Assembly (NCBI GenBank): GCA_035343375.1
Contig: DAOQYW010000007.1
Coordinates: 6,124-70,123 of the forward strand
From: Bacteroidales bacterium
GTDB lineage: Bacteria; Bacteroidota; Bacteroidia; Bacteroidales; ML635J-15
Length of the DNA: 64,000 bases
Direction of reading: 5' to 3'
Shown here: piece after piece, positions 1 to 64,000 of the stretch
Position numbering within the stretch: the first letter of the stretch is position 1
Layout of the letters: each line of letters starts with the position of its first letter
Notes under the pieces: model-generated
What the model was told of the DNA's origin: nothing
Databases searched by the model: none
Seen by the model: the letters and a program-made list of their open reading frames with translations, nothing else
Translations under genes and position numbers: made by a program

Positions 1-1517
1 TCATAGTAATAATCTTCATAATAGTATTCTTCATCTCCTTCATAACCGTAATTGCCTGTGTATGAATAATCTGTAAACCAACTCCAAATTCTTCCATCGT
101 TTAGCTCTATCATATTATTTACAGGAGCCGTTGTGTTATTTTCTCCTTCTGTGCCGCAAGGGTATATAGCATTTTCTTTACGGAATCCGATTTCTATTCG
201 ATAAATAGCTCCGGGGTCAGTTTCAACAATGTCACTCAAATTCAAATAAAATGTATTCCATTCGCCAAAATCTTCAACATCTGTTTGTTCCAGACTAATA
301 GTTTTGTTTTTAACAACTTTACCTACACGATTTAAATTATATCCGCCACTAAGAGAATTGTCCTGCAAAAACTGGAGGATGTTGTTTTCAAAAATCTTAA
401 TTATTCTGACGTCAACAGCTTTGATGTTAACAGCTTTAAAAGATACAACCTGTCCTTCTGTAGTTGTAGGAATAATTACACCGGTTTCGCTAAGACTAAG
501 TTCCGGTTTACGCATGGCAAAGCTAATACGATTGGTAACTCCGGCGTCTAATTTCTTATTATGAATATTGACAACCGATTTTGAAATTTTTAGATTATAA
601 CTTTTTGTCAGATTTTCTGTAGGAATAACTTTAACATTATTATCCATAATAATATATTTGAGATTCTCTACGTCCGATAATGAGATTAGACCTTCAAGTA
701 GTTGGTCTTCTTTAACAGGATCGGAAAATAAAATGTTTATATATTGTTCAGGAAATTGGTTAACCTGAATGTCTAATACGCAAAATTCATCTAGTGGTGG
801 TACTTTTAATTCAGTTTCTCCAACGCTTTTCGAATTAATAGTTGAACCGTCATATTTTATTTTCAAGGTCTGATCTTTATTACCTCTGGTTATGTTTTTT
901 ATTGAAAATATATATTCTAATTCAGTAGCTTTTTCTATTTCAATATTTAAATCATCACCGCTAATTGATGCAGAAAGACACTTTTTCAAATCTTCTATGT
1001 TTTCTGAATCGTTAAGTATTATCTTTCCAAATACATCTTGTTTCTTGAAATCCTGGCGGTCGGTAGTAGTAATTCTGTCAATTTGCACATTTAAAACCTG
1101 ATGCTTTGTTTGAACTCTAAAGACAAACTCTTGTGCAGATTTATCAATATCGCTATTCAATTTTTCAAGATTAAAAGTAACAATGTAAGTTTTGCCTGAT
1201 TCCAATGGTTTATCAGGTTTAAATTCAACAATATTATTATCTTTCCAGCTTACAGTACCTTTAACTTTTGGATAAACTTCAATAATATTTGTTTTTTTCT
1301 TATCAATTGAGCTAAAAAATTGATCAGTTAACTGTATTGCAATTACATCATTTTTTGAAATTACTTCACCTGTGTATGCTGTAATGTATTCTTTAAAAAG
1401 TTCAGGATTAGATAATTTGAATTTCTTTTCTCCTCTAAACATGCTGATTACAACTATCAAAATAGTCGCAGCCAATGCGATACCACTGATCCAGTAAATA
1501 ATTTTGGTATTTTTCAT
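1..1517 (-). CDS. Alpha-2-macroglobulin family (MG2) protein, N-terminal part; runs off the window start
   Basis: Not in the ORF track. ATG at 1517 (CAT 1515-1517), open frame to the window edge. Manual translation: MKNTKIIYWISGIALAATILIVVISMF (N-terminal anchor), EYITAYTGEVISKNDVIAIQL, ILFSDPV, KAVNIKAVDVRIIKIFENNILQFLQDN, PGAIYRIEIGF and a YYYEDYYY tract, all resembling Bacteroidota A2M N-termini. Confidence 0.8.
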   Translation of the reverse strand, partial: MKNTKIIYWISGIALAATILIVVISMFRGEKKFKLSNPELFKEYITAYTGEVISKNDVIAIQLTDQFFSSIDKKKTNIIEVYPKVKGTVSWKDNNIVEFKPDKPLESGKTYIVTFNLEKLNSDIDKSAQEFVFRVQTKHQVLNVQIDRITTTDRQDFKKQDVFGKIILNDSENIEDLKKCLSASISGDDLNIEIEKATELEYIFSIKNITRGNKDQTLKIKYDGSTINSKSVGETELKVPPLDEFCVLDIQVNQFPEQYINILFSDPVKEDQLLEGLISLSDVENLKYIIMDNNVKVIPTENLTKSYNLKISKSVVNIHNKKLDAGVTNRISFAMRKPELSLSETGVIIPTTTEGQVVSFKAVNIKAVDVRIIKIFENNILQFLQDNSLSGGYNLNRVGKVVKNKTISLEQTDVEDFGEWNTFYLNLSDIVETDPGAIYRIEIGFRKENAIYPCGTEGENNTTAPVNNMIELNDGRIWSWFTDYSYTGNYGYEGDEEYYYEDYYY

Positions 1518-1604
1518 TATAGATAAATTATGGGTTTATACTAGTACAAACATAAAAAATTTAAAACGAATAGGGTAGGCAATTAAGTATTTATAACTGT
1601 GAAA

Positions 1605-1637
1605 AATAAAAAAGATATTAACGATTGTTAATATCTT
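1605..1637 (-). terminator. Intrinsic terminator downstream of clpC
   Basis: Perfect 11-bp stem AAGATATTAAC-gatt-GTTAATATCTT (1612-1637); the A-rich run on its left gives a U-tail on the - strand. Confidence 0.6.
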
Positions 1638-1664
1638 CCTAATATCATTTATTAAAAACAAATA

Positions 1665-4193
1665 CTATTCTTTGTCTTTACTTATTTTAATAGTGATTCC
1701 TGTTTTTTCACTAAACCCGACAGTAATTGTATCACCTTGTGATATCTCTGCTTTAATAATAGTTTCGGCCATAGCATCTTCAACATATTTTTGAAGTGCT
1801 CTTTTTAATGGTCTGGCACCAAATTTTGGGTCAAAACCTCTTTCAGCAATATAACTTTTAGCAGCCGGAGTAAGTTTAATATAATAACCAAGTTCTTTAA
1901 CTCTATTATATAAACCTTTCAACTCTATATCAATTATTTTGAAAATGTCTTCTTTTGAAAGCGAATTAAATAGAACGACATCGTCAATACGATTTAAAAA
2001 TTCCGGAGCAAAAGCTTTCTTTAATGCTGCTTCAATAATACTTTTAGCATTTGCATCAATACTTGCTTTTCTTGCAGTGGTATCAAAACCGACGCCTTTA
2101 CCATATTCAGACAGTTGTCTTGTCCCAATGTTTGAGGTCATGATAACTATAGAATTTCTGAAATCAATTCTTCTACCAAGGCTATCAGTTAGTCTTCCTT
2201 CGTCTAAAACCTGAAGCAAAATATGAAATACGTCAGGATGAGCTTTTTCTATTTCGTCTAATAATACGACAGAATAGGGTTTACGTCTTACTTTTTCAGT
2301 GAGTTGGCCGCCTTCTTCATAGCCAACATATCCGGGAGGTGCTCCAACTAAACGAGATACGGAAAATTTCTCCATATATTCGCTCATATCTATTCTAATA
2401 AGAGCATCTTCTGTGTCGAACAGATATTTAGCCAAAACCTTTGCCAATTGCGTTTTCCCGACTCCTGTAGGACCAAGAAATACAAATGTCCCAATAGGTT
2501 TATTAGGGTCTTTTAATCCAGCGCGGTTACGTTGAATTGCCTGAACGACTTTTTTAATTGCATTTTCTTGGCCAATTACACTACCCGCAAGTTCTGCCTC
2601 CATTTGTAATAATCTGTTACCTTCGGTCTGAGCAATTCTTCTAACAGGTACACCTGTCATCATAGCAACAACTTCTGCTACATTTTCTTCATCAACAGTT
2701 TCGCGTCTTTCACTAATTTCTTTTATCCACTGATCTTTAGCAAGTTCAATTGCATTTTCAATTTCTCTCTCTTTGTCACGCATAGAAGCAGCTTTTTCGA
2801 ACTGCTGATCTTTTACAGCTTTAAGCTTCATATTTCGTGCATTCTGAAGATCTTCTTCAAGCTTAATAATTTTATTTGGCACAGAAGCAGTAGAAATATG
2901 AACTCTGGAGCCGGCTTCATCAAGAGCATCAATTGCCTTGTCGGGTAATGCCCTGTCGCTAACGTAACGCATGGTTAGTTTAACGCAGGCTTCTAAGGCG
3001 TGGTCTGTATATGTTACCTTATGATGGTCTTCGTATTTTTCCTTAATTTTATGAAGAATCATTAATGTCTCGTCAGGACTGGTTGCTTCAACCATTACTT
3101 TTTGAAAACGGCGTTCTAAAGCTCCGTCTTTTTCAATATTTTGTCTGTATTCGTCAAGAGTTGTTGCACCAATACATTGTATTTCGCCTCTTGCTAATGC
3201 TGGTTTTAACATGTTGGCAGCATCTAGTGAGCCTGTTGTACCCCCGGCACCGACAATAGTATGAATTTCGTCAATAAACAATATTACATCATTTGCTTTT
3301 ACTAATTCATCAATTATGGCTTTCATTCTTTCCTCAAATTGTCCACGATATTTTGTTCCTGCAACAATTGAAGCCATGTCAAGAGTAATTACTCTTTTAT
3401 CAAAAAGCAAATGAGATACTTTTTTTTGTATTATTCTTGCAGCAAGACCTTCGACAATAGCAGATTTTCCTACACCGGGCTCACCAATCAACACAGGATT
3501 GTTCTTTTTTCTTCTTGACAATATCTGAGAAATACGTTCAATTTCCGTATCTCTACCAACAATTGGGTCAAGTTTGCCTTCTTCAACAGCTTTTGTGAGG
3601 TCCACGCCAAAACTGTCAAGTACCGGAGTGTCCGATTTCGATTTACTCGTTGTCCTTCTTGATGCACCTGGATCTGCCGATGAACTTCCATAAGGTCCGG
3701 AACCGGAATCTTCGTTTTCATCTTCATCATCATCATCAGAAGACGCAGAACCTGTAAACTCACTCATTTCCATACTCATTTTTACCATATCATATTCAAT
3801 ACTAAATTCATCCAGTAATTGTGAAAAGCGGCTTGGAACTTTTAATATAGCAAGAAGTAAATGTCCAGTATTTATTTCGTCAGAGTTAAGAGATATGGCT
3901 TCCGAATACATAAATTTCTGAATTCTTTCTGTAGTCTTTGTAGGAACCACTTTATCCATATCATCCATAGTTAGCTCGTTGTTAATATTTTTTACGTGAG
4001 CTTCTATTTTTTCTTTTAGTTCGTGTATATTTATGTCCAATTCTTTTAGTATATCCACAGCTTCGCAAGACGATTCGCGTAAAATACCAAGAAACAGATG
4101 TTCAGGTCCTAAATAATCATTGCCAAGCCTAATGGCTTCCTCTTTACTGTATTGAATAACATCAAGCAATGACTGAGAAAATTTTCTTTTCAT
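1665..4193 (-). CDS. clpC: ATP-dependent Clp protease ATP-binding subunit ClpC
   Basis: Double Clp-N domain, two AAA+ modules (GEPGVGKS and GPTGVGKT Walker A; FIDEIH and LLDEIEKAH Walker B), short UVR-type middle coil, GARPLKR motif. Confidence 0.95.
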
Positions 4194-4263
4194 ATATATT
4201 ATCTAATTCAACTTTAAAAATATAAAACTATTTATTACAAACGAATAAATGATGTATTATTTT

Positions 4264-4299
4264 ACAAAATTACTAATAATTTTGTTAATATCGATATTA
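4264..4299. promoter_or_regulatory. Two adjacent palindromes containing opposed -7 boxes in the clpC/gyrA divergent promoter region
   Basis: ACAAAATTA-ctaa-TAATTTTGT (4264-4285) contains TAATTTTG on both strands; it is followed by the perfect palindrome TAATATCGATATTA (4286-4299). Confidence 0.35.
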
Positions 4300-4553
4300 G
4301 TAAATAAGAGAAGCTTAGTTTTTGATTTTTTTAAGTTTTGTAATAATGATTTTCATTGGAAAATGCAGTTACTTAAATTAACTTAAACAATGATTAAGAT
4401 GCAAATCAGACAAATTTTTATAAACATAAATTGTTGAAAAGTAACCACAATCTTGAAAAATTTAACAAAAGAAAAGTACTATTTTAGTAAACTTTTTAAA
4501 AAATACACAAAAGGTTGAAATATAGTGAAATAGAAATTTAAAATCAAAGGATT

Positions 4554-7127
<2,574 letters not shown>

Positions 7128-7147
7128 AATAATTGGCAAAGTGTTTG

Positions 7148-7155
7148 TATATTTG
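7148..7155 (+). promoter_or_regulatory. Bacteroidota -7 promoter box (TAnnTTTG)
   Basis: TATATTTG about 40 bp upstream of the TPR gene ATG. Confidence 0.45.
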
Positions 7156-7194
7156 CTGTCGAATTTTTAAAATTGATAATTTAAAAGTATTATT

Positions 7195-8463
7195 ATGAAA
7201 AAGTTAAGTGTATTATTTTTAATGTGTGCATTGAGTTTTTCTGTTTTTGCTCAAAAAAATGCAGTTACCAGTGCCTGGAGTTATTTAAAGGACGGTTTTT
7301 TGGATGATGCAAAAAAGTCTATTGACAAAGCTGAAGCCCATGCAGACACAAAAGATTGGTATAAAACTTATTATTTTAAAGGTCAGATTTATCAGGAAAT
7401 AGGAATATCTGAAAAACCAAAATACAAATCTTTATGTACAGATTGTCTTGATATTTCTTATGAAGCTTATATGAAAGCAATTAAGTTAAATTTCAAAAAT
7501 CCGGATCATAGGAATTTAGATTTAACTACTGAATTAGGACTAATGCAATTCCTAACGATTCTGAATGAAGCTAATGAAAAAAATTATGAAGATACGGAAG
7601 CTTTGTATGATATTATTTTAAACAGATTTCCTGCATTATCAAATGCATTTATAAATCAAGGCGTAACAAAATATCAGGCAAATGATTTCGAAGGAGCATA
7701 CACAAATTTTGAAAAAGCAGTAATGATTGCAACTTTATCTTTCAAAGCAGATACACAATTATATTATTTTACTTCGCTTGCTGCTATGAAAGCCCAAAAG
7801 TTTGAAGAAGCTGTTCAGTTGAATAAATTACTGATTGATATGAAATTTGGTGCTGATGATGATGAAAGAGTTAGTATTTATCTTAATCAAGCTATTGCAT
7901 ACAGACAAATTGGCGATACTGCAAATATGCTTAAAACTCTTGAAAGTGGTATTAAAGCATATCCAAATGCAAATTATCCTTTAGTCATAGAAACTTTTAA
8001 CTATTATGTTAATCAGGGCGAAAATGAAAAAGCTTTTGAATATATCAATATGGCAATAGTTAAAAATCCTGAAGATGCACAGTTCTATGTAATCAGAGGC
8101 ACTTTGCTAGAAGAAATGAAACGAAAATCGGAAGCACAGGTTGATTATAAAAAGGCTCTTGAACTAAATCCTGAGAATTTTGATGCAAATTACAGTATGG
8201 GTGCTTTCTATTATAATACTGCTGTTGATACTTTGGATTGGGCAGATAAAAATATTCCTATCACTCAATTTCAGGAATTGGATAAATATAAAATCATTGC
8301 AAATGACTATTTTAGCCAGGCATTACCTTTTCTTGAAAAAGCTCAAACTCAGCAACCTACTAACTTGAATGTGTTATCGACTCTTAAAACAATTTATTAC
8401 AGGTTGATGATGATGGATAAATATAACGAGATGACAACGAAAATAAACGCTCTGACAAACTAA
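7195..8463 (+). CDS. Secreted tetratricopeptide-repeat protein
   Basis: Signal peptide ending AQ; TPR-like helices (YKKALELNPENFDANYSMG, ALPFLEKA); gyrA-TPR adjacency is common in Bacteroidota. Confidence 0.85.
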   Translation: MKKLSVLFLMCALSFSVFAQKNAVTSAWSYLKDGFLDDAKKSIDKAEAHADTKDWYKTYYFKGQIYQEIGISEKPKYKSLCTDCLDISYEAYMKAIKLNFKNPDHRNLDLTTELGLMQFLTILNEANEKNYEDTEALYDIILNRFPALSNAFINQGVTKYQANDFEGAYTNFEKAVMIATLSFKADTQLYYFTSLAAMKAQKFEEAVQLNKLLIDMKFGADDDERVSIYLNQAIAYRQIGDTANMLKTLESGIKAYPNANYPLVIETFNYYVNQGENEKAFEYINMAIVKNPEDAQFYVIRGTLLEEMKRKSEAQVDYKKALELNPENFDANYSMGAFYYNTAVDTLDWADKNIPITQFQELDKYKIIANDYFSQALPFLEKAQTQQPTNLNVLSTLKTIYYRLMMMDKYNEMTTKINALTN

Positions 8464-8487
8464 AGAACATTTTAAAAGTATATTTAT

Positions 8488-8519
8488 AAGCTGTTTGATT
8501 ATTTTCAGACAGCTTTTTT
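8488..8519 (+). terminator. Intrinsic terminator after the TPR gene
   Basis: AAGCTGTTTGA-ttatt-TCAGACAGCTT followed by a T-run. Confidence 0.7.
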
Positions 8520-8574
8520 GTTTATAATATTTATCAATTAATACAAATTGTTATAATTAAAGTATAAGTATAAA

Positions 8575-8606
8575 TTGTAAATTTGTAAATTTGTAAATTT
8601 GTAAAT
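8575..8606 (+). repeat. 4 x TTGTAAAT tandem repeat containing three TAAATTTG -7 boxes
   Basis: Exact 8-bp units at 8575, 8583, 8591 and 8599, ending 20 bp before the ATG at 8627. Confidence 0.85.
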
Positions 8607-8626
8607 ATTTATAAAAATATAGAGAA

Positions 8627-10186
8627 ATGAAAAGACTTATTTTACTTACAGCAACAGTTCTAATTTGTTTACCAGCTTATGTCCAGACACAGATTGAACT
8701 AGATTTCGGCATTTTGCAAAATGGTTCGCAATTGGCTTTAGACAGTATTTTAATTGAAAATCAGACTGCTGGTGGTGATACTATGATTTATAACTCACAT
8801 ACAGGATTTGTTTTTGATATGATTTCCGGAATACGTAATCCGAAATTAACAGAAAGCAATAAACTTGAGGTAAAACAAAATTATCCAAATCCTTTTTCGG
8901 GTGAAACTGTAATTGATATTTATGTTCCTGATAATGAGGTGTTTGTTAAAGTATTTGATTCCACAGGCAAGTTAGTCTTAAACGAAAAATATATTACAGG
9001 TAAAGGTTCCTGTAGTTTTACTTTTACACCCGGAGAAGCAAAACAGTATATTGCAAGTTTTACTTGCGGTGAACAGGAGAGTAGCATAAAAATGACATAT
9101 TCGGGGAGTTCTAAAACCAAAGCTTCTTTAGCTTTTAACGGACAAATAAATATGCTTTCATTAAAATCGGTGAAATCAGGACCATTTGTTTACAATCAGG
9201 GAGATGTATTGAATTTTACAGGATTTGTAACTGTGTGTAATGAGGCAGAAAGTACATCGTTTACTGATAGCCCGGTTGTTTCACAAACTTATAATTTTGA
9301 TTTTACATATCTTACAGTTATTCAGCCTGATGCACCTGTGAAGGAGAATTTGTCTGTTACTGAGAATACAATAAATTGGTCATGGACAGCAGTTGACGGG
9401 GCTACAGGCTACAAATACAATTTTGTAAATGATTATTCAAGTGCTATTGACCTTGAGACAGAACATTCATATATGCAGGAAGAACTGTTAGCCGGTACAA
9501 ATTACAAGTTATTTGCTTGGGCATATAATGAATGCGGAGAATCATTTTCTACAAGAATTGATACTGCAACAACTGCACTACCACTAACACAAGACGAAAT
9601 AGATCTTATCTTATCGGGTGAATCTACAGAAGCAATGTATGTTTTAAATATCTGTATTCAACCTGATACTATGGTTTTAAGAGCCATATCAACCAATGTA
9701 ATTGTTGGAGAGGAAAACTTACAGCATTTCACAGATAGGATGAAAGTAACTGTTGTTGGGACAGGAGTAGGACTAGCTGCTCCGCAAGTAGGTGTTAATC
9801 GCAGAATAATTTGGGTACAAAGGTATGACAAAGGAACAGTTGTAAACAGACCATGGGAATTATATTTCAATCCTAGAATTGTAGCTTATTCAGATACCGT
9901 AGCTCTTCGTTCGGACGGGTGTTTATCAGTGCCGGGAACTTGTGAGAGCACTTGGAGTATTGCAGGAAATTCATATCGTCCAAAATGGGTGGACGTAGAG
10001 TATTATTTAGAGGATGGCACATTTGTTCATGAGAGAATAAACCATCAGTACACTGCTCATATATTCCAACACGAAATTGATCACTTGAACGGGATAATGT
10101 TTTTTGACAGACAGGTAGAGGAGGTTCCCGAAGAGTTTACAATAATTGAAGGTGATTCTTATGAGGGGTTACCACCAATTGATTAG
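8627..10186 (+). CDS. Secreted fusion protein: T9SS-CTD-like domain + FN3 + C-terminal peptide deformylase
   Basis: Signal peptide; QNYPNPF..VKVFDSTGKLV Ig-like segment; FN3 (WSWTAVDGATGY..YKLFAWAYNECGES); PDF motifs GVGLAAPQ, DGCLS and QHEIDHLNG. Confidence 0.85.
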   Translation: MKRLILLTATVLICLPAYVQTQIELDFGILQNGSQLALDSILIENQTAGGDTMIYNSHTGFVFDMISGIRNPKLTESNKLEVKQNYPNPFSGETVIDIYVPDNEVFVKVFDSTGKLVLNEKYITGKGSCSFTFTPGEAKQYIASFTCGEQESSIKMTYSGSSKTKASLAFNGQINMLSLKSVKSGPFVYNQGDVLNFTGFVTVCNEAESTSFTDSPVVSQTYNFDFTYLTVIQPDAPVKENLSVTENTINWSWTAVDGATGYKYNFVNDYSSAIDLETEHSYMQEELLAGTNYKLFAWAYNECGESFSTRIDTATTALPLTQDEIDLILSGESTEAMYVLNICIQPDTMVLRAISTNVIVGEENLQHFTDRMKVTVVGTGVGLAAPQVGVNRRIIWVQRYDKGTVVNRPWELYFNPRIVAYSDTVALRSDGCLSVPGTCESTWSIAGNSYRPKWVDVEYYLEDGTFVHERINHQYTAHIFQHEIDHLNGIMFFDRQVEEVPEEFTIIEGDSYEGLPPID

Positions 10187-10274
10187 GAGTTAAAATAGAT
10201 TAACAGTTTAACTAAAAGAATTTAATATCTGATTCTAAACTTAGTTCGAGCAAAATTTTTTTAAAAAATTGCAG

Positions 10275-10679
10275 TTATAGGGCGTTTTTAATAATTTGTA
10301 TCTTCATTTCTCGATCAAAGGAATACGTTTTACTTTTAAATATTATCAGTTCATAAAGTTGTAATGATTTTTCTAGATATTTTTTAGATTGTTCAGATTT
10401 ATCATTAAATCCAATTTGTGAAATTAACTCAGCAAGAAATTCAATGTTTTCAATATTAAAACCAACAAATTTGCTAAGGTATTCATTAGAATCGTCAGAA
10501 TTTAATTTTAAAAATTTATCAAGATCAAAGTTAATTTCTTTCAATAGCATTTCGTTAACATCATCTTTTTCTGCAATAATACTTGTGTTTTCTTGCCCTC
10601 CAAATAGTTTTTGACGAATAGAACTAATTATTTGTCCGATTTTTTCGATTTCACGTAATATGTAGTCTTTTTGTTCCAT
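10275..10679 (-). CDS. Hypothetical helical protein (MEQKDYILREIEKIG-type N-terminus, DUF6483-like)
   Basis: 134-aa ORF with ATG start; the family resemblance is from memory only. Confidence 0.6.
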   Translation of the reverse strand: MEQKDYILREIEKIGQIISSIRQKLFGGQENTSIIAEKDDVNEMLLKEINFDLDKFLKLNSDDSNEYLSKFVGFNIENIEFLAELISQIGFNDKSEQSKKYLEKSLQLYELIIFKSKTYSFDREMKIQIIKNAL

Positions 10680-10687
10680 TATTGCAA

Positions 10688-11245
10688 TTAGTTTAAATGA
10701 TAATTTATTAAATCAAATTTGTATATTGTGCCATTGTCATCGGGAAAGGGAAATTCTTTCTTTATAAGGCCAATATTTTTTGACCAGTAATATTTATAAT
10801 TGTCTTTTGAAAACATTGTGATATTATAAAAACATATCCCATTAATAAAAATAGAATCCATTGTTAAGTATTCATAACCTTCAATTGTTGTCGGAGGATC
10901 ATAATAAAACCCAATATAGCGTTTTTCAAATACCGGAACAGTTGCATGACTGTATATTGAACATCCGTTTGGGTAAAACAATGAAGAATAATAGGATTGG
11001 AATAAAAGTTCTGTAGGTTCGCCATGATAATCACATCTTTCTATAAATTCAAAGGTTTGCAAATCTAAATAAACACTGTCTATCAGATCATTAATAGTAT
11101 CTCTGTAAATCCAATATGAACCGGGGTTGAAAATTACATTTGCTTTAAATTCTTCAGAGAAATAATGTTCTGGACAATTTTTGTATGGCCCATCACAGCT
11201 AAAAAGGATAAGAATTAATGTAATAAATAGAATAATATCTTTCAT
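10688..11245 (-). CDS. Hypothetical lipoprotein
   Basis: Lipobox LILFSC; FNPGSYWIY and YYWSKNIGLIKK segments; 8-bp gap to the next gene. Confidence 0.7.
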   Translation of the reverse strand: MKDIILFITLILILFSCDGPYKNCPEHYFSEEFKANVIFNPGSYWIYRDTINDLIDSVYLDLQTFEFIERCDYHGEPTELLFQSYYSSLFYPNGCSIYSHATVPVFEKRYIGFYYDPPTTIEGYEYLTMDSIFINGICFYNITMFSKDNYKYYWSKNIGLIKKEFPFPDDNGTIYKFDLINYHLN

Positions 11246-11364
11246 AATTTAAATAATTAGTGGTGTCGTCGCAGTTATTTAATCTCATCAAACTCATTAA
11301 AAAACTATTTACACAGATAGTTTGTCATTTATAAATACCTTTGGACATTATACAAAAAAACAGT

Positions 11365-11793
11365 TTATCCTACAGCCGGTATAATTACCATTTCTTCTTT
11401 AGAGTTAACATTTAATGTTAAGGTAGTTGTTATTGAGAATCCATCAGTTAAAGTTATTTTAAATGAAACTTCAGAAAACCCATTATCAATTGATAGAATT
11501 TTTACAGTTTTCATCTTTTTAATGTGCTTTATATCAGGACTGAAAAACTTTCCGTTTTTTGTATTTCCGCTTAATAATTCACTGAAAAATTGACTTGTGT
11601 TGCCAAGTAAAATATTCTCTATTTGTTGTTCACGAGTTTCTTGATCTATATAATGCATAGCATTTTCTAAATTCCCTTCAGAAATATATCCTGCAAATTC
11701 ATCACAAAATGCTTTGATTTCCTTTTTTGATAACTGGCTAAATACATTTAGGCTTAACGCCAAAATAACTATAATACATAAAAATTTTCTCAT
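11365..11793 (-). CDS. Hypothetical secreted protein
   Basis: Signal peptide ending FSQ; 142 aa. Confidence 0.65.
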   Translation of the reverse strand: MRKFLCIIVILALSLNVFSQLSKKEIKAFCDEFAGYISEGNLENAMHYIDQETREQQIENILLGNTSQFFSELLSGNTKNGKFFSPDIKHIKKMKTVKILSIDNGFSEVSFKITLTDGFSITTTLTLNVNSKEEMVIIPAVG

Positions 11794-11827
11794 AGAATAC
11801 GATTAAAATAATTATAAGCTGACAATA

Positions 11828-12559
11828 TTAATTTTCATTAAGTAAAACGTCCAGAGATTTTTGAAAATTGCTTATAGATTGACATTCGATAAAATTTGTA
11901 TTCTTTTTTGAATTCTTAAATTCAATATTGATATTTCCGGTTCCTTTTTGTCGTTTATCGGTTGTAATACTTTTATTTGAAACCATTGATTCTGCATCAA
12001 TAAAAATATCGGCAAACTGTTCAATTGAAATACCGGCTATTTTAGCTTCGCCACCGCTATATATACCCGATGAACTTTCTTCTTTTGTAACAGGAGTGTA
12101 TGTAATCGTAGATTGAGTTATTTTATATGTATTCGCATTACCATCAGAGAAAATAATTTTAACGGGATAATCAATTTTTACTATTGTGTCAAAAATCAGA
12201 TATGGACCAACACGACTTTGTACATTTGGGTCGTCAGTATCCCACAAACCGTCAAAATTCTTGACACGGGCTTTTACATACCAGTACGAATAATCGCTCA
12301 TTTTCCCTTTTATTCCACTGCATTTGGGGACATTTATAAAATCTTCGCTATCTGAAGTTAAAAAATAAAAATCTTTTATATCATTATGTTGACGACCGCC
12401 TTTATCAACAAAAATCTCTTCTGTAATTATTCCGGTTTTCCATATAAAATCCGTTTCAGTTTGTGGTATGTTTACATTACCATCGGTTTTTTTTATTTTA
12501 CATGAGAACATAATCAACAAAAAACATATCATACTGACAGCAAATAGTTTCTTCTTCAT
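11828..12559 (-). CDS. Hypothetical lipoprotein
   Basis: Lipobox LLIMFSC; 243 aa. Confidence 0.7.
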   Translation of the reverse strand: MKKKLFAVSMICFLLIMFSCKIKKTDGNVNIPQTETDFIWKTGIITEEIFVDKGGRQHNDIKDFYFLTSDSEDFINVPKCSGIKGKMSDYSYWYVKARVKNFDGLWDTDDPNVQSRVGPYLIFDTIVKIDYPVKIIFSDGNANTYKITQSTITYTPVTKEESSSGIYSGGEAKIAGISIEQFADIFIDAESMVSNKSITTDKRQKGTGNINIEFKNSKKNTNFIECQSISNFQKSLDVLLNEN

Positions 12560-12696
12560 TGGAATTATTTTAATTATGCTAATATATGACTTTTTGTTGT
12601 AATTTATTGCTTTAAATTGAATAAAATTAAATAAACATTGTTAATAAGTTGATTATCAGAATATTATCTAATAGTTTACTTTGAAAAAATAATATT

Positions 12697-12704
12697 TATA
12701 TTTG
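12697..12704 (+). promoter_or_regulatory. -7 promoter box for the aroA cluster
   Basis: TATATTTG about 22 bp before the aroA start. Confidence 0.45.
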
Positions 12705-12726
12705 CTTAATTATTAAGAACACAATT

Positions 12727-14010
12727 GTGGATTCGAAACCAAAGAAACAGTTTTTTAGTGGCATAATTGAAGCCCCGCCATCAAAAAGTCATGAACAACG
12801 TATTATGGCAGCAGGTTTACTGTCACAGGCAGGTTGTGTAATTGAAAATTTCGGCACATCTGATGATGTATTAGCAGCACGCGAAATTATCTCACAATTG
12901 GGGGCAGTTGTTGTTTTTGACAATGATAAATTAGTTATCAGAAAAAGCATAGTAAAAATAGGAAACTTAAATAAAGAATATATATTAAATTGCAGAGAAT
13001 CAGCCCTTTGTGCAAGATTGTTTACTCCGATAGCCTGCTTATTTAATAATCCTTTTACTGTAGTTGGAAGCGGGACTTTATTAAAAAGAACTGTTGCAGA
13101 CAATTTTACAATTTTACGTCAAATGGGCTGTGAGTATGAGTCAATGGATGGAAAGTTACCTGTTTATTTTAAGAGTGCATTTTTAAAAAGTGGTGAGTAT
13201 AAAATTGATGGGAGCAGTTCTTCACAGTTTATTTCAGGTCTTATAATGTCATTACCTCTTGAAAAAGGAGACTCAAAACTAATAATATCAAACCCTGTAA
13301 GTATAAATTACATTTTGATGACTATTGAAGTAATTGCAAGTTTTGGTGTAAATATTAATTATAGAACTGACAATCAAACAGATTTAATTATTGATATTCC
13401 GGGAAATCAAACTTATAAATCAAAACGTATTTACACAATTGAAGGAGATTGGAGTGGGATTGCAAATATTTGTGTAGCTGCAGCTGTTAATGGAAAAATA
13501 GGAGTAAAGGGACTTAATAAAAGCTCTTTACAGCCTGACAAAGATATTTTAAAAGTTTTTGACCTCGCAGGGGTGAATTATTATTGGGAAAACGATAACC
13601 TGATAGTTGAAAAATCTGAAATAAAAGCTTTTGACTTTAATGCTGTAAATTGCCCTGATTTAATTCCTGCTATTACAGTACTGGCAGCTTTTGCTAATGG
13701 AGAATCTCATATTTACGGAGCATCCAGGCTCAAGTCCAAAGAGAGCTCAAGGGCAGAGGTTTTGCAAAACGAATTAAAAAAGGCAAATCTAAATATCAGA
13801 TTTAAAGATGATTTGATTCAGATTATTGGAAAGGGTAAATACAGTTTTGCAGAGTTTGATTCGCATGATGACCACCGTATTGCAATGGCTTTGACAGTTT
13901 TCGGAATGTTATCCGAAAATGGAGCAAGACTTGAAAATCGTCACTGTGTTTCAAAATCATATCCCGATTTCTTTGAGGATTTAAAAAAGATTACCGTTGA
14001 TAGTAATTAA
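12727..14010 (+). CDS. aroA: 3-phosphoshikimate 1-carboxyvinyltransferase (EPSP synthase)
   Basis: PPSKSHEQR, SSQFISGLIM, CPDLIP, KESSR, DDHRIAM and VSKSYPDFF motifs; GTG start. Confidence 0.93.
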   Translation: MDSKPKKQFFSGIIEAPPSKSHEQRIMAAGLLSQAGCVIENFGTSDDVLAAREIISQLGAVVVFDNDKLVIRKSIVKIGNLNKEYILNCRESALCARLFTPIACLFNNPFTVVGSGTLLKRTVADNFTILRQMGCEYESMDGKLPVYFKSAFLKSGEYKIDGSSSSQFISGLIMSLPLEKGDSKLIISNPVSINYILMTIEVIASFGVNINYRTDNQTDLIIDIPGNQTYKSKRIYTIEGDWSGIANICVAAAVNGKIGVKGLNKSSLQPDKDILKVFDLAGVNYYWENDNLIVEKSEIKAFDFNAVNCPDLIPAITVLAAFANGESHIYGASRLKSKESSRAEVLQNELKKANLNIRFKDDLIQIIGKGKYSFAEFDSHDDHRIAMALTVFGMLSENGARLENRHCVSKSYPDFFEDLKKITVDSN

Positions 14011-14076
14011 AATATAGTCTTTAGTTTTATATCTAATTAGTTTATTTTATTTTTGTGAATATCAGTATTATTTAAT

Positions 14077-15057
14077 ATGGCAAGAACAGCAAAGAATTCG
14101 ACAATAATCTATTTAATTTATAATTCCAAATTTGTTAGAAATATTTACCGAATATTTTCGCCCTTAAAGGCAAAGCGGTTGGACTTTTATGATAATTTCT
14201 TGCGTGACTATATTTATAATTATTATACTGCATCAAGTCTTTCGGAAAAGCGATTCTATAATATCGGCGCAGGTAATCAAAGAAGTAGTTTTGATTTTTG
14301 GACATATATAGACCTTGATACCGATCACTATAGTAAATCAGGAATTGATATTAATTACGATTTGGAATCGTTAAAGCCGTTGCCATTGGAGGACAACTCT
14401 GCAGAAATTGTTTTTAACTCATTTGTGATTGAACATATTTCTGTTGAAGCTACTAAGAATTTGTGCAAAGAAGCTTATCGTGTTTTAAAAAATGGTGGAG
14501 TTTTTCATTCGAAGGTTCATTGTTACGATTACAGCTACAAATTGTTAAAAAAAGGCTTGATCTCTCCAAAAGTCCCCTTCGAATGCAGGGAGAGTAACGA
14601 TTTGATAGAGGCATTTATTAAAAAACACAATGGAAAAGTTAGAGCCTTTTTCAATGAATCGCATGAATATGTTTTTGAGAGTATAAAAGATAAGGAAGAC
14701 AGGATTGTATTTTCTCCAGGAAATGCATTTTTATATCACAACGCAGATGCCGCAGTTGATAATATTTGTGCAATGAATGGTGGTGCTGATGCTGTGTTAA
14801 ATTCAATCGAAGCAGAAAATGCTGAACAGTTTTACGCTTTTATCAGAGAAAATTATGTTGATCATTCTAAAAAACAGTCTTATCAACACAATGCAGATTA
14901 TTTCTCTAAAGAAGATTTGTTAAATTATATCAAAGATTTAGGATTTTCAGACGTTTATTTCACTCAACCTTTTCAAAGTATTAGTCCTGCTTTATGGGAA
15001 GAGAGCCTAAATAATATTCATAAAGGCTTTACATTTTCTATTGAGGCAGTTAAATAA
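14077..15057 (+). CDS. Class I SAM-dependent methyltransferase domain protein
   Basis: YNIGAG motif I; D-rich motif II; PLPLEDNSAEIVFNSFVIEH; EAYRVLKNGG. Confidence 0.75.
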   Translation: MARTAKNSTIIYLIYNSKFVRNIYRIFSPLKAKRLDFYDNFLRDYIYNYYTASSLSEKRFYNIGAGNQRSSFDFWTYIDLDTDHYSKSGIDINYDLESLKPLPLEDNSAEIVFNSFVIEHISVEATKNLCKEAYRVLKNGGVFHSKVHCYDYSYKLLKKGLISPKVPFECRESNDLIEAFIKKHNGKVRAFFNESHEYVFESIKDKEDRIVFSPGNAFLYHNADAAVDNICAMNGGADAVLNSIEAENAEQFYAFIRENYVDHSKKQSYQHNADYFSKEDLLNYIKDLGFSDVYFTQPFQSISPALWEESLNNIHKGFTFSIEAVK

Positions 15058-15087
15058 TTTATAAATTTGTAATAAATCCGTTTAACT

Positions 15088-16059
15088 ATGAACTCATTTG
15101 GCAGAATTTTCAGGATAAACATTTATGGCGAATCTCATGGCTATGAGATAGGAGTTATTATTGATGGCTGTCCGGCGGGGATTAGTTTACATGAGTCAGA
15201 TTTTATTACTGACATTTCGAGACGTAAATCCGGCACAGAAGGCACAACAGCACGTTTCGAAAACGATACAGCATCAATAAAAAGCGGAGTGTATAAGGGA
15301 TTCACAACAGGAGCCCCCATTTTGATTTCGTTCACAAATGAGGACATTAAAACCGAGGATTATAATTTTGATGGTTTTTTCCGTCCCGGACATGCTGACT
15401 TTACTGCTTATAAAAAATACAATGGATACAATGATCCATCAGGAGCCGGACATTTTTCGGGTAGGCTGACTTTAGCTTTGGTGGCAGCAGGTTGCGTAGC
15501 GAAAAAAGTAATTTCTGATGTTCATATTTCAGCAAATTTGATAAGTGTCGGTGGGGAAAGTGATATATTGGCTTCAGTTAATAAAATTAGGAATGAAGAA
15601 GATTCTGCTGGAGGGATTATTGAATGTCGTATGAATAATCTGCCGGTTGGTTTGGGCGAACCTTTTTTTGACAGTGTAGAATCTTTAATTTCACATGCGA
15701 TTTTTTCCATTCCTGGAGCAAAAGCAATAGAATTTGGTGAAGGAATAAAATCTTCATCAATGAAAGGATCTGAGTTTAATGATGTTTATACTGATATATA
15801 CGGTAAAACCCATACAAATAACTGTGGAGGAATAAACGGAGGCATTACTAACGGAAACGAATTGTATTTCAGAGTCTTTTTTAAACCTGCCTCAAGTATT
15901 GGTAAATCTCAAAAGTCATTTAATTTTAATTCTCACAAAATCGAAGAATTTAAAATTGAAGGACGACATGACAGTTGTTATGTTTTACGAACTCCTGTAA
16001 TTGTCGAAGCTATTGCAGCAGTCGTTATGGCAGATTTAAAACTAATAGCGGGACTGTAG
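15088..16059 (+). CDS. aroC: Chorismate synthase
   Basis: GESHG, RPGHAD, FSGRLT, TNNCGGINGGITNG, FKPASSI and GRHDSC motifs. Confidence 0.95.
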   Translation: MNSFGRIFRINIYGESHGYEIGVIIDGCPAGISLHESDFITDISRRKSGTEGTTARFENDTASIKSGVYKGFTTGAPILISFTNEDIKTEDYNFDGFFRPGHADFTAYKKYNGYNDPSGAGHFSGRLTLALVAAGCVAKKVISDVHISANLISVGGESDILASVNKIRNEEDSAGGIIECRMNNLPVGLGEPFFDSVESLISHAIFSIPGAKAIEFGEGIKSSSMKGSEFNDVYTDIYGKTHTNNCGGINGGITNGNELYFRVFFKPASSIGKSQKSFNFNSHKIEEFKIEGRHDSCYVLRTPVIVEAIAAVVMADLKLIAGL

Positions 16060-16060
16060 C

Positions 16061-18883
16061 ATGAAAAGTTTTATTGAAGAAGTTTCTAAAAATATTCTAA
16101 ACGAAAGTAATAATCTATCAGACCTAGAAATTATAGTGCCCAATCAGCGAACAGGATTATTCTTAAAAAAATCTTTGATTGAATTGGTTGATGAAGTTTG
16201 CTGGATGCCAAAGATTACTACTATTCAGAACGTTTTTCTTAATAATTCATCTTTGCATCAGGCAGAAGACTTATTATTGATATATAAGTTGTATAATGTT
16301 TTTGTCCGTTATACAAATAGCAATGAGAGTTTCGATGATTTTTATTATTGGGGCGAGATAATTCTTAACGATTTTGATGATATAGACAAATATCTTGTTG
16401 ATGCTTCAAAACTGTTCAGTACAATCAGAGATCTTAAGGAAATAGATAATAGATTTGACGGTTATCAGGAAGATGAAATAGAGATTATTAGAAGATTTTG
16501 GATACATATTAACGATTCTCGCTTAAGTATTCACAAACAAAAGTTTCTGGAGCTATGGCAAGCAATGTTTGATATTTATTCGAAATTCAGGGAAGAAATC
16601 CTCAAAGAGAATATAGCTTATCCGGGTCTTATTTACCGTACTGTTGCCGAAAATATTGAAAATTGTATTTTCGACAAAACAGAATATATTGTTGTCGGAT
16701 TTAACGCTCTTAATAAATGTGAGAAAAAACTGTTTGCCTACTTAAAGAGCAATAAGACAGTAAGGTTTTTTTGGGATGCGGATAAATATTATCTTGATAA
16801 TTCATTTCAAGAAGCCGGAAGGTTTTTAAGAGAGAATATAAAGAAATTTCCACCACACAAAAATATTGGAATAGTTAATAATATTAAGCCAATTAAAAAA
16901 AACATAGAAGTAATTACTGCTCCATCTCCGGTAAGTCAGGTAAAAATGCTTGAGGAAATTCTCCGAGAATGGAAAAAAGAAGAGGGTTTTAATCCCGAAA
17001 AAACCGCTATCGTTTTAGGTGACGAGAGTTTGTTAATTCCTTTGATTAGTTCTTTGCCGCCATATATTGAACCATATAATGTTTCGATGGGCTTTCCGGT
17101 TAAGAATTCTTCAGCTTACGGTTTTATTTACCATTTGGTATCGCTGCGTCGAAGAAGCCGACAGCAAGATGTTGTATGCAATTTTTATTTTAAGGATGTT
17201 CTGTCAATTATAAATCATAGTTTTATTAAGAATTTGTTTAATCAGGATGTTTGTGAACTCGAAAAGCAAATCAACACCGAAAAAATGATTTATATCGAAT
17301 CGCAGTTTTGCTTAAGAAATAAATTATTTACAGATTTATTTAAATCAGGGATTACTTCAATATCTGAAATAAGTCAATGGATTATGGAGATATGTTCTGA
17401 TATTCTTGATTTAATAAGTGTAAAGGATGATTTTGCTGTGGATTCAGAGTTCTTAAATAAAATATTGTCAAGAGTAAGTATTTTGAATGATAGTATAATT
17501 TCTGGTCAGGTAGATTTAAAACGTCCTGAAATATACTACAGATTATTACTTAATTCTGTACGCAGTTTGAGTGTGGCTTTTGAGGGAGAACCTTTACAAG
17601 GAATGCAAGTGCTTGGATTTTTAGAAACCCGCTGCCTTGATTTTGACAAAGTAATAATGATATCTGTTAATGAGGGTGTATTTCCAAAGAAATCAGCAGC
17701 ACAAAGCCTTATTCCTTATAATTTAAGAAGGTTTTATGAATTACCTTCTATAGAGTATCAGGATAGCATATTTGCATATTATTTTTACAGACTTTTACAG
17801 AGATCCAAAGATGTTAAGATTATCTATAGTGCTCAGGCCGGGGATGCAGGTTCTGAAGCCTCAAGGTTTATTTCTCAACTAAAGTATGAATCCGGCCAAA
17901 ATATTAAATTTAGAAATGACGGATATCAGATAAATATTTCACCATCAAAAAAGGTATTTGCCAAGAAAACAGAAAAAATAAATGCAAAAGTATTGGAAAT
18001 ACTCAAGAAAGGAATAAGTCCTAAGGCAATTAATGAATATTTAAACTGTCCTTTTAGGTTTTATTTAGACTATGTCGAAGAAATAAAAGAACCAAAAAAG
18101 TTAGAAGAGCAGGAAGATAGTGCTTTTTTTGGTAAACTTTTTCATGAAATAATGAAGGAGTTGTATGAGCCATATATTGGCAAAGTCCTGGATGACAACG
18201 ATTTTGATAGAATTTGTAAAAAATCAAATATTGAAAATGCAAAAGTACAGGCTTTAAAAAAAGTTTTTGGGTTAAAAACAAAAGTTGAAATAGAAAGATA
18301 TAATCAAAAACTGATAGTGGACATCGTTTTGAAATATGTTGACTCATTATTGAGTTATGACAGGCGAAGTTGTCCATTAACAATGATTAGTCTTGAAGAG
18401 CCTCATAATTATGTATTTAAATTTTCTGAGCCAGGGCAAAATGAGCAGTACGAAATAAAAATATCCGGTATTATTGACAGAGTTGATTTGCACAATGGTT
18501 TTTACCGTGTTTTTGACTACAAAACAGGTAAAATTATTCAAAAAGTAAAATCTCTTGAAATGTTGTTTGAGAAAGATCGTAAGACAGAACTGAATACAAT
18601 TACTCAGATATTACTTTATTCATTGATGATCTCTAACGATGAAAGTATATCGGTTTGCCCGGGTGCTGTAAATATTAATGAGCTATCCGAAGAATATAAT
18701 TATCATCTGATAATTGGAGATGTTGAATTGGAAAGGTTTGATAACTCTCAAGTTAAAGTTGATTTCCTGAAATTATTGGAACAAATGTTTTGTGATTTAA
18801 TTAAAAAAGAAGGTTATTTTAATCCAACAGAAAACATTAAAACCTGTGAATACTGCCCATACAAAAATATTTGTGACAAATGA
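16061..18883 (+). CDS. AddB/RexB-like PD-(D/E)XK nuclease family protein
   Basis: IIVPNQRTGLF, QVLGFLETRCLDFD, SRFISQL, GIIDRVD..VFDYKTG nuclease motif, and four Cys (LNCPF..CEYCPYKNIC) suited to an Fe-S staple. Confidence 0.85.
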   Translation: MKSFIEEVSKNILNESNNLSDLEIIVPNQRTGLFLKKSLIELVDEVCWMPKITTIQNVFLNNSSLHQAEDLLLIYKLYNVFVRYTNSNESFDDFYYWGEIILNDFDDIDKYLVDASKLFSTIRDLKEIDNRFDGYQEDEIEIIRRFWIHINDSRLSIHKQKFLELWQAMFDIYSKFREEILKENIAYPGLIYRTVAENIENCIFDKTEYIVVGFNALNKCEKKLFAYLKSNKTVRFFWDADKYYLDNSFQEAGRFLRENIKKFPPHKNIGIVNNIKPIKKNIEVITAPSPVSQVKMLEEILREWKKEEGFNPEKTAIVLGDESLLIPLISSLPPYIEPYNVSMGFPVKNSSAYGFIYHLVSLRRRSRQQDVVCNFYFKDVLSIINHSFIKNLFNQDVCELEKQINTEKMIYIESQFCLRNKLFTDLFKSGITSISEISQWIMEICSDILDLISVKDDFAVDSEFLNKILSRVSILNDSIISGQVDLKRPEIYYRLLLNSVRSLSVAFEGEPLQGMQVLGFLETRCLDFDKVIMISVNEGVFPKKSAAQSLIPYNLRRFYELPSIEYQDSIFAYYFYRLLQRSKDVKIIYSAQAGDAGSEASRFISQLKYESGQNIKFRNDGYQINISPSKKVFAKKTEKINAKVLEILKKGISPKAINEYLNCPFRFYLDYVEEIKEPKKLEEQEDSAFFGKLFHEIMKELYEPYIGKVLDDNDFDRICKKSNIENAKVQALKKVFGLKTKVEIERYNQKLIVDIVLKYVDSLLSYDRRSCPLTMISLEEPHNYVFKFSEPGQNEQYEIKISGIIDRVDLHNGFYRVFDYKTGKIIQKVKSLEMLFEKDRKTELNTITQILLYSLMISNDESISVCPGAVNINELSEEYNYHLIIGDVELERFDNSQVKVDFLKLLEQMFCDLIKKEGYFNPTENIKTCEYCPYKNICDK

Positions 18884-19057
18884 TATTTTAAATGATTAAT
18901 GACAAATTATATAATCAAATAATTCAGATCAGTAGGTTGGGTGATTCGGGAAAAGATTTCTTAAAAAAAAATGTACAACAAATTATCAAAATTTGGTTAT
19001 ATGAAAATATTTTTTTTAAATTGCATTAAAATTTATTAATCATTAAAAACTTAGCTT

Positions 19058-19627
19058 ATGAAAAAGAACATTTTATTATTAGGATTAGTAGTTGTATTTG
19101 CTTTAGCTTCATGTGGTGGAGGCAAGGATGAAAAGAAAGATGGCGAAAAAAAGCCTGTATGTGAAGTAGAAAATTCAATTGCAATCACAATTCAGGATTA
19201 TTATTATTCTATGAATGACACATTGGTTTATTCTACACCAAATTTTGAAGTTAAACACAGTGAGTATACATGGATAAACGATTCATCTGTTTCACTGAAG
19301 TTTTGCAATTATGATCCGAAAGAACTAGTTGGAGCAAGACAGGAAACTCAAATTGATTTGATTATTGAGCTTAATGCAAGACACGGTAAAAAACTTGAAC
19401 CCGGATATTATGGTTATAGAGATTATGAAACAGGTATGTGGGCAGGTGTTACCATGGCTACAGCATACGGAACCGTATGGTTCAATGGTAATAATCAAGG
19501 TGGAGTTACTGTTGAGTACATTGACAAGGATGCAATTTGCGGAACATTAAGTCTTAATGTTGAAAGTCCAGATAGTCCAATGATTGGTATTGTCAGGACA
19601 AACGGGACTTTTGTTTATAAAAAATAG
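19058..19627 (+). CDS. Hypothetical lipoprotein
   Basis: Lipobox FALASC followed by GGG and a charged linker. Confidence 0.75.
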   Translation: MKKNILLLGLVVVFALASCGGGKDEKKDGEKKPVCEVENSIAITIQDYYYSMNDTLVYSTPNFEVKHSEYTWINDSSVSLKFCNYDPKELVGARQETQIDLIIELNARHGKKLEPGYYGYRDYETGMWAGVTMATAYGTVWFNGNNQGGVTVEYIDKDAICGTLSLNVESPDSPMIGIVRTNGTFVYKK

Positions 19628-19643
19628 CGAAAGATTTAATATG

Positions 19644-19669
19644 AAAAAACCGGCTAGCCCGGTTTTTTT
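19644..19669. terminator. Bidirectional intrinsic terminator between convergent genes
   Basis: AAAAAACCGG-ctagc-CCGGTTTTTT. Confidence 0.85.
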
Positions 19670-19690
19670 ATTTGTAGTTAATGGAAATCA

Positions 19691-20212
19691 TTAGAATTGA
19701 ATCAAATCACCTTCCTTTATTTGATATTTATCACATAACCCACCATTAATTTCAACCACATACATTGCAGGAGCTTTGGATGGGAGAGAAGTGTCATCGA
19801 GGATATTGGTGTTTTTATAAATATCAACAATTTCTTTATCAGAATTCACGTAAATAATATCTAATGATATGATGGTGTTTCTCATATAAAATGATTGAAT
19901 TTCATCCTTATAAAACAAAAATATCATACCTTGGTTTTCTTCCATTTCAGGTCTGAACATTAGACCTCTTGCACGTTCCTCGTCTGTGCTGGCAATTTCA
20001 AGATCTATCTTAAATAATTCTTTGTTTGTTTCATTCTGCAAAAACCATAATTCTCCGTCTTTTCTGAATTTTGGAGGATTTTCAAAGCTGTAATTTATTG
20101 GTTTTAATTCTCCATTGTGTGTTTTAGGTCTGTCTTTTTTCTTATCATTGTTACATTGGATAGAAATTAAACTGATTAACAGTATTGAAAATATGAGAAG
20201 TCCTTTTTTCAT
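19691..20212 (-). CDS. DUF192 family (lipo)protein
   Basis: LEIAST..ERARGLMFR, GMIFLF, FYMRNT..SLDIIY and YVVEINGG; lipobox-like LISIQC. Confidence 0.88.
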   Translation of the reverse strand: MKKGLLIFSILLISLISIQCNNDKKKDRPKTHNGELKPINYSFENPPKFRKDGELWFLQNETNKELFKIDLEIASTDEERARGLMFRPEMEENQGMIFLFYKDEIQSFYMRNTIISLDIIYVNSDKEIVDIYKNTNILDDTSLPSKAPAMYVVEINGGLCDKYQIKEGDLIQF

Positions 20213-20225
20213 TTATTGATTATAT

Positions 20226-22046
20226 TTAGCTTAATTGTAAATTATGTAGTTTGTAATAAACGCCTTTCTTTTTAAGTAGTTCGTCATGTCTTCCAGTTTC
20301 AACAATTTTACCTTCGTGCATAACGCAAATAAGATCAGCATTTTTTATTGTTGACAAACGATGTGCAATAACAATTGAAGTCCGGCTTTTCATTAGATTT
20401 TCAAGAGCTTCCTGCACTAGCTTTTCTGATTCAGTATCAAGTGACGAAGTAGCTTCATCAAGGATAAGTATTGGCGGATTTTTGAGAACTGCTCTAGCAA
20501 TACTTAGCCTTTGTTTTTGTCCTCCCGACAGTTTGCAGCCACTATCTCCAATATTAGAATTATATGAGTTTTCTATTTCACAAATAAAATCATGAGCATT
20601 TGCAACTCTGGCAGCTTCTATAACTTCTGTTTCTCCGGCATTAGCTTTTCCGAATGCAATGTTGTTAAATATACTATCATTAAAGAGGATAGGAGTTTGA
20701 TTAACATATCCTATCAGGTTTCTTATATCAGAAAGTTTAAAATCTTTGACGTTTTTTCCATCGATAATTATTTCACCTGAATTTATATCATAAAAACGAG
20801 GTATCAAATCAACCAAAGTTGACTTTCCCGATCCGCTTTGGCCGACTAATGCGACTGTCTGTCCCTTCTTTACTTTTATATTTATATCATTTAATACAGG
20901 GTGGTCAGAATAAGAGAAACAGACATTTTTAAATTCGATTGAATCAGAGAAATTATCTATTCTTTCTGCACCTTGTTTTTCAACAATAGGATTGGGTGCT
21001 ACTAAAATATCGTTTATTCTGTCCACCGAAGCCATAGCTTTCTTTATGTTATACCAAGATGATGATAAAGTTTTGGCTGGAGCAATTATCTGACTGAAAA
21101 TAACAAGATAACCTATTAAAGCCTGAGATGACATTTGAGTGTTATCTCCCAAAATCATAGTGCCTCCATACCACATTATTACAACAACAGCAGTCGTAGC
21201 AAGAAATTCACTAAGAGGGCTGGCAAGGAATCTTTTACGATTTATTTTGTTCATTAAACTCGTATATTCCTCGTTTGTCTTTTTAAATCTGCCTGATATG
21301 TGGTTTTCTGCATTAAATGCTTTAACAATTCTTAATCCGCCAATCATTTCATCAATTTGGGTCATTATATTACCCATTTGTTTCTGACCAATCATTGAGG
21401 TTTTGCGTAATGACTTTCCGGCTAATCCAATTAAAAGTCCTACAACCGGTAACAGAATTAAAACAAAAATAGTTAGCTGCCAACTAAGAAATACCATAGC
21501 CCCTAGAAACATTATTATTTTAATCGGATCACGAAAAATCATTTCTAAAGAACTCATTATTCCCCATTCAATTTCCTGAACATCACTAGTCATTCTCGAA
21601 ATAATGTTTCCTTTTTTCTCATCTGAAAAATAACTTATAGGTAAACTGATAGCTTTATCAAATAACTTGTTGCGAATATCCCTTACAACACCATTTCTTA
21701 TGGGAACCATAAAATGGTTGGCTAGATACATCGTTGCGGTTTTAAAAAGTGTTGCAATGATTACAATTATTCCTATACTAAGCAAAGCTTGAAATTCACC
21801 ATTATCAATAATTATCTTACTTAGCCAGTAGTTAAAATTGTATTGTATATTTGATATACTGGTAATGTCTAAAGGTATTTTTTCTGTTATTAAAGATTGA
21901 GTTTTGAACAATATTCCTAAAAAAGGAATTGCCAAAGCAAAAGAAAACAAACTGAAAATCGTAGATAAAATATTAAAAAATACGTTTAGTAAAGCGTATG
22001 ATTTATAGGGAATAATATATTTTAATATTTTTAAAAAATCTTTCAT
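20226..22046 (-). CDS. MsbA-like ABC exporter (fused permease/ATPase)
   Basis: Transmembrane ABC domain; GQSGSGKST, LSGGQKQR and ILDEATSSLD motifs. Confidence 0.92.
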   Translation of the reverse strand: MKDFLKILKYIIPYKSYALLNVFFNILSTIFSLFSFALAIPFLGILFKTQSLITEKIPLDITSISNIQYNFNYWLSKIIIDNGEFQALLSIGIIVIIATLFKTATMYLANHFMVPIRNGVVRDIRNKLFDKAISLPISYFSDEKKGNIISRMTSDVQEIEWGIMSSLEMIFRDPIKIIMFLGAMVFLSWQLTIFVLILLPVVGLLIGLAGKSLRKTSMIGQKQMGNIMTQIDEMIGGLRIVKAFNAENHISGRFKKTNEEYTSLMNKINRKRFLASPLSEFLATTAVVVIMWYGGTMILGDNTQMSSQALIGYLVIFSQIIAPAKTLSSSWYNIKKAMASVDRINDILVAPNPIVEKQGAERIDNFSDSIEFKNVCFSYSDHPVLNDINIKVKKGQTVALVGQSGSGKSTLVDLIPRFYDINSGEIIIDGKNVKDFKLSDIRNLIGYVNQTPILFNDSIFNNIAFGKANAGETEVIEAARVANAHDFICEIENSYNSNIGDSGCKLSGGQKQRLSIARAVLKNPPILILDEATSSLDTESEKLVQEALENLMKSRTSIVIAHRLSTIKNADLICVMHEGKIVETGRHDELLKKKGVYYKLHNLQLS

Positions 22047-22076
22047 AAAAAGGAGAACTCTAAATTTAAAAATTTA

Positions 22077-23420
22077 TTATAATCCGGTGTAATTAAATGG
22101 TGTTATTGATTTAAGTTCAGCTTTAATTTCATCAGAGATGTTTAATGAATCAATAAATTGTGTCATTATACTCTGAGTAATTTTTTTATTTGTTCTTGTC
22201 AATTGTTTCAACGTTTCGTAAGGATCCGGGTAATTTTCGCGTCTGAGAATTGTTTGTATTGCTTCTGCTATAACCATCCAGTTATTGTCGAGATCTGCAT
22301 CGATTTTTTCTTTATTAAGTAAAAGTTTAGAAATTCCTTTTTTGATTGATTCAAATGCAATAATTGTATATGCAAATGGCAATCCAATATTGCGGAGTAC
22401 AGTTGAATCGGTAAGGTCACGCTGTAATCTACTGACAGGCAATTTGTTAGCTAAGTGTCCCGATATTGCCATAGCCATTCCTAGATTCCCTTCCGCATTT
22501 TCAAAATCGATAGGGTTTACTTTATGTGGCATTGCACTGGAGCCAACTTCATTTTTATTAATTTTTTGCTTGAAGTAGTCCATTGAAATATAAGCCCAAA
22601 TATCTTTACAGAAATCAGTAAGAATATTGTTGATTCTTGCCATACATTGCAAAAGAGCAGCTAAATTGTCATAATGCTCTATTTGAGTAGTCGGAAAACT
22701 TCTGTGAAGGCCAAGATAGTTATTTACAAAATGATAACCGAAATTATCCCAGTCAATATCAGGATAACTAATAACATGAGCATTAAAATTTCCCGTGGCT
22801 CCACCAAATTTAGAACTAAATGGTATTTGGTCCATTTGGGTCATTTGTTCTTTTATTCTTGCCGAGAAAACCTGAATTTCTTTTCCGAGACGGGTAGGAG
22901 AAGCAGGTTGTCCATGTGTTCTGGCAAGCATCGAAATATCTTTCCATTCGTTGCTGAGGTTGTCGAGTATTTCAACAATCTCAAAAAGGGCAGGAGAGTA
23001 AATTTCATTCATACAATCTTTAATACTTAATGGTATTGCAGTATTGTTTATGTCTTGGGAAGTTAAACCAAAGTGTATAAATTCCTTATATGCTGATAAA
23101 TTCAGTTTATCAAATTTTTCTTTCAAAAAGTACTCAACAGCTTTTACATCGTGATTTGTTATTTTTTCAATTTCTTTAATCCTCTGAGCATCTTCTCCAC
23201 TAAACTCATTATATATATCGCGTAATAAACCAAAATCAGGTTTGAAAAAATTCTTTAGTTGAGGAAGAGGGATTTCACATAAAGAAATGAAATATTCAAT
23301 TTCCACTTCAACTCTATATTTTATTAAAGCATATTCTGAAAAATAATTACGTAAAACTTCTGTCTTACTTAAATATCTGCCGTCAACCGGGCTTATTGCG
23401 AATAGATTTTCTGAAATCAT
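22077..23420 (-). CDS. purB: Adenylosuccinate lyase
   Basis: SPVDGRY, TNHDVKAVEY, HFGLTSQD, RTHGQPA, SSAMPHKVNPIDFEN and SRLQRDLTDST motifs. Confidence 0.97.
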   Translation of the reverse strand: MISENLFAISPVDGRYLSKTEVLRNYFSEYALIKYRVEVEIEYFISLCEIPLPQLKNFFKPDFGLLRDIYNEFSGEDAQRIKEIEKITNHDVKAVEYFLKEKFDKLNLSAYKEFIHFGLTSQDINNTAIPLSIKDCMNEIYSPALFEIVEILDNLSNEWKDISMLARTHGQPASPTRLGKEIQVFSARIKEQMTQMDQIPFSSKFGGATGNFNAHVISYPDIDWDNFGYHFVNNYLGLHRSFPTTQIEHYDNLAALLQCMARINNILTDFCKDIWAYISMDYFKQKINKNEVGSSAMPHKVNPIDFENAEGNLGMAMAISGHLANKLPVSRLQRDLTDSTVLRNIGLPFAYTIIAFESIKKGISKLLLNKEKIDADLDNNWMVIAEAIQTILRRENYPDPYETLKQLTRTNKKITQSIMTQFIDSLNISDEIKAELKSITPFNYTGL

Positions 23421-23490
23421 AATTCTCGGAATTTTTATATGTCAAAGTTATTAAAACTTACTGAATTATCAAATTGCTAAAATAATTAAT

Positions 23491-23525
23491 AAAAAAAAAA
23501 GCTACCCGTAAATCGGATAGCTTTT
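23491..23525 (-). terminator. Intrinsic terminator after the DUF2723 gene
   Basis: A10 run then AAAAGCTACCCG-taaat-CGGATAGCTTTT. Confidence 0.75.
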
Positions 23526-23544
23526 ACAGTTTAAGCGTTATAAT

Positions 23545-26500
23545 CTATTTACCAACTTTTCTATCATACATTTCAGAATAAACTCCAAATTTTTCAATTA
23601 TTGCTTCATATAATTCAGTTCTTTGTTTTGACATTGAAAACTGCAATACTCTCTGATATGTATAAAGAGAATATTGAAGATCCTGATCACATGATTTCAG
23701 TTTTCTTTCGTCAAGACTAAAGAAGAAATCGAGTTCCTGACATGTAACTTTAATTATCTCTTTTAAGAAATTATCTCCTTTTTCCAATTCTCCAACTGCA
23801 TAATATGCGTTTGCATATTCGATGTCAAATAATCCGGGTACATACATGGATATAGGCATTATTTCATCACACTTGGTTATAAGTGCTTTAGCTTTAACAG
23901 TGTCACCCTCAGCTGCAAATAGAACAGCTAAATCTCTGAAATTATCACGTATTCTAACAATTCTAGTAGTACGATTAATGGTATGATCTATTACGATATT
24001 CGGATCGTTCATATTGCCCCATCTGAACTTGTTCATAAGGTTATCATAAAGAATGTCTTTATCAATGCGACCTTTTGAATTCGATTTAATAGGAACAAGT
24101 TTGTATGAAAAACCTTCATTCTGGAAATAATCGTTAAGCCCGAGAGTATTTGAACTTCCAATTGATGTAAAATATATAGGACGTTCCCAATTATTTGTTC
24201 TCAATAAATCGAGAGTCATCATCTCATTTTTTACCAGATAGCTGCGTTTAAGATCGAATTTAATTATTGTTTCTATTTTGTCAGCATCTTCGGGTTTTAC
24301 AGTTCCATTAGCAATAACCGTTGCAGAATCCACTTTCAAATAAATTTTGTTACGATGATATGAAAAAGTTAATTCACCTTCATAAGGGAACGAACTTGCT
24401 TCATCATCAGCTATATAATTGAGTAAACTGTCAATAGAGATATATCCTTTTTCTTCAGTTCTTTCATGTGGTACGTAGTACAATACATCTCTTACTGAAG
24501 GCTCATAGTCAGGTCTTTCAAGTGTTAGAGGCATAGGTGCAGCGTCATAGCTTGCATGTTTCATTTGGTCAACATACCAATCAGATGCAAAATAAGGCAA
24601 ACAACACACTTTAACATCAGGCCTTACACCTTCGACTTCTTGAGCATACCAAATAGGAAAAGTATCATTATCTCCATAAGTAAATAATATTGCATTTGGA
24701 GCACAGGATATTAAATAGTTATATGCAAAATCCCTTGCTATGAATCTGTTACTTCTGTTATGATCGTCCCAATTTTCTTTTGCCATCAAATAAGGAACAG
24801 GAATACAAATAAGTGTTGCCACTGCAGATGCTATCACAGCAGGAGAAAATTTACGTAAAAGTTCATAAATACCAATTACGCTTAATCCAATCCAAATAGC
24901 AAAAGCATAGAATGAGCCGGCATAGGCGTAATCTCGTTCACGAGGTTGCTGGGGAGTTTGATTAAGATAAACAACAATTGCCAAGCCTGTCAGAATAAAT
25001 AATAAACACACTATCCACCAGTCTTTCAAGTGTTTGAACAGCTGATAACCCAAACCAATTAGCCCAAGCAATAACGGTAACATATAATATCTGTTATTTG
25101 CTTTATTTGCCTTTAAATAATCCGGCATTTTTTCCTGATCTCCCAATCTTCCGTTATCAATAGAGCTTATGCCGGAAATCCAGTTGCCGTGTATTACGCT
25201 TCCACCTCCTTGAATATCATTCTGTCGTCCGGCAAAATTCCACATAAAATAACGCCAGTACATCCAATTTAACTGATAATTTACAAAGAACTTGATGTTA
25301 TTTGTAAACTTAGGTTTTGTCTGAGATGCCTTAAAACCTCCGTAATTTTTATATACCTCTATATGTTGTGGATCAGGACTGTACATTCTTGGAAAAATTG
25401 TACAATCGTCTTTTCTATATACTGTTTTTGGCTTATAGCTGACTATTTCATATTTTCCGTTTCTCTTTACATATACAGGAGTCGTTTTGTCGTATTTTTC
25501 AGGTACTGCATCAAAATACTGACCGTACATCAGAGGTCTGTCGCCGTATTGCTCTCTGTTTAGGTAATATAAAAGATTAAATACATCGTCAGGGTTGTTT
25601 TGGTCCATTGGAGGATTTGCATTCGATCTAATTACAATCAAAGCATAACTTGAATAACCTATCATTATCATTGTGAATGAAATCATTATTAAGTTGAGCA
25701 GGACTTTTTGCTTTTTTACGAGCATAACAACTCCAAACACAAATCCAGCCAAAAATAGTAAATTCATTAAAATATTACCCGACATAAAAGGAGCTCCAAT
25801 AAGTATCAGGGCAATGGAAGTAATTATAATGTTCAATATTTTACTCTCTGAAAAATGAGACATATAAACACTTAGTCCCAAAAATCCAAAACATAAGACT
25901 GACCACACAAATAAACCACTATTATATGGCATTCCCATGTAGTTAACAAAGAATAACTCAAGTTTTGAAGCAATAATAGCTACCCCGGGAATAATGCCCC
26001 ACATTATCATTGCTACAATGAGCAAAGAAATTGCAACAGTAATTATAAATCCTTTAATATTAGGTGTGAATTTCTTGTAATATATAACAAATGCGATTGC
26101 CGGAATTGTAAGTAAATTTAATAAATGCACACCTATTGACATACCTACAAGAAGTGAAATTAGCAATATCCATCTTGCAGCCTTAGTATCGTCAGTAGTG
26201 TCACTCCATTTTAGAATTGCCCAAAAGACAATTGCAGTAAAAAATGAGGAAAATGCATATACTTCGCCTTCTACAGCCGAGAACCAGAAAGTGTCAGAAA
26301 AAGTGTATGCTAATGCACCTACCATACTTGCACCTATTATGGCAATTGTTTTTCCAAGATTATAGTTTCCATCAGGAGCAATCATTCTTTTTGCAAAATA
26401 TGCTATTGACCAATACAAAAACAAGATTGTAAATGCACTTACTACACCTGAAAATGCATTAACCATTAGTGCAACTTGCTCAGGACCTGAAGCAAACATT

Positions 26501-26700
26501 GTAAAAAATCTGGCTATTATCATAAAGAAAGGAGCTCCTGGAGGGTGCCCAACCTGCAACTTGTATGATGATGATATAAACTCACCACAATCCCAGAAAC
26601 TTACGGTAGGTTCCAAAGTCATCATATAAACAACTGTCGCTATGATAAATGCTAACCACCCAAAACCGTAATCCAGTCTTTTAAATAGTTTTTCTGTCAT
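23545..26700 (-). CDS. DUF2723 (TMEM260-like) polytopic membrane glycosyltransferase-like protein
   Basis: TVSFWDCGEF, VGHPPGAPFF, SAVEGEVYA, GVHLLNLL, PRERDYAY and GDNDTFP motifs. Confidence 0.88.
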   Translation of the reverse strand: MTEKLFKRLDYGFGWLAFIIATVVYMMTLEPTVSFWDCGEFISSSYKLQVGHPPGAPFFMIIARFFTMFASGPEQVALMVNAFSGVVSAFTILFLYWSIAYFAKRMIAPDGNYNLGKTIAIIGASMVGALAYTFSDTFWFSAVEGEVYAFSSFFTAIVFWAILKWSDTTDDTKAARWILLISLLVGMSIGVHLLNLLTIPAIAFVIYYKKFTPNIKGFIITVAISLLIVAMIMWGIIPGVAIIASKLELFFVNYMGMPYNSGLFVWSVLCFGFLGLSVYMSHFSESKILNIIITSIALILIGAPFMSGNILMNLLFLAGFVFGVVMLVKKQKVLLNLIMISFTMIMIGYSSYALIVIRSNANPPMDQNNPDDVFNLLYYLNREQYGDRPLMYGQYFDAVPEKYDKTTPVYVKRNGKYEIVSYKPKTVYRKDDCTIFPRMYSPDPQHIEVYKNYGGFKASQTKPKFTNNIKFFVNYQLNWMYWRYFMWNFAGRQNDIQGGGSVIHGNWISGISSIDNGRLGDQEKMPDYLKANKANNRYYMLPLLLGLIGLGYQLFKHLKDWWIVCLLFILTGLAIVVYLNQTPQQPRERDYAYAGSFYAFAIWIGLSVIGIYELLRKFSPAVIASAVATLICIPVPYLMAKENWDDHNRSNRFIARDFAYNYLISCAPNAILFTYGDNDTFPIWYAQEVEGVRPDVKVCCLPYFASDWYVDQMKHASYDAAPMPLTLERPDYEPSVRDVLYYVPHERTEEKGYISIDSLLNYIADDEASSFPYEGELTFSYHRNKIYLKVDSATVIANGTVKPEDADKIETIIKFDLKRSYLVKNEMMTLDLLRTNNWERPIYFTSIGSSNTLGLNDYFQNEGFSYKLVPIKSNSKGRIDKDILYDNLMNKFRWGNMNDPNIVIDHTINRTTRIVRIRDNFRDLAVLFAAEGDTVKAKALITKCDEIMPISMYVPGLFDIEYANAYYAVGELEKGDNFLKEIIKVTCQELDFFFSLDERKLKSCDQDLQYSLYTYQRVLQFSMSKQRTELYEAIIEKFGVYSEMYDRKVGK

Positions 26701-26793
26701 AATTTCTTGTTTAATTTTTTTGAAAGCGTAAAAATAACATAATTATTATATTTAAGAAAGAAAAATTGCTTATTGATTTGTTAATGATGTGTC

Positions 26794-26828
26794 AAAAAAA
26801 AAGACCACAATTCATTTTGTGGTCTTTT
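26794..26828 (-). terminator. Intrinsic terminator after the T9SS cargo gene
   Basis: A-run then AAAAGACCACAA-ttcatt-TTGTGGTCTTTT. Confidence 0.8.
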
Positions 26829-26847
26829 ATAATTGTTAGTTTGAGTT

Positions 26848-29800
26848 TTATTCTTTTACAAATGGAATTAGAGTAGTTTTATCATTATTGTAAACTCTTA
26901 CAAAATATTTACCGGCTGCAATATCTTTCACATCAATTGTAATTACATCGTCTGTATTGATATTGGAGTAAATAATCTGACCATTATTATTAATCAGTTC
27001 GTATCTATCAGCGTTTGTTCCACTAATATATAATAAATCAGATGCAGGGTTAGGATATATGTTGAAGTTATTATCCTCAAAAGCTTCAATATCAGTTGTT
27101 AGATCGATAAATGTTCCATATTCAGAACTGCTACATTCATTTGTTACAGTTAATAATACATAGTAAGAGTCGGCAGTTGTGTAAGTAAATACAGGATTCT
27201 CAGCTGTTGATGTTGATGGCCAGAAATCGTTATCACCAAAATTCCATTCGTATGTATCTGCATTTTCAGATTCGTTAATAAACGTTACTTCTAAGCCATT
27301 AACTGTATATGAGAATTCTGCATTTGGCATAGTATTACAATCATAAATACTGATTAGGTCAATCGCAACTCCTTCTGTATTACTCATAGCAAAAGAACCA
27401 TTGTTAAAAACGAAACGTAATTTAACGCTGCTATGTCCTGCAAGTTCTGGAATATTAGTTGCTACTTCAATCCAACCGGCAGATGAACCACTCCAGGTTC
27501 CAAAAGCAATAATGCCTGTTCCGTACCAATTTGTTGATGTTGTTCCGGCTTGTACAGTGTCCCAACTTGTTCCGTCTAATGAATATTCGAGGAAAAAGTC
27601 AGCAAAGAACATTGTGTTTTCATATTGTACTAAAGCTGAAAATTTAGGATTAACAAATCCAGTAAAATCAAAACAGGGAGATTCGAGATAAGATAATTCT
27701 GCCATGTCGTTATATCCATCTGCATTTGTTACCCATGAATAATCTCCATCGCCTGCACTATTAATTAATGAATAAGCTGGTGTAGCAAGTTCCATTGTTG
27801 AGTTTGTTCCATAAGCGAACCATCCTGCAGGTCCGGCTTCAAAGGATTCTTCATAATCATTGGCATCAATAGTGTTTTGTGAAACAATTAATTCTTCATA
27901 TTCATCATTAGTGTCATCTTCATCACCTACATGAATTGTCTTGGCAACAAATTGATAATTACCGGCGACTGTCATATCACAAGTAGCATTGAAAGTAAAC
28001 ATATATGTTCCGCCTGGCTGTATTGCACTACTAATAATTTCAGGAGTTGTAAGCCATGTAACACCCCCATCAATAGAATAATCAACAGGTACATTACTTT
28101 GTGGTTGTACTCCGTAATTTGTAACTACTATGCTAACATTTTCATCAGCAGACATACCGCAACTGCTTACAGGGAAAAGAATGTCAGAAACGCCAACATC
28201 ATTCAATACAGATTCTTTAATTGTAAAATCATCGAAACCTATACCATTTGCTTCTAAAAATCCACTAGTATAATTTAAACGAAATCTTACATCAGTCATT
28301 GTTGCCAGATCAGGCATTTGTGCTGAAATGGTTTGCCAACCGGTTGTTGCTGCGAATGTGTAAACCGTAATAGTCCAAGTAGCTCCACCATCAACAGATG
28401 CCTCTATGCTGCCTGAATTTCCAAATGCTGAAAAGTTTACCCAAATTTTAGCCTCCATTTTTGGCAAATACAAAGAAGATAAGTCGTAACAAGGACTTAC
28501 AATATAAGATGTTTCGTTAGTATTTGTGTTACCTGCCAGATTAGTTACCCAGCAATTGTCACCGGATGCAGCTGAATTTATTACAAGTCCAGGTATTGTT
28601 TCATCAGGATTTCCATAAGCCCATGAAGAAGCTGTTCCACCTGAAAACCAATAGCCGTTTCCACTTTCAAAATCTTCGGTATGAGGAAAGCTGCTATACT
28701 GTGGAAAGTTTGTAAAATCATAAGAATATTCATCATTTGTATTATCTTCATCACCGGCGTGTGAAGTTTTAACAAGAATATTGTGTAACCCTACTGTGCT
28801 AAAATCACCGGTAGCAGTAAATTGATACGAATAACTTTCTCCCGATTCAATTGTTGTTTCAGCTGTTTCAGGAACTGCAAGCCATGTAGTACCACCGTCA
28901 GTTGAAAAATCTACGACAATATCAGTTTGAGCTTGTGCTCCGTAATTTGTTATTTCTGCTATGATTATTTCAGCACTGCCTAATCCACATTTGCTAACCG
29001 GTGCAGTAACTGCTGAAATACCAACATCGTTTAATACAGATTCTTTAATAGTAAAATCATCAATTCCAATACCATTGGCAACCAAAAATCCACCCGTATA
29101 GTTAATTCTAAATCTTACATCTGTCATGCCAACAAGGTCGGGCATTTGTGCAGAGATTGTTTGCCAACCTGTTGTAGCAGCTAAAGTATAGACCGGAATA
29201 TCCCAGGTTGTTCCACCATCTATAGAAGCCACAATGCTACCACTATTTCCCATAGCAGAAAAGTTTACCCACACGTTTACTTCAAGTTTAGGTAAAAACA
29301 GAGATGTTAAATCATAACACGGACTTACAATATATGAAGTTTCATTAGTATTTGTATTTCCGGCGAGATTTGTTACCCAGCAATTGTCACCAGAAGCAGC
29401 TGTATTTATAATTAGTCCTGATGTAGCCTCATCGGGATCTCCATAAGCCCATGAAGAAGCTGTTCCTCCTGCGTACCAATAACCATGTCCTCCTTCAAAA
29501 TCTTCGGTAAACGGAAAACTGTCATATTTTGGTAGTCTAACTCTGGTAACGCTCATTTCGTCGTTTTCTGTGTTTTCATCACCGGTTAAAGTTAGTGTTA
29601 CTATAATTTCATATTCACCAACAGTTGGGAAGTTTACGGCATCTGTAAATTCAAAATCAGCTGTTTCGCCAGGGTTAATGGTCTCGGTATATGTTTCGAT
29701 AACAGCAGGTCCGCCATTAAGAGTATAACTTACTTCGAATCCAGTTGCAGCCTGCAAACCATTATTAATAATACTGCATCCCAGAGTAGATTCTTCAAGT

Positions 29801-30387
29801 CCACACGAAGATGGATCAACTAAAATAGATACAATAGCTACATCATAATCAGCATTTTTAGTTATCTGGATATCAAAATTAACATTTGTTTCATCACCCA
29901 AAGCAGTATTTGCTGAACTTACAATAATATAATAAGTAATGCCTGAAGTTAAATCAACATTTGTAACACTTGGATTAGATGCTGCGACAGCAGAAGCAAC
30001 ACAGTTTGCACCCGGATCATCAGGGCAAGCATCTGTAATAAATAATCCTACGTTTGCAAATGGAATAATACTCCCTGTTACAATTGCAGTATTTAGCAAA
30101 GCAACATTTATCTGCATATCAGCAGCAGGAGTAAAGGCGAAAACATAGTCTTCGTTAACCATAGCTGCAGAACCACAGGCATCATCTGCATCGTAGTCGT
30201 TAAGTGTCCCTGTTGTTGTTAAGCCTGTAGAAGAGAAAGGAATTGCAGAAATTTCATCTGCGGAACTACAGTCATTTTGGCTAAAAACCGATGTGACTAA
30301 TAGTGACATAATTGTCAGCAAAGCAAAAATTGATAATAGTCGTTTCATACTTATTTTATTTAAAGTTAAACTTATAAAAGTCCTCAA
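26848..30387 (-). CDS. T9SS-secreted multi-domain surface protein (repeated CARDB-like + MAM/adhesin-like modules, PKD, T9SS CTD)
   Basis: Signal peptide (likely start MKRLL); three Ig + beta-sandwich modules (FTEDFE..W..GIGIDDF); PKD (YEWNFGD); CTD NIYPNPASD..GKYFVRV. Confidence 0.85.
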   Translation of the reverse strand: MRTFISLTLNKISMKRLLSIFALLTIMSLLVTSVFSQNDCSSADEISAIPFSSTGLTTTGTLNDYDADDACGSAAMVNEDYVFAFTPAADMQINVALLNTAIVTGSIIPFANVGLFITDACPDDPGANCVASAVAASNPSVTNVDLTSGITYYIIVSSANTALGDETNVNFDIQITKNADYDVAIVSILVDPSSCGLEESTLGCSIINNGLQAATGFEVSYTLNGGPAVIETYTETINPGETADFEFTDAVNFPTVGEYEIIVTLTLTGDENTENDEMSVTRVRLPKYDSFPFTEDFEGGHGYWYAGGTASSWAYGDPDEATSGLIINTAASGDNCWVTNLAGNTNTNETSYIVSPCYDLTSLFLPKLEVNVWVNFSAMGNSGSIVASIDGGTTWDIPVYTLAATTGWQTISAQMPDLVGMTDVRFRINYTGGFLVANGIGIDDFTIKESVLNDVGISAVTAPVSKCGLGSAEIIIAEITNYGAQAQTDIVVDFSTDGGTTWLAVPETAETTIESGESYSYQFTATGDFSTVGLHNILVKTSHAGDEDNTNDEYSYDFTNFPQYSSFPHTEDFESGNGYWFSGGTASSWAYGNPDETIPGLVINSAASGDNCWVTNLAGNTNTNETSYIVSPCYDLSSLYLPKMEAKIWVNFSAFGNSGSIEASVDGGATWTITVYTFAATTGWQTISAQMPDLATMTDVRFRLNYTSGFLEANGIGFDDFTIKESVLNDVGVSDILFPVSSCGMSADENVSIVVTNYGVQPQSNVPVDYSIDGGVTWLTTPEIISSAIQPGGTYMFTFNATCDMTVAGNYQFVAKTIHVGDEDDTNDEYEELIVSQNTIDANDYEESFEAGPAGWFAYGTNSTMELATPAYSLINSAGDGDYSWVTNADGYNDMAELSYLESPCFDFTGFVNPKFSALVQYENTMFFADFFLEYSLDGTSWDTVQAGTTSTNWYGTGIIAFGTWSGSSAGWIEVATNIPELAGHSSVKLRFVFNNGSFAMSNTEGVAIDLISIYDCNTMPNAEFSYTVNGLEVTFINESENADTYEWNFGDNDFWPSTSTAENPVFTYTTADSYYVLLTVTNECSSSEYGTFIDLTTDIEAFEDNNFNIYPNPASDLLYISGTNADRYELINNNGQIIYSNINTDDVITIDVKDIAAGKYFVRVYNNDKTTLIPFVKE
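28201..29525 (-). repeat. Intragenic duplication with 828-bp period
   Basis: GATTCTTTAA at 28211 and 29039 and TCTTCGGT at 28673 and 29501 share the same 828-bp offset; the two encoded beta-sandwich copies are highly similar. Confidence 0.85.
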
Positions 30388-30404
30388 ATGTATAATAATT
30401 AATT

Positions 30405-30437
30405 AAAAAAAGCCATCACTAATGATGGCTTTTTTTT
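30405..30437. terminator. Intrinsic terminator after the peptide transporter
   Basis: AAAAAAAGCCATCA-ctaa-TGATGGCTTTTTTT. Confidence 0.85.
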
Positions 30438-30464
30438 AACAAATTATAAAACTATTTAAAAATA

Positions 30465-32081
30465 CTATTTAGCAACTTTTTCGAGCCATTTAACCATTAA
30501 CAGCATTACTAACATTGAGAGAGAGCAAACAACTGCAAACACCAGCCAGCAACTCCAAAGTGGAACAGAGGTATAGAGTAGTCCTCCAATGAATAAAATT
30601 GAATTTCCGATTGCAGTAGCTGCGAGCCAAGCTCCTTGCATCAAACCCTGAAGGTGAGGTGGAGCAACCTTTGAAACAAATGATAATCCAAGAGGTGAAA
30701 TAAATAACTCGGCAACAGTTAGGATGAAGTACAGACCAATCATCACCCAAGGTGTTAATTTCATAGCTTGAAGATCTCCTGCTGTCATTGATGAAAGAGC
30801 AGACTTATCAGGAAGAACCATAGAAACAATGAGTAGGAAAACATAAGCTAATGCTGCAATTCCCATACCTATAGCAATCTTTTTTGGAGTTGAAGGTTCT
30901 TTATCTTTTTTACGCATACTTCCAAACAGCCACATAATAATAGGAGTGAGAAAAACTACAAAGAATGGATTAACAGCTTGAAAAATCTCAGCACCTTTAA
31001 GCGATGTAAAACCTAAATTAATGTTGATTAAATCTAAGTTAATGTAATCTCTTGCAAAATAGGTAAGAGAATAACCATTTTGGTGAAACGAAAACCAGAA
31101 AAAGATTACAATTCCGAATACTGCAAATAATGCGTATATTCTCTGTTTAATTTCAGATGCAGCCATTTTTACTTCTTCTTTTGAGATGGTATTTTTGTCA
31201 TTGACATCTGATATTGTCTTTTTAGCAGCAGGGTCAGGAAATTTTTTCTTATTAACTATATAAATAATAAAAGAAATACAAAGTGCGAATATTGTTGCAA
31301 TGAAAGCAAATTGAAATCCTTTATTAAATACATCAAGATATTGATTACTAAAAGCTAACAAATCTGTAACAGGAGTTTTATCTAAGACAACCTCAGAAGC
31401 ATAAGTAGTCAGGTTATTTAATTCTTCAACACTCATTGATGCCTGATCACCTATAAATTTATGAGCCAATTCAGGTAATTGAGCATTATAGTCAAATCCA
31501 TTAAATTTAAGCCACCAGTTTCTAACTGCAATAGCAATAAAAGGAGCAAAGAATCCGCCAACATTGATAAACATATAAAATAGCTGATATCCGGCATCTC
31601 TCATATCTCTTTTTGGTTTGCCATTTTCATCAACGCCAAACTTATTTGCAATAAAATCCTTATATTCTTTATTGTCATACATTTGACCTACTATTGCCTG
31701 AAGATTACCTTTGAAAAGACCGTTACCGAAAGCTATTACAAAAAGACCAACGCAGGTTAAACCTAAATATAATGCAAAATTAGGTACTGGAGTTGGAGTA
31801 GGAATTGCAATGATAACATATCCTAAAGCCATAAGAATTAAGCCCAACATAATAGTGCGTTTATAGTTTCTTGTTCGGTCTGCTATTAGTCCACCAACAA
31901 GTGCCAATACATAAATTGAAGCATAAAAAATAGAATATATGTATCCTGTCGAGGTTTCAGATAAACCAAATTTTGACGAGATGAACAATGTTAGAATTGC
32001 CATCATAATGTAAAATCCAAACCTTTCGCCCATATTAGTCAGAGCTGCTGCTAGTAATCCTTTCGGGTGATTTTTAAACAT
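30465..32081 (-). CDS. POT/PTR family proton-dependent oligopeptide transporter
   Basis: NMGERFGFY (ExxERF), GNGLFKGN, FYMFINVG and AELFISPLGLS motifs. Confidence 0.93.
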   Translation of the reverse strand: MFKNHPKGLLAAALTNMGERFGFYIMMAILTLFISSKFGLSETSTGYIYSIFYASIYVLALVGGLIADRTRNYKRTIMLGLILMALGYVIIAIPTPTPVPNFALYLGLTCVGLFVIAFGNGLFKGNLQAIVGQMYDNKEYKDFIANKFGVDENGKPKRDMRDAGYQLFYMFINVGGFFAPFIAIAVRNWWLKFNGFDYNAQLPELAHKFIGDQASMSVEELNNLTTYASEVVLDKTPVTDLLAFSNQYLDVFNKGFQFAFIATIFALCISFIIYIVNKKKFPDPAAKKTISDVNDKNTISKEEVKMAASEIKQRIYALFAVFGIVIFFWFSFHQNGYSLTYFARDYINLDLININLGFTSLKGAEIFQAVNPFFVVFLTPIIMWLFGSMRKKDKEPSTPKKIAIGMGIAALAYVFLLIVSMVLPDKSALSSMTAGDLQAMKLTPWVMIGLYFILTVAELFISPLGLSFVSKVAPPHLQGLMQGAWLAATAIGNSILFIGGLLYTSVPLWSCWLVFAVVCSLSMLVMLLMVKWLEKVAK

Positions 32082-32196
32082 AATTTTTATTTTTAATTAT
32101 TAATACTATTTATTTATCGCTTCGCAAATATAGAAATCTTTTTTTAATTCAAGCTGAATTATCAAATTTTAAGGATATTTTTGTGTAAAAAACAAA

Positions 32197-33699
32197 ATGG
32201 TAAAAATATTTACTTCTTCTCAAGTTAGAGATATAGATAAATACACTATTGATAATGAGCCGGTTGAGTCAATTGAGCTTATGGAACGTGCAGCACAGGA
32301 ATTATTCTTAAGTATCTATTCAAACATAGGTTTTAAGGATAATAAATTTGTTATTATTGCTGGTTGTGGAAATAATGGTGGTGATGGGTTGGCAATTGCA
32401 AGATTAATGTATCAGCAATCAATAGATTTTGAAGCATATTTCTGTGCTTTTTCAGAAAATATTAGCAAAGATTGTAGTACAAATCTTCAGAGGTTAAAAG
32501 AAAAATGTTCAGATAAGATTAAAATTATATCCCGAGCAGATCAATTAGTAATTTCCAAAAATACACTTATCATCGATTGTTTATTTGGGAGTGGACTTAC
32601 AAGACCTGTTAATGGTCAATTTGCTGCTATTATAGAAAAAATAAATAAATCTGAAAATACTGTAATAGCAATTGATATTCCATCCGGTCTATTTGGTGAG
32701 GACAATACTAATAATGATGGTACAATTATTAATGCGGATTATACTTTTACGATTCAATTTCCACCCTTATCGTCTTTATTTGCCGAGAATGATAAATATT
32801 ATGGTAAGCTGGTTGTTGTTCCTATAGGATTAAGCCAAATTGCAATTGATGAAACAGAAACTGAATTTTTTATAACAGAGGCTAATGATATCATAAGTGT
32901 TATAAAGAAAAGGAATCGTTTTGATCATAAGGGTGTTTTTGGTCACGCACTAATAATTGCAGGTCAATTTAGTAGGGCAGGTGCTGCTGTGTTAGCAGCA
33001 AAAGCCTGTTTAAGAAGTGGAGTTGGACTATTGACTGTGCATGTTCCACAAAAAATTTCAGATATAATGCAAATATCTGTACCTGAAGCAATGCTTGAAG
33101 TGGATTCTTGTGATACAGTTTTTTCAGATATAAAGAATTTCGAAAAATATTCAGCAATTGGAATAGGACCCGGCTTAGGTACTGATACGAAAACTGTAAG
33201 TGCTTTTTTAAACTTAATTAAAAATACAAATTTACCTCTTGTTATTGATGCGGATGGTTTAAATATTTTGTCAGAAGTTAAGAATATTAAAAAGATATTG
33301 AAACCCGGAACCATTTTGACTCCTCATCCAAAAGAGTTTGAAAGATTATTCGGTAAATTTGGAAATTCATATCTAAGAGTTAAATTTATGCAACAATTTT
33401 CAGCAGAAACAGGGGTAATCATTATACTTAAAGGTGGATATACTACTATTTCATTGCCCGATAAAAGAGTTTTCTTTAACATTGGTGGAAATCCAGGTAT
33501 GGCTACAGGTGGGAGTGGAGATGTCCTGACAGGAATAATTGCTTCATTCCTGGCTCAATCATATACTCCAGCAGCAGCAGCATTGTCAGGTGTTTTTATA
33601 CATTCAAAGGCAGGAGATTTAGCTGCCGAAAAGTATGGACTGATATCAATGATTGCTTCTGATTTAGTGGATTGTTTGCCAGATGCTTTTAAGTTTTAA
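32197..33699 (+). CDS. nnr: Bifunctional NAD(P)H-hydrate epimerase/dehydratase
   Basis: LMERAA, GCGNNGGDG, IDCLFGSG, AIDIPSG; HKGVFG, GPGLG, VIDADG, TPHPKEF, LKG and MATGGSGDVL motifs. Confidence 0.93.
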   Translation: MVKIFTSSQVRDIDKYTIDNEPVESIELMERAAQELFLSIYSNIGFKDNKFVIIAGCGNNGGDGLAIARLMYQQSIDFEAYFCAFSENISKDCSTNLQRLKEKCSDKIKIISRADQLVISKNTLIIDCLFGSGLTRPVNGQFAAIIEKINKSENTVIAIDIPSGLFGEDNTNNDGTIINADYTFTIQFPPLSSLFAENDKYYGKLVVVPIGLSQIAIDETETEFFITEANDIISVIKKRNRFDHKGVFGHALIIAGQFSRAGAAVLAAKACLRSGVGLLTVHVPQKISDIMQISVPEAMLEVDSCDTVFSDIKNFEKYSAIGIGPGLGTDTKTVSAFLNLIKNTNLPLVIDADGLNILSEVKNIKKILKPGTILTPHPKEFERLFGKFGNSYLRVKFMQQFSAETGVIIILKGGYTTISLPDKRVFFNIGGNPGMATGGSGDVLTGIIASFLAQSYTPAAAALSGVFIHSKAGDLAAEKYGLISMIASDLVDCLPDAFKF

Positions 33700-33750
33700 C
33701 GAAATTTTTTATTCATCAATAATTATTTCTTATTTTCGCAAAAAAAAACT

Positions 33751-34923
33751 ATGAAAAAACTGATTTATATATTAGTATCGTTAATGTTTGTGTCTTGTTC
33801 ATTGATAGCGCAAATAAATGTCGTACCAGTAACAGATTCCGAATTGCAAATAAAAGAGAATTCGTTTATTTATTCGTTGCCAAGAGTGACTATTAATATT
33901 AATGTAACTGTTGAGACTGAATATTTTTTTCCCGGACCTTATCAAAAGTATGCTGATAAATACCTTACTTTGAAAAATACTAAACCGGAAGCTTCTACTA
34001 CATGTTTAATTAAAAATATTGAAATCACTACAATTACAGAACCTGATCCAAATGCGACATATATAGTTTTTTTTAAAAAGAATAAATTTTTACTCAATTA
34101 TAGTTATTCAAATATTATTAAATCTTTTGGAATATCCGATTCTTATGAATTTGGTCAAATAGATAATAAATCACTTACTATTCCTTCTTATTTAAATGAT
34201 AATGTCCAATTTGCCGATATGTCCGTCAAGAGAAATTTTATTAATATTACTGATACAACTTATAAAGTTATTCAAGTTGATTCTATATTTCAAAAGATAC
34301 CGGTATATAATAAAGTTATCACGAGCAAAGAATTTGAACAGAAGGCAGAAGAAGCGGCTAATTATCTTATAAAAATAAGGAAACGCAAATTTAAACTTAT
34401 GACAGGGCAATTTGAAACAGAAACCCCTCCGGCTGATGTTAAAACAATGATTAATGAATTAGAAAAATTGGAAGAAGAATATCTTGCCTTGTTCATTGGA
34501 AAAACTGTAAGAATTGAAAATAAATATAATTTTAAATATACTCCTGGAGGTAATGTAAAAGAGGAGAAAATAGTTATGTTTTATCTTTCAGATGAATTTG
34601 GTGTTGTTGAAAATGAAATTTCAGATTCAGAGCCAATATATTGTTTATTAATAAATCATGGAGTTACTTCAGAGATTACTCGATTTTATAATCGTCAAAC
34701 TGAATTAACGAAAAAAGATAAAAATAAAGGCTTGTTTTATAGAATACCTGGATATGCTTCGATAAAGATAGTTCATGATGATATACAATATGCTGAGCAA
34801 ATAATTATGGTCCCGCAATGCGGTTATATTAATTATCTTCCTTCGAAATTGTTTAAAAACAAAACATTGAATATAATATTTGATGAAAATTCAGGTTCTG
34901 TTAAGACTATATCAAATGAATGA
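33751..34923 (+). CDS. DUF4831 family secreted protein
   Basis: YSLPRVT..PGPYQKYADKYL, AEEAANY..IRKRKF..G and YLALFIGK segments. Confidence 0.7.
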   Translation: MKKLIYILVSLMFVSCSLIAQINVVPVTDSELQIKENSFIYSLPRVTININVTVETEYFFPGPYQKYADKYLTLKNTKPEASTTCLIKNIEITTITEPDPNATYIVFFKKNKFLLNYSYSNIIKSFGISDSYEFGQIDNKSLTIPSYLNDNVQFADMSVKRNFINITDTTYKVIQVDSIFQKIPVYNKVITSKEFEQKAEEAANYLIKIRKRKFKLMTGQFETETPPADVKTMINELEKLEEEYLALFIGKTVRIENKYNFKYTPGGNVKEEKIVMFYLSDEFGVVENEISDSEPIYCLLINHGVTSEITRFYNRQTELTKKDKNKGLFYRIPGYASIKIVHDDIQYAEQIIMVPQCGYINYLPSKLFKNKTLNIIFDENSGSVKTISNE

Positions 34924-36602
34924 CAAGATTTATTAAATATCTGTTAATCATTCTAAACTTAATAGGTTTAGTCTATTCCTATAAAGCTCAAAGCTTAGAA
35001 TTTTATGTTAAAGACACAGTCCTTAATGATGTTGCTTTAGAGTTTCAAAAAAAATATTCAGATACTATTGAGTTAAACAATGTTTTAAAATCTTATTTGT
35101 CGTCAGATTTGTTAAAAGGATATGTTCTTGCAGGTTACGACAGTATTATATATGAAACGGCGAGAGTAAAAGCATATTACAACAGGGGTAATAAATTTGT
35201 GTGGGAAAATCTTTATTTTAATGATGAATTATTTGTAAAAACAAAACTGCCTAAAAAGTCAGATGGTTTTAACAGCGATATATTGACAAGAGAGATGAAA
35301 AGGGTAATCAATTACTATGCTGATAATGGTTATCCTTTTGCGGTTATTAAATTAGATTCGTTATTTTTTAATAAAAATATGGTTACAGCTACAATTGGAT
35401 TAGAATCAGGTAATAAATATTTAATTGATAGTATAATCATTAAAGGGACGCCGAAAATAAAGGGATATTACGTAAGTAAAGCGATTGATATTAAGTCGGG
35501 ACAAGTGTTTTCTATTTCAGATATTTCAAATATAGACAGAAAAATTAAAGCTGTGCCATTTTTAGAGCAATCAAGACCTTATCAATTAGCATTTTCCGAA
35601 GACAGAACAGATATCTTGCTTTATCTTAAGAATAAAAAAGCCAGCAATTTTAGTGGATTATTAGGAATAATGCCAAATAATCAAACAACTGGGAAATTAT
35701 TAATTACCGGCGATATAAACTTATATCTGCTCAATAGTGCCGGTATCGGTGAGTTATTCTTGTTTAAATGGCAAAAATATGAATCGTACAGTCAAAATTT
35801 AAAGACAAAAGTTTCTGTGCCATATTTGTTCAAATCCGATTTTGGTACCGCAGTGAGCTTTGATATTGAAAAGAAGGACAGTTCTTATGTTAACACAGAT
35901 TTTACAGGTTCTATACTTTATGGAAGTAATACCGGAAACGGAATAAAAATGTATTATCGTAAAATGAGCTCTTATTTGCTTGGTACAGATAGTAATGATA
36001 ATAATATTTCTGATTTTTCAATTAATTCTTATGGTATTGGATATAGATATTTAAGTACTGATAATTTGTTTCATCCAAGAAAGGGTTGGATAGTTGATAT
36101 CTTTTCCGAATTTGGATCAAAGAATATCTCTGGTAATAGTAATAATGACGACGATGTATTGTTTCAGACAAGAAATCAGGTTGATGTTGCTTATTTTATT
36201 CCAATTGGGAGTTTCATGTCAATAAAAATCAGAAATATTACTTCTTCAATTTACAGCAAAATAATACTTGATAATGAATTGTTTCGTATAGGAGGATTGA
36301 ATACCATAAGAGGATTTGATGAACTTTCAATACCTGTTTCATCGTTCTCTGTAAGCAATATAGAATTAAGTTATGTTTTCGAAGAAGAATCTGCATTATT
36401 TGCTTTTGTTGATGGAGCTTATTTTGAAAAAAGATTTACATCCGTTGATTCATACAATTATGCGATTGGCACAGGTATAGGGCTTGACTTAAATACCGCT
36501 GCTGGAACATTCACTATTGTTTATGCTATTGGTAAACAAAATGACAATAATTTCAGTTTTAATAATTCAAAAATTCATTTTGGATATAGAAACAATTTTT
36601 AG
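34920..36602 (+). CDS. BamA/TamA (Omp85)-like outer-membrane protein with POTRA domains
   Basis: YYADNGYPFA POTRA segment, FRIGGLNTIRGFDE (VRGF-like motif) and C-terminal KIHFGYRNNF; 4-bp overlap with the upstream gene. Confidence 0.78.
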   Translation: MTRFIKYLLIILNLIGLVYSYKAQSLEFYVKDTVLNDVALEFQKKYSDTIELNNVLKSYLSSDLLKGYVLAGYDSIIYETARVKAYYNRGNKFVWENLYFNDELFVKTKLPKKSDGFNSDILTREMKRVINYYADNGYPFAVIKLDSLFFNKNMVTATIGLESGNKYLIDSIIIKGTPKIKGYYVSKAIDIKSGQVFSISDISNIDRKIKAVPFLEQSRPYQLAFSEDRTDILLYLKNKKASNFSGLLGIMPNNQTTGKLLITGDINLYLLNSAGIGELFLFKWQKYESYSQNLKTKVSVPYLFKSDFGTAVSFDIEKKDSSYVNTDFTGSILYGSNTGNGIKMYYRKMSSYLLGTDSNDNNISDFSINSYGIGYRYLSTDNLFHPRKGWIVDIFSEFGSKNISGNSNNDDDVLFQTRNQVDVAYFIPIGSFMSIKIRNITSSIYSKIILDNELFRIGGLNTIRGFDELSIPVSSFSVSNIELSYVFEEESALFAFVDGAYFEKRFTSVDSYNYAIGTGIGLDLNTAAGTFTIVYAIGKQNDNNFSFNNSKIHFGYRNNF

Positions 36603-36703
36603 TTATTGTGAATTATTAGGATTATAAATAAAAATTGAATAGTCAAATAATTCTTTTTACAAATAATTGTATTAAATCTAGTTTATAATAAACAATTATT
36701 CTG

Positions 36704-36711
36704 TATATTTG
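36704..36711 (+). promoter_or_regulatory. -7 promoter box for the LytS/LytTR pair
   Basis: TATATTTG overlaps the ORF-track TTG start, so the real start is probably the in-frame TTG at 36736. Confidence 0.4.
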
Positions 36712-37779
36712 TATTGTTATTTTAAACCAAATATATTGAATAACATACCAAATACAGATTTTTTGCTATCACCGAAATACAGGCTTTTTCGTCATGTTTT
36801 ATTTTGGATTGTATATTTGTTTTATGCTGTTTTTGTATTTCATTTTAGTTTAGGGCTAGATTTTGAAATTGGGTTAAAGTTTGTTTATGTCTTTATAATT
36901 GATTTTATTACTGTTTATTTTTGCTTACATCTATTAGTAACACGATTTGTTGTAAAGAAGTTAAGGCTTAAGATGTTTTATGGACTTTTTGTTTTGGCCT
37001 TGGTCATAAATTTTTTAATAAATTTTGTTTTTTTAAATTTTTTATTTTGCATATCCGAAACTTGTGATTGGCATGACTACCTTCATAAACAAACTTATAG
37101 TTTTGTTTTGTCTTTTGTTTTTATTTCTATAGCAATAGGATTGAAAATATTTAAACTAAATCTTGAGAACACTTCTAAAATAATAGATTTACAAAAACAA
37201 AAAGTAAGTAGTGAACTTAATTTTTTAAAGAATCAGATGAATCCTCACTTTTTGTTTAATACATTAAATAATATATATATCCAAACTCGTATTCAACCGG
37301 CAAAAGCAGCAGACATGGTATTAAAACTTTCCGATTTATTGCGATACCAATTATATGAATGTTCAGAAGATAAAGTGTTGTTAAAATCGGAAGTTGACTA
37401 TTTAAATAATTACATTGAATTACAAAAGATACGCATTGCGAATGCAGAAATAAAAATAGATGTAAGTGGAACATATAAAGGCTTGATGATATACCCGTTT
37501 ATGTTTATTTCATTTCTGGAAAATTCATTTAAACACGGTATAAGTTCACAATCTGTTGAAAATTTTATTCATATTAATATTAGGATTGTAGAAAAATTTG
37601 TTATCTTTGCAGTAAAAAATTCAAAGATTGATACAAAACCTCAAGATTCTCAATCAGGAGGAATAGGGCTGGAAAATATTAAAAAAAGATTGGAGTTATT
37701 GTATCCTGAAAAGTATGAATTAACAATTGAAGATAAAGAGAAATATTTTAATGTTGAACTAAAAATAAATCTGGAATGA
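36709..37779 (+). CDS. LytS-like membrane sensor histidine kinase
   Basis: Several TM helices; ELNFLKNQMNPHFLFNTLNNIY, LRYQLYE, FLENSFKHG and GGIGLENIKKRL motifs. Confidence 0.9.
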   Translation: MYCYFKPNILNNIPNTDFLLSPKYRLFRHVLFWIVYLFYAVFVFHFSLGLDFEIGLKFVYVFIIDFITVYFCLHLLVTRFVVKKLRLKMFYGLFVLALVINFLINFVFLNFLFCISETCDWHDYLHKQTYSFVLSFVFISIAIGLKIFKLNLENTSKIIDLQKQKVSSELNFLKNQMNPHFLFNTLNNIYIQTRIQPAKAADMVLKLSDLLRYQLYECSEDKVLLKSEVDYLNNYIELQKIRIANAEIKIDVSGTYKGLMIYPFMFISFLENSFKHGISSQSVENFIHINIRIVEKFVIFAVKNSKIDTKPQDSQSGGIGLENIKKRLELLYPEKYELTIEDKEKYFNVELKINLE

Positions 37780-38489
37780 TGAAATGTATTATAGTTGATG
37801 ACGAACCTTTGGCACGCGAAGGGATGAAAATGAACATCGGCGAATTGTCAAATCTGACTTTGGTAGGTGAATTCGAAAACGCAGCCGCTGCAAATGAATT
37901 CTTACAAAATAATGATGTTGACATTATGTTTCTTGATATAGAAATGCCTGGAGTATCAGGTCTTGAATTTCTTAGAAGCCTTAGCAATGCTCCGATGGTA
38001 ATTTTAACAACTGCTTATCCTCAATATGCTGTTGAAGCCTATGAACTTGATGTAGTTGATTATTTGGTAAAACCCGTAAAATTGGATCGTTTTATCAAAG
38101 CTGTAGCAAAAGCTGAAGAATTTATAAATTTATCTAAAAATACGGCAATTTTTGAAGCTATTGAAGATGATTTCATCTTTATCAAATCGGAAAGAAAATA
38201 TGTGAAAATAAGATTTGATGAATTATTATTTATCGAAGGTCTTAAAGATTATGTTATCGTTCATGCTACTCATGGAAAATATATGACTGCTATGAATGTT
38301 AAAACTATTCATAACAAGCTTCCGGAAGATGTATTCTTTAGAGTAAGTAAATCCTTTATTATTAACGTAAATCATATTGATGATATTGATGGTAATTATG
38401 TTAATATTAAAGAGAATAAGGTACCTATCGGACGTTCATATCGTGATGTTTTTCTAGAGTTCATAAATAGACGTTTATTAAGAAGATAA
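37776..38489 (+). CDS. LytTR family response regulator
   Basis: IVDDEPLAR, FLDIEMP, TTAY, DYLVKP; LytTR domain FFRVSKSFIIN. Confidence 0.93.
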   Translation: MMKCIIVDDEPLAREGMKMNIGELSNLTLVGEFENAAAANEFLQNNDVDIMFLDIEMPGVSGLEFLRSLSNAPMVILTTAYPQYAVEAYELDVVDYLVKPVKLDRFIKAVAKAEEFINLSKNTAIFEAIEDDFIFIKSERKYVKIRFDELLFIEGLKDYVIVHATHGKYMTAMNVKTIHNKLPEDVFFRVSKSFIINVNHIDDIDGNYVNIKENKVPIGRSYRDVFLEFINRRLLRR

Positions 38490-38496
38490 TATGTCT

Positions 38497-38526
38497 AAAA
38501 AGCAGCAGTTATATGCTGCTTTTTTT
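38497..38526 (+). terminator. Intrinsic terminator after the response regulator
   Basis: AAAAAGCAGCA-gttata-TGCTGCTTTTTT. Confidence 0.8.
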
Positions 38527-38549
38527 ATTAACAAAATGTAAAATCAATT

Positions 38550-38897
38550 TTGGCTGATGTTAATATAAATATTCAGGGTTTAATGTATCGCACTGCTGGT
38601 GATAAAGAACTTATTACTGAACTTTGCAGACTTTTAAGAAACGAGATTCCAAATTATGAATTAGAATTACAATTGGCTCTTAATAATGATGATTATATCA
38701 AAATTGCAACCATATGTCACAGGATGAAAAGTTCAGTTGCTGTATTAGGTTTTGACAAATTATCTGCAGAAATACTTGTTATAGAAGAAAAAGCAATAAA
38801 AAAATCACCTGATTTTGAGTTTAGTAATAAAATAAATTGTATTTTTATATCCTTAAATAAACATTTAATTGAATTAGAGAATTTTTTAAAAAAATAG
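38550..38897 (+). CDS. Stand-alone Hpt (histidine phosphotransfer) domain protein
   Basis: ICHRMKSSVAVLG matches the Hpt H-x-x-K-S-S signature; TTG start. Confidence 0.75.
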   Translation: MADVNINIQGLMYRTAGDKELITELCRLLRNEIPNYELELQLALNNDDYIKIATICHRMKSSVAVLGFDKLSAEILVIEEKAIKKSPDFEFSNKINCIFISLNKHLIELENFLKK

Positions 38898-38900
38898 ACT

Positions 38901-40025
38901 ATGGGATTATTAAACAAACTAAAGAATGAATTTATTGATATCGTTGAATGGTTAGACCCAACCAATGATACAATAGTACATCGTTTTGAAAGATATCAGA
39001 ACGAGATAAAAATGGGAGCAAAGTTAACTGTGAGAGAATCGCAGGTTGCCGTATTTATTAACGAAGGACAGATTGCCGATGTTTTTCAGCCTGGCATGTA
39101 CACACTGCAAACACAGAACATGCCTATTCTTTCTACTCTTAAAGGTTGGGTTCATGGATTCAATTCTCCTTTTAAAGCAGAAGTTTACTTTGTTAATACA
39201 AAGAAGTTTTTAGACAACAAATGGGGAACTCCAAATCCGGTAATGCTTCGTGACCCTGAGTTCGGTCCAATTCGTATCAGAGCTTTTGGTGTATATGAAT
39301 TTAGAGTGTCTGATGCTGCGACATTTATTCGTGATGTAGTGGGAACTGATGGAGATTTTACTACTGAGCAGGTAACAAATCAATTGAGAAACATTATTGT
39401 AACCAGGTTTACTGATGCAATTGGTGAAGCAAAAATCCCGGTTTTGGATATGGCTTCAAATTATAACGAGTTTTCAGAAAAAGTTGCAGGGGTAATAATA
39501 GATGAATATAAGCAGTATGGTTTAAATATGACCAAGTTCCTTGTATCAAATATTAGTTTACCACCTAATGTAGAAGAAGCACTCGATAAACGTTCGAGTA
39601 TGGGTATTATTGGCGACATGGGTAAATTTACTCAATATCAAACTGCAGAAGCTATTGGCGATATGGCTAACAATCCTAGTGAAGGCGGTGGTATGATGGC
39701 TGGAGGAATGGGAATGGGAATGGGATTCGCTATGGCAGGTCAAATGGCAAATAATATGAATCCTAATCAACAGCAACAGCAAGGTCCACCACCAATGCCT
39801 CAGGCAGTAGTTTTCTTTGCTGTTGTTAATGGACAGCAGGCAGGACCATTTGATGTAAATGTTTTAAGGCAGATGGTTGCAGCAGGTTCTTTAACAAAAG
39901 AAACAATGGTTTGGAAACAGGGTATGCCTAATTGGATGGCTGCAGGTCAGGTTCAGGAATTGTTTAACATTTTTGGTGCTACTCCACCTCCTGTTCCACC
40001 ACCACCACCTGTTCCGGGAACATAA
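38901..40025 (+). CDS. SPFH/band-7 (YdjI-like) protein with C-terminal GYF_2 (DUF4339) domain
   Basis: LTVRESQVAVF, KWGTPNPV, IRAFG; glycine/methionine-rich linker; GQQAGPF..ETMVWKQGMPNW; poly-Pro tail. Confidence 0.85.
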   Translation: MGLLNKLKNEFIDIVEWLDPTNDTIVHRFERYQNEIKMGAKLTVRESQVAVFINEGQIADVFQPGMYTLQTQNMPILSTLKGWVHGFNSPFKAEVYFVNTKKFLDNKWGTPNPVMLRDPEFGPIRIRAFGVYEFRVSDAATFIRDVVGTDGDFTTEQVTNQLRNIIVTRFTDAIGEAKIPVLDMASNYNEFSEKVAGVIIDEYKQYGLNMTKFLVSNISLPPNVEEALDKRSSMGIIGDMGKFTQYQTAEAIGDMANNPSEGGGMMAGGMGMGMGFAMAGQMANNMNPNQQQQQGPPPMPQAVVFFAVVNGQQAGPFDVNVLRQMVAAGSLTKETMVWKQGMPNWMAAGQVQELFNIFGATPPPVPPPPPVPGT

Positions 40026-40039
40026 AATATAAATGAATT

Positions 40040-40072
40040 AAAAAACGGCATAATAAAAATGTCGTTTTTTTT
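40040..40072 (+). terminator. Intrinsic terminator after the SPFH gene
   Basis: AAAAAACGGCAT..ATGTCGTTTTTT with one G-U pair. Confidence 0.7.
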
Positions 40073-40166
40073 ATTTATTGAAAAGTACCTAATAATGTTT
40101 TTTTTATTTTCTATTTCACTTCAAAATATTACTTTTGAATCGTAGTTTTTTATATTACTATATTTA

Positions 40167-41516
40167 ATGGCTGAAGAATATAAAATAAAACAAGGTCTTA
40201 ATGTGAAAATTTCCGGGAAAGCAGAAATTTTAATGGGTGATGATATTGTTGTTAACTATTACAGTATGCGTCCAATAGATTTTGTAGGTTTAATCCCAAA
40301 ACTTTTAAAGAAAGAAGGAGAAGCTGTAAAAAGAGGGGAGCCGGTTTATTGCGATAAATATAATACTGAGATAAAATTTACTTCTCCTGTAAGTGGACAA
40401 ATAACGAATATTTTAAGGGGTGAAAAACGAAAACTGTTAGAGATTATAATCCAATCAGACAATGAAGATAATGCAATAAATTTTGAAGATATAATATCTG
40501 TAAATAGTCCTGAAAGTCTGAAGTCATTGTTAACTATTTCAGGTGTTTGGCCTTTTATTAAACAAAGACCTTATGGAATTATTGCAAATCCGAATGATAT
40601 TTCAAGGGACATTTTTATTTCATTCTTTGATTCTGCTCCATTGTCCTGTGATTTTGAATTTGTCTTAAAAGATAAAACTGTTGAAATAAATGCTGCACTC
40701 AAAGCATTAAAAACTTTAACAAAAGGTAAAGTTTATCTAAATTTTAAGAAAAATTCAAAATTGGCTGATGTAATAGACAATGTAAATGATTATGTTGTCA
40801 GCTTTTTTGATGGGCCTCATCCATCTGGACTTGCAGGTACACATATAAATAAAATCAAACCGATAAATAAGAATGAAATTGTATGGACAGTTAATGCAAC
40901 TGATTTGCCGATAATTGGCAATCTTTTATTAAATGCGGAATATAACACTGAAAGACTTATAGCGATTGCTGGACCAGAGGTAAAACATCCATGTTATTAT
41001 AATCTAAAATCAGGAGCTGATATTTCCGAATTCCTCAAAACAGGTGTTAACGGTGATAATTATCGTGTTATTTCAGGTAATGTGTTGACCGGAACAAATA
41101 TATCAGCAAATCCCTGTCTTGGGTTTTATGATAATTTAATTAGTATTATTCCCGAAGGGAACAAATATGAAATGTTTGGCTGGATGCAACCGGGTTTTAA
41201 GAAATTTAGCATTAACAGGGCTTTTGCATCAAAAATAATTCATCCAAAGAGTTTTGAGATTAATACAAATTATCATGGCGGGAACAGAGCTTACGTTGTT
41301 ACCGGAGAATATGAGAAAGTATGTCCTTTAGATATTTTACCTCAACTTTTAATTAAGGCTATAATGGCAGGAGATATTGAAAAAATGGAAAATCTTGGGA
41401 TTTATGAAGTTATTGAAGAAGATTTTGCTTTGTGTGAGTTTGTTTGCACATCAAAAACTGATGTTCAGACTATATTACGCGAAGGACTTGATATCATTAG
41501 AAAAGAGATGTCTTAA
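40167..41516 (+). CDS. nqrA: Na+-translocating NADH:quinone reductase subunit A
   Basis: IKQGLNV, SPVSG, WPFIKQRPY, GPHPSG, ISGNVLTG and ELGIYEVIEEDFALCEFVCTSK motifs. Confidence 0.93.
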   Translation: MAEEYKIKQGLNVKISGKAEILMGDDIVVNYYSMRPIDFVGLIPKLLKKEGEAVKRGEPVYCDKYNTEIKFTSPVSGQITNILRGEKRKLLEIIIQSDNEDNAINFEDIISVNSPESLKSLLTISGVWPFIKQRPYGIIANPNDISRDIFISFFDSAPLSCDFEFVLKDKTVEINAALKALKTLTKGKVYLNFKKNSKLADVIDNVNDYVVSFFDGPHPSGLAGTHINKIKPINKNEIVWTVNATDLPIIGNLLLNAEYNTERLIAIAGPEVKHPCYYNLKSGADISEFLKTGVNGDNYRVISGNVLTGTNISANPCLGFYDNLISIIPEGNKYEMFGWMQPGFKKFSINRAFASKIIHPKSFEINTNYHGGNRAYVVTGEYEKVCPLDILPQLLIKAIMAGDIEKMENLGIYEVIEEDFALCEFVCTSKTDVQTILREGLDIIRKEMS

Positions 41517-41527
41517 AATATTTTAAA

Positions 41528-42703
41528 ATGAAGTTTTTAAGAAAACAAATAGATAAAATAAAACCAAATTTTGAAAAAGGAGGGAAGCTCTATTTTTTAC
41601 ATTCTACTTTTGATGCATTTGAGACATTTTTATTTGTTCCAAATAAAGTAACAAAAAAAGGAGCACATATTCGTGATGCAATGGATATGAAACGGCTCAT
41701 GATAATTGTAGTTTTAGCTCTTGTTCCATCAGTACTTTTTGGTATTTATAATACTGGATTACAGCATTTTATAGCTACGGGACAAATTCGTGAGTTTTGG
41801 CCAATGATATGGTATGGTGCACAAAAAGTTGTTCCTTTAATTGTTGTTACATATGTTGTAGGATTAGGAATCGAATTTGGTTTTGCTCAAATACGCAAAC
41901 ACGAGGTAAACGAGGGATTTCTTGTAACCGGAATGCTTATACCTTTAATTGTTCCTGCTGATATTCCATTATGGATGTTGGCTTTAGCAACTGCATTTTC
42001 TGTCATTATCGGTAAAGAGGTTTTTGGTGGAACAGGAATGAATATTTTAAATCCTGCACTTACGGCACGGGCATTTTTGTTTTTTGCATATCCATCATGG
42101 ATGTCGGGCGATAAAGTATGGATAAGCGGAATGATGAAAGGCGATAATGTTATTGACGGTTTTTCAGGAGCTACTTTGTTGGATCAAGCATCTGAAGGTG
42201 CAAAAGTTTTTGTTAACGGGTTGGGTGAGAAGATTACACATTGGGATATGTTTTTAGGTACAATTCCCGGTTCTGTTGGAGAGACATCTGTATTGGCTAT
42301 TCTTTTTGGAGCAGTTTTACTGCTTTTTACAGGTGTTGGCAGTTGGAGGATAATGTTGTCAACATTGCTGGGAGGAATTACAATGGGATTATTATTTAAT
42401 ATTTTTGCTGTTAATCCGGCAATGGAAGTGCCCTGGTTCGAACATCTACTTATGGGTGGTTTTGCTTTCGGTTTGGTGTTTATGGCAACCGATCCGGTAA
42501 CAGCAGCTCAAACTAACAAAGGAAAGTACATTTATGGTTTTTTGATAGGTTTATTAGCAATATTAATCAGAGTTCTAAATCCTGCATATCCCGAAGGTAT
42601 GATGCTTGCAATTTTGTTTATGAATGTTTTTGCACCTTTGATTGACTATATGGTAGTACAGTCAAATATTAAAAGACGTTTGAAGAGAGTTATGACTAAA
42701 TAG
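41528..42703 (+). CDS. nqrB: Na+-NQR subunit B
   Basis: HIRDAMDMKR, KEVFGGTG, SGAT FMN-attachment motif, GSVGETS and FMATDPV. Confidence 0.95.
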   Translation: MKFLRKQIDKIKPNFEKGGKLYFLHSTFDAFETFLFVPNKVTKKGAHIRDAMDMKRLMIIVVLALVPSVLFGIYNTGLQHFIATGQIREFWPMIWYGAQKVVPLIVVTYVVGLGIEFGFAQIRKHEVNEGFLVTGMLIPLIVPADIPLWMLALATAFSVIIGKEVFGGTGMNILNPALTARAFLFFAYPSWMSGDKVWISGMMKGDNVIDGFSGATLLDQASEGAKVFVNGLGEKITHWDMFLGTIPGSVGETSVLAILFGAVLLLFTGVGSWRIMLSTLLGGITMGLLFNIFAVNPAMEVPWFEHLLMGGFAFGLVFMATDPVTAAQTNKGKYIYGFLIGLLAILIRVLNPAYPEGMMLAILFMNVFAPLIDYMVVQSNIKRRLKRVMTK

Positions 42704-42705
42704 TT

Positions 42706-43410
42706 ATGAAAATGAATAGAAACAGTAATACATATACTATATTGTTTTCAATTATCATGGTTATTATTGTTGCAACAATTTTAACTATTGTAGCTATTTC
42801 ATTACAACCTGCACAAAAGAGAAATATTAAAATTGAAAAGAAAAAAAATATTCTTTCCGCATTAAATATCCAATCCAATGCTCAAAATGCTACTGAATTA
42901 TATGATAAGTATGTTATTGAAAGTTTTGCAGTTAATTTAAATGGCGATAAGGTTGTTAATATTGATGCATTTAACATTGATTTGAAAAAAGAATTAAAAA
43001 AGGACGAAGAAAATCAGTTGTGGCCGGTTTATGTTTGTGCAACCGAAGATGGTACAAAATATCTTTTTGCTTTATATGGCAAAGGTTTGTGGGGACCTAT
43101 TTGGGGATATATAGCACTAAATGATGACTTGAACAGTGTTTACGGAGTATATTTCGATCATAAATCTGAAACTCCCGGGTTGGGAGCAGAGATTTCGACT
43201 CAGGATTTCCAAAATCAGTTTAAGAATAAAACATTATTTAATGAAAATAATATGTTTATTTCGATTGATGTTGTAAAGTCAGGAGCAGGTAATAATCCAT
43301 TTGCAGTTGATGCTGTTTCAGGAGGAACAATTACATCAAATGGGTTGAGAGATATGATTAAAATTTGTATGACAGCATATCTGGGCTATATTGAGAAAAA
43401 TAAAAAATAA
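42706..43410 (+). CDS. nqrC: Na+-NQR subunit C
   Basis: [19 protein letters not shown] and [10 protein letters not shown] (FMN-Thr). Confidence 0.94.
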
Positions 43411-44038
43411 GATTATGTTTTCGAAGAAAAATTTGAGATTAATAACAGATCCTATAAATAAAAACAATCCTATTACGATTCAGGTATTGGGAATTTGTTC
43501 CGCTCTGGCTGTTACGGTTAAGCTTCAACCGGCTGTTGTCATGGCTATAAGTGTGGTTTTTGTGATTGCCATGTCAAATGTTATTATTTCCGCTTTAAGA
43601 AATACTATACCTAACAGAATAAGAATTATTGTTCAACTAGTGGTAATTGCCACTCTGGTAATTGTTGTTGATCAGTTTTTGAAAGCTTACGTATTTGATG
43701 TAAGTAAACAATTGTCCGTTTTTGTGGGTTTGATAATTACGAATTGTATTGTAATGGGAAGGCTCGAAGCTTTTGCCATGTCAAATAATGTTAAGCGTAG
43801 TTTTTTTGATGGACTTGGAAATGGGATAGGGTACGGGTCAATTCTGATAATTGTTGCTTTTTTTAGGGAATTGCTTGGAAGTGGAACAATCTGGAATATT
43901 AAAATTATTCCGGAGTCATTTTATAATTTCGGATATTTTAACAATCAACTTATGATAATGCCACCAATGGCATTAATTGTTGTGGGAATAATAATTTGGG
44001 TACAGAGAAGCAAAAACCGTGAAATGATTGAAGATTGA
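43391..44038 (+). CDS. nqrD: Na+-NQR subunit D (likely start MFSKK)
   Basis: [18 protein letters not shown] and [16 protein letters not shown]. Confidence 0.94.
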
Positions 44039-44660
44039 AATTATGGAAGATATCTTAAACATATTTATCAAATCCGTATTTATTGACAATATGGTTTTTG
44101 CCTATTTCCTAGGCATGTGCTCTTACCTTGCTGTTTCAAAAACTGTTAAAACATCTTTTGGCCTTGGTATTGCTGTAGTTTTTGTGCTGACTATAACAAT
44201 CCCGATTAATTTTCTGATGGAGAAATATTTATTGAAAGAAGGAGCCTTGGCTTGGATATCTTCAGATTTTGCTGATGTTGATCTTAGCTTCTTAACTTTT
44301 ATTCTGTTTATTGCAGTTATTGCATCAATGGTTCAATTGGTCGAAATGATTATTGAAAAATTTTCACCAGCACTATATTCTTCCTTAGGGATATTTTTAC
44401 CGTTGATAGCAGTAAATTGTGCAATACTTGGAGGAGCATTGTTTATGTCCGAACGTGAATATGCAAATATTGGAGAAGCCACAGTTTTTGGGTTTGGCTC
44501 CGGAATAGGTTGGCTATTGGCAATAGTCGGAATAGCTGCAATCAGAGAAAAAATTAAATACTCAAATATACCTAAACCACTTAAAGGATTGGGAATAACT
44601 TTTATAATTACAGGTTTGATGGGTTTGGCTTTTATGGGATTTATGGGTATAGATATTTAA
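44028..44660 (+). CDS. nqrE: Na+-NQR subunit E
   Basis: [28 protein letters not shown] and IREK. Confidence 0.94.
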
Positions 44661-44661
44661 A

Positions 44662-45930
44662 ATGTTTTATATGATAATATTATCTGCGCAGACAATAATA
44701 ATTTTAAGTGCAATTTCAGTTTTTCTGATTGTAATTGTTTTGTTGGTAATAATGTTGTTGTACGCCAAGAAAAAGCTTACTCCTCAAGGAGAGGTTAAAA
44801 TTACAATTAACGACGAAAAAGTTTTAGTTGTTCAACCGGGATCATCTCTTTTGCAGACTTTAAGCGAAAATAAAATTTTTGTTCCGTCTGCTTGTGGTGG
44901 AGGAGGCACTTGTGGTATGTGTAAATGCAGAATATTGGAGGGCGGCGGAACGATTTTACCAACGGAAACAGGTTTTTTTAAAAGAAAAGAGCAACAAAAT
45001 TTTTGGCGTTTGGCTTGTCAGGTAAAAGTTAGAAACGATTTGCAAATAGAACTCCCTCAAGAAGTTATGGGTGTAAAAAAATGGGAGTGTGAAGTAGTTT
45101 CAAACAGAAATGTTGCAACTTTTATTAAAGAGTTTGTAGTGAAATTACCTGATGGCGAAAATCTGGAGTTTTTATCGGGAGGATATATCCAAATAGATGT
45201 GCCGGTAATATCTGTTGATTATTCAAAAGATATTGAAGTTGAAGAAGAATATCGTCAGGATTGGGATGCCCTCAAGTTATGGAATTTAAAAATGATAAAT
45301 GAAGAAACTACTTTCAGAGCTTATTCTATGGCAAATCATCCGGCTGAAGGAAATGTGATAATGTTGAATGTACGTATTGCTACACCTCCCTGGGACAGAA
45401 AAACCAATTCATTTGCTAAGTTAAATCCCGGTGTGTGTTCATCATTTATATTTTCTCGTAAACCCGGTGATAAGGTAATGATTTCCGGCCCGTATGGAGA
45501 ATTTCATATTAAAAATACAGATAGAGAAATTTTGTTTATTGGTGGTGGGGCAGGTATGGCTCCCATGCGTTCTCATATTTTTCATTTGTTCAATACAGAA
45601 AAAACTTCACGCAAAGTTTCTTTTTGGTATGGAGCAAGATCAAAACGCGAAATTTTTTATGAAGAAGAATTTAGAGAAATAGAACGACAATACTCTAATT
45701 TTAAATTTAATATTGCTTTATCCGAACCTAAAGAAGAAGATGAATGGACAGGTTATGTAGGTTTTATTCACAAAGTGATTTATGATGAGTATCTGGGAAA
45801 TATCGAAGAACCCGAAGACATTGAATATTATTTGTGTGGTCCGCCAATGATGAATGATGCTGTACTTAAAATGCTTGATAATCTTGGCGTTCCGGATGAA
45901 ATGATTGCATTTGATGATTTCGGAGGTTAA
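44662..45930 (+). CDS. nqrF: Na+-NQR subunit F
   Basis: 2Fe-2S ACGGGGTCGMCKC..RLACQ, RAYSMAN, GGGAGMAPMRS, YLCGPP and C-terminal DDFGG. Confidence 0.96.
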   Translation: MFYMIILSAQTIIILSAISVFLIVIVLLVIMLLYAKKKLTPQGEVKITINDEKVLVVQPGSSLLQTLSENKIFVPSACGGGGTCGMCKCRILEGGGTILPTETGFFKRKEQQNFWRLACQVKVRNDLQIELPQEVMGVKKWECEVVSNRNVATFIKEFVVKLPDGENLEFLSGGYIQIDVPVISVDYSKDIEVEEEYRQDWDALKLWNLKMINEETTFRAYSMANHPAEGNVIMLNVRIATPPWDRKTNSFAKLNPGVCSSFIFSRKPGDKVMISGPYGEFHIKNTDREILFIGGGAGMAPMRSHIFHLFNTEKTSRKVSFWYGARSKREIFYEEEFREIERQYSNFKFNIALSEPKEEDEWTGYVGFIHKVIYDEYLGNIEEPEDIEYYLCGPPMMNDAVLKMLDNLGVPDEMIAFDDFGG

Positions 45931-45955
45931 AATATTTAAGCAAAAATAAAGCCTT

Positions 45956-46999
45956 TTGTTAATTTTTTGTATCTTGCACAAAATTAGCAATATGAGAGTT
46001 GCAATAATTTTACTGACTTGTTTGATCTTGTTTTCTTGTGGTAATAGCAAGAAGAAGGTTTATCGTTATTACGAAGGACCTATTCAGGGAACATATTTTC
46101 ATATAACTTATGAATGGCATGAGGATTTGTCTCAACAGATTGATAGCTTGTTACAAAAATTTAATAAATCTCTTTCGAATTATGATACAACTTCGGTAAT
46201 ATCGCAGATAAACTATAATAAGTCAAATGTTGCGGATGAATTATTTATTAAAATGTTTCAAACATCGTTGGAAGTATATCAGAAAAGTGATGGTGCTTTT
46301 GATATTACTGTTGCACCAATTGTAAATCTGTGGGGTTTCGGATGGCTAAAAAATAACGAAAATTTTATTCCTGATTCAATTATTATTAAGGATTATCTTA
46401 AATATGTTGGAATGGATAAGGTACAGCTTGAAGATGGTAAAATAATAAAAAGTTTCCCTGAATCAATGCTTGTTTCAAATGCAATTGCTCAGGGCTTATC
46501 GGTTGACTATGTTTCAGATTACTTATTCTCCTTAGGGCTTAAGAATTTTTTGGTAGAAATAGGGGGGGAATTATACTGCTTGGGTGTTAACAGTCAGGGC
46601 AATTCCTGGAGAATAGGAATAGATAAACCCATAGAAAATAGTGATTATAATAGCAGGGAAAATCAGATCATAATAAATGTTTCAGGGAAAGCAATAGCTA
46701 CTTCGGGCAATTATAGAAAGTATGTTGAAAATAATAATCAAAAATTTGGGCACTCCGTTGATCCTAGAACCGGTTATCCAGCAGAGAACTCTTTGTTAAG
46801 TGCTTCGGTGATTTCCGAATCATGTATGTATTGTGATGCCTGGGCAACTGCATTTATGGTCTGTGGGCTTGAGAAATCTGTTGAAATCGCCGAAAATGAT
46901 CCAAATATTGAAGCCTATTTTATATATGAGGACAAAAATGGGAAAACCCAATCCCGAATGACATCAGGCTTTAAAAAATATGTTTGTGATAGTTACTAA
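45956..46999 (+). CDS. apbE: FAD:protein FMN transferase (lipoprotein; likely start MRVAII)
   Basis: Lipobox LILFSC, GAFDITV, NAIAQG, EIGGE, ATSGNYR, DPRTG and DAWATA; directly follows nqrF. Confidence 0.92.
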   Translation: MLIFCILHKISNMRVAIILLTCLILFSCGNSKKKVYRYYEGPIQGTYFHITYEWHEDLSQQIDSLLQKFNKSLSNYDTTSVISQINYNKSNVADELFIKMFQTSLEVYQKSDGAFDITVAPIVNLWGFGWLKNNENFIPDSIIIKDYLKYVGMDKVQLEDGKIIKSFPESMLVSNAIAQGLSVDYVSDYLFSLGLKNFLVEIGGELYCLGVNSQGNSWRIGIDKPIENSDYNSRENQIIINVSGKAIATSGNYRKYVENNNQKFGHSVDPRTGYPAENSLLSASVISESCMYCDAWATAFMVCGLEKSVEIAENDPNIEAYFIYEDKNGKTQSRMTSGFKKYVCDSY

Positions 47000-47052
47000 A
47001 ATATAATTGAACATATTTTGCTTTTTTCGGTTTTATCCCATAAAACAATTAA

Positions 47053-47550
47053 ATGATACAGCCTAGTAAACAGATTGAAAATATTCTTTCAGAATCAAAT
47101 GAGTATGATTGTGATATAAACTTATATTGTGCTGTCTTGTCTTATATTCCTTATTTTAAAGATATAAAAGAGGATGACTACATTAAATATCACAAAGACC
47201 ATAGTTTTGAATATAGCCCTGAATTTTATTCATTTATAAAAGCACTAAATGATGCGAAACTTGTTGAAGATGAAGAAAAAATGGCTTCTTTTTTAAAATC
47301 TTATAATTTGCATTGTGGATATAACAAATGGATAAAAGACATGAATATAGTTTTGGAAAACGAAGAATTATTGGGTAGAGCTAATATTAGTTTGCTTAAA
47401 AAAGTGATGTTTTCATTAATAAGACTCGAAAGGGTTTGTCCGGGAAGTTGGGGAATTGATGCCGAGTCCGGAAATTGGCTTAAAATATTAAATCAGCTTA
47501 AAAGAATACTATCAGAAATTTATAAAGAGAACAAATCTAATGCGAATTAG
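47053..47550 (+). CDS. Hypothetical protein (DUF6508-like)
   Basis: 165-aa ORF; the C-terminal RLERVCPGSW..GNWLKILNQL segment resembles DUF6508 from memory. Confidence 0.55.
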   Translation: MIQPSKQIENILSESNEYDCDINLYCAVLSYIPYFKDIKEDDYIKYHKDHSFEYSPEFYSFIKALNDAKLVEDEEKMASFLKSYNLHCGYNKWIKDMNIVLENEELLGRANISLLKKVMFSLIRLERVCPGSWGIDAESGNWLKILNQLKRILSEIYKENKSNAN

Positions 47551-47557
47551 TATTTGC

Positions 47558-48178
47558 TTAAGGAATTGATTTTTCTAAAGTACTAATACTTAAAGGTCCC
47601 ATATTAAAAATAAGGTCTATAATACTCAAATCTTCAACAAATCCATGCCTGTCAGAAAAAACCTGAATATATTCAGCTTGTTTGAATTCTTTGTCCTCTG
47701 AGCTTTTGTGCGATTTAGGATGTATTAAATTCCTATAATCTTTAATATCATCATCTTCAATATATTTATTGCTATAATCGTAAACGGGAGATAAGTTTAA
47801 TATTTTAAAAACAATTTCAAGAATTTTTGAATTAAGATCAACCAGAAATTTTTGTTTCTCAGTTAATAAAGGCAAGATATCCGGTATATAATAATCATAA
47901 AATGCCGAATTTTTATATGCTGATAAAATTGTTCTATAATGATTCATTTGCCAATTTTCAGAATAATCAATTTCAACATCTTTGAGTACACAGTGATTGT
48001 TTTTTTTTATTGGGACAATTAATGAACTAATTCCATTGGCTGCCATAATATTACAGCGATTTCTATATGTTTGTTTAGTAAAATTCTCGTAAATATCAAT
48101 TGTGATCTTGTCATTTATTATAAATTTACTTATATATCTATTGCTGGGAAAATAAGATGAAAAAATAACAGCCTTCAT
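47558..48178 (-). CDS. WbqC family protein
   Basis: KQTYRNRCNI, HYRTILSAYKNSAFY and DLSIIDLIFNMGP. Confidence 0.88.
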   Translation of the reverse strand: MKAVIFSSYFPSNRYISKFIINDKITIDIYENFTKQTYRNRCNIMAANGISSLIVPIKKNNHCVLKDVEIDYSENWQMNHYRTILSAYKNSAFYDYYIPDILPLLTEKQKFLVDLNSKILEIVFKILNLSPVYDYSNKYIEDDDIKDYRNLIHPKSHKSSEDKEFKQAEYIQVFSDRHGFVEDLSIIDLIFNMGPLSISTLEKSIP

Positions 48179-49068
48179 TAGTTAAGAACTTTTCCAATAA
48201 TATAATTTTCGGGAATAAATCCCAATGTCCTAGAGTCGGGTTTATTGAATCTGTTATCATTAAGAACAAAATAATAATCTTTCTTAAATGTATATTGAGT
48301 TGCCGGTTGATTATTGATTTTAATGTTATTGCCAAAAATATACAAATCGTTGTCTTCATAAACATCAATAATCTTCTTATATAATAGAATGTTTTTTCTG
48401 TCAAGAATAACTGTTATTCCTTGTTGTGGAACAACTACAGGACCCCAATTGTCTCTATTCCACGGATAGCCTTGCCCGGGAAAAATTCCCAATTCTCCTT
48501 TGTTTATATCACCAACAATTTTTCTAACATTTACAATGCCTGATAATTCTGCAATCTGCTCAGCAATATATTGTGTGGCAATAAATTCACATGCTTTATT
48601 GTTGTTTAATGAATCAGTAATTTCAACTTTAAAGTCGTCAAGCAGTTCTTTGAAATTAGTTTCTTCCTGCATACTAAGTCTGAAAAGAAAATATCTTTCA
48701 TAGTTTTCAGCAACTAAATTATCATTAACATAAACTTCTGTTTGTCTGATATGAATAATATCTCCGGGTAGAGCAATTATTCGTGAACATAAATTTTCTT
48801 TTTCTTTAAAGTCAGGGTCAATAAATACAGGACTTTTGTATATTACTAAATCTCCTTGATTTAATATTGAAGAAGCTTTAGGTTTTAGAAAATTCATGTA
48901 CATATTATCATTCTTAATTTTTCTAATCATGAACCTTTTAATTTCAATAGGGTATATTTCAGCCTTGTAAAACCCAAATGATGATAAAAAAGCGATGATT
49001 AGTAATACAAAAATACAAGCAAGAGTAATTATTATTGCTCTTTTTTTATCCATAATATTATTTTTCAT
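48178..49068 (-). CDS. Signal peptidase I (S26) paralogue lacking the catalytic Ser/Lys
   Basis: Retains [21 protein letters not shown] and [17 protein letters not shown]; has no S-x-SM box and carries CSR in place of IKR. Confidence 0.8.
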
Positions 49069-50713
49069 TATGTACTACTTTTCCTATTCTGTTCCATCTG
49101 ATTCCGCCATATTCTTTATCTCGTGATAACCATATAAGCCATGCTTTTCCAACAACGTGGTCTTCGGGAACAAATCCCCAGAATCTTGAATCTGCTGAAT
49201 TATGTCTGTTATCACCCATCATCCAATAGTAGTTCATTTTAAATGTGTATTCAGTTGTTTCTTTACCATTAATGAATATTTTATTTCCTTTAACTTCAAG
49301 AGTATTATGTTCATAATATCCGATTATTCTACTATATAAAGGCAGAATTACAGTATCAAGTTTAATAGTAGCTCCTGCAGCTGGAACATACATGGGGCCA
49401 AACCAGTCAACATTCCATTTGTAATTATCGTTGTGGGGGAAAATTCTAAATCTTTCACTATAGTCAGCAATAGAATCTAACACATCTTTTTTAATACTTT
49501 TAATAAAAGTCATTTTTGAAAATTTGTCAAAATTTGCTTTTGTCAAAGGAATTATAAATGCACTGCCAGCATCTGTAAATCTTATATCAGATTTGTTTAT
49601 TTCGTATTCTTTTAATACTCTTTCAGGAATATCGCTTCCATCTGTTTGAACAACATAGTTAAATTGTTTTGTAGGAATATCTTTTTGAGCTTTACCATTT
49701 ACAAAAACTTCTCCATTTTTAACCTGTATTGTGTCACCTCCAACAGCAACACATCTTTTGATGTAGTTTTCTCTTTTATCAACAGGTCTGATTATAATTT
49801 CATAAACGTCCCAAATAATTTGTCTGGCCATTTTATCATAATCGGCCTTTGTTTTAATTCTTGGTCCGCTTTTGTAAAATTCTTTATCATATTCCTGCAT
49901 TTTTTGAACGGCAAGTTGTAATAACTCATTTGTATGTGCAGGGTTAGCATTTGGATTAAAAAGATGAAAAGCAAGTTCACGATAATATTCCGGAGACTTT
50001 GGATTTACGATTACGCTCGAATCTCCTTTGACACTGACTAAAACGGCATAATCATATTCCTGCATCAGATATGAGGCAATTCTGACTATATCGTAGTAGT
50101 CCTGAGCCTGATTTTGAACGCAGACAGTATCGCCAGTTGGATAATTGAAAACAACCATATCGTCACGTTTCACTTCTCCCCAGCCAACCATACGTTCGTA
50201 TTCGTTTTGTATCCATAAGAGGTACGAAGGAGTCGATTTCGTTAATGGTAGTGTGTGATGAACAAACGGAAAGGAGAGTGGAGTCATTGGAACTCTTGGA
50301 CCGTAAGCGACTTTACTGACAAATAAATAGTCGCCGACCAGTAAAGTCTTTTCCATCGAAGATGTCGGAATAGTAAATGCCTCGAAGAAGAAAATCCTGA
50401 TAAATGATGCAGCAATTACTGCAAATATTAATGCATCAACCCATTCAAGAGTTTTTCGGGCTATTTTAGTGTATTTTTTATCTTTTTTTGGCTTCCAGAA
50501 AGCCCATCTCACTTTTTTAGTGATATAAATGTCAACTATAATTATTTCACCTATAAGCCACCAATAGCTGCCCATCCAGACAACCCACAAAATATAACAG
50601 ATACTTACAACCGCAAACCAAATCCATTTGTTTTTAAGCTTTTGAACAATACTGCTGTTAGCGATTTTTGATTTTAATCCTAAATTTTTCGTTTTTGTTG
50701 TTTTTTGTGCCAT
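49058..50713 (-). CDS. lepB: Signal peptidase I
   Basis: [14 protein letters not shown] (Ser), ENYIKRCVA (Lys) and [17 protein letters not shown]. Confidence 0.93.
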
Positions 50714-50715
50714 AA

Positions 50716-51432
50716 TTATAGTTTTAATAAGTCACTCATCGAAAATACTCCGATTTTGCCAATAACAAATTCAGCCGCCATAATAGCTCCTTGTGCCAGT
50801 CCTCTTCTCGACTTTGCTGAATGGCTTATGCTGATTATATCAATGTCATTTTCCCATATAATTTTATGATCTCCATAAATTTCACCTTCTCTAAACGAGT
50901 TGATTTCTATTTTATTTTTTTCATTACACGGATTTAACATCCATTTAACATATTTTGGATTATTCTTAATAATTCCATTTGCTAAAGTTATTGCAGTACC
51001 GCTTGGTTTGTCTAGCTTATGAATATGATGAGTTTCTTCAATTTTTGCTTCATAATCATTAAATCCCGACAAAAGTTCAGCAAGCTTTTCGTTAATCTTC
51101 ATAAATACATTAACTCCAATGCTAAAATTTGAAGCATAAAATACTGCTGCCGAATTTTTGATGCATAATTTTTTAAACTCATCTTTATTTAAATCCCATC
51201 CTGTTGTACCACTAACGACTGAAATGCCGTTCTGTAAACAATTGATAACATTTTGTTTAGCTGAATTGGGGGAAGTAAATTCTATAGCAATGTCTGCAAT
51301 AGATTTTAGATTTTCGCTAATTTTATCGGTTGTGTTAATATCAATAACAGCAGTAATAGTATGCCCACGCTCTAAGGCAATTTGCTCAACAGCTTTGCCC
51401 ATTTTACCGTAACCAATTAGTGCAATTCTCAT
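50716..51432 (-). CDS. dapB: 4-hydroxy-tetrahydrodipicolinate reductase
   Basis: [41 protein letters not shown] and G-x-H. Confidence 0.95.
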
Positions 51433-51540
51433 AATATAATTTATGTTGTAAAAATACTATTATTTTTTGAAGCAATGTAATTTAAGAAATTAAAATATTG
51501 TTTAGCCTTTAATTATTCTTCCTCCCAACCATAACCACCA

Positions 51541-51567
51541 CTCCAACGCGAATGACTCGCGCTGGAG
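51541..51567 (+). repeat. REP-like palindrome 1 (degenerate centre)
   Basis: CTCCAACGCGAATGACTCGCGCTGGAG. Confidence 0.9.
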
Positions 51568-51591
51568 TTTGAGAGTTTGAGTTGGTGAAAT

Positions 51592-52263
51592 CTAAAATTT
51601 ATAACACAAACTAACTCGCCCTATTGCGCTAATGTGATTGAAATATCCAATAAAATCATTGCTGCCTTTTAGTACGACTTGCAGTGGAAGACCATAATCG
51701 TTAATTTCTCTAATGTACCATTGTTTTGGCGAGAAACCAAATCCGCCGGTAAGGTTTATGCAAAGTTTATCAGTGGGATATAGTTTATATCCTGTAAGTA
51801 ATCCTATAGATATTTTATGTTCTTTTAAACTAATAGTTAAGTTATTGTTTTCTGCATACTCAATTTGTGCAGGGGTAAATTCGTCAACATTTTTCACAAA
51901 ATTGTGTAAAAGCCAATACCTTGCATAAATGCCGTAATAAAACGCATCAACTTCTTTGGCATTAGTTTTATATTTCTTTAATTCTAAATTAGCAAAGCTA
52001 TTGTGCTTACGGTGGTAAATCGGGTCTTCTGTTATTATTCCATAACTTTTCTTTGAATAAAATGAACCCCCCAAGCTAAAACTTATTTTATTATTAAACT
52101 TATGCTCCACTGCAAGTCCGGGTAAATCTAGAATGCCTCCGTATATTGATACCTCAGTTTGAGTAAATGCTTTTACTAGGATTAGTTGAAAAACTGCTAG
52201 AATAATTATTTTCATCAACAGCCATTTAAAGTTTATAATATAATCGCTTTTATTTGAATGCAA
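51592..52263 (-). CDS. Outer-membrane beta-barrel protein (DUF3575-like); likely start ATG at 52215
   Basis: Signal peptide MKIIILAVF..FTQ; amphipathic strands (YYGIYARY, SIGLLTGYK, NLTGGFG); terminal SLCYKF; own TAAATTTG -7 box at 52261-52268 on the - strand. Confidence 0.7.
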   Translation of the reverse strand: MHSNKSDYIINFKWLLMKIIILAVFQLILVKAFTQTEVSIYGGILDLPGLAVEHKFNNKISFSLGGSFYSKKSYGIITEDPIYHRKHNSFANLELKKYKTNAKEVDAFYYGIYARYWLLHNFVKNVDEFTPAQIEYAENNNLTISLKEHKISIGLLTGYKLYPTDKLCINLTGGFGFSPKQWYIREINDYGLPLQVVLKGSNDFIGYFNHISAIGRVSLCYKF

Positions 52264-52318
52264 ATTTATTTAAGTTTTCTAAATCTCCAAAGTGTATTAT
52301 TCTCGCCAAACTCCAAGA

Positions 52319-52345
52319 CTCCAGCGCGAGTTACTCGCGTTGGAG
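52319..52345 (-). repeat. REP-like palindrome 2
   Basis: CTCCAGCGCGAGTTACTCGCGTTGGAG, the reverse complement of copy 7. Confidence 0.92.
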
Positions 52346-52366
52346 TGGTGTCTTTACATTCCAAAA

Positions 52367-52393
52367 CTACAGCGCGAGTTACTCGCGCTGGTG
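52367..52393 (-). repeat. REP-like palindrome 3
   Basis: CTACAGCGCGAGTTACTCGCGCTGGTG, with a perfect inner stem. Confidence 0.88.
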
Positions 52394-52399
52394 AATTGA

Positions 52400-52477
52400 A
52401 TCTTTACAATTTTTTCATTATTCAATGTTTATATCTAATATTCCACCAATTCCTGAATAATTCCTTGCAGATGAATA
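52400..52477 (-). pseudogene. Diverged fragment of a RAYT 3' end
   Basis: Encodes YSSARNYSGIGGILDINIE* versus FSSARNYSGMCGVLDIIIE* in the intact gene (52520-52595). Confidence 0.85.
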
Positions 52478-52483
52478 CCCAAA

Positions 52484-52510
52484 CTCCAGCGCGAGTTACT
52501 CGCGTTGGAG
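52484..52510 (-). repeat. REP-like palindrome 4
   Basis: CTCCAGCGCGAGTTACTCGCGTTGGAG, identical to copy 2. Confidence 0.92.
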
Positions 52511-52535
52511 TTACAGAATATCTTTACAATTTTTA

Positions 52536-53090
52536 TTATTCAATGATTATATCTAAAACTCCACACATTCCTGAATAATTTCTTGCAGATGAAAACTTAT
52601 ACTCTGTTGCATATGATACAAATCCCGCATCAACAGGATTTAAATGAATATAATTAAGTTTTTGTTTAAAAATCTTTTCTGTACTAATTTCAATAGGATG
52701 AAAACCATCTTGCCAAAACTTGTATTTCCAATTTCTTCTAATACGTAATCCTTCATTCCTAAAAACCGTCAGCATTTTATTTTTATCCCCTGATAGTTCC
52801 ATTTCCTTAATGATTTTCACAGATGTAAATTTTTTCATATCACGCATTATATTACTAATCCTTATGTCATTCCCTCTTGCAATAATGTGAAAATGAGTCG
52901 GCATTAAACAATAAGCGTACAATTCCATACCTTTATGATTCTGACAAAAGCGTATTGAGTCTATAAGTATATTAATATATTTTTCTTCAATAAATACCTT
53001 TTCCCAGTTTACAACTGTACTTGTAATAAAATAAGCTTTGGTATCGTCATGGGCTTTGTAATATTCTGACATGAAGTAATGTTTAGACAA
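52536..53090 (-). CDS. REP-associated tyrosine transposase (RAYT/TnpA-REP, Y1 HUH family); likely start ATG at 53072
   Basis: YFITSTVVNW..VF, YAYCLMPTHFH (HUH), MRDMKKFTS, WQDGFHP, QKLNYIHLNPV (catalytic Tyr) and FSSARNY; no frameshift or stop. Confidence 0.92.
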   Translation of the reverse strand: MSKHYFMSEYYKAHDDTKAYFITSTVVNWEKVFIEEKYINILIDSIRFCQNHKGMELYAYCLMPTHFHIIARGNDIRISNIMRDMKKFTSVKIIKEMELSGDKNKMLTVFRNEGLRIRRNWKYKFWQDGFHPIEISTEKIFKQKLNYIHLNPVDAGFVSYATEYKFSSARNYSGMCGVLDIIIE

Positions 53091-53095
53091 AGATA
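53088..53095 (-). promoter_or_regulatory. -7 box of the transposase promoter (duplicated at 53238-53245)
   Basis: TATCTTTG on the - strand, 15 nt before the ATG at 53072; an identical box precedes the duplicated ATG at 53222. Confidence 0.55.
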
Positions 53096-53133
53096 ATTAA
53101 TAATAAGATAGGTTAATGAATAGAATTACCAAA

Positions 53134-53160
53134 CTCCAACGCGAGTAACTCGCGCTGGAT
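53134..53160 (+). repeat. REP-like palindrome 5
   Basis: CTCCAACGCGAGTAACTCGCGCTGGAT. Confidence 0.92.
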
Positions 53161-53166
53161 TGGTTG

Positions 53167-53283
53167 GTACTTGTAATAAAATAAGCTTTGGTATCGTCAT
53201 GGGCTTTGTAATATTCTGACATGAAGCAATGTTTAAACAAAGATAATTAAAAATAGGATAGGTTAATGAATAGAATAACCAAA
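53167..53283 (-). repeat. Tandem copy (150-bp offset) of the transposase promoter and first 18 codons
   Basis: 53167-53283 versus 53017-53133: 5 substitutions in 117 bp; the 56 coding bp are identical. Confidence 0.92.
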
Positions 53284-53318
53284 CTCCTCCAGCGCGAGTA
53301 ACTCGCGCTGGAGGAGTT
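53282..53318 (+). repeat. REP-like palindrome 6 (extended perfect 18-bp stem)
   Basis: AACTCCTCCAGCGCGAGT-A-ACTCGCGCTGGAGGAGTT. Confidence 0.92.
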
Positions 53319-53359
53319 GAATTAAAATGTTTTTTTAGACTTTAATTATTCTTCCCAAA

Positions 53360-53386
53360 CTCCAACGCGAGTAACTCGCGCTGGAG
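53360..53386 (+). repeat. REP-like palindrome 7
   Basis: CTCCAACGCGAGTAACTCGCGCTGGAG. Confidence 0.92.
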
Positions 53387-53403
53387 TGGTTGAGCAGTGG
53401 TAT

Positions 53404-54630
53404 TTATTCTACGTGACTCCATCTAATGGCATATTCATTCCCCACAATATCAGCGTATGAAATAGTTACAATTTCAACATTATCAATATTTATTTCTTCC
53501 GGAACAATTACATTGGAATAATCAGAAATGATATCGTTTTCATTTTCACCAATTACAATACAATCTTCACCATTATCCTTTTTTTGTATTTCAACTCTAA
53601 GCCATGTAACAAAAGCAGGAGCCTCAACATTTTGATTATCTGAACTTTCATAAGTAATCATAATATTTGTCACCTTACCAGTGTTATCAGTTATTAATCT
53701 GGGACGAGCCAAAACAAGGAATCTTTCAACATCAATTTTATAGTAATGGAGTTTATAAAAGGTAGTTCCATCAAGGCTGAAATTATAAACACCTGTTTCA
53801 AAAGGTTCTCCATCTGAACGATCAAAGGTTGATTGAAAACCAAATTTACAATTTGGGTAATAAGAGTAATTGTCTCCAACATTGATATTTGTATGGGGAT
53901 TTCCTTCCGGACCGTTAAAAGCTACATTTATATGTTCAGGTATAATTCCATAACCACCTCGTATATTAAAGAAATATTCAATAAACGTCTCTTGCAAATC
54001 CGGATTAATTTCATTGTACAGCTGAGCTTCTGTTTCATTTACTCCACAAGCCCCGGCATGCACTCTGAACATTGTGTTTATCATCATGTGAGAGTCGGTA
54101 AAATAATCAGGTTTTCCATCCGAATCAGTATCAATATTCTCTGCCAAGGATTCATAAAATGCTCCTAATTCCTGCAGTAATTCAATAAATTCTTCCGAAA
54201 TTAGAATTTCGTTACCAACCGGGTCATTCGAAGGATAAACTCTATCGCCATCAAGGGTTAATTCTGATAAATCAATTACAGTGTTTTCTCCGTCTGACAA
54301 ATTCACCAATGGTAACATATTCATGCCTCCAACAGAAAGGTGTCCGATATATTCAAGTTTTTTGGTAACAAAAATTAAAGCTGTAGCAGAACCCGGAGGA
54401 GCATATAATGCAAAAGATTCATCATCAATTTCCACAACCTCAAACATTTGGCCGTAAATGACCATAATTTTATCAGCATCGGCTAAAGTCAGTCCGCTTT
54501 TAGTTGATTTTGTTTTATTATTTGTCAGTGTTCCTTTAATTAACACTCCATGATCGAGGTTATTGTTATCTTTCTTGCATCCAATAAAGATAATTATTCC
54601 TAAACAGATTGTTATGATTAAAAATTTCAT
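53404..54630 (-). CDS. Hypothetical lipoprotein
   Basis: Lipobox IIFIGC; contains DTDSDGKPD (DxDxDG Ca-binding-like loop). Confidence 0.72.
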   Translation of the reverse strand: MKFLIITICLGIIIFIGCKKDNNNLDHGVLIKGTLTNNKTKSTKSGLTLADADKIMVIYGQMFEVVEIDDESFALYAPPGSATALIFVTKKLEYIGHLSVGGMNMLPLVNLSDGENTVIDLSELTLDGDRVYPSNDPVGNEILISEEFIELLQELGAFYESLAENIDTDSDGKPDYFTDSHMMINTMFRVHAGACGVNETEAQLYNEINPDLQETFIEYFFNIRGGYGIIPEHINVAFNGPEGNPHTNINVGDNYSYYPNCKFGFQSTFDRSDGEPFETGVYNFSLDGTTFYKLHYYKIDVERFLVLARPRLITDNTGKVTNIMITYESSDNQNVEAPAFVTWLRVEIQKKDNGEDCIVIGENENDIISDYSNVIVPEEINIDNVEIVTISYADIVGNEYAIRWSHVE

Positions 54631-54661
54631 AAAAATTTTATTGTAAATATACTCAATTTAT

Positions 54662-56899
54662 TTATTCAAACCATTTACGCATTATTTTTAAAATATCATC
54701 CTCAGTATATGGTTTTGAAATATAATCATTACATCCAGTATTTAGAGCTTTTTGTTTTTCTTCATTTAAGGCATAAGCGGTTTGAGCAATAATAATTATA
54801 TCCTTGTTTAGATTTCGTATTTTTTTAGTAAGTTCATATCCGTCAATACCTGGCAATTTCATATCCATAAAAATTACGTCAGCATCAGAATGCTTTTTAT
54901 ATAGTTCCAGTGCGTCATCTCCGTTTGTGGTAGTAAGTATTTGATTACTAATAGGCTCAAGAAACTTTTTTAACAAAGATATAGCATCATCACTATCGTC
55001 AACAACCATTATCTTAAGTCCTTTTTTAATTTTATTTGTTGTATCTGAGTTGTTTTCTTTAATGTTTTCTATAGTTTTTGAATCAACTTTTTTATAACTT
55101 ATCGTGAAGTGAAAAACGGTACCAATATCAGGGGTACTTTCCGCCCAAATTTTGCCTCCGAGCATAGTTACATAAGCTGAAGATATTGATAATCCTAATC
55201 CTGCACCTTCATATCCACGACTATGAGAATTACTTGCTTGTCTGAATCTTTCAAATATTAACTCAAGCTGGTCTTGTGGAATTCCCTTGCCTGTGTCTTT
55301 TACATAAAATTCAACAAACTTTCCTTTCTTTTGACAGCCAAATTCAATACTTCCTTGTTTTGTAAACTTTATTGCATTTTTTATTAAATTGGTAAGTATC
55401 GCATACAATTTTTCTGAATCCGTTTTTATATGAGATTCTTCCGGGGTTAAAGAGTTATTACAAATCAACTTAATGCCGTTTTGTGTTGCTTCAGGTAAAA
55501 AGAATGCATATTGATTTTCCATTACAGAATTAATATCTGTATCTGAAAAATAAACTTGCATCTGACCTGATTCAATTTTGGAAATATCAATAATATCGTT
55601 GATAATATTCAACATTCTCATTCCGCTCTTTTCTATCAAACTAATGTATTCCTTTTGTTTTTCGCCTGTTAGGTTTGGTCTTTTTAATAAACTCGCAAAG
55701 CCTATTATTCCATTCATTGGCGTACGAATTTCGTGACTCATATTGGACAAAAATGCCGATTTAAGTTGATCGCTTTCTTCGGCTTTCTCTTTAGCTTTAA
55801 TAAGTTCGTTTTCGGTATGTTTTCTACTAGTTATATCTCTCGTTACACCATGAATCCCAATCAGTGTACCTGCTTCATCTAAATATGGTGTTACTATAAG
55901 TTCTCCCCATTTGGTAGAACCATCTTTACAAATATATTCCATTTCAAGAATACTCGTGTATTTATTGTTTTTCTCTTTAGCGTTCAAAAAATTTTTAACC
56001 TCATTTTCCAATATTTTCTTGCCTGCTATAGCCGATTCCAAAGTAAATCTTTCATCAATTGTTTGATTCATGTATTCATCAACTGTAAAGCCTGTAAATG
56101 ATTCGATGGAAGGGGAGACAAATAAGCTTTTGCCTTTAAAATCCATAAGCCAAACGACATCTGTCATTTTTTCTGCTAGTTGTTTGTATTTGCTTTCGCT
56201 GCTACGCAAAGCCAATTCAGTATTCTTTCTTGCTTGCAATTCTTTTCTTAAAGATTTGTTTTTTGTCTTTATTATTAGAAGAAAAACAAGAAGAATTAAA
56301 AACAACAAAACAATTAATGAAGATTGAAATAGCTCATACAACATATTTTTTTTCCATAAAGCTGCATTAAAATCCATCCCGAAAACGGCAATAACTTCTT
56401 TATTTTCTTTATCCAAAACGGGCACCATTACGCTTACCCATGTTCCCCATCTGTCAGTAATAGGCTCTGAGATGATAGTACGGTTTTCGTAATATGGTAT
56501 ATAAACGCTGGAATCGGCTTCGACAAACTCCTGACCAGCAGGCGAATAATCAGGAGAATCTATGGGTTCTGAATCTGCAATAAAGAATATTTTACCTTCT
56601 CGCAGAGTATAAAGATATGTAAATCTCGATTCAGGATTTACTGTCATAAGTGCCCCTAATAGCTTTTTTAGCTCAAAATATTCTTTTTTATTCAGATCTG
56701 ATTTTGTTGCATTAAGGCTGTCGATCAATTCATGAGGTAACATTATCTCAATAGATTCGGCAATTCGTTGTATTCTAACAAGATTTTTTGTTTCTATTTT
56801 GTTCCAAGAATAGTTGAGATAAAAAAAACCTCCAATTATTGCAGCTATAAAAATTAGTATTTCCGGTAAGATATTTAAAAAGAATTTCTTTTTATTCAT
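54662..56899 (-). CDS. Hybrid sensor histidine kinase/response regulator with PAS domain
   Basis: TM-periplasmic Cache-like-TM; PAS (DVVWLMD..FVSPS..GVTRDIT); FLSNMSHEIRTPMNG; NAIKFT, DTGKG and GLGL boxes; REC domain (VVDD, FMDMKLP, SKP). Confidence 0.92.
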   Translation of the reverse strand: MNKKKFFLNILPEILIFIAAIIGGFFYLNYSWNKIETKNLVRIQRIAESIEIMLPHELIDSLNATKSDLNKKEYFELKKLLGALMTVNPESRFTYLYTLREGKIFFIADSEPIDSPDYSPAGQEFVEADSSVYIPYYENRTIISEPITDRWGTWVSVMVPVLDKENKEVIAVFGMDFNAALWKKNMLYELFQSSLIVLLFLILLVFLLIIKTKNKSLRKELQARKNTELALRSSESKYKQLAEKMTDVVWLMDFKGKSLFVSPSIESFTGFTVDEYMNQTIDERFTLESAIAGKKILENEVKNFLNAKEKNNKYTSILEMEYICKDGSTKWGELIVTPYLDEAGTLIGIHGVTRDITSRKHTENELIKAKEKAEESDQLKSAFLSNMSHEIRTPMNGIIGFASLLKRPNLTGEKQKEYISLIEKSGMRMLNIINDIIDISKIESGQMQVYFSDTDINSVMENQYAFFLPEATQNGIKLICNNSLTPEESHIKTDSEKLYAILTNLIKNAIKFTKQGSIEFGCQKKGKFVEFYVKDTGKGIPQDQLELIFERFRQASNSHSRGYEGAGLGLSISSAYVTMLGGKIWAESTPDIGTVFHFTISYKKVDSKTIENIKENNSDTTNKIKKGLKIMVVDDSDDAISLLKKFLEPISNQILTTTNGDDALELYKKHSDADVIFMDMKLPGIDGYELTKKIRNLNKDIIIIAQTAYALNEEKQKALNTGCNDYISKPYTEDDILKIMRKWFE

Positions 56900-57076
56900 A
56901 AATACTATTTTGAATTGTCTAACTGAAAAGTTTCAAATAATATGTACCAAAGTTAGATAAATTTATAATAAATACATATTTATTTAGTATTTATTTTTTT
57001 GTATGACCGAATTCTTGTATAGAAGAATATTTAGACATTATGACAAAATCTTTACTAGTCGGAAGAGAACTGGCAT

Positions 57077-57991
57077 TTACGACAATTTTAAACCGCCAAT
57101 AATTTCTTTTATATCTTTTATTCCGTTTCGTTTGCAGAAAACTTCCAAACCGTGGATTATCTTTACAGTAATGTCAGGTTCGATAAAATTTGCAGTTCCA
57201 ATTTGAATGCATGATGCACCGGCCAGTAAGAATTCAAATGCATCTTCAGTTGTCATTATGCCCCCCAAGCCGCATATAGGTATTTTTACAACTTTGGATA
57301 CTTGCCAAACCATTCTGATAGCTATGGGTTTAATTGCTGGTCCAGAAAGTCCTCCTGTAACTGTCGATAGCTTGGGCTTTCTGGTTTTTACATCAATAGC
57401 CATTCCGAGAAGAGTATTGATTAATGATATACTATCAGCTCCGTTATCTTCTGCCGTTTTAGCAATTGAAGCAATGTCTGTTACATTTGGAGAAAGTTTG
57501 ACCATTAGGTGCTTTTTGTAAACTTTTCTTACAGCTTTAATAACTTCTGATGCTGCATCACAACTTGTCCCAAAAGCCATTCCACCTTCTTTTACATTTG
57601 GACAGGATATATTTAATTCTATAGCTGGAATATTATCGAGTTCATTAATCTTTTCAGAAGTCTTAACATAATCTTCTATTGTTGAACCACTTACGTTAAC
57701 AATGATATTAGTCTTATAATCTTTGATTGAAGGATAAATGTCATTACAAAATACATCAACTCCTTTGTTTTGTAAACCCACTGCATTTAGCATTCCTGAA
57801 GGCGTTTCGGCCATTCTTGGATACGGATTGCCTTCTCTGTGTTTTAACGTTGTGCCCTTAACAATAAAACCACCCAATTGATTTAAATTGATAAAATCGG
57901 CAAATTCGTTACCATAGCCAAATGTTCCTGAGGCTGTTAATACCGGATTCTTTAACTTTAATCCGTTAAAGTCTATTTCAAGATTTACCAT
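57077..57991 (-). CDS. pyrD: Dihydroorotate dehydrogenase B, catalytic subunit
   Basis: [47 protein letters not shown] and [10 protein letters not shown]. Confidence 0.95.
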
Positions 57992-58755
57992 ATAAGATCT
58001 TTAGTATTAAATACCGGACCTTCTGTACATACACATTTATGACCGGTTGTTGTATTTTGAACGCAACATAAACAAGCTCCTATGCCACAAGCCATCATGT
58101 TTTCTAAAGAGACTTCGCAATCAATATTTTTGGCTTTTGCACGAGCTGCAACATTCTTTAACATTGCCTCAGGCCCACATGCATAGATTTTTTTAAAATT
58201 GAAACTGTCACTACTAAATAGTGAATGATCTAAAACAGTCCCTTTTTCTCCAAAACTTCCATCTTCAGTAGTGTAAAATACATTTCCGTATTTTCCGAAT
58301 TTCTCTTTTCTTAAAATACTTTCTTTATCTCTGTAGCCTAGTAGCAAAGTAGGCATAAACCCAAATTGCATAAAGTATTTGGCAGTATATAACATTGGTG
58401 CGACCCCGCATCCGCCACCAATTAATAATACTTTGTCCATTATTGGCAGCGAAAAAGAATTGCCTAATGGGAAGATTAGATTTATTAATTCGCCTGCTTT
58501 TAATTCTGATAATTTTTCGGTTCCTTTTCCGGCAATTCTGATTAGTAAAGTGATAGTGTTTTTTTCATAGTTTACATCATGAATGCTTATCGGTCGCCTT
58601 AAAAATGTAGATGATGAATCCGGGATTCTTACTTCTGCAAACTGTGCCGGCAGTATTGTCGTTAATTCATCTTCACTAAATAATTTTAAAATAAAATAGT
58701 CTTTGTTAAGTCTTAGGTTATAAACAATTTCGAAATCCTGAATGTACTTCTTCAT
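57985..58755 (-). CDS. pyrK: Dihydroorotate dehydrogenase electron transfer subunit
   Basis: [22 protein letters not shown] and [19 protein letters not shown]. Confidence 0.94.
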
Positions 58756-58893
58756 ATTCTTAAATAATTATTGCAAATTTAATTTTTTATTTGTTTTTTA
58801 CTAGCGTTTTTAAAAATGTTAAGAAAAATCTGTAAAAAAAATGCAGAATTTAGTTGATTTAATTATCATAGTCGAAATTTAAAATTTACTAAG

Positions 58894-60204
58894 ATGAAAA
58901 CTATAGCCTCATTATTGTTTGTGTCGTTACTAATATTCGTTTTTTCATGTAAAACGGAAAAAGAGACTTCAATAGGTATATCTAAAGATAATACTATTGT
59001 TGATAGTAATGAAAAATCGGATGTCATAGAAACAGTTAATTATAGTTCAATTGTTAGCGACTCAGGTTTTTCTGATGCAGGAGCAATTACAGATTTTTCT
59101 TTTAAAATATTTGCCAAGTTATGTGAGGATAGTAAAAATGAAAATATTTCTTTTTCGCCTGTTTCATTAAATATTGCAATGGGGATGCTTTACGGAGGAG
59201 CAATAGAGAATACTGCCTCAGAAATATCTGCCGTTTTCGGTTTCCAGAAAGATATACATGGGTTTCTGTCAGGGTTTTCAGATTATTTAAAGTATTTTAA
59301 TGAATTTGCTAACGATACAAGTTTGGATTTTAACTTAGCCAATCGAATTTTTCTCGAAAACACATATATAATAAAAGATGACTATCGCCAAATTATAAAA
59401 GATTATTTTAACGGTGCTTTTAAAAACGTTGATTTTAAGAATAACTTTAGAAGCGAGGAATCTCATATTAACTCATGGGTCAGCGAAATGACCAAGAATA
59501 GAATAAAAAATTTAATTCCGGAGGGAACTCTAGATGAAAGCACAAAAATGGTTTTGGTTAATGCCATTTATATTAAATCGAAATGGAAATATCCTTTTAG
59601 CAAGTCATCAACACAATCAAAGAGGTTTTATTCAACAAAAGAGGTTTCCACTAATACCGATTTCATGATTCAAAGAACAACCGGCGTTAAATATACCGAA
59701 TATAAATCTAACCAGGTTTTAGAATTGCCATATACTTCACCTGAATTGTCATTGATAATAATATTGCCTAGAAATTCGGATTTGCAAAATATTAGTTCTT
59801 ATATACCTGGCGGAGCAGAGTATTTTGAAATTATCAATAATTTGAGATTTAATGATGTTTATATGGAAATCCCAAAATTTAAAATTGAATCATCGTTTAA
59901 GTTGGCAGATGTCTTAAAGTCAATGGGAGTAAAGGATGCTTTTGATAATCCGAATTTCTCAGGCGTATCACATGCAAACGATCTTGCAATAAGTGAAGTA
60001 TTGCAAAAGGTGTTTTTCGAAATTGACGAAAAAGGTTCTGAAGCCGCAGCAGCAACAGCCATTGTTATGGTGGCTACATCATCGGCAATGCCACAGGAAA
60101 CGGATTTATTTATAAACTTTATAGCAAACCGTCCTTTTATTTATATTTTAAAAGAAAATAAGTTTAATACTCCATTGTTTATAGGGCAATACGTCAAACC
60201 ATAA
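58894..60204 (+). CDS. Serpin family lipoprotein
   Basis: Lipobox IFVFSC; NISFSPVSL, INSWVSEMT, MVLVNAIYIKSKW, LPY, IILP, hinge EKGSEAAAATA and FIANRPFIY. Confidence 0.93.
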   Translation: MKTIASLLFVSLLIFVFSCKTEKETSIGISKDNTIVDSNEKSDVIETVNYSSIVSDSGFSDAGAITDFSFKIFAKLCEDSKNENISFSPVSLNIAMGMLYGGAIENTASEISAVFGFQKDIHGFLSGFSDYLKYFNEFANDTSLDFNLANRIFLENTYIIKDDYRQIIKDYFNGAFKNVDFKNNFRSEESHINSWVSEMTKNRIKNLIPEGTLDESTKMVLVNAIYIKSKWKYPFSKSSTQSKRFYSTKEVSTNTDFMIQRTTGVKYTEYKSNQVLELPYTSPELSLIIILPRNSDLQNISSYIPGGAEYFEIINNLRFNDVYMEIPKFKIESSFKLADVLKSMGVKDAFDNPNFSGVSHANDLAISEVLQKVFFEIDEKGSEAAAATAIVMVATSSAMPQETDLFINFIANRPFIYILKENKFNTPLFIGQYVKP

Positions 60205-60271
60205 AGAAAAATAGATTGCGATTAAATAGATTTATTTAGTATTTTTGAATGATAATTAAAAATCATTCTAG

Positions 60272-62527
60272 ATGAAAAAACTATTTTCTATTTCTCTTTT
60301 GCTGGTAATATCAATTGTTAGCTTTTCGCAGGATTATTATTGGGTATATCTTAATGATAAAGCCGGAACCACATTTAACCCTTATGATTATTTTGATCAA
60401 AAAGCAATTGACAGGCGTATTAAAAACGGACTTTCGCTATATGATATAACTGATTATCCGCTTTGTGATGCATATAAGACTGAAATTGAGAAGTCAGTTG
60501 ATGAAATAGTTGGCGAAAGCAGATGGTTTAATGCTGTTGCAGTTTATGCGAATAAAGAGGATATCTTAAAAGTATCACAATTGGATTTTGTAAAAGATAT
60601 TGTGGTTATAGAAAATGATATGCAATTGGCATCCAATAAGGACGAAGTTGCTGTATATGACCAACTTAGTGATGATGATTTAAGGTCACAGTTGAAGAGG
60701 ATGGGAGGCGAGTGGTTTATTAATTCCGGCATTGATGGTAAAGGATTGAGAATAGCTGTTTTTGATGGGGGATTTCCGGGCGTTGATACTCATAAATCAT
60801 TTGAACATTTGAGAACTAATAATCAAATTATTAAAACCTGGAATTTTCCGAAGAAAAAGGAAGATGTGTACGGTTGGAATAGTCATGGCACAATGGTTTT
60901 AAGTTGTATTGCAGGATTCGCAACCGAAGGCAACAAAATGGGATTGGCAACAGGTTCAGAGTTTTTGCTGGCTAGAACTGAAGTTGGAGCAGAACCTGCA
61001 AAAGAAGAGGTTTGGTGGATGATGGCTGTTGAATGGGCAGATAAAAATGGAGCAGACATAATAAATTCTTCATTAGGCTATGGAGCAGATAGACACAGGA
61101 CTAAAGACATGGATGGTAAAACTTGTCTGGTTACAAGAGCAGCAAATATGGCAGCATCAAAAGGTATTTTGGTTTGTAACGCTATGGGAAACGAAGGTGA
61201 TGACAAAACTTGGATAACTCTTGGCGCTCCGGCTGATGCAGACAGTATTTTGTCTGTCGGCGGTATTGAACCTACCAGCGATTTTCATATTTCTTTTTCT
61301 TCTTATGGACCAACTGCAGATGGAAGACTAAAACCAAATGTTGTGGCTTATGGATATGCTATGGTGGCGAAAAAAGACGGATTTGCTTATGCTTACGGGA
61401 CTTCTTTTTCCAGCCCTTTGGTTGCCGGATTTGTTGCTTGTGCATGGCAAACCAAGCCTGAGCTAAATGCAATGGAAATGAAAGCTGAAATTGAAAAATC
61501 AGGAGACAGTTATCCATACTTTGATTATGCTATTGGCTATGGTGTACCGCAAGCAGAATATTTTATGAATAAGAATAGACCGGCAAAAGAAAAATCATTT
61601 GCAATTACAGAAGAAGACACTGTAATTATAATAACACCGATACAAGCTAATCAAGAAAATATACAGAGAATTTATTATCATATAAGAAATGCTACCGGAC
61701 TGATTGAGTATTATGAACACACTGAATACTATCATCAAACGGAAAATAAAGCTATCTGCATTAACAAATCTGCTTTAAATGGAGGTAAAATATTGTCTGT
61801 TTGCAGCAATGGCTTTACTGAAGAATACATTTCGAATGATTCCAATAAGCCGCAAAATATTATTGAAAGTCCTTCTGTACTAAACGAACATTACGCATGG
61901 TTGTCAAAGATTCCGGCAATTGACAAACCTTCAAAGTTCGGGGTAAATGCAGGTTTTATAATCCAACCTTATTTTTCTTTTAGCCACTTCTTGCCATCTG
62001 TTCCTGTAAATTATGACTTAAGTTATTTTAAATCAGGTTCATATAATTTTGGACTTCGTTATAAACAGAATATTGTAAAGTGGTATAGTTTAGGCTGTAA
62101 TATTGAGTGGAGCAGCTCAAATATAAGATTATTGAATTTTGTTGATTGGCAGACTGTTTACGGCTTTGTAAGTTATAAAGCAAAAGAAAAGTTCTATTTT
62201 CATAGTCTTAATTTTGAAATTTATCAGCGTCTAAGACTATTGCCTTCAGGATTGTTAGGTTTTGGTCTATTTTGGGATACCGGAATCTACGGTCAGTACA
62301 TAATGGGAGCAGGTTATTATTACAAAATTAAAACTGAATCTACAGTAATCCAATCAAAACAATCATTTGAGGACTTTGTTCAACCACATTATGGGATCAG
62401 AACACGAATTGGTTACGGAGTTTTGTCAATATATGCCCAATACAGGTTAAGCGATTTTATTCTCGAAAGTTATGAGATACCGAAACTGGAAGCCGGATTT
62501 GAAATAACGATTCCTGTAAGTATGTAA
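60272..62527 (+). CDS. S8 subtilase with C-terminal outer-membrane beta-barrel-like domain
   Basis: Signal peptide; triad IAVFDGGF / SHGTMVLS / GTSFSSP; oxyanion NAMGNEG; KPNV; C-terminal ~200 aa of amphipathic strands. Confidence 0.88.
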   Translation: MKKLFSISLLLVISIVSFSQDYYWVYLNDKAGTTFNPYDYFDQKAIDRRIKNGLSLYDITDYPLCDAYKTEIEKSVDEIVGESRWFNAVAVYANKEDILKVSQLDFVKDIVVIENDMQLASNKDEVAVYDQLSDDDLRSQLKRMGGEWFINSGIDGKGLRIAVFDGGFPGVDTHKSFEHLRTNNQIIKTWNFPKKKEDVYGWNSHGTMVLSCIAGFATEGNKMGLATGSEFLLARTEVGAEPAKEEVWWMMAVEWADKNGADIINSSLGYGADRHRTKDMDGKTCLVTRAANMAASKGILVCNAMGNEGDDKTWITLGAPADADSILSVGGIEPTSDFHISFSSYGPTADGRLKPNVVAYGYAMVAKKDGFAYAYGTSFSSPLVAGFVACAWQTKPELNAMEMKAEIEKSGDSYPYFDYAIGYGVPQAEYFMNKNRPAKEKSFAITEEDTVIIITPIQANQENIQRIYYHIRNATGLIEYYEHTEYYHQTENKAICINKSALNGGKILSVCSNGFTEEYISNDSNKPQNIIESPSVLNEHYAWLSKIPAIDKPSKFGVNAGFIIQPYFSFSHFLPSVPVNYDLSYFKSGSYNFGLRYKQNIVKWYSLGCNIEWSSSNIRLLNFVDWQTVYGFVSYKAKEKFYFHSLNFEIYQRLRLLPSGLLGFGLFWDTGIYGQYIMGAGYYYKIKTESTVIQSKQSFEDFVQPHYGIRTRIGYGVLSIYAQYRLSDFILESYEIPKLEAGFEITIPVSM

Positions 62528-62729
62528 ATTATTAATCCAACTTTTGTAAGAATTATCCAAGTTGGTTCAATATAATGAAATTATGACATTTTTTATATTG
62601 TAATTTTTAATTGCTTTTAATATTTTTGTTTTAGGGATTGGTTATTTAAGGCTAAGGATAAGGTAATTTTATTATTAGTTTTTATATACTTTTGTTTTTT
62701 GAAATATATTTATTGTTTTTTAATAAGTT

Positions 62730-64000
62730 ATGAATAAATTTTTTACTTTTCTTTTCTACGCATTATTTTTAATTGGACAAGTTCCCGCAACTTTTTCACA
62801 AGATGTACCAAGAGTTTCCGGTTTTGATTTTATTACAAAAAAAGGTTCGGCTAAGTCAATGCCGGCACCTTCTGAATATTGGCCATTGTTTGAGTCACAA
62901 ATACCTTATCAAGACAGTCTGGTAACGGGAGATGTCGCTATATTTTACGGCAATGGAAATACTACATTGGTAAATCCCGTTATAATAGTTGACGGATTTG
63001 ATCCGAATGATCTGAGGCCTATTGAAGGATTGTGGGATTTGGCAAATCAGCAGAATATGATTGACAGCTTAAGGACATTTGGAGACGATTTTATTCTTCT
63101 TAACTTCCATGCTGGTGCAGACTACATTCAGCGAAATGCCATGCTGGTTATAAATTTACTGGACACTGTTCAATATATTATGCAGCAATCTGGAACTTTT
63201 AAAGAAAATCCTCAAATTGTGGTTGTTGGTCCCAGTATGGGCGGATTGATTACAAGATATGCAATTACATATATGGAGTCAAATGATATGCATCACCATG
63301 TACGCAATTGGATTAGTTTTGATTCTCCTCATAAAGGAGCAAATATTCCTCTTGGTATTCAAAATTGGTTAAGATTTTTTGCAGAAGAGGCAGACTCTGA
63401 AGGTGCTGTTTTCGGTTTAGGTAAAATGAACTCAATTGCTGCCAAACAGATGCTTTTATATCATTATACTGCTACTGTGGATTCATTAGCAGGTCCCAAT
63501 CCTTTGAGGAATAATCTTGTTGATGACCTTACAGCTTTAGGATTTCCGCAGAATACAAGAATTGTTGCTGTTGCCAATGGCAGCGGGTTTGGTATTACTC
63601 AACCATTTGCTGCAGGAGAAAAAGTTGTTGACTATTATTACTCAGATTTTTTGGTTGATTTGCGTGGTGATATTTGGGCTATTCCCGATCAGTCTGTTAC
63701 CAAAATTTTTGACGGATTATATAATACTATAGCTCCTTTGGATGAAGTTATAGAACAGGTTTATGTAAAAAACACTCAATCGTATGATAATGCTCCCGGA
63801 GGCGATACTCCGACTTTTTGGGAAATAGCAGATACCGACCCGGGTTATGGCGATATAGTAGCTTTGTATGACAGCCATTGTTTTATCCCCACAATTAGTT
63901 CGCTATGCATTCTTAATACTAATGATCCTTTTTTTAACGTAGATCAAAATGCTGACAATATTATTACTCCTTTTGATGCTGTTTATTATCCATACGAAAA
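62730..64000 (+). CDS. Secreted alpha/beta-hydrolase (lipase/esterase, PGAP1-like); runs off the window end
   Basis: Not in the ORF track. ATG at 62730, MNKFFTFLF signal peptide, VIIVDGFDP, nucleophile elbow VVGPSMGGLITRY, SFDSPHKGANIPLG, HCFIPTISSL; open frame to 64000. Confidence 0.82.
   Translation, partial: MNKFFTFLFYALFLIGQVPATFSQDVPRVSGFDFITKKGSAKSMPAPSEYWPLFESQIPYQDSLVTGDVAIFYGNGNTTLVNPVIIVDGFDPNDLRPIEGLWDLANQQNMIDSLRTFGDDFILLNFHAGADYIQRNAMLVINLLDTVQYIMQQSGTFKENPQIVVVGPSMGGLITRYAITYMESNDMHHHVRNWISFDSPHKGANIPLGIQNWLRFFAEEADSEGAVFGLGKMNSIAAKQMLLYHYTATVDSLAGPNPLRNNLVDDLTALGFPQNTRIVAVANGSGFGITQPFAAGEKVVDYYYSDFLVDLRGDIWAIPDQSVTKIFDGLYNTIAPLDEVIEQVYVKNTQSYDNAPGGDTPTFWEIADTDPGYGDIVALYDSHCFIPTISSLCILNTNDPFFNVDQNADNIITPFDAVYYPYE

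Follow-up and report, generated by a model that had tools for sequence, protein, structure and literature searches.

Introduction

Peptide deformylase (PDF) is regarded as a cytoplasmic, co-translational and ribosome-associated enzyme, it is an antibiotic target, and drug discovery follows the same view. A periplasmic enzyme that unblocks N-termini is known from peptide-fermenting Bacteroidota, the acylpeptidyl-oligopeptidase of Porphyromonas gingivalis. The active-site motif EGCLS is retained by over 95% of single-copy PDFs, while exact motif conservation is not strictly needed for PDF activity (PMC12690207). Here, we analysed a gene in a window of 64,000 nucleotides (the whole stretch of DNA under study) whose product had been described, in a sequence-only reading, as a PDF fused to a secreted, T9SS-like scaffold. 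As judged from its domains and motifs, the open reading frame (ORF) 8627–10186 is a second, accessory peptide deformylase with an export signal and a β-sandwich stalk, in the following termed scaffold-PDF. In the literature searched by phrase, nothing relevant was found on PDFs that are secreted, extracellular, periplasmic or exported, or on a lipobox together with deformylase, and in a 2025 survey of accessory PDFs the terms lipoprotein and secreted are absent, with signal peptides and periplasm appearing only in unrelated contexts (PMC12690207).

Results

The ORF is the single long one of the region (8627..10186, + strand, as all features described below) and encodes 519 aa plus stop; its assignment as an exported scaffold-PDF fusion is based on homologues, domain matches and dN/dS. 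The end of the upstream TPR gene is marked by a terminator-like hairpin (8488..8515; an 11-bp stem followed by a T-run), and the PDF gene therefore is most likely its own transcription unit. Three tandem TAAATTTG octamers (8578..8601), the last of which ends 25 nt upstream of the ATG, were read as a candidate promoter. The Bacteroidetes −7 promoter consensus is TAnnTTTG, and every octamer fits it, which we take to mark a putative promoter. As the gene is located in a stable gyrA-TPR-PDF-aroA neighbourhood, it has no mobile-element setting.

The same junction of scaffold and PDF was found in more than 70 full-length homologues with 37–95% identity, and an alignment of 39 full-length homologues contains 58 invariant columns, which is well beyond chance. 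A mis-assembly or chimera, which had been raised as a possible objection, is ruled out, since over 70 independent assemblies show this junction, and among them is a syntenic contig that stems from a different sample. In comparison with the syntenic homologue (81% identity), dN/dS ranged from 0.03 for the PDF to 0.26 for the CTD-like domain described below, and the values of 0.08–0.26 over the scaffold domains rule out a non-coding or untranslated scaffold. By this measure, every domain of the scaffold-PDF is under purifying selection, and the fusion of signal peptide, scaffold and PDF is real, conserved and selected, as the recurrent junction and a dN/dS of at most 0.26 indicate. M339 could be an internal start but is not conserved, being Leu in the P0054-P0072 subgroup, and a cytoplasmic isoform with this start is therefore no family property and was rejected as a family trait; for ORF 8627–10186 alone, there may be a cytoplasmic isoform that starts near M339.

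The N-terminus (aa 1–19, 8627..8683; MKRLILLTATVLICLPAYV↓Q) is a predicted Sec/signal peptidase I-type signal peptide in which MKR is followed by 14 hydrophobic residues and AYV↓Q, as called by heuristics rather than SignalP, by family comparison, and by the Q-rule of Bacteroidetes, according to which Gln is found at +1 after signal peptide cleavage (PMC5837995). In the 64 family members with complete N-termini, a hydrophobic h-region is present in 64 and a basic n-region in 63, and Gln is positioned at or adjoining +1 across the family. The signal peptide and the export noted earlier are thus heuristically supported, although the Val at −1 in this protein is unusual for signal peptidase I and counts against a signal peptide. 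A lipobox Cys is not conserved (1/64 members), and the scaffold-PDF sequence has neither a lipid anchor nor a C-terminal T9SS domain, nor was a signal for crossing the outer membrane found in it. The protein is therefore predicted to be built for export, and for export across the inner membrane only; thereafter, it may be located in the periplasm or at the cell surface. It contains six sequons of the type D(S/T)(A/I/L/M/T/V), the O-glycosylation motif of Bacteroidota (PMC10897501), and four of these are kept in 35–39 of the 39 homologues; one conserved sequon stands in place of the canonical P-x-L-R strand.

The signal peptide is followed by four β-structured regions, which AlphaFold2 and Foldseek show as a stalk of FN3/Ig-like sandwiches in strings. 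The N-terminal β region (aa 20–85, 8684..8881; alignment, AlphaFold2) is common to FISUMP relatives and has invariant D39-S40-[IV] and D51-T52, which are putative O-glycosylation sequons (D[ST][AILMTV]), and N45. An internal Ig-like β-sandwich that resembles T9SS type A CTDs (QNYPNPF...; aa 86–175, 8882..9151) has seven strands in the AlphaFold2 models, and it is followed by a third β region with invariant C204 and F224 (aa 176–235, 9152..9331; alignment, AlphaFold2) and by an FN3 domain (aa 236–316, 9332..9574; Pfam, alignment, Foldseek), in which W253, Y262 and N301-x-C303-G304-x-S306 are invariant. The Pfam matches to Por_Secre_tail (aa 86–126, E 8e-4) and fn3 (aa 243–307, E 0.02) are both under cut-offs, and precomputed PF18962 and PF00041 matches of homologues back the two assignments. 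As to the T9SS, the Por_Secre_tail/TIGR04183-type match at aa 86–126 reaches 19.9–20 bits against cut-offs of 23 and 27, the CTD-like domain is degenerate in a whole subgroup of homologues (ESWHFD instead of NYPNPF), and the protein ends with a 22-aa acidic tail and no CTD. T9SS secretion is therefore unsupported, as the CTD-like domain is internal and a C-terminal CTD is missing; on known signals, a T9SS cargo is ruled out, and the label "T9SS-like/secreted" had to be abandoned.

The resemblance of the scaffold to that of FISUMP proteins, suggested in the sequence-only reading, could be substantiated: the homology extends over aa 2–316 with 38% identity (E 4e-52) and ends exactly at the module boundary, with FN3 as the last common domain. 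In the same genome, FISUMP paralogues in tandem are mounted on a related stalk, and a Pfam search gave no PF09603 (Fib_succ_major) match in the protein encoded by ORF 8627–10186. From the idea of swappable C-terminal effectors, the exchange of only two modules, PDF and FISUMP, stands. The FISUMP stalk is in this sense a carrier that can be reused for C-terminal modules unrelated to each other.

The PDF module begins with a 28-aa extension (aa 317–344, LTQDEIDLILSG..., 9575..9658; alignments, AlphaFold2) that contains a predicted helix (322–328), occurs only in signal-peptide-bearing PDFs, and has the consensus FTxxExxLIxxG....MRV across the exported clade described below. The catalytic domain (aa 345–497, 9659..10117; Pfam, alignment, Foldseek) was confirmed by a PF01327 match at aa 341–496 (E 1.4e-28, 99.9 bits versus a cut-off of 22.8). 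Motif 1 (GVGLAAPQ, aa 380–387, 9764–9787) has G380, G382, A384, P386 and Q387 invariant in 39 homologues, and the same holds for Q481, H482, E483, D485 and H486 of motif 3 (QHEIDH, aa 481–486; HEIDH at 10070–10084). In motif 2 (DGCLS, aa 430–434, 9914–9928), the Cys ligand is invariant, and Asp replaces Glu throughout the scaffold family and in the closest short exported forms, whereas the wider exported clade keeps EGCLS. The metal ligands Cys432, His482 and His486, the catalytic Glu483 and the oxyanion Gln387 are all invariant in the homologues. The sequence-only reading had been right on these ligands, on the catalytic Glu and on the Glu-to-Asp exchange, which is a family signature, and its positions were exact for the motifs (G380 at 9764, D430 at 9914, H482 at 10070) and for the start of the module including the extension (aa 317 at 9575). 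A 7-aa insertion follows CLSVPG, and the domain carries the conserved sequons D347-T-M and D423-T-V. The conserved acidic C-terminal tail (aa 498–519, ...FTIIEGDSYEGLPPID, 10118..10183) was delimited by alignment and charge comparison; its net charge lies between −9 and 0 within the scaffold family and between −2 and +1 among short exported PDFs, compared to +6 to +11 in 11 canonical Defs.

The AlphaFold2 model of the scaffold-PDF has a mean pLDDT of 81.7; in the PDF domain, block means are mostly 80–93 and drop to 63–67 at aa 430–450, just past motif 2. The top PDB matches in Foldseek are PDFs with TM-scores of 0.6–0.81, with the phage S-SSM7 and A. baumannii PDFs as best matches, the former (3uwa) being the closest structure by TM-score, and the best PDB sequence matches are active PDFs, namely those of P. 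falciparum (1rl4, E 1.8e-18) and Arabidopsis (PDF1B). None of the seven NCBIfam matches, six with PDF models and one with the Por_Secre_tail domain model, reaches its cut-off, with 88 bits versus 103.95 for TIGR00079. As R428 and H478 are, by alignment, substituted near the S1′ pocket, the preferred first residue of the substrate is uncertain. It could be considered that the substrate as such has changed, to another formamide or small N-acyl group, borne by a peptide with a first residue other than Met or by a non-peptide compound, and invariant clade substitutions near the active site (by alignment D430, H478, Y475 and R/K428), the missed equivalog cut-offs and a Weeksellaceae subgroup with Asp for the Cys metal ligand would fit this. 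However, the backbone-binding elements GxGxAAPQ, GCLS and R451 are canonical, and the position equivalent to H478 varies (I/R/K/V) among active PDFs, and we regard a changed substrate as improbable.

The intact metal site also bears on a second alternative, in which the periplasmic PDF would act as a decoy or sink that captures actinonin-like hydroxamates ahead of the essential cytoplasmic Def. Inhibitors bind such a site, and accessory PDFs are known to reduce actinonin susceptibility (PMC12690207). Nevertheless, a decoy appears very improbable to us: known resistance is due to an Arg-to-Tyr exchange in a cytoplasmic, growth-supporting PDF, and the presumed equivalent R451 ("SYR") is invariant here; a stoichiometric sink would be costly; and as the catalytic Glu and the oxyanion Gln are invariant, selection for turnover, beyond mere binding, is suggested. 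The housekeeping Def is another protein: the host genome encodes a canonical def of 182 aa on contig 13 beside ruvX, with EGCLS and QHEYDH and without signal peptide, and of 11 further genomes that encode an exported-type PDF, 10 likewise have a canonical one, which rules out that the scaffold-PDF is the sole or housekeeping Def.

In an IQ-TREE phylogeny of 67 PDF domains, all 48 signal-peptide PDFs and one membrane-anchored form are found beyond a 96/86 branch, and on its opposite side the canonical Bacteroidales Defs group together with 100/99 support. The scaffold-PDF is thereby separated from the Defs encoded in the same genomes. We define the exported clade by a signal peptide or lipobox, the FTxxExxLI..G extension, the lack of a basic C-terminal helix, and the separate position in the tree, and the scaffold-PDF has all of these features; with its closest short relatives it shares the extra N-terminal helix, the lack of the basic C-terminal helix, conserved sequons, and the motif-2 Asp. 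By these predicted traits, it is a member of a distinct clade of signal-peptide and lipoprotein PDFs, most of them lipoproteins; the scaffold family is one branch of this much larger clade, which the sequence-only reading had not noticed. A hydrophobic N-terminus precedes the PDF domain in 99 of 144 new top representatives, 70 of these 99 being lipobox-like, and in 61 of 66 parsed named-genome loci. The K-(D/E)2 signal for surface export (PMC5080379) is present in several lipoprotein members, with CKKDD and CQKDD as examples. Clade members were detected in metagenome-assembled genomes assigned to Alistipes, Dysgonomonas and Muribaculaceae and also in Tidjanibacter; cultured carriers are Sphingobacterium and Parapedobacter, and the Weeksellaceae with the Cys-to-Asp variant are Chryseobacterium and Elizabethkingia. 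As far as the literature searched is concerned, this appears to be a widespread group of exported PDFs without description.

Carriers of exported-type PDFs make up about 6% of the genomes in the order and 1.5% in the phylum sample, and this distribution is relevant for the question of whether the enzyme could serve the maturation of the cell's own envelope proteins, with N-out inner-membrane proteins and SRP substrates missed by the cytoplasmic Def as periplasmic, still-formylated targets. SRP binding prevents co-translational deformylation, and N-out membrane proteins have been proposed to stay formylated (PMC5454389); as a rule, deformylation does not reach exported and membrane proteins (PMC12690207). 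Such substrates would thus be available, but a housekeeping step is expected to be near-universal, not restricted to a few percent of genomes, and the long stalk, or the lipoprotein surface-export signal of relatives, argues against a function at the inner-membrane surface. We therefore consider self-maturation to have little probability.

Fusion partners of exported-type PDFs are the Peptidase_M1 aminopeptidase (P0139), M15 dipeptidase, PF00144, transglutaminase-like, MBL-fold, TlpA-like thioredoxin, lactonase and β-lactamase-family domains. Genome neighbourhoods were compared for scaffold homologues, short forms and 79 named-genome loci, the flanking ORFs of the latter being clustered all-against-all; in these sets, there was no recurrent neighbour gene beyond within-genus synteny, and no conserved link to peptide uptake or peptidases. 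Some partners point to quenching or detoxification, that is, the removal of the formyl group from bioactive peptides of others for protection or immune evasion and not for nutrition, with formylated leaderless bacteriocins, PSM-like or gramicidin-type peptides and, in gut species, formyl-peptide-receptor ligands as targets. The evidence on chemistry and export would be the same as for our main explanation given below, β-lactamase-family, metallo-β-lactamase-fold and lactonase partners are typical of antibiotic and signal hydrolases, the gut and rumen taxa named above (Alistipes, Tidjanibacter, Muribaculaceae and Dysgonomonas) are among the carriers, and the sparse distribution suits a niche-specific defence trait. 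However, no immunity, bacteriocin or resistance genes were present nearby in the neighbourhoods examined, and many carriers are free-living environmental Bacteroidota without a host. Deformylation alone lowers the activity of many formylated peptides without abolishing it, and such peptides would keep some activity. Quenching is thus rather unlikely in our view. As a side aspect on a nutritional role, the PDF–M1 fusions are rare, and the lactonase, MBL and β-lactamase-family partners fit detoxification equally well.

Discussion

Our data suggest that the scaffold-PDF is probably an accessory PDF that works outside the cytoplasm and deformylates free N-formyl peptides after export. The signal peptide would be cleaved by the Sec/signal peptidase I route, leaving Gln at +1, and the exported enzyme would bind its metal and act post-translationally on free N-formyl peptides, from which it would remove the formyl group by hydrolysis. 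The protein has no basic C-terminal helix and hence would lack a ribosome docking element of the canonical Def type, and housekeeping deformylation would be left to the separate 182-aa def beside ruvX. The fMet-peptides would originate from bacterial lysis, from signal peptides and from membrane proteins. Amino- and dipeptidyl-peptidases of the periplasm or the surface, which depend on a free α-amino group, could then digest the deformylated peptides. This unblocking of fMet-peptides for exopeptidases is the most likely physiological role, to which we would assign somewhat less than half of the weight, and the rare PDF–M1 aminopeptidase fusions point that way. Points against our explanation are the Val at −1, DGCLS in place of EGCLS, the NCBIfam scores under cut-offs, the missing outer-membrane signal, and the neighbourhoods, which gave no conserved link to peptide uptake or peptidases.

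It can be speculated further that an overlooked and widespread extracytoplasmic branch of PDFs, consisting of lipoproteins, stalk-mounted forms and peptidase fusions from Bacteroidota and other phyla, edits the extracellular pool of free N-formyl peptides, and that in gut and rumen commensals such as Alistipes, Muribaculaceae, Dysgonomonas and Tidjanibacter it could eliminate ligands of formyl-peptide receptors or bacteriocins that are formylated. This is a tentative view, for which we see a modest chance. If it is true, it would add a new layer of host–microbe and microbe–microbe interaction, and if the exported clade is what it seems to be, bacterial formyl-peptide processing would take place outside the cell as well. 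This would bear on the use of N-blocked peptides by peptide-fermenting Bacteroidota, on what becomes of those fMet peptides in the gut that innate immunity senses through formyl-peptide receptors, on competition through formylated bacteriocins, and on the reading of "multiple PDF" genomes and PDF-inhibitor pharmacology, the latter because periplasmic PDFs could bind inhibitors.

In comparison with known systems, the canonical type 1B Def (EC 3.5.1.88; PF01327, TIGR00079) has the same fold (TM up to 0.81) and the three motifs, and the scaffold-PDF is about 30–33% identical to the P. falciparum PDF, Arabidopsis PDF1B and the host genome's own Def. Canonical Defs are cytoplasmic proteins of about 150–200 aa, whereas the scaffold-PDF adds a signal peptide, a 300-aa stalk and the 28-aa extension to reach 519 aa, has DGCLS and the 7-aa insertion after motif 2, and carries an acidic tail instead of the basic ribosome-binding C-terminal helix. 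Accessory PDFs, such as Vibrio cholerae Def2 and the PDFs borne by integrons and plasmids (PMC12690207), are likewise extra copies beside an essential PDF, and phage PDFs (Vp16, S-SSM7; PMC5591237, PMC3660681) also lack the C-terminal helix, but both groups are cytoplasmic and act on nascent chains. With T9SS type A cargo (TIGR04183/PF18962), which is abundant in the host genome with at least 150 CTD matches, the protein shares an NYPNPF-type Ig-like sandwich and a heuristically called N-terminal Sec signal peptide, but its CTD-like domain is positioned at aa 86–175 and not at the extreme C-terminus. FISUMP/Fib_succ_major proteins (PF09603, TIGR02145) share the type of signal peptide and, as far as the end of FN3, the scaffold, and they carry a C-type-lectin-like ligand-binding module where the scaffold-PDF has its enzyme. 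The proposed logic, in which a block is removed so that periplasmic exopeptidases can act, is that of the P. gingivalis acylpeptidyl-oligopeptidase; the latter is a serine peptidase of unrelated fold and sets free a di- or tripeptide together with its acyl group, whereas the scaffold-PDF would be a metallo-amidase that takes off the formyl group only.

Results

The window protein is encoded by one single ORF of 519 aa (8627-10186, + strand) and contains a full-length PDF domain at aa 341-496 (Pfam, 99.9 bits versus a cut-off of 22.8). A T9SS sorting domain at aa 86-126 and an FN3 domain at aa 243-307 are matched only weakly, below the Pfam threshold. The motif positions given in the sequence-only reading, GVGLAAPQ at 9764, DGCLS at 9914, and HEIDH at 10070, are exact in the ORF. 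All six NCBIfam PDF models match below their cut-offs (e.g., TIGR00079, 88 versus 104 bits), and the nearest PDB entry is no closer than about 30% identity. The Asp that replaces Glu in motif 2 (DGCLS) is a clade signature; EGCLS is found in >95% of single-copy PDFs, and exact motif conservation is not required (accessory PDF survey, PMC12690207). The assembly (3.73 Mb, 92.8% complete) contains a second PF01327 match on contig 13 (166 bits), a Def of 182 aa with EGCLS and QHEYDH motifs and without a signal peptide, which is encoded directly downstream of ruvX and shares 33% identity with the window PDF. With this canonical Def present and the NCBIfam scores below cut-off, we rejected a housekeeping role of the window PDF.

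Among 5.8 billion proteins searched, the fusion has more than 70 homologues over its full length (about 500-540 aa, 37-95% identity). Almost all belong to uncultured Bacteroidales or Bacteroidota and bear no annotation beyond "peptide deformylase". Aligning 39 of them left 58 invariant columns, including G380, G382, A384, P386, and Q387 of motif 1, D430, G431, C432, L433, and S434 of motif 2, H482, E483, D485, and H486 of motif 3, and, in the scaffold, D39, S40, N45, D51, T52, C204, W253, Y262, and N301-x-C303-G304-x-S306. An 81%-identical homologue from another sample lies in an equivalent neighbourhood (gyrA, TPR gene, PDF gene, four small genes, aroA-like gene), and comparison with it by the Nei-Gojobori method gave a dN/dS of 0.03 for the PDF domain and of 0.08-0.26 for the scaffold domains. 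The synteny and these ratios therefore exclude a mis-assembly as well as an untranslated leader, and M339, the sole in-frame Met able to start a PDF-only product, is not conserved in the scaffold family. At the level of sequence, the scaffold-PDF fusion is thus real and under selection.

The gene looks like its own transcription unit, because the upstream TPR gene is closed off by a hairpin that resembles a terminator (8488-8515), and three perfect tandem TAAATTTG octamers (8578-8601) lie just 5' of the ATG. A fourth, imperfect copy, TAAATATT, is found at 8602-9, directly 5' of the start codon. We take the TAAATTTG octamers to fit the Bacteroidetes -7 promoter motif, and the array at 8578-8609 may be a stacked set of such boxes. 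On the minus strand, four small convergent genes follow at 10275-12559 (134, 185, 142, and 243 aa), at least three of them with signal-peptide or lipoprotein-like N-termini; the syntenic contig L038 has all four in the same order, and no Pfam match is recorded there for any of them.

The N-terminus of the window protein reads MKR, 14 hydrophobic residues, and AYV|QTQ. Assessed by heuristics, the 64 scaffold family members with complete N-termini have a hydrophobic core in all cases and a basic n-region in 63, and the predicted +1 residue or its neighbour is Gln; only one member has a Cys close to the cleavage site. For substrates of signal peptidase I in Bacteroidetes, Gln at +1 is known as the "Q-rule" (PMC5837995). 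The Val at -1 of the window protein is unusual; in most relatives this position is A, S, T, or G. The protein also carries six sequons of the type D(S/T)(A/I/L/M/T/V), the general O-glycosylation motif of Bacteroidota, whose use is confined to extracytoplasmic proteins (PMC10897501), and four of these (D39-S-I, D51-T-M, D347-T-M, and D423-T-V) are kept in 35-39 of 39 homologues. Canonical Defs have a Pro-x-Leu-Arg strand, whereas this family has D347-[ST] in its place. Signal peptide, +1 Gln, and sequon pattern are consistent with, though not proof of, export.

AlphaFold2 modeled the whole protein with a mean pLDDT of 81.7 and aa 20-320 with 85.9, and in both models every secondary-structure element before aa 316 is a beta strand. 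By Foldseek, the stalk resembles FN3/Ig domains arranged in strings, as in fragments of fibronectin, NCAM, and gp130, and in these models the region looks like a spacer rather than an enzyme. With aa 1-320 as query, the scaffold was found with only two kinds of C-terminal modules, PDF and FISUMP (PF09603). The sequence-only reading was correct in that the scaffold resembles that of FISUMP proteins, since aa 2-316 are homologous to the FISUMP protein P0087 (38% identity, E 4e-52, ending exactly at the FN3 end), and since the window's genome itself encodes FISUMP paralogues of 455 aa whose stalk is related but has no FN3 domain. These paralogues are near-identical and lie in tandem arrays (L122-L124; contig 83, ~7749-9668, and contig 1, ~127170-129089); each carries a signal peptide (FSYSQ|D), and the stalk is distantly related to that of the PDF fusion (24-29% identity over aa 10-200). 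FISUMP domains are C-type-lectin-like ligand-binding modules and targets of diversity-generating retroelements (PMC4159848, PMC5758913).

At least 150 ORFs of the 3.7-Mb genome match Por_Secre_tail, the T9SS type A CTD, above cut-off, and the organism therefore makes heavy use of T9SS; this cargo set is unusually large. The description of the scaffold as T9SS-like was not supported in the sense of a T9SS substrate, as the CTD-like sandwich lies within the protein and scores below cut-off, its NYPNPF motif is absent in a subgroup of homologues (P0054-P0072), and the protein ends in a conserved acidic tail of 22 aa (...TIIEGDSYEGLPxI[DR]). Only an inner-membrane crossing is predicted for the window protein.

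Among 201 genomes of the same order, the full-length form occurs only in the window's genome, and 11 others (about 6%) encode proteins of 205-306 aa with 44-56% identity to aa ~300-500. All these short forms start with a lipoprotein signal (e.g., ...SCKKD, ...SCQKDD) or with an SPI signal and a small Cys-rich domain, each followed by the same FTxxExxLI..G extension, and 10 of the 11 genomes also contain a canonical def. The K-(D/E)2 surface-export signal of lipoproteins (PMC5080379) is present in several lipoprotein members. In one genome that is 95% complete (G034), no canonical def was found by PF01327 matches, the sole match being a lipoprotein-type PDF with EGCLS (L025, contig 23, 10003-10605), which points to a gap in the assembly or to a genome that depends on an odd PDF.

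A maximum-likelihood tree, midpoint-rooted only, was built from 67 PDF domains. A branch with 96/86 support separates all 48 signal-peptide-bearing PDFs (scaffold forms, short forms, and other fusions) and one membrane-anchored form from the canonical Defs of these genomes, which group in a clade of their own (100/99). Nested within the scaffold group (100/99) is a short lipoprotein PDF from the window's genus, and the anchor is therefore exchangeable. In canonical Defs, the tail after HExDH is the basic helix by which type 1B PDFs dock on the ribosome (see also 10.1101/312850). The net charge of this tail is +6 to +11 in canonical Defs, -9 to 0 in the scaffold family, and -2 to +1 in short exported forms.

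An exhaustive phmmer search with aa 316-519 against 1.84 billion representatives gave 13 matches at E<=1e-30 and 827 at E<=1e-10. A hydrophobic N-terminus precedes the PDF domain in 99 of 144 new top representatives (lipobox-like in 70 of the 99, extension present in 80), some of which are GC-rich and clearly from other phyla, and in 61 of 66 named-genome loci parsed. Loci with exported-type PDFs occur in cultured Sphingobacterium, Parapedobacter, Flavobacterium, Tamlana, Reichenbachiella, and Algoriella and, among gut and rumen MAGs, in those placed in Alistipes, Tidjanibacter, Muribaculaceae, and Dysgonomonas. Of 401 genomes sampled across the phylum, six besides the window's own contain such a PDF. 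Five lipoproteins of about 389 aa (P0079, P0082, P0085, P0090, P0128) have two tandem PDF domains, the first degenerate (IAAPEIG, ETCITLPG, VQHAMTH) and the second intact (DGCLS). Chryseobacterium, Elizabethkingia, and Epilithonimonas have a variant in which the Cys ligand is Asp (EGDLS) and motifs 1 and 3 are intact (L081, 2938-3561, Elizabethkingia meningoseptica ATCC 13253; L075, Chryseobacterium taeanense; L110, Epilithonimonas hungarica; P0160; P0193). In these aerobic Weeksellaceae, the exchange could be a shift to an oxidation-proof D/H/H metal site.

Discussion

In the literature searched, we found no description of a secreted, extracellular, periplasmic, or exported PDF. In the accessory PDF survey (Molecular Biology and Evolution 2025, PMC12690207), the words lipoprotein and secreted are absent, and signal peptides and periplasm appear in unrelated contexts only. 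The enzyme family is known; within the literature searched, the exported clade appears undescribed, as do its signature features and the FISUMP-stalk architecture.

As every residue required for catalysis is invariant, an active metallo-amidase is the parsimonious reading; that the protein serves as a decoy for inhibitors seems very improbable. Outside the cytoplasm and without the ribosome-docking helix, its substrates would have to be N-formyl peptides in free form or N-termini that bear the formyl group and face the periplasm, and a changed substrate is improbable. With exposed N-termini as substrates, the enzyme might mature the cell's own N-out membrane proteins (PMC5454389), to which we give an equally slim chance. 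With free peptides, it might quench or detoxify bioactive formyl peptides, which is unlikely, though less so than any of these three.

No helpful gene neighbourhood was found, as it varies around the scaffold forms, the short forms, and 79 named-genome loci. The usual neighbour of canonical def in Bacteroidota is ruvX, and of eight exported-type loci with ruvX nearby (among them L053, L072, L086, and others from Sphingobacteriaceae), six have it upstream, encoded on the other strand. More can be learned about function from domain fusions. Partners of exported-type PDFs include an M15 D-Ala-D-Ala dipeptidase (P0256), MBL-fold domains (P0162/P0225/P0103), a PF00144 serine hydrolase of the beta-lactamase family (P0096), a transglutaminase-like domain (P0098; cluster of 122 sequences), a 7-bladed lactonase (P0100), a TlpA-like thioredoxin (P0238), DUF1684 (P0151/L072/L086), and DUF4886 (P0230). 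In the 821-aa protein P0139, an exported-type PDF is joined to a Peptidase_M1 aminopeptidase, and the protein begins with what reads as an SPI signal peptide, followed by Gln at +1; the partial protein P0095 (541 aa) has a similar N-terminal PDF and a C-terminal part without a Pfam match. Judged from its domains, P0139 is a Rosetta-stone link between deformylation and N-terminal trimming. Supported by this fusion, we rank first, and hold tentatively, the idea that the predicted exported PDF unblocks N-formyl peptides for exopeptidases, which would fit the peptide economy of Bacteroidota. The PDF-aminopeptidase fusion would then mirror, outside the cytoplasm, the cytoplasmic sequence of Def followed by MetAP.

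Follow-up and report, generated by a model that had tools for sequence, protein, structure and literature searches.

Results

Genes and hairpins upstream of dapB

The window analyzed here (i.e., the whole 64-kb stretch of DNA) comes from a 3.7-Mb Bacteroidales genome assembly (G000), and the features of interest lie in the spacer upstream of dapB (51486-53392), which holds a gene for a REP-associated tyrosine transposase (RAYT), seven REP hairpins, and a gene for a predicted outer-membrane beta-barrel (Table 1). The order dapB-lepB is syntenic in every congener examined. Rfam searches gave no match in this locus or in a second REP cluster of the genome (contig C65), and a sigma-70 promoter scan stayed at shuffle level, the sigma-70 model being poorly applicable to Bacteroidota; the terminator-like matches at the locus were simply the hairpins P2, P3, and P6.

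Table 1. Coordinates of features at the dapB spacer locus (window positions)
Feature	Position	Strand	Remarks
dapB (dihydrodipicolinate reductase)	50716..51432	-	Pfam DapB_N + DapB_C; resident, downstream of the insertion
Native spacer, dapB-proximal part	51433..51485	.	aligns with the G001 spacer
Flank a, first copy of direct repeat	51486..51522	+	native spacer DNA (D5); homologous to the G001 spacer
Linker, flank a to P1	51523..51539	+	17 nt, CCAAC/CCACC-rich; from the alignment, counterpart at P7 is 3 nt
REP P1	51540..51581	+	core orientation A, degenerate loop, doubled tail TTGAGAGTTTGAG
Putative outer-membrane beta-barrel gene	51592..52215	-	small, 207 aa; signal peptide; CarO/OmpW-like fold; single copy
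REP P2	52307..52346	+	orientation B; inverted partner of P1
REP P3	52366..52393	+	B-type loop; stem mismatch lost
Remnant RAYT 3' end	52400..52478	-	~20 codons + stop; 85 % identity to the end of the intact gene (D3, D12)
REP P4	52483..52511	+	orientation B; immediately downstream of RAYT
RAYT	52536..53072	-	178 aa; HUH (HFH) + YIHLNP motifs; Pfam Y1_Tnp 8.5e-9
REP P5	53133..53159	+	orientation A; immediately upstream of RAYT
Remnant RAYT upstream region + first 56 coding nt	53167..53281	-	D2: 121 nt, 96 %
REP P6	53282..53318	+	perfect 18+1+18 palindrome, stem mismatch lost (I22)
Flank b, second copy of native spacer segment	53319..53355	+	D5
REP P7	53356..53392	+	orientation A; native sequence TTGAGCAGTGG restarts directly afterwards
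Lipoprotein gene	53404..54630	-	408 aa; resident neighbor; directly adjoins dapB in the sister species

The RAYT translation carries ...LMPTHFHIIARG... and ...KLNYIHLNPV..., which supply the HUH motif and the catalytic tyrosine; its score against the NCBIfam model NF047646 ("REP-associated tyrosine transposase") was 107 bits (cutoff 80, E 7.7e-31) as compared to 16.9 against the IS200 model (cutoff 55), and its homologues are named RayT. The genome contains one full copy and, on contig C6, a 40 % paralogue. The gene is flanked by cognate inverted REPs, P4 (orientation B) and P5 (orientation A), and the same order on the coding strand, REP(G..T)-RAYT-REP(A..C), is found in three further loci (L017, L040, and L043). 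With regard to the barrel gene, neither Pfam nor NCBIfam searches gave a match for it, for the 408-aa gene, or for a barrel-like gene on C65, and its fold was thus taken from an AlphaFold model (pLDDT 80.7), for which the best Foldseek matches were CarO, OmpW, the Thermus outer-membrane protein 3dzm, and the OmpA transmembrane domain (E down to 3e-5). An original prediction made from the sequence alone, that the outer palindromes enclose an outer-membrane barrel gene and a RAYT, is thus borne out by these structural matches and by the NF047646 score. Comparison with a 77 % identical homologue yielded a dN/dS of 0.115, indicating purifying selection on the barrel gene. Because the GC contents of the RAYT (29.1 %) and the barrel gene (32.2 %) are near that of the window (32.3 %), neither gene gives a foreign-DNA signal.

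The REP core CGCGAGTWACTCGCG, allowing up to 2 mismatches, has seven matches in the 64-kb window, all inside 51547-53380, as compared to no match in any of 100 shuffled sequences; the seven hairpins span 51540-53387, with none elsewhere in the window. Genome-wide, there are ~25 REPs on 11 contigs, 14-16 of which are located in two clusters, and a census of 39 congeners found this REP type only in G000 (21 copies), G001 (5), and G009 (1). Three diagnostic core positions (A/G, loop A/T, and C/T) co-vary in nearly all 25 REPs, and in 21 of 25 copies a stem mismatch, A.C (or G.T), changes together with the loop base; P3 and P6 have lost the mismatch. The REP consensus aATACTCCAACGCGAGTAACTCGCGCTGGAGTGCAg has neither GTAG nor CGTC adjoining the stem; this tetranucleotide tag has been defined mainly for Proteobacteria (PMC3733652, PMC3333891).

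P1 and P7 share the same core orientation, since the diagnostic positions score "A" in both (2/0 and 3/0, respectively), as had been predicted for the palindromes as a whole; the 5-10 nt outside their stems, by contrast, match better when inverted (I4; 38 nt with 87 % complementarity). P1 and P2 were also predicted to form an inverted pair around the barrel gene alone and do so (I1), with 44-nt arms that are 89 % complementary and 727 nt apart; the doubled-tail motif occurs genome-wide in these two REPs only. Inverted REP doublets are also found on C18 (65-nt gap), L038, and L049, and these short doublets show the same A...B order as P1-barrel-P2.

The repeated flank and an empty site in the closest sequenced species

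As predicted, P1 and P7 are each preceded by an AT-rich flank of ~36-37 nt. The two flanks show 81 % identity in an ungapped alignment and match in 33 of 38 columns of a gapped alignment, and a blastn-short search of the whole 3.7-Mb assembly found copies in these two places only; the best sub-alignment scored 36 bits, as compared to 24 bits for the 95th percentile of random 37-mers of the window. The distance from flank to stem is 17 nt at P1 vs 3 nt at P7, which corresponds to a 14-nt indel.

A search of relatives for an empty site found one in the closest sequenced species, G001 (contig C21, locus L019), where the 408-aa gene is followed by an 86-nt spacer and dapB, with no hairpin. The flank is present once in this site, and an in-silico join of flank a to the sequence following P7 aligns end to end with the G001 spacer. 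An empty site consisting of one flank plus one palindrome, which had been expected, was found nowhere among the relatives. In three other congeners (G004, G018, and G047), a histidine kinase gene directly adjoins dapB. Since the G001 spacer is intact and without a hairpin, the 1.9-kb block between dapB and the lipoprotein gene is a lineage-specific insertion. Similarly, because the flank is homologous to the native spacer of G001, the repeated flank is duplicated host target DNA and not an element terminus. Among same-species contigs from other samples, 11-12 of 11-12 are filled at this site, and no second site is known; the expectation of a unit present at two or more sites, or at differing sites, is thus contradicted by a barrel gene and a RAYT that are single-copy and occupy one site in all of these contigs.

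The RAYT gene and the barrel gene outside their usual loci

RAYT orthologues of congeners occupy four loci, i.e., next to PALP genes (G004, G018, P0009, and P0010), between selU and DsrE (the species of G001), in the dapB spacer (G000 and L055), and at ABC2 (P0008); the extragenic space that holds the gene thus differs among related genomes, contrary to what a vertically inherited, immobile gene should show. The distant orthologues (54-60 % identical) are all located between two PALP genes, and in G000 a relic hairpin remains 34 nt beyond the 491-aa PALP gene, in the same position as in G004. In the sister species, a locus (L038) that is 97.3 % identical to G001:C282 shows the order selU-REPs-RAYT-REPs-DsrE, and no barrel gene was found at this RAYT locus. 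The L038 RAYT is sister to the G000 RAYT in the tree (support 96/92), and the dS between the two (1.33) is similar to that of dapB (1.10) and the 408-aa gene (1.42). The corresponding G000 locus, on C65, has ~9 REPs between selU and DsrE and lacks even a fragment of a RAYT. Because the sister RAYT sits between selU and DsrE, where G000 keeps REPs without a RAYT, the RAYT gene has changed locus, from selU-DsrE to the dapB spacer. An additional RAYT copy hidden in the gap between the G000 contigs C16 and C101 was considered and rejected, as both contigs run into other genes.

One other lineage (L055) has a RAYT in this spacer, and its high similarity to G000 is limited to the REP-RAYT-REP tract (92-93 % nucleotide identity vs 77 % in the adjacent gene; dS 0.31 for the RAYT vs 1.0 for the neighboring gene), as read from a single 2.1-kb metagenome contig that excludes the dapB side and could be chimeric at a REP. 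An exact look-up of the L055 lipoprotein gave no match.

Homologues of the barrel gene (77, 48, and 44 % identity) all adjoin a 299-aa gene, without REPs. The 299-aa gene of G000 has no adjoining barrel gene, and in G004 and G018 the barrel gene is not linked to the RAYT. Because the homologues keep the 299-aa neighbor and the G000 copy is away from it, the G000 barrel gene is a displaced copy outside its family's usual context. The prediction of cargo capture or mobilization is thus supported with respect to the insertion, the relocated RAYT, and the barrel gene out of context, but not with respect to the outer repeats, which are not the ends of a mobile unit. The combination that had been named as speaking against this prediction, i.e., a palindrome-free barrel gene at this position in relatives together with the lack of an empty site, was not found, and the results leave movement of the unit as a whole neither disproved nor established. 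We do not claim a shared cargo family for the two REP-adjacent barrel genes (the one in the window and C65:4979-5722), which show no detectable sequence similarity.

Duplications of REPs with adjacent DNA

The flank-plus-REP repeat fits an arrangement that recurs in these genomes, in which a REP is immediately followed by a copy of "adjacent DNA + REP", with four more cases found: D2 and D3 within the dapB spacer locus; a perfect 234-nt tandem of the selU 3' end and a REP on C65; a tandem of the RAYT 3' end and a REP in L038; and a longer, 68-nt spacer copy in L055, which is the counterpart of flank b and extends 34 nt further than flank b into the native spacer. The remnant of the RAYT 3' end (D3) carries the peptide motif SGIGG, which matches the L055 allele, and the remnant of the RAYT upstream region (D2) belongs to a 150-nt unit that is absent from a third assembly, GCA_029558535.1; L024 has a single unit. 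With core orientation as the reference, the copied DNA lies to the same side of its REP in 5 of 5 cases, and no common cleavage motif (E. coli-type C|T) was found at the five duplication junctions. Flank b and P7 are 1.8 kb away from flank a and P1; the other four cases are strictly tandem.

Discussion

Interpretation of the locus and its alternatives

We favor, with reasonable though limited confidence, an explanation in which 51486-53392 is a relocated REPtron, the home of the genome's one cognate RAYT, and its REP boundaries cause neighboring DNA to be duplicated and genes to be trapped. The whole 1.8 kb would then likely be an accreted cluster, and not one transposon. In the proposed mechanism, REP boundaries would serve as breakpoints, with the RAYT binding the mismatch-bearing hairpin in single-stranded DNA and cutting just 3' of the hairpin as well as at more distant sites; unequal rejoining could then copy "upstream DNA + REP" directly behind a REP, where foreign segments might also enter. 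This mechanism draws on the E. coli TnpA-REP, which requires the stem mismatch, cuts single-stranded DNA beside the REP and at distances of up to >400 nt, and recombines cut sites (PMC3333891). The unit of flank b and P7 would be one such copy, which requires either that it was inserted specifically behind P6 or that a tandem duplication arose early and was later filled by the rest; it was probably retained because dapB thereby has a full promoter-bearing spacer. The barrel gene is caught between the inverted REP pair P1/P2. The points that we counted against this explanation include the motif-less junctions, the non-tandem position of flank b and P7, the 14-nt indel between P1 and P7, and the possibly chimeric L055 contig.

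That the region from flank a and P1 to flank b and P7 is a REP-bounded composite transposon, which moved the barrel gene and the RAYT together and whose direct repeats represent ends or a target duplication, appears very unlikely to us. While the insertion relative to the sister species, the identical core orientation of P1 and P7, and the changed RAYT locus are all consistent with such an element, the flank belongs to the host spacer, only one copy of the unit exists and the 11-12 contigs from other samples all have it at this site, the high similarity to L055 is confined to REP-RAYT-REP, and the RAYT locus of the sister species has no barrel gene. In addition, Y1 transposases are not known to produce target duplications, as is established for IS200/IS605. 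An explanation that keeps the same history but dispenses with RAYT catalysis, i.e., hairpins that stall replication and lead to template switching, slippage, and illegitimate recombination, with the RAYT as a passenger, seems unlikely, even though it agrees with junctions that coincide with hairpin edges, share no more than 1-3 nt of microhomology, and lack a common cleavage motif, with 118-, 150-, and 234-nt tandem duplications that look like slippage products, and with a 433-nt tandem on C100 that has REPs within the unit and not at the junction. Slippage explains neither the flank copy at a distance nor the move of the RAYT between loci, nor does it explain why the highly identical tract in L055 is sharply delimited by REPs, and strand-symmetric stalling does not predict same-side copying in 5 of 5 cases.

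The block could also be ancestral to the clade of G000 and G001 and have been precisely deleted in G001, which would make the empty site secondary. The presence of a RAYT in the dapB spacer of L055 agrees with this history, as does the lipoprotein gene, which is equally divergent from G000 in L055 (76 %) and in G001 (80 %). We nevertheless regard it as highly improbable: recombination between direct repeats would leave a flank and a REP, yet G001 lacks any hairpin; the species of G001 has its RAYT elsewhere, at a locus with REPs in both species; and the dS between G000 and L055 is far lower for the RAYT than for the adjacent gene. Finally, an assembly artefact, with a metagenome bin mis-joined at repeats, is scarcely credible. 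Many contigs from other samples terminate within the REP cluster and one (L029) has an odd junction within the RAYT, but two independent assemblies (L025 and L026; ENA k141_1182380 and JGI Ga0209200_1002428) span the entire locus with 99.98-100 % identity over 50700-54700, and GCA_029558535.1 differs solely by the one 150-nt unit.

A more far-reaching reading, which we consider doubtful, is that RAYT and REPs form a still active gene-moving system in this Bacteroidales clade, with a REP-RAYT-REP cassette that self-transposes within genomes (from selU-DsrE to dapB) and between lineages (G000 and L055), and with inverted REP pairs that carry host genes, P1-barrel-P2 being a "REPIN with a passenger". 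If this were true, it would represent a HUH-enzyme-driven route of gene relocation.

Significance and comparison with described systems

RAYTs are the textbook example of a domesticated, immobile transposase. To our knowledge, REP systems have barely been described in Bacteroidota. According to the literature, there is no evidence of RAYTs moving their own gene (bioRxiv 10.1101/2021.07.10.451892), and RAYTs at non-syntenic positions have received only passing mention (PMC3686654). The locus described here shows a change of locus by a supposedly immobile RAYT gene and is very probably not a composite transposon. It offers a matched set consisting of a recipient site that is cleanly empty, a donor locus from which the gene has gone while the REPs stay, another lineage in which the cassette in this spacer is much younger, and a resident gene displaced into a REP cluster; if this is confirmed, RAYT self-mobility and REP-mediated gene capture become directly testable. 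It also suggests that REP clusters can duplicate promoter-bearing spacer DNA beside an essential gene.

Like the yafM REPtron of E. coli K-12, a tnpA-REP bordered by REP/BIME (Ton-Hoang et al. 2012, PMC3333891), the locus combines a single-copy Y1 HUH transposase with cognate inverted hairpins on both sides, a conserved stem mismatch, and further hairpins dispersed in intergenic DNA. Unlike that REPtron, it belongs to a population of only ~25 REPs, more than half of them in the two clusters, has no GTAG/CGTC tag, contains remnants of both gene ends and host spacer between REPs as well as a complete unrelated gene, and is not conserved in the sister species. Inverted REP doublets, a single-copy RAYT with a clade-specific REP population, and REPs that outlast a departed RAYT are features shared with the Pseudomonas REPIN-RAYT systems (Bertels & Rainey 2011, PMC3116915; Bertels et al. 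2017, PMC5581495; bioRxiv 10.1101/2021.07.10.451892). Pseudomonas RAYTs, however, stay in the same extragenic space, with no evidence of self-transposition (same sources), whereas the orthologues studied here occupy four loci in one genus. The 727-nt spacer of P1/P2, with its 207-aa gene, also differs from REPIN spacers of roughly 100 bp or less, so that P1-barrel-P2 departs from the REPIN definition of a short non-coding spacer and many copies and agrees with it in having two inverted REPs that could form one long hairpin. Nunvar et al. 2013 (PMC3686654) found occasional non-syntenic RAYTs in fluorescent pseudomonads and stenotrophomonads, which they attribute to duplication or to horizontally acquired genes that became integrated; unlike in those cases, both a donor (the selU-DsrE REP scar) and a recipient (the clean dapB empty site) are identifiable here, and the host belongs to the Bacteroidales. 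Finally, an HUH/Y1 enzyme, hairpin-defined ends, single-stranded DNA substrates, and the lack of a short target duplication link the system to the "peel and paste" transposition of IS200/IS605 elements such as IS608, which differ in having end hairpins in the same orientation and multiple copies, as compared to the inverted gene-flanking hairpins and the single-copy gene found here.

Organization of the RAYT locus and its REPs

All seven window copies of the hairpin core CGCGAGTWACTCGCG (REPs P1 to P7) lie within 51547-53380, and none of 100 shuffled sequences contained a match (0/100). Three positions of the core (left mismatch base, loop centre and right mismatch base) co-vary over the genome's 25 copies and thus define two REP orientations, A and B. 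By these positions P1 and P7 are both A, so that the common orientation given to them by the original prediction holds for the REP core; the bases just outside their stems fit better when inverted (repeat I4). P1 pairs with P2 as a 44-nt inverted repeat (89% complementarity), and the two share a doubled CAAACTC motif, of which the genome holds no other copies. The AT-rich flanks a and b, which precede P1 and P7, are identical in 33 of 38 aligned columns, with no further copies elsewhere in the 3.7-Mb assembly; the observation of direct repeats and palindromes itself was confirmed. The stem mismatch is no longer present in P3 and P6, the REPs joined to gene-end remnants.

Features of the locus in order along the plus strand, from dapB to the lipoprotein gene
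Feature	Position	Strand	REP orientation	Remark
dapB	50716-51432	minus		followed by native spacer
Flank a	51486-51522			
Linker				17 nt
P1			A	
Barrel gene	51592-52215	minus		207 aa
P2			B	
P3	52366-52393		B	stem mismatch lost
RAYT 3'-end remnant	52400-52478			
P4			B	
RAYT	52536-53072	minus		
P5			A	
Remnant of RAYT promoter and 5' end				
P6	53282-53318		A	perfect 37-nt palindrome (18+1+18)
Flank b	53319-53355			
P7			A	
Lipoprotein gene	53404-54630	minus		408 aa

The REP-associated tyrosine transposase (RAYT) scored 107 bits against NCBIfam NF047646 (cutoff 80) and carries HFH and YIHLNP motifs, and its database homologues bear the name RayT; a second RAYT paralogue in this genome (G000:C6:57127-57669; 40% identical) falls in a different clade of the tree. 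The 207-aa protein had no match in Pfam or NCBIfam; its predicted model is a small beta-barrel (pLDDT 80.7), with CarO, OmpW, the Thermus structure 3dzm and the OmpA transmembrane domain as nearest PDB structures. The barrel gene has the base composition of the genome and, at a dN/dS of 0.115 against a 77% identical homologue, is under purifying selection.

Other samples yielded two independent assemblies that cover the locus in full at 99.98-100% identity, and the sole difference in a third is one missing 150-nt unit. The insertion is present in all 11-12 contigs encoding an identical dapB or barrel protein, with no empty allele among assembled contigs; on this sequence evidence the locus is not an artefact and is fixed in the species. 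In L024 (GCA_029558535.1; 5380-5620, reverse complement), compared with window 53017-53316, a single 150-nt unit of RAYT 5' end and REP, of the outer (P6) type, represents either a real polymorphism or an assembly collapse and, if real, either a deletion between repeats or the pre-duplication state. Contig L029 (ENA ERZ27257434 k141_762534) is window-like from dapB into RAYT up to a junction at window 52993, beyond which the reading frame continues into an unrelated P-loop-like ORF (ARRIGKSS...) that the G000 assembly does not contain. The contig is either chimeric or stems from a strain whose RAYT is disrupted.

The flank repeat is duplicated host spacer

In the closest species genome, G001 (identity 81% for dapB, 92% for lepB and 80% for the lipoprotein), an 86-nt spacer separates the lipoprotein gene from the next gene, dapB, and holds no hairpin, barrel gene or RAYT; in three further congeners a histidine kinase directly adjoins dapB. 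Flank a joined in silico to the sequence after P7 aligned over its full length with the spacer of G001, which identifies the 36-nt flank as host DNA from the spacer and places the insertion point between ...ATTATTCTTCC and TGAGCAGTGG. In the original prediction the outer direct repeats bracketed a possible composite element with REP boundaries. The repeat, found in the uninterrupted G001 spacer, is duplicated target DNA; that reading thereby loses its central premise, and a composite transposon is not supported as stated. The predicted empty allele, with a single flank and a single palindrome, was seen in no genome, the G001 empty site being without a hairpin.

A second lineage also has a RAYT at this spacer. 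Contig L055 (2.1 kb), whose lipoprotein is 76% identical to that of G000, reads lipoprotein gene, REP, 68-nt dapB-type spacer, REP, RAYT, REP, contig end; this spacer resembles flank b with 34 nt more. Its REP-RAYT-REP segment is 92-93% identical to G000 (dS 0.31) versus 77% (dS 1.0) for the adjacent lipoprotein gene, and the shift in similarity coincides with a REP, which may reflect either a cassette exchanged between the lineages after their split or a contig chimera joined at the REP. Under exchange and chimera alike, sequence comparison identifies flank b as what is left of a longer native-spacer copy. The RAYT 3'-end remnant, which encodes ...SGIGGILDINIE*, is closer to the L055 allele SGIGGVLDIIIE* (L055 1989-2050) than to the live G000 gene SGMCGVLDIIIE*, a likeness that hints at an older RAYT allele, partly overwritten. 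The L055 RAYT (1514-2050) can be read through only with a change of frame at a T-run around codon 124-139, and is either a pseudogene or affected by a sequencing error.

Change of locus by RAYT and the barrel gene

The 4-kb contig L038 shares 97.3% identity with G001:C282 and thus comes from the same species as G001; its order is selU-REPs-RAYT-REPs-DsrE. Its RAYT is sister to that of G000 (20-sequence tree, support 96/92), and the dS between them (1.33; dapB 1.10, lipoprotein gene 1.42) is as expected for orthologues as old as the species split. The L038 REP core is that of G000 (CCAACGCGAGTAACTCGCGCTGG), and the G000 selU-DsrE interval holds approximately 9 REPs and no RAYT fragment. The most economical reading of these sequences is that the RAYT gene left the selU-DsrE interval and now resides in the dapB spacer. 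More distant orthologues (54-60% identical; G004, G018, P0009 and P0010) all sit within a pair of PALP genes and have a single REP on either side; in G000 a relic hairpin (CCCACCCGAGAAACTCGCGCGGG; G000:C101:1584-1606), 34 nt after a 491-aa PALP gene, stands where G004 has its RAYT-flanking REP, with no RAYT beside it. The RAYT P0008 has a fourth context, adjoining ABC2 transporter genes. REPs of the G000 type occurred, among 39 congeners, only in G000 (21 copies), G001 (5) and G009 (1). Neither RAYT/REP clusters nor non-syntenic RAYTs (PMC3686654) are new to the literature; the value of this locus is that donor scar, empty recipient site and filled site are all identifiable.

Homologues of the barrel gene (77% identical in L032, 48% in five contigs, 44% in G004) all divergently adjoin a 299-aa gene, usually with an ankyrin-repeat gene next, and have no REPs nearby. 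Contig C60 of G000 carries the 299-aa and ankyrin genes without the barrel gene, G001 has no barrel homologue, and homology to L032 stops approximately 15 nt past the barrel stop codon, at the start of P1. The family context, C60 and the end of L032 homology together indicate that the barrel gene entered the REP cluster by a move or by re-acquisition. It sits between an inverted REP pair in the A...B order of this clade's short REP doublets, and the RAYT locus of the sister species lacks it. For the RAYT gene, comparative evidence supports the proposal that the system moves more than naked REPs; for the barrel gene the proposal is plausible but unproven.

Recurrent REP-linked rearrangements and their possible mechanism

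In five cases DNA 5' of an A-oriented REP recurs, along with a REP, immediately 3' of a REP, the junction lying 5-6 nt beyond the stem each time. Direct repeat D2, at 96% identity and with a period of 150 nt, covers the promoter and 5' end of RAYT, and D3 plus a 12-nt stub comprises the RAYT 3' end on the other strand. A perfect 234-nt tandem (G000:C65:3988-4455; L044) repeats the final ~178 nt of a selU-like gene together with one REP, the 3' boundary of which is exactly where the unit stops (…CTGGAGTGCAG|). A tandem in L038 (947-1180) contains the last ~37 codons of RAYT plus a REP; its boundary differs from that of the G000 3' remnant, indicating an independent event. The flank plus REP unit of the window is the fifth case and fits except in distance, lying 1.8 kb from its source. 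Either an early tandem duplication of spacer plus REP could have been followed by insertion of the RAYT and barrel modules into the junction, or the modules could have been inserted before a copy of spacer plus REP was placed after P6.

Escherichia coli TnpA-REP binds single-stranded REPs only with a stem mismatch, removal of which abolishes binding and cleavage; its cuts fall next to the hairpin as well as >400 nt from it, and it recombines such cut sites, which the authors proposed as a source of BIME variability and amplification (PMC3333891). Unequal rejoining of a REP-proximal cut with a distal cut on sister strands would yield exactly REP-X-REP, and we therefore favour, by inference, RAYT-mediated breakage and joining at REP boundaries, although the junctions lack a shared motif, which speaks against an enzymatic origin; the main rival is replication slippage at hairpin-stalled forks. 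The mismatch-free REPs P3 and P6 would be inert under the E. coli rule.

A non-coding element of 410-540 nt, with a REP at its start and end and no Rfam match, is present in two direct copies (~89-90% identical) at G000:C65:4422-4963 and 6339-6749 (L044), and as a partial copy at 2834-3006. Between the two direct copies lie a barrel-like gene of 247 aa (4979-5722, minus strand) and DsrE, which in G004, G047 and G018 has a different context without REPs. At G000:C100:3443-4310, a 433-nt tandem duplication (98% identical) has REP doublets inside the unit, off the junction.

Follow-up and report, generated by a model that had tools for sequence, protein, structure and literature searches.

The analysed window is the whole 64-kb stretch of DNA, and the locus of interest contains an intact gene on the minus strand (52536-53072) that starts with ATG and encodes 178 amino acids; an alternative TTG start at 53090 is less likely. 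The protein has an HUH motif of the form THFH (H60, H62), an FWQ motif, the catalytic Y141 within YIHLNP, and a C-terminal YSSARNY, and residues H60, H62, Y141, N145, and P146 were invariant in an alignment of 15 homologs. It matched Pfam Y1_Tnp and the NCBIfam model NF047646 (REP_Tyr_transpos; 106.8 bits, cut-off 80), and scored 16.4 against the IS200 model NF033573, below the cut-off of 55. The best PDB fold match of its AlphaFold model (pLDDT 90.6) was 4ER8 (TM 0.66-0.70), E. coli TnpAREP bound to REP, which was also the sole PDB sequence match. Judged by its sequence and predicted fold, this HUH/Y1 gene is a REP-associated tyrosine transposase (RAYT, or TnpAREP). It is single-copy in a genome assembled to 93% completeness, and the sole paralog above the cut-off shares 39-40% identity with it and comes with a REP type of its own. 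RAYT genes are typically single-copy (PMC5581495).

Six near-identical 29-nt palindromes flank the RAYT gene, three per side, and are inverted about it. REP2 (52318-52346), REP3 (52366-52394), and REP4 (52483-52511) lie downstream with GAGTTACTC as their + strand centre, and REP5 (53133-53161), REP6 (53282-53318), and REP7 (53359-53387) lie upstream with GAGTAACTC. A single stem mismatch (G.T or A.C) is found in copies 2, 4, 5, and 7. On the + strand it takes the G.T form in REP2, which reads ACTCCAGCGCGAGTTACTCGCGTTGGAGT and is of the A.C form on the sense strand of the gene, and in the gene-proximal REP4, whose stem ends 24 nt beyond the RAYT stop codon. The A.C form is found on the + strand in REP5 and in the outermost upstream REP7, 16 nt from the stop of an upstream 408-aa gene. 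The inner stem is perfect in copies 3 and 6, reading CAGCGCGAGT-T-ACTCGCGCTG in REP3 and extending to 18 perfect base pairs in REP6, and the outer stems are degraded in copies 3 and 5 (an imperfect GGATT in REP5). Measured between centres, successive copies are 48, 117, 650 (over the gene), 153, and 73 nt apart, with REP2 and REP3 forming a 48-nt direct doublet, and the three REPs of a side all share one orientation rather than alternating as in BIMEs.

A seventh, degenerate copy (copy 1; 51540-51568) with the core GAATGACTC and two stem mismatches is located 780 nt from the six. The 17-nt core pattern had 13 strand-matches in the window, compared with 0 in 100 shuffles. The window contains no REP copies beyond these seven. 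An earlier sequence-only reading had reported all seven copies, the inverted triplets (copies 2-4 versus 5-7) about an intact HUH transposase, the mismatch in the inner and outer copies with a perfect inner stem in the middle ones, and no further copies in the window; each of these observations was reproduced.

Copy 1 and a 37-nt spacer make up an outer bracket unit (51486-51573, + strand), which is a direct repeat (81%) of the spacer and REP7 unit at 53319-53392. Inside the REP island is a passenger ORF on the minus strand (51592-52215; 207 aa from ATG, or 223 aa from an upstream TTG) that has very few relatives, one of them with PF12099 (DUF3575). A 106-aa ORF on the + strand (52258-52578) is not a gene; it crosses REP2-REP4 and translates the repeats (PARVTRVGV three times).

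A total of 23 clean copies were found genome-wide, 16 of them outside the window, and all 16 are extragenic (outside ORFs of at least 90 aa). The REP is GC-rich in a host genome of 33% GC, and its hairpins are predicted to fold at -12 to -22 kcal/mol (z-scores -5 to -9). The core 15-mer occurred 19 times here, 13, 12, and 6 times in three congeners, and no more than once apiece in the other 35, with zero matches for a reversed-pattern control. The flanking palindrome differs for each paralog or ortholog, each having its own type; the second family in this genome, of the C6 paralog type, has five clean copies, too few for statistics. The small size of the main family (~23 copies) suggests that RAYT activity may be ancient or very low.

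The dispersed copies read aAT-ACTCC...GGAGT-GCA. Their TGC/ATT flanks are absent from all gene-adjacent REPs, and the REPs that now flank the gene are therefore no obvious source of the dispersed copies. The sequence-only reading was right in proposing a Bacteroidota REP family with a cognate RAYT and without a GTAG foot: GT[AG]G was absent from the hairpin foot in 23 of 23 copies, as listed with their flanks. The CCAAA-like flank it had noted instead is real around the gene and is confined to the copies there, which rules it out as a family foot. Half of the dispersed copies (8/16) are direct doublets consisting of a degenerate REP, ~20 nt, and a REP, and only one inverted pair (C18) was observed. 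REP-bearing tandem duplications also occur away from the RAYT gene, one of 433 nt at 98% (C100) and another in which a 72-nt REP unit is repeated 234 nt apart (C65).

Bacteroidetes RAYTs with atypical flanking hairpins that lack GT[AG]G and have copies elsewhere in the genome are classified as TnpAY1 subclass 2.6, which corresponds to Group 5 in the RAYT classification of Bertels et al. 2017 (PMC6006769, PMC5581495). The criteria given there are NH[LIV]H, WQ, YIH[QN]NP, ~179 aa, and a C-terminal SS motif (PMC6006769). Comparing motifs and REP type with Table 1 and Table S1 of that paper, we tentatively place the RAYT in this subclass based on its motifs, length, host phylum, and GTAG-less hairpins. 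The length of 178 aa, FWQ, and YSSARNY agree, the HUH and Tyr motifs are THFH and YIHLNP, and such motifs alone cannot split 2.6 from 2.4. Homologs from Pontibacter, Flavobacterium, and Amniculibacterium carry hairpins of the Table S1 type (PMC6006769). The homologs belong to Bacteroidota; across the family the residue before the first His is N, S, or T, L, I, or V is commonly found between the two His, and YIHNNP is the commonest Tyr motif. To our knowledge, there is no biochemistry for subclass 2.6.

We surveyed 80 loci of subclass 2.6 for the stem mismatch and the orientation of the flanking REPs. The arms of a REP differ by one transition, and the hairpin therefore has a G.T wobble on one strand and an A.C mismatch on the other; this arm difference gives the palindrome its polarity. 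A single A·C or G·T stem mismatch was the norm in the survey, and perfect-stem copies were exceptional. The mismatch is the family norm and is not tied to the inner or outer position of a copy. On the sense strand, upstream hairpins were of the G.T form by 27 to 7 and downstream hairpins of the A.C form by 37 to 2. The flanking REPs were inverted about the gene in 14 of the 16 surveyed loci with one mismatch type per side. Flanking REPs in inverted orientation are a published hallmark of RAYT genes, reported to be present always (PMC2817692), and the mirror orientation at our locus is the canonical orientation of this RAYT subclass.

The long inner spacers seen in the sequence-only reading are real, and they are explained by something that reading had not linked to them, tandem duplications of the gene ends together with a REP (a 150-nt period at 96% for the 5' end, a 118-nt period at 85% for the 3' end). 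Upstream, unit B (53017-53166, minus strand) contains the first 56 nt of the RAYT gene, ~60 nt of upstream sequence including a TAnnTTTG promoter-like motif, and REP5. Unit B' (53167-53318, minus strand) repeats the promoter region and the initial 56 nt of the gene at 96% identity and ends in REP6; its gene-start copy is a 49-aa open frame matching RAYT residues 1-20 at 95%. Downstream, a non-coding remnant of the RAYT 3' end (52412-52486, minus strand; 85% identical to 52530-52604, residues 161-184 by tblastn) sits in a tandem unit of 118 nt that comprises the 3' end of the gene, a spacer, and a REP.

Another NCBI assembly of the same strain (GCA_029558535.1) lacks one 150-nt unit of the B/B' pair, giving a 2+3 array, and is otherwise identical where aligned. 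The 3+3 array was reproduced by two other independent assemblies, and in the 2+3 assembly the 96% tandem repeat may have been collapsed from short reads, in which case it is not a real variant. The closest ortholog found (62% identity) has a different locus and a different REP array. The duplicated segments themselves demonstrate, at the sequence level, that the 3+3 array grew via local tandem duplication and is not a designed layout. The proposal that an ordered 3+3 arrangement was special or built by the enzyme was not supported, given spacers that are segmental duplications, the 2+3 assembly, the different array of the ortholog, the canonical nature of the inversion, and a stem mismatch that is usual for the family.

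Tandem units of a gene end and a REP were also detected at the C6 paralog and in Chryseobacterium, Bacteroidales, and Chitinophagaceae loci. The unit junctions lie 0-10 nt 3' of a REP at the two REPtrons of the genome as well as in three unrelated lineages, a position that random slippage does not predict and that could reflect involvement of the enzyme. No shared tetranucleotide or guide-like motif was found at the boundaries of five or six tandem units (this genome, L040, L083, and L086), and the microhomologies there (GAGT, GGxG) are short and inconsistent, so the duplications could not be attributed to RAYT cleavage. They were most likely caused by replication slippage that the hairpins stimulated, or by unequal recombination, rather than by ordered construction.

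Taken together, the region is very probably a REPtron, that is, a single-copy domesticated Y1 HUH transposase (RAYT/TnpAREP) of subclass 2.6 (Bertels Group 5) with its cognate REP hairpins, whose array arose from local tandem duplication. By analogy with the biochemistry of E. coli TnpAREP and IS200/IS605, the RAYT would bind the hairpin in single-stranded DNA, reading the stem irregularity and the flank, and would cut via Tyr141; strand rejoining may then have spread ~16 REP copies into intergenic spaces. Upstream, a single event duplicated a REP, the promoter, and the initial 56 nt of the RAYT gene; downstream, the final ~70 nt of the gene, a spacer, and a REP were copied in one or two events. 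Additional single REPs lie outside the duplicated units. We also suggest, as an idea that we regard as rather unlikely, that subclass 2.6 RAYTs recognise the strand and the copies to act on by the polar mismatch, which lies at base pair 7-8 from the loop and sets a 5'-arm G against a 3'-arm T (A.C when read on the opposite strand), instead of by a GTAG foot. In that case REP3 and REP6, with their perfect stems, would be dead substrates, and the units of gene end and REP would be in-vivo footprints of RAYT strand transfer beside its own gene.

Could the RAYT itself have built the ordered array, its cleavage and strand transfer at the hairpins making both the duplicated units and the mirrored triplets, for example when an excised single-stranded circle was re-pasted beside a REP? 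The recurrent junctions just 3' of the REPs, the duplications distant from the gene (C100, C65), and published RAYT-based models of BIME growth (PMC2817692, PMC3333891) are consistent with this, but by inspection the unit boundaries share no guide-like motif, and the units range from 54 to 258 nt and begin at differing points of the gene. The two sides also differ in age (96% vs 85% identity), the ortholog does not conserve the layout, the 2+3 assembly indicates that it is not fixed in the population either, and stable hairpins by themselves are known to promote slippage; we consider such an origin quite unlikely. Slightly less likely again, in our assessment, is that the gene-end fragments are what survives of tandem duplications of the whole REPtron, or of a second allele introduced through recombination, after internal deletions eliminated most of the additional gene copies. 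This would require more events than two or three local duplications, and the remnants are still in register as tandem units with spacers and REPs, although long partial RAYT copies do lie beside the intact gene in other Bacteroidota (470 nt at 98.7% in L059, 483 nt in L038) and the identities of the 3' (85%) and 5' (96%) remnants to the gene suggest different histories. Unequal crossing-over between the flanking REPs, moreover, would invert the gene and not duplicate it, because these REPs are inverted.

The 1.9-kb island (51486-53392) could alternatively be a present or past mobile composite element, with the RAYT and the passenger bounded by direct repeats of spacer and REP, in which case it would be active and transposon-like, not a domesticated immobile REPtron. 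A congener has a syntenic empty site, where the 408-aa gene (80% identity) is followed by ~88 nt and then dapB (81%), with no REP, RAYT, or passenger ORF; yet stepwise build-up here or deletion in the congener could also explain this difference. The 81% direct repeats do bracket the island, but they have diverged and copy 1 is degenerate. The RAYT orthologs are found at non-syntenic loci, and the neighbour genes of the island did not recur beside RAYT orthologs in relatives, while the gene and the passenger are each present in one copy in the genome, as is typical of RAYTs (PMC5581495). We view a mobile island as very unlikely, and the least likely of these possibilities.

As a REPtron grown by local duplication, the locus adds little, because RAYTs with inverted REPs, including the GTAG-less Bacteroidetes subclass, have already been catalogued; this cataloguing as subclass 2.6/Group 5 (PMC6006769) goes most of the way to refuting the sequence-only proposal on that reading's own terms. 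What is new is modest, namely that the mismatch keeps the same polarity and position throughout the subclass, and that tandem duplications of gene end and REP recur in unrelated lineages. The passages searched in PMC6006769 and PMC5581495 describe neither the polarity rule nor the gene-end duplications, and do not mention a mismatch or wobble. If confirmed, the mismatch polarity and the tandem capture of gene ends with REPs would bear on strand and substrate choice by the enzyme and on the growth of REP clusters. The locus is a compact test system, in which a small enzyme lies beside natural substrates distinguished solely by the stem mismatch, which four of them have and two lack. It also supplies a possible copy-number variant of 150 nt and a congener whose site is empty.

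Among known systems, IS200/IS605 elements (IS608, ISDra2) likewise have a Y1 HUH transposase that acts on subterminal imperfect hairpins in single-stranded DNA. An IS200/IS605 insertion sequence was rejected here based on the low IS200 score, the lack of multiple identical copies and of tnpB, and hairpins that are inverted about the gene instead of both on one strand. The REPINs of Pseudomonas fluorescens (Bertels and Rainey 2011, PMC3116915) resemble our system in their short extragenic palindromes, single-copy RAYT, and doublet dispersal; they are inverted doublets, whereas here the dispersal unit is not, with eight copies in direct doublets and one inverted pair, so the family is not a REPIN.

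The REPtron of E. coli K-12 (yafM/rayT, TnpAREP, PDB 4ER8; PMC3333891, PMC3479197) shares the fold, the HUH motif and Tyr, and several REPs on both sides of the gene (three REP pairs in E. coli). Its REPs have a stem mismatch that includes A in the 5' arm opposite C in the 3' arm, and correcting the mismatch abolishes binding by TnpAREP (PMC3333891, PMC3479197). The E. coli enzyme is only ~22% identical and belongs to subclass 2.2. Its REPs carry a GTAG guide on the 5' side and a bulge of two pairs, and they number in the hundreds, arranged in BIMEs in which their orientation alternates. Our REPs have no GTAG, a single transition mismatch, ~23 copies, and one orientation per gene side, which excludes a BIME, and with the GT[AG]G foot in 0/23 copies they are not canonical GTAG-type REPs (subclasses 2.2, 2.4, and 2.5).

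The subclass 2.6 REPtrons (Quentin et al. 2018, PMC6006769) differ in having NH[LIV]H where the HUH motif here is THFH, in their shorter stems (13-14 bp here), and in the GCT[AG] foot of many catalogued members, which is lacking here. They share with our locus a protein of ~179 aa with WQ, YIHxNP, and a C-terminal SS, a Bacteroidota host, a low gene copy number, GC-rich hairpins without a GT[AG]G foot, and genomic copies in the tens, not hundreds. Hairpins of this subclass in Table S1 (PMC6006769), for example GCTGGCGCGAGTATCTACTCGTGCC, resemble ours in the style of their CGCGAGT/ACTCG core and in a wobble of G in the 5' arm with T in the 3' arm.

The source genome (3.73 Mb, 33% GC, 131 contigs, 93% complete) carries in the window (contig C7:6124-70123) six copies of a 29-nt palindrome between 52318 and 53387 (consensus ACTCCAACGCGAGTAACTCGCGCTGGAGT or its reverse complement) and a degenerate seventh copy, REP1, at 51540-51568, all numbered by rising coordinate. 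The 17-nt core pattern gave 13 matches over both strands of the window and none in 100 shuffles, and the palindrome units folded as single-stranded DNA at -12 to -22 kcal/mol (z-scores -5 to -9). The six copies surround a gene for a REP-associated tyrosine transposase (RAYT; 52536-53072, minus strand, 178 aa), with REP2-REP4 on its downstream side, REP5-REP7 on its upstream side and the two triplets mutually inverted. The sequence-only reading thus described the palindromes and their layout accurately, and the locus is a genuine and clean REPtron (a RAYT gene with its own flanking REPs), which is a known type of system. A 106-aa ORF spanning REP2-REP4 (52258-52578, plus strand) is among the called genes of public contigs; the repeat appears three times in its translation (PARVTRVGV / ARVTRAGE), and it is almost certainly an annotation artefact.

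Mirror orientation and the stem mismatch are the norm rather than special, and Nunvar et al. are quoted in support of the former. A strict scan of 80 loci of the RAYT protein family yielded 107 GC-rich flanking hairpins, of which 73 had a single A.C or G.T mismatch, 21 a perfect stem, 3 the opposite polarity (C.A or T.G) and 10 another mismatch. The polarity bias of 73 to 3 has a binomial p of 2e-18 for hairpins that are not independent, and in 72 of the 73 the mismatched pair was the seventh or eighth counted from the loop. Read on the sense strand of the gene, hairpins on its upstream side were G.T by 27 to 7 and those on its downstream side A.C by 37 to 2; this combination was found at 14 of the 16 loci having one mismatch type per side, and the window REPs obey it exactly. 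Given this norm across the 80 loci, the mismatched window copies are canonical and the two perfect-stem copies, REP3 and REP6, are the deviants. By analogy they may be poor substrates, because TnpAREP binding in E. coli is abolished once the stem mismatch is corrected (PMC3479197). The consulted parts of Quentin et al. (PMC6006769) make no mention of a mismatch or wobble that we could find, which may make the polarity rule a new, if minor, generalisation.

The proposal that the enzyme's own activity built an ordered 3+3 architecture was not supported as stated. By alignment, the long inner spacers consist of duplicated REPtron segments. On the upstream side, 53017-53137 and 53167-53287 are 96% identical with a period of 150, the 150-nt unit comprising the gene's first 56 nt, ~60 nt upstream of it that include a TAnnTTTG motif, and a REP. 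On the downstream side, 52530-52604 (the gene's last 70 nt) and 52412-52486 are 85% identical with a period of 118, followed by spacer and REP, and a short TGTAAAGA remnant ahead of REP2 suggests a third, eroded unit. With gene ends duplicated together with a REP, REP6 and REP3 therefore belong to the outer tandem units, REP7 and REP2 being extra outer copies. The motif TATCTTTG, 15 nt ahead of the start codon, fits the Bacteroidetes -7 promoter consensus TAnnTTTG and is found on the sense strand before each ATG, at 53080-53100 and at 53230-53250; since the 150-nt unit duplicates this motif, the RAYT gene may have two tandem promoters with the REP5 hairpin between them.

The 3+3 layout is also neither fixed nor conserved. 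ENA and JGI contigs, from two assemblies made independently, reproduced its sequence exactly, and GCA_029558535.1 (NCBI) lacks precisely one 150-nt unit, giving 2+3, with all other aligned positions identical. Because the two units differ by ~4%, secondary loss or assembly collapse is a more likely origin of 2+3 than retention of an ancestral state. The closest ortholog found (62% identity, different locus) has two REPs upstream and three to four downstream, with small duplications and REP orientations unlike those of the window, and at least three hairpins on each side were present at 2 of the 69 Bacteroidota loci surveyed.

Tandem units of a gene 3' end plus REP recur beyond the window: at a RAYT paralog on contig C6, in the isolate Chryseobacterium kimseyorum (3 x 258 nt), in a Bacteroidales MAG (3 x ~54 nt) and in a Chitinophagaceae MAG (2 x 227 nt, with a weak hairpin only). 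Hairpin-stimulated slippage is the default explanation, with RAYT strand transfer as a minority rival; the unit junctions lie within ~10 nt of the REP's 3' side wherever a REP is recognisable, and no motif common to them was found at the compared loci. The paralog (locus L002, C6:56900-57900), 39-40% identical to the window RAYT, is associated with a hairpin type of its own, CTGTCACAAGAT-AAA-ATCTTGCGACAG; this hairpin too has an A.C mismatch, and it has only five clean copies. The paralog's flanking REPs are all in direct orientation, its 76-nt tandem duplication consists of the gene 3' end and a REP, and the loop of one REP contains 21 inserted nt. The main value of the window locus lies in its convenience for experiments and in two regularities, the mismatch polarity and the recurring gene-end tandem units.

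At the syntenic site of a congener, only ~88 nt separate the 408-aa gene (80% identity) from the dapB that comes after it (81%), and this interval contains neither a REP nor a RAYT nor the passenger ORF. The source genome has there a 1.9-kb island (51486-53392), composed of the REPtron and a passenger ORF (51592-52215, minus strand, 207 aa) and bracketed by direct repeats of spacer plus REP (81%). Only three proteins in a 5.8-billion-protein collection correspond to this ORF, namely its own sequence and two relatives; a Pfam search of the ORF itself gave no match, and one relative (77% identity) has PF12099 (DUF3575).

The genome-wide repeat count called for by the sequence-only reading gave 23 clean REP copies, 7 of them in the region. 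The 16 dispersed ones are spread over nine other contigs; none falls within an ORF of 90 aa or more, and several are located between convergent genes. The CCAAA flank noted earlier is present on the copies around the RAYT gene and only there, the dispersed consensus being aAT-ACTCCAACGCGAGTAACTCGCGCTGGAGT-GCA. Eight dispersed copies form direct doublets (degenerate REP, ~20 nt, REP; ~50 nt start to start) with the geometry of REP3-REP2, and only one inverted pair was observed. Across 39 genus genomes, the 15-nt core had 19 copies in the source genome, 13, 12 and 6 in three congeners and at most one in each of the other 35; of these three congeners, two have a RAYT ortholog above 50% identity and the third (G001, 90% complete) has none. 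What looks like a mosaic repeat cluster is found on contig C100 (C100:3443-4310): an intergenic tandem duplication, 98% over 433 aligned nt and with its REP copies spaced by 436 nt, that includes a REP together with a degenerate one and the further GC-rich hairpins GAGCCCTCCGGGCTC and CCCCGACTTAAAAGTCGGGG. Contig C65 has six REP copies inside 4 kb (C65:2800-6840), a ~130-nt module (AATCAAATAATTAAACTGTTCCGATGATAGTCGGAACACC...) occurring three times, each adjoining REPs, and a 72-nt unit (degenerate REP plus REP) that overlaps a gene's stop codon and about its last 16 nt, with a second copy 234 nt downstream at 100% identity.

The RAYT protein scored 106.8 bits against NCBIfam NF047646 ("REP-associated tyrosine transposase"), above the cut-off of 80, and 16.4 against the IS200 model, below the cut-off of 55; it also matched Pfam Y1_Tnp. 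H60 and H62 (HUH motif), W120, Y141, N145 and P146 are invariant in its alignment with 14 homologs. The predicted AlphaFold structure (pLDDT 90.6) was closest in the PDB to 4ER8 (TM 0.66-0.70), the complex of E. coli TnpAREP with a REP hairpin, followed by IS200/IS605 transposases, and 4ER8 was the sole match in a PDB sequence search. HMMER alignment to 4ER8 places R77/K80/K81 opposite E. coli R78/K81/K82, which are among the hairpin-contacting residues, K82 touching the mismatched C27 (PMC3479197); because the aligned segment scores weakly, this correspondence is only a lead.

The RAYT homologs are Bacteroidota proteins, many annotated RayT, the closest named one being from a Bacteroidales MAG. 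Subclass 2.6, which corresponds to Bertels et al. 2017 Group 5, is described by Quentin et al. 2018 (PMC6006769) as for the most part from Bacteroidetes, with a mean length of 179 aa, the motifs NH[LIV]H, WQ, YIH[QN]NP and a C-terminal SS motif, flanking "atypical secondary structures" that lack GT[AG]G, and copies elsewhere in the genome; Bertels et al. 2017 give ~31 genome-wide occurrences for the Group 5 flanking 16-mer. In many relatives (loci L058, L064, L090, L102, L111), a conserved GCT[AG] foot directly adjoins the 5' side of the hairpin as read on the G.T strand; the source genome's REP family lacks it. The catalogued 2.6 hairpins, such as GCTGGCGCGAGTATCTACTCGTGCC, have the CGCGAG core style and G.T wobble in common with the REPs here, and in isolates of Pontibacter, Flavobacterium and Amniculibacterium exactly this hairpin type accompanies homologs that are 40-45% identical. 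The RAYT here has 178 aa with FWQ, YIHLNP and YSSARNY, and its HUH motif, THFH, departs from the published NH[LIV]H; on length, motifs, Bacteroidota homologs and hairpin type, we would therefore file it under subclass 2.6, as a putative member with an off-consensus HUH.

Follow-up and report, generated by a model that had tools for sequence, protein, structure and literature searches.

Copies of both ends of a Bacteroidales RAYT gene between its flanking REP hairpins: probable by-products of recurrent local duplication

The 64,000-nucleotide stretch of Bacteroidales DNA analysed here (the window) came from a metagenome-assembled genome (MAG) of 131 contigs and 3.7 Mb, and encoded an intact REP-associated tyrosine transposase (RAYT, or TnpA-REP) of 178 aa on the minus strand at 52536-53072, identified by its open reading frame, Pfam, NCBIfam, a PDB match and alignment. 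The protein scored 107 bits against NF047646 ("REP-associated tyrosine transposase", cut-off 80) and matched Pfam Y1_Tnp (PF01797) with an E-value of 5e-9; its sole relative in the PDB was 4ER8, the TnpA-REP of E. coli. The HUH motif was H60-F-H62 and the catalytic tyrosine lay in Y141-IHLNP, with H60, H62, Y141, N145 and P146 invariant when eight homologues were aligned. The gene was single-copy, and thus low-copy and not IS-like, and had one paralogue in the genome, with 39% identity and a REP type of its own (C6:57130-57672). An autonomous IS200/IS605 element was rejected, as the IS200 model NF033573 gave 16.9 bits against a cut-off of 55 and the genome held no second copy of the gene. The sequence features by which a RAYT is recognised were found, namely a score above the model cut-off, an HUH motif with a single tyrosine, inverted flanking palindromes and low copy number, and by each sequence feature tested the locus is a REPtron. 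TnpA-REP subclass 2.6 (RAYT group 5) comprises Bacteroidetes proteins of about 179 aa with NH[LIV]H, WQ and YIH[QN]NP motifs and atypical flanking structures (Quentin 2018, PMC6006769; Bertels 2017). By length and motifs alone, the window RAYT looks like a member of this subclass: FWQ and YIHLNP were present (YIHNNP in relatives), and the HUH motif read T-H-F-H, not N-H-x-H.

The 15-nt REP core CGCGAGTWACTCGCG occurred six times in the window against zero expected, with three GTTAC-loop copies to the left of the gene and three GTAAC-loop copies, inverted, to its right; about 24 cores were found genome-wide, on 10 contigs. On the left, repeat finder and core search placed REP_L3, the outermost downstream REP with core CGCGAGTTACTCGCG, at 52311-52351, REP_L2 at 52359-52399 and REP_L1 at 52476-52516 (all REPs being given without strand). 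REP_L1 lies nearest the 3' end of the gene, and the junction table put the junction with a 3' gene fragment at its gene-distal foot. On the right, REP1 (53126-53166; repeat finder, alignment, junction table) stands between a 5' gene fragment and the promoter of the live gene, with the fragment junction between 53166 and 53167; REP2 (53279-53319; repeat finder, alignment, outgroup) and REP3, the outermost upstream REP (53352-53392; repeat finder, core search), follow. An outlying, degenerate seventh copy with the loop ATGAC was found by the repeat finder at 51533-51573, preceded by an AT-rich flank as at REP3. Relative to REP1, REP2 carried a 3-nt insertion and compensating changes that turned it into a perfect palindrome of 18+1+18. 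Terminator-like scores were obtained for REP2, REP_L3 and REP_L2 only, not for REP1, and REP2 looks like the terminator of the upstream 408-aa gene. The palindromes of orthologous loci L002-L006 were related to these, reading CGCGAGTTACTCGCG or a variant; that of L007 differed.

Upstream of the gene, the earlier note had described a tandem unit offset by 150 bp, with 56 identical coding bp and five differences in its non-coding part. The repeat finder and exact alignment bore out both statements: 53017-53137 was repeated at 53167-53287 (121 nt, 96% identical, period 150), with no difference over the 56 coding positions (53017-53072 against 53167-53222) and five over 65 non-coding ones, at 53077, 53086, 53101, 53106 and 53127. 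The two units had their ATGs at 53070-53072 and 53220-53222, both kept a TATCTTTG box on the minus strand (53088-53095 and 53238-53245), and each was closed by a REP hairpin, REP1 and REP2 respectively. The proximal promoter and leader of the live gene (53073-53125, minus strand; alignment, outgroup) include the first of these boxes. Beyond REP1 lies the 5' fragment proper (53167-53222, minus strand; open reading frames, repeat finder, alignment), an exact copy of RAYT codons 1-19 (56 nt), which as an open reading frame reads on through REP1 for 41 aa from its ATG. It is preceded by the distal promoter and leader copy with the second box (53223-53278, minus strand), of ancestral type in that it equalled an outgroup locus at all five differing positions. 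The alignment shows that REP hairpin, promoter and the first 56 nt of the RAYT gene have been duplicated in tandem as a unit of 150 bp. The contrast between coding and non-coding differences was weak within the window (binomial p = 0.045), and weaker still once purifying selection on the live gene was allowed for.

Since the genome is a MAG of 131 contigs, the arrangement could in principle be a mis-join at repeated REPs within a metagenome bin, and one NCBI assembly does lack one of the units. We looked up the exact RAYT protein in other assemblies and recovered contigs from ENA ERZ27257442 and JGI 3300025859 that were 100% identical to the window across the REP/RAYT locus, both duplications included; these are independent assemblies, produced by different pipelines, and over about 1.2 kb they showed 0 differences. 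The units also differ from one another at five positions and in their REPs, the junction k-mers were unique, and isolate genomes and long contigs (L080, L095, L088, L024) displayed the same architecture. An assembly artefact is therefore scarcely credible, and the duplication observed in the earlier note is present base for base in the two assemblies. The NCBI assembly that departs from them, a MAG contig of GCA_029558535.1 (L101), was identical save that it lacked exactly 150 bp, REP2 and the distal promoter being joined straight to the full gene. We rejected this one-unit allele as the unduplicated ancestor because the REP2 that accompanies its distal promoter is of the derived form; on this sequence evidence, a unit was either lost secondarily via the perfect repeat of 56 nt or collapsed in assembly.

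Polarity was provided by L104, a metagenome contig from a sister lineage whose gene has ~93% nucleotide identity to that of the window and whose upstream side is a single simple unit of REP, promoter and gene with no fragment. By this outgroup all five promoter differences were derived in the proximal copy, which now drives the RAYT (four within the proximal promoter and leader and the fifth, 53127, at the edge of REP1), the distal promoter and 56-nt fragment showed zero derived changes, and the perfect palindrome of REP2 was derived. Given this polarisation and the one-unit state of L104, the duplication predates the sampled population and postdates the split from L104. The identity of the coding part follows from purifying selection on the live copy together with a distal unit that has stayed unchanged outside its REP, and no selection on the 5' fragment is required because all substitutions fell in the proximal promoter. 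Of the earlier note's "perfectly conserved coding part", the identity of the 56 nt thus stands, and the conservation it implied for the fragment is not needed. As a speculation, the faster change of the proximal promoter (5/5 derived, two-sided p = 0.06) might reflect constraint relaxed after a second promoter was gained.

The other end of the gene was duplicated as well. At 52412-52486 and 52530-52604 the RAYT 3' end occurred twice, 85% identical with a period of 118, which confirms the earlier note's observation that both gene ends are stored between hairpins. The 3' fragment unit (52400-52475, minus strand; repeat finder, tblastn, alignment, outgroup) comprised the last ~55-58 coding bases, the stop codon (52418-52420) and a downstream spacer. 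In frame it reads SSARNYSGIGGILDINIE, against SSARNYSGMCGVLDIIIE at the end of the live gene, and tblastn of the RAYT on the fragment gave 67% over 24 aa. Between REP_L3 and REP_L2 lay the shortest nested unit, an 8-nt stub of post-stop sequence, TCTTTACA (52351-52358, minus strand; repeat finder, junction table). The 3' fragment kept the ancestral I-G-G codons, common to the outgroup L104, which have become M-C-G in the live gene, and it had also gained three or four changes of its own; its decay includes non-synonymous changes. Because ancestral codons were kept, the 3' fragment is a fossil, now decaying, of an earlier end of the gene. Taken together, the repeats and junctions show at least three REP-anchored duplications at the window locus, two of them nested on the 3' side.

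Similar junctions were found elsewhere in the genome. At the second RAYT (contig C6), which has a different REP type, 42 nt of the gene's own 3' end had been copied to a point immediately behind a REP and GCGGGG, and C6:57640-57706 was repeated at 57716-57782, again after REP and GCGGGG. On contig C65, a 234-bp unit was present twice (3988-4221 and 4222-4455), 100% identical and joined without microhomology at REP and GCAG; in it, the 3' end of an unrelated, non-RAYT gene was combined with a REP and its GCAG tail. A REP-anchored model does not suit all local repeats, as a 435-bp tandem repeat at C100 had a junction that was not at a REP.

The survey of other Bacteroidota RAYT loci for end fragments proposed in the earlier note, which had named their absence from every other locus as a ground of refutation, was run on 100 loci from reference genomes and 68 from metagenomes, and the pattern recurred, so that this refutation fails: some 8-10% of the surveyed loci, roughly 15 independent ones, had gene-end fragments. 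Loci whose REPs are AT-rich or long (L056, L066, L091, L099), to which a detector of GC-rich hairpins is unsuited, were read by eye or left unclassified. REP, promoter and 5' fragment stood in tandem before the gene on a 1.7-Mb contig of a Bacteroidales MAG (L024, 59 nt), in a group from four samples (L143, 81 nt), at L093 (153 nt) and in two isolates, Olleya namhaensis DSM 28881 (L095, 158 nt) and Flavivirga jejuensis KACC 14158 (L080, 399 nt). Units of 3' fragment and REP followed the gene at L025 (13 nt), L055 (15 and 20 nt), L148 (77 nt) and L150 (79 nt) and on an Ekhidna chromosome (L088), where there were four, from diverged alleles; across these loci and L043 the 3' fragments measured 13-93 nt. 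Dispersed, non-tandem copies of a REP with its flank occurred at L043, L055, L099, L090 and L159, and at L002 a 50-nt non-gene flank was duplicated. Copies outside the gene were found for 17/100 RAYT genes against 21/182 neighbouring ORFs, and host flanks were often duplicated around the RAYT cassette. A duplication process specific to RAYT genes was rejected, as neighbouring ORFs, plain flank and the C65 gene had been captured likewise.

Fragments of this kind might alternatively be the remnants of whole extra REP-RAYT-REP cassettes, present as two or three tandem or nested copies in which internal deletions spared the ends. Second full copies or large partial ones do exist at L045, L057, L163, L037 and L023, the alleles from which the 3' fragments of L088 derive are clearly distinct and differ in REP type, and units of 3' end and REP are sometimes found upstream of the gene (L043, L055). 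However, this explanation needs at least two steps for each fragment, and requires the deletions, too, to stop precisely at the REP tail; it does not explain the duplicated end of the non-RAYT gene at C65 or the 8-nt stub in the window, and the upstream side of the outgroup L104 is one simple unit. We therefore regard it as quite improbable.

Written in one orientation, 19 of 19 junctions had the same form, in which a hairpin and a short G-rich tail were followed by variable captured DNA. The tail was usually 3-12 nt long (TTTGG, GGTTG, GCAG, GGG, AGCATGGG and AGCAG among the examples), and the fixed point of every junction lay a few bases beyond the gene-distal foot of the REP. Within one locus the same tail point had been reused by independent nested events (the window, L055, L088). 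On the strand reading 5' to 3' toward the gene, the unit began at this fixed point outside the REP and ended at a variable one; the far end of the captured DNA showed no motif and lay at positions between 8 and 399 nt. An A/C mismatch, located 4-8 bp from the hairpin foot, was present on the REP-side hairpin strand of at least nine independent loci, so that the complementary strand has a G.T wobble there. This G.T strand begins at the junction, passes through the REP and then runs into the captured DNA. Microhomology was absent at the C65 junction, the window 5' junction and L080. Partial microhomology was seen near the junction at L024 (CTGGTCG vs CTGTTCG) and at the window 3' junction (A.ACTC), and would also fit template switching. 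Junction orientation and the fixed, inverted layout of the REPs that flank RAYT genes are in part confounded, C65 alone being free of the confound.

TnpA-REP cuts single-stranded DNA just 5' or 3' of a REP to give a 5'-phosphotyrosine and a 3'-OH, and any 3'-OH resolves the bond (PMC8266576, PMC3333891); the enzymes studied biochemically are those of E. coli, Stenotrophomonas and Marinomonas (PMC8266576). REP-adjacent nicks have been proposed to prime replication into the rayt gene (Nunvar et al., PMC2817692). We postulate, with moderate confidence, that the duplications arose by a RAYT nick at the REP foot, displacement synthesis to a variable point and rejoining of the strand. The structure of the duplications can be read directly from the data, and we infer the enzymatic step from the junction positions and the published biochemistry. 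The RAYT, a Y1 HUH enzyme, would nick single-stranded DNA at the fixed tail point on the G.T strand, that is, at the complement of the position directly after GGAGTTTGG or GGTTG, and stay on the 5' end. The freed 3'-OH would prime synthesis that displaces the REP-containing strand; once synthesis stalled, the nascent 3'-OH would attack the phosphotyrosine bond, either joining old and new copies head to tail or allowing the piece to land at another REP, which would give the dispersed copies. The product would be a junction between a variable stop and a fixed REP foot that requires no homology. In effect, copying would be one-ended and rolling-circle-like, proceeding from a fixed origin to a variable terminus. 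RAYT gene ends would be captured only because REPs flank the gene. Once formed, the fragments decay.

Some observations sit awkwardly with a nick made by the local RAYT. The gene at L080 and its 399-nt fragment share an in-frame TAA, so the duplication there postdates loss of the local RAYT and an enzyme acting in trans would be needed. At the window locus, REP1 and REP2 differ more than the remainder of the unit, which would require an extra event, quasipalindrome correction. A rival explanation is an error of replication in which no RAYT takes part: the REP hairpin would form in the nascent or template strand, and the polymerase would leave at its foot and re-prime upstream. Hairpins are in general hot spots of slippage and template switching, REP2 resembles the product of hairpin-templated correction, the partial microhomology at L024 and the window 3' junction fits, and L080 was duplicated after its RAYT had gained a stop codon. 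Against such an error, microhomology is zero at the pristine C65 junction, the window 5' junction and L080; the junction lies at a constant offset past the far foot, with the whole palindrome copied and the hairpin strand always the same; independent nested events reused the same point; and copies of REP and flank are also dispersed rather than tandem (L043, L055, L099, L159). We consider an enzyme-independent origin rather unlikely. One of the earlier note's readings of the 5' copy, in which an event linked to the RAYT had the hairpin as its breakpoint, agrees with junctions that are fixed in position, strand-specific and recurrent; the excision and re-integration it invoked do not fare as well, since a simple tandem duplication fits the anatomy better. 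Under the postulated nicking by RAYT, the junctions could record, as natural footprints that also reveal the strand, what the RAYT does in vivo, with the REP as an origin-like nick site from which REP and variable downstream DNA are copied and pasted in tandem or at another REP; we advance this broader reading tentatively, as one whose chances fall slightly short of even.

A different possibility is that the 5' fragment is itself functional, its distal promoter giving rise to a 41-aa peptide or to a short RNA ending at a REP, either of which would regulate, titrate or guide the RAYT, or that the locus is a self-recording array. The distal unit has an intact TATCTTTG box and ATG with its coding part unchanged, and pooled over three loci non-coding differences (13/278) outnumbered coding ones (7/515, p = 0.007). 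However, the five differences in the window were all derived in the proximal promoter and not avoided in the fragment, the length captured is not conserved between loci (13-399 nt), non-RAYT DNA was captured likewise (C65, L002), the 3' fragment decays with non-synonymous changes, and one assembly lacks the 5' unit. A scan of 51400-53500 against Rfam gave only sub-threshold matches, to palindrome-rich models (the best being WsnRNA46 with 36.9 bits against a gathering score of 65.3), and REP1 did not score as a terminator. A sigma-70 promoter scan found no excess of sites over shuffled sequence, using a model that does not represent Bacteroidota promoters. A functional fragment is thus very improbable, and the earlier note's proposal of a hairpin-bounded small RNA or decoy finds no backing in fragments that vary in length, decay and capture non-RAYT DNA, nor in a unit missing from one assembly and without an Rfam match.

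Its suggestion of a self-recording REP array likewise lacks support. A CRISPR-like recording array was rejected because the "spacers" measured 8, 76, 109 and 32 nt and were all copied from adjacent DNA, and because the REPs are inverted between the two sides; a gene end at C65 was copied in the same way. No plausible acquisition (cas-like) gene adjoined the locus among the surveyed ORFs of 50000-57000, most of which were considered without a domain search. Nothing points to a dedicated function of the 5' fragment. The distal unit may nonetheless add a second promoter or the 41-aa read-through ORF, as its Bacteroidota-type TATCTTTG box and ATG are kept, and the extra distal promoter could incidentally alter RAYT expression. 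By its sequence anatomy, the 5' copy is best described as a decaying by-product of recurrent local duplication joined at one REP-hairpin foot, and not as a recording array.

Like the REPtron of E. coli (yafM/rayT; Nunvar 2010, PMC2817692; Ton-Hoang 2012, PMC3333891; 4ER8), the window locus has a single-copy Y1 HUH gene bracketed by inverted, cognate, imperfect palindromes, further copies of which are scattered in the genome, and a stem mismatch that marks one strand. It departs from that REPtron in that copies of the RAYT promoter, start and 3' end fill the spaces between flanking REPs, REPs are few (about 24 cores in the 3.7-Mb genome), and a G-rich 3' tail follows the hairpin in place of a GTAG tag. 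Shyamala et al. in 1990, and Gilson and Bachellier, reportedly described the BIME-2 tandem REP arrays of enterobacteria and REPs at the join-points of tandem chromosomal duplications. Those arrays share with the window the head-to-tail amplification of a REP with a short linker, and those join-points the presence of REPs where duplications meet. In the window, however, only one end of each unit is at a REP and the other is variable and non-REP, so REP-REP homologous exchange cannot account for the units.

Among transposons, IS608 has two defined ends, between which it is excised, and its insertions lie 3' of a tetranucleotide target. The IS200/IS605 family (IS608, ISDra2), with its peel-and-paste transposition, resembles the window locus in its Y1 HUH enzyme, sub-terminal hairpins and strand-specific cuts at a fixed offset from the foot, and differs in that only one end is defined at the window locus; the NF033573 score was 16.9 against 55 bits. 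In IS91-family elements and Helitrons, which belong to the Y2 or Rep-helicase transposons, entire elements move by one-ended, read-through rolling-circle transposition. They too have a nick-defined, origin-like end, a variable far end that captures host DNA and a join without homology, whereas at the window locus a domesticated Y1 enzyme would copy pieces of 50-470 nt, mostly in tandem beside their source; the likeness is one of working, not of membership. The nearest published oddity is subclass 2.4 of tnpA-REP, in which a REP is inserted in frame within the intact gene (Quentin et al. 2018, PMC6006769). It is likewise a peculiarity of Bacteroidetes and Cyanobacteria RAYTs in which cognate REP and RAYT coding sequence are physically intermixed, but the window gene is intact and REP-free, and the extra end copies lie outside it, between REPs. 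In a limited search of the REP/RAYT literature, which is not proof of novelty, we found no description of gene-end copies between flanking REPs. The window locus is a new structural variant of the REPtron system.

The mechanism behind genomic REP patterns has been called unknown (PMC3333891) and REP dissemination poorly understood (PMC8266576). The main value of the window locus is as a putative natural map of the site and strand of RAYT action. For annotation, short ORFs and "pseudogene" calls beside RAYT genes, and duplicated gene ends beside REPs, are to be taken as expected debris and not as separate genes. With a fixed, strand-specific end at the REP foot and a free end opposite, REP multiplication becomes experimentally addressable, and the scar is present in culturable isolates. 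If the junctions are indeed footprints of RAYT action, they would predict the cleavage point and strand for Bacteroidota RAYTs, which are biochemically unstudied, and would offer a testable mechanism for the growth of REP clusters and BIME-like arrays and for the spread of REPs together with pieces of their flanks.

Outside the window, contig C65 of the same genome (G000) carried a perfect 234-bp tandem duplication (C65:3988-4455) with copies that were 100% identical. The duplicated unit comprised ~190 nt of the 3' end of a gene other than a RAYT (REP-associated tyrosine transposase), a REP hairpin and the tail GCAG, and microhomology was absent at the duplication junction. No other case of REP-anchored duplication is as clean or as recent; in this process, one end of the duplicated unit lies at a fixed point just past the hairpin and a short G-rich tail, and the other end is variable. 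A 435-bp unit on contig C100, also outside the window, was duplicated in tandem (C100:3443-4310; 98% identical) with a REP lying centrally inside it instead of at the junction, and does not fit this REP-foot rule. The second RAYT gene of the genome, located outside the window on a third contig (C6, locus 57064-57870), had its own REP type, TGTCACAAGATGCAATCTTGCGACA plus GCGGGG. At this locus, 42 nt of the gene's own 3' end was copied after the first REP, and a 22-nt insertion in the loop split one REP.

Within the window, REP2 (53279-53319) was a perfect 18+1+18 palindrome. Relative to the canonical imperfect REP from which it arose, one arm had gained 3 nt by insertion and the opposite arm had acquired compensating changes, which looks like hairpin-templated (quasipalindrome) correction. 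Ahead of REP3 and of the outlying REP at 51533 (53320-53392 and 51488-51573, respectively) lay copies of one AT-rich flank of ~36 nt, forming a direct repeat that encloses the RAYT gene and a 223-aa ORF (51592-52263). These two REPs shared the same core orientation, with their short outer flanks, CCAAAC and GTGGTG, swapped.

Four surveyed RAYT loci of other genomes carried direct repeats of host flank, 94-276 bp long and taking in the ends of adjacent genes. They bracketed or flanked the entire REP-RAYT-REP cassette in L015, L024 (1410-1659 = 2966-3205) and L077 (1688-1781 = 2585-2678), and in L040 the 276-bp unit was repeated in tandem on the downstream side of the cassette. Half-REPs occurred at other surveyed loci: in L007, a 28-nt half-REP consisting of one hairpin arm was repeated head-to-tail in a tandem array of at least eight copies (2185-2436 and 1305-1447), adjoining a RAYT pseudogene with one in-frame TAA. 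Those of L002 ended precisely at the loop (1249-1269 and 2241-2262), and a 50-nt non-gene flank was duplicated there, once behind a full REP and once behind a half REP.

At the Flavivirga jejuensis locus (L080; 1529-1927 and 2001-2540), the same in-frame TAA (MRDF*KFTS) was present in the RAYT gene and in the 399-nt fragment upstream of it, and the duplication is therefore later than the inactivation of this gene copy. The RAYT gene of the sister-lineage outgroup carried a frameshifting 1-nt deletion relative to the window gene (L104:1841-1880), which could be a sequencing error or mark a pseudogene.

The tail AGCATGGG was found behind differing REP hairpins in two unrelated genomes, L043 and Ekhidna (L088). 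In this RAYT clade the tail may serve as a conserved tag for recognition or cleavage, comparable with GTAG in Proteobacteria.
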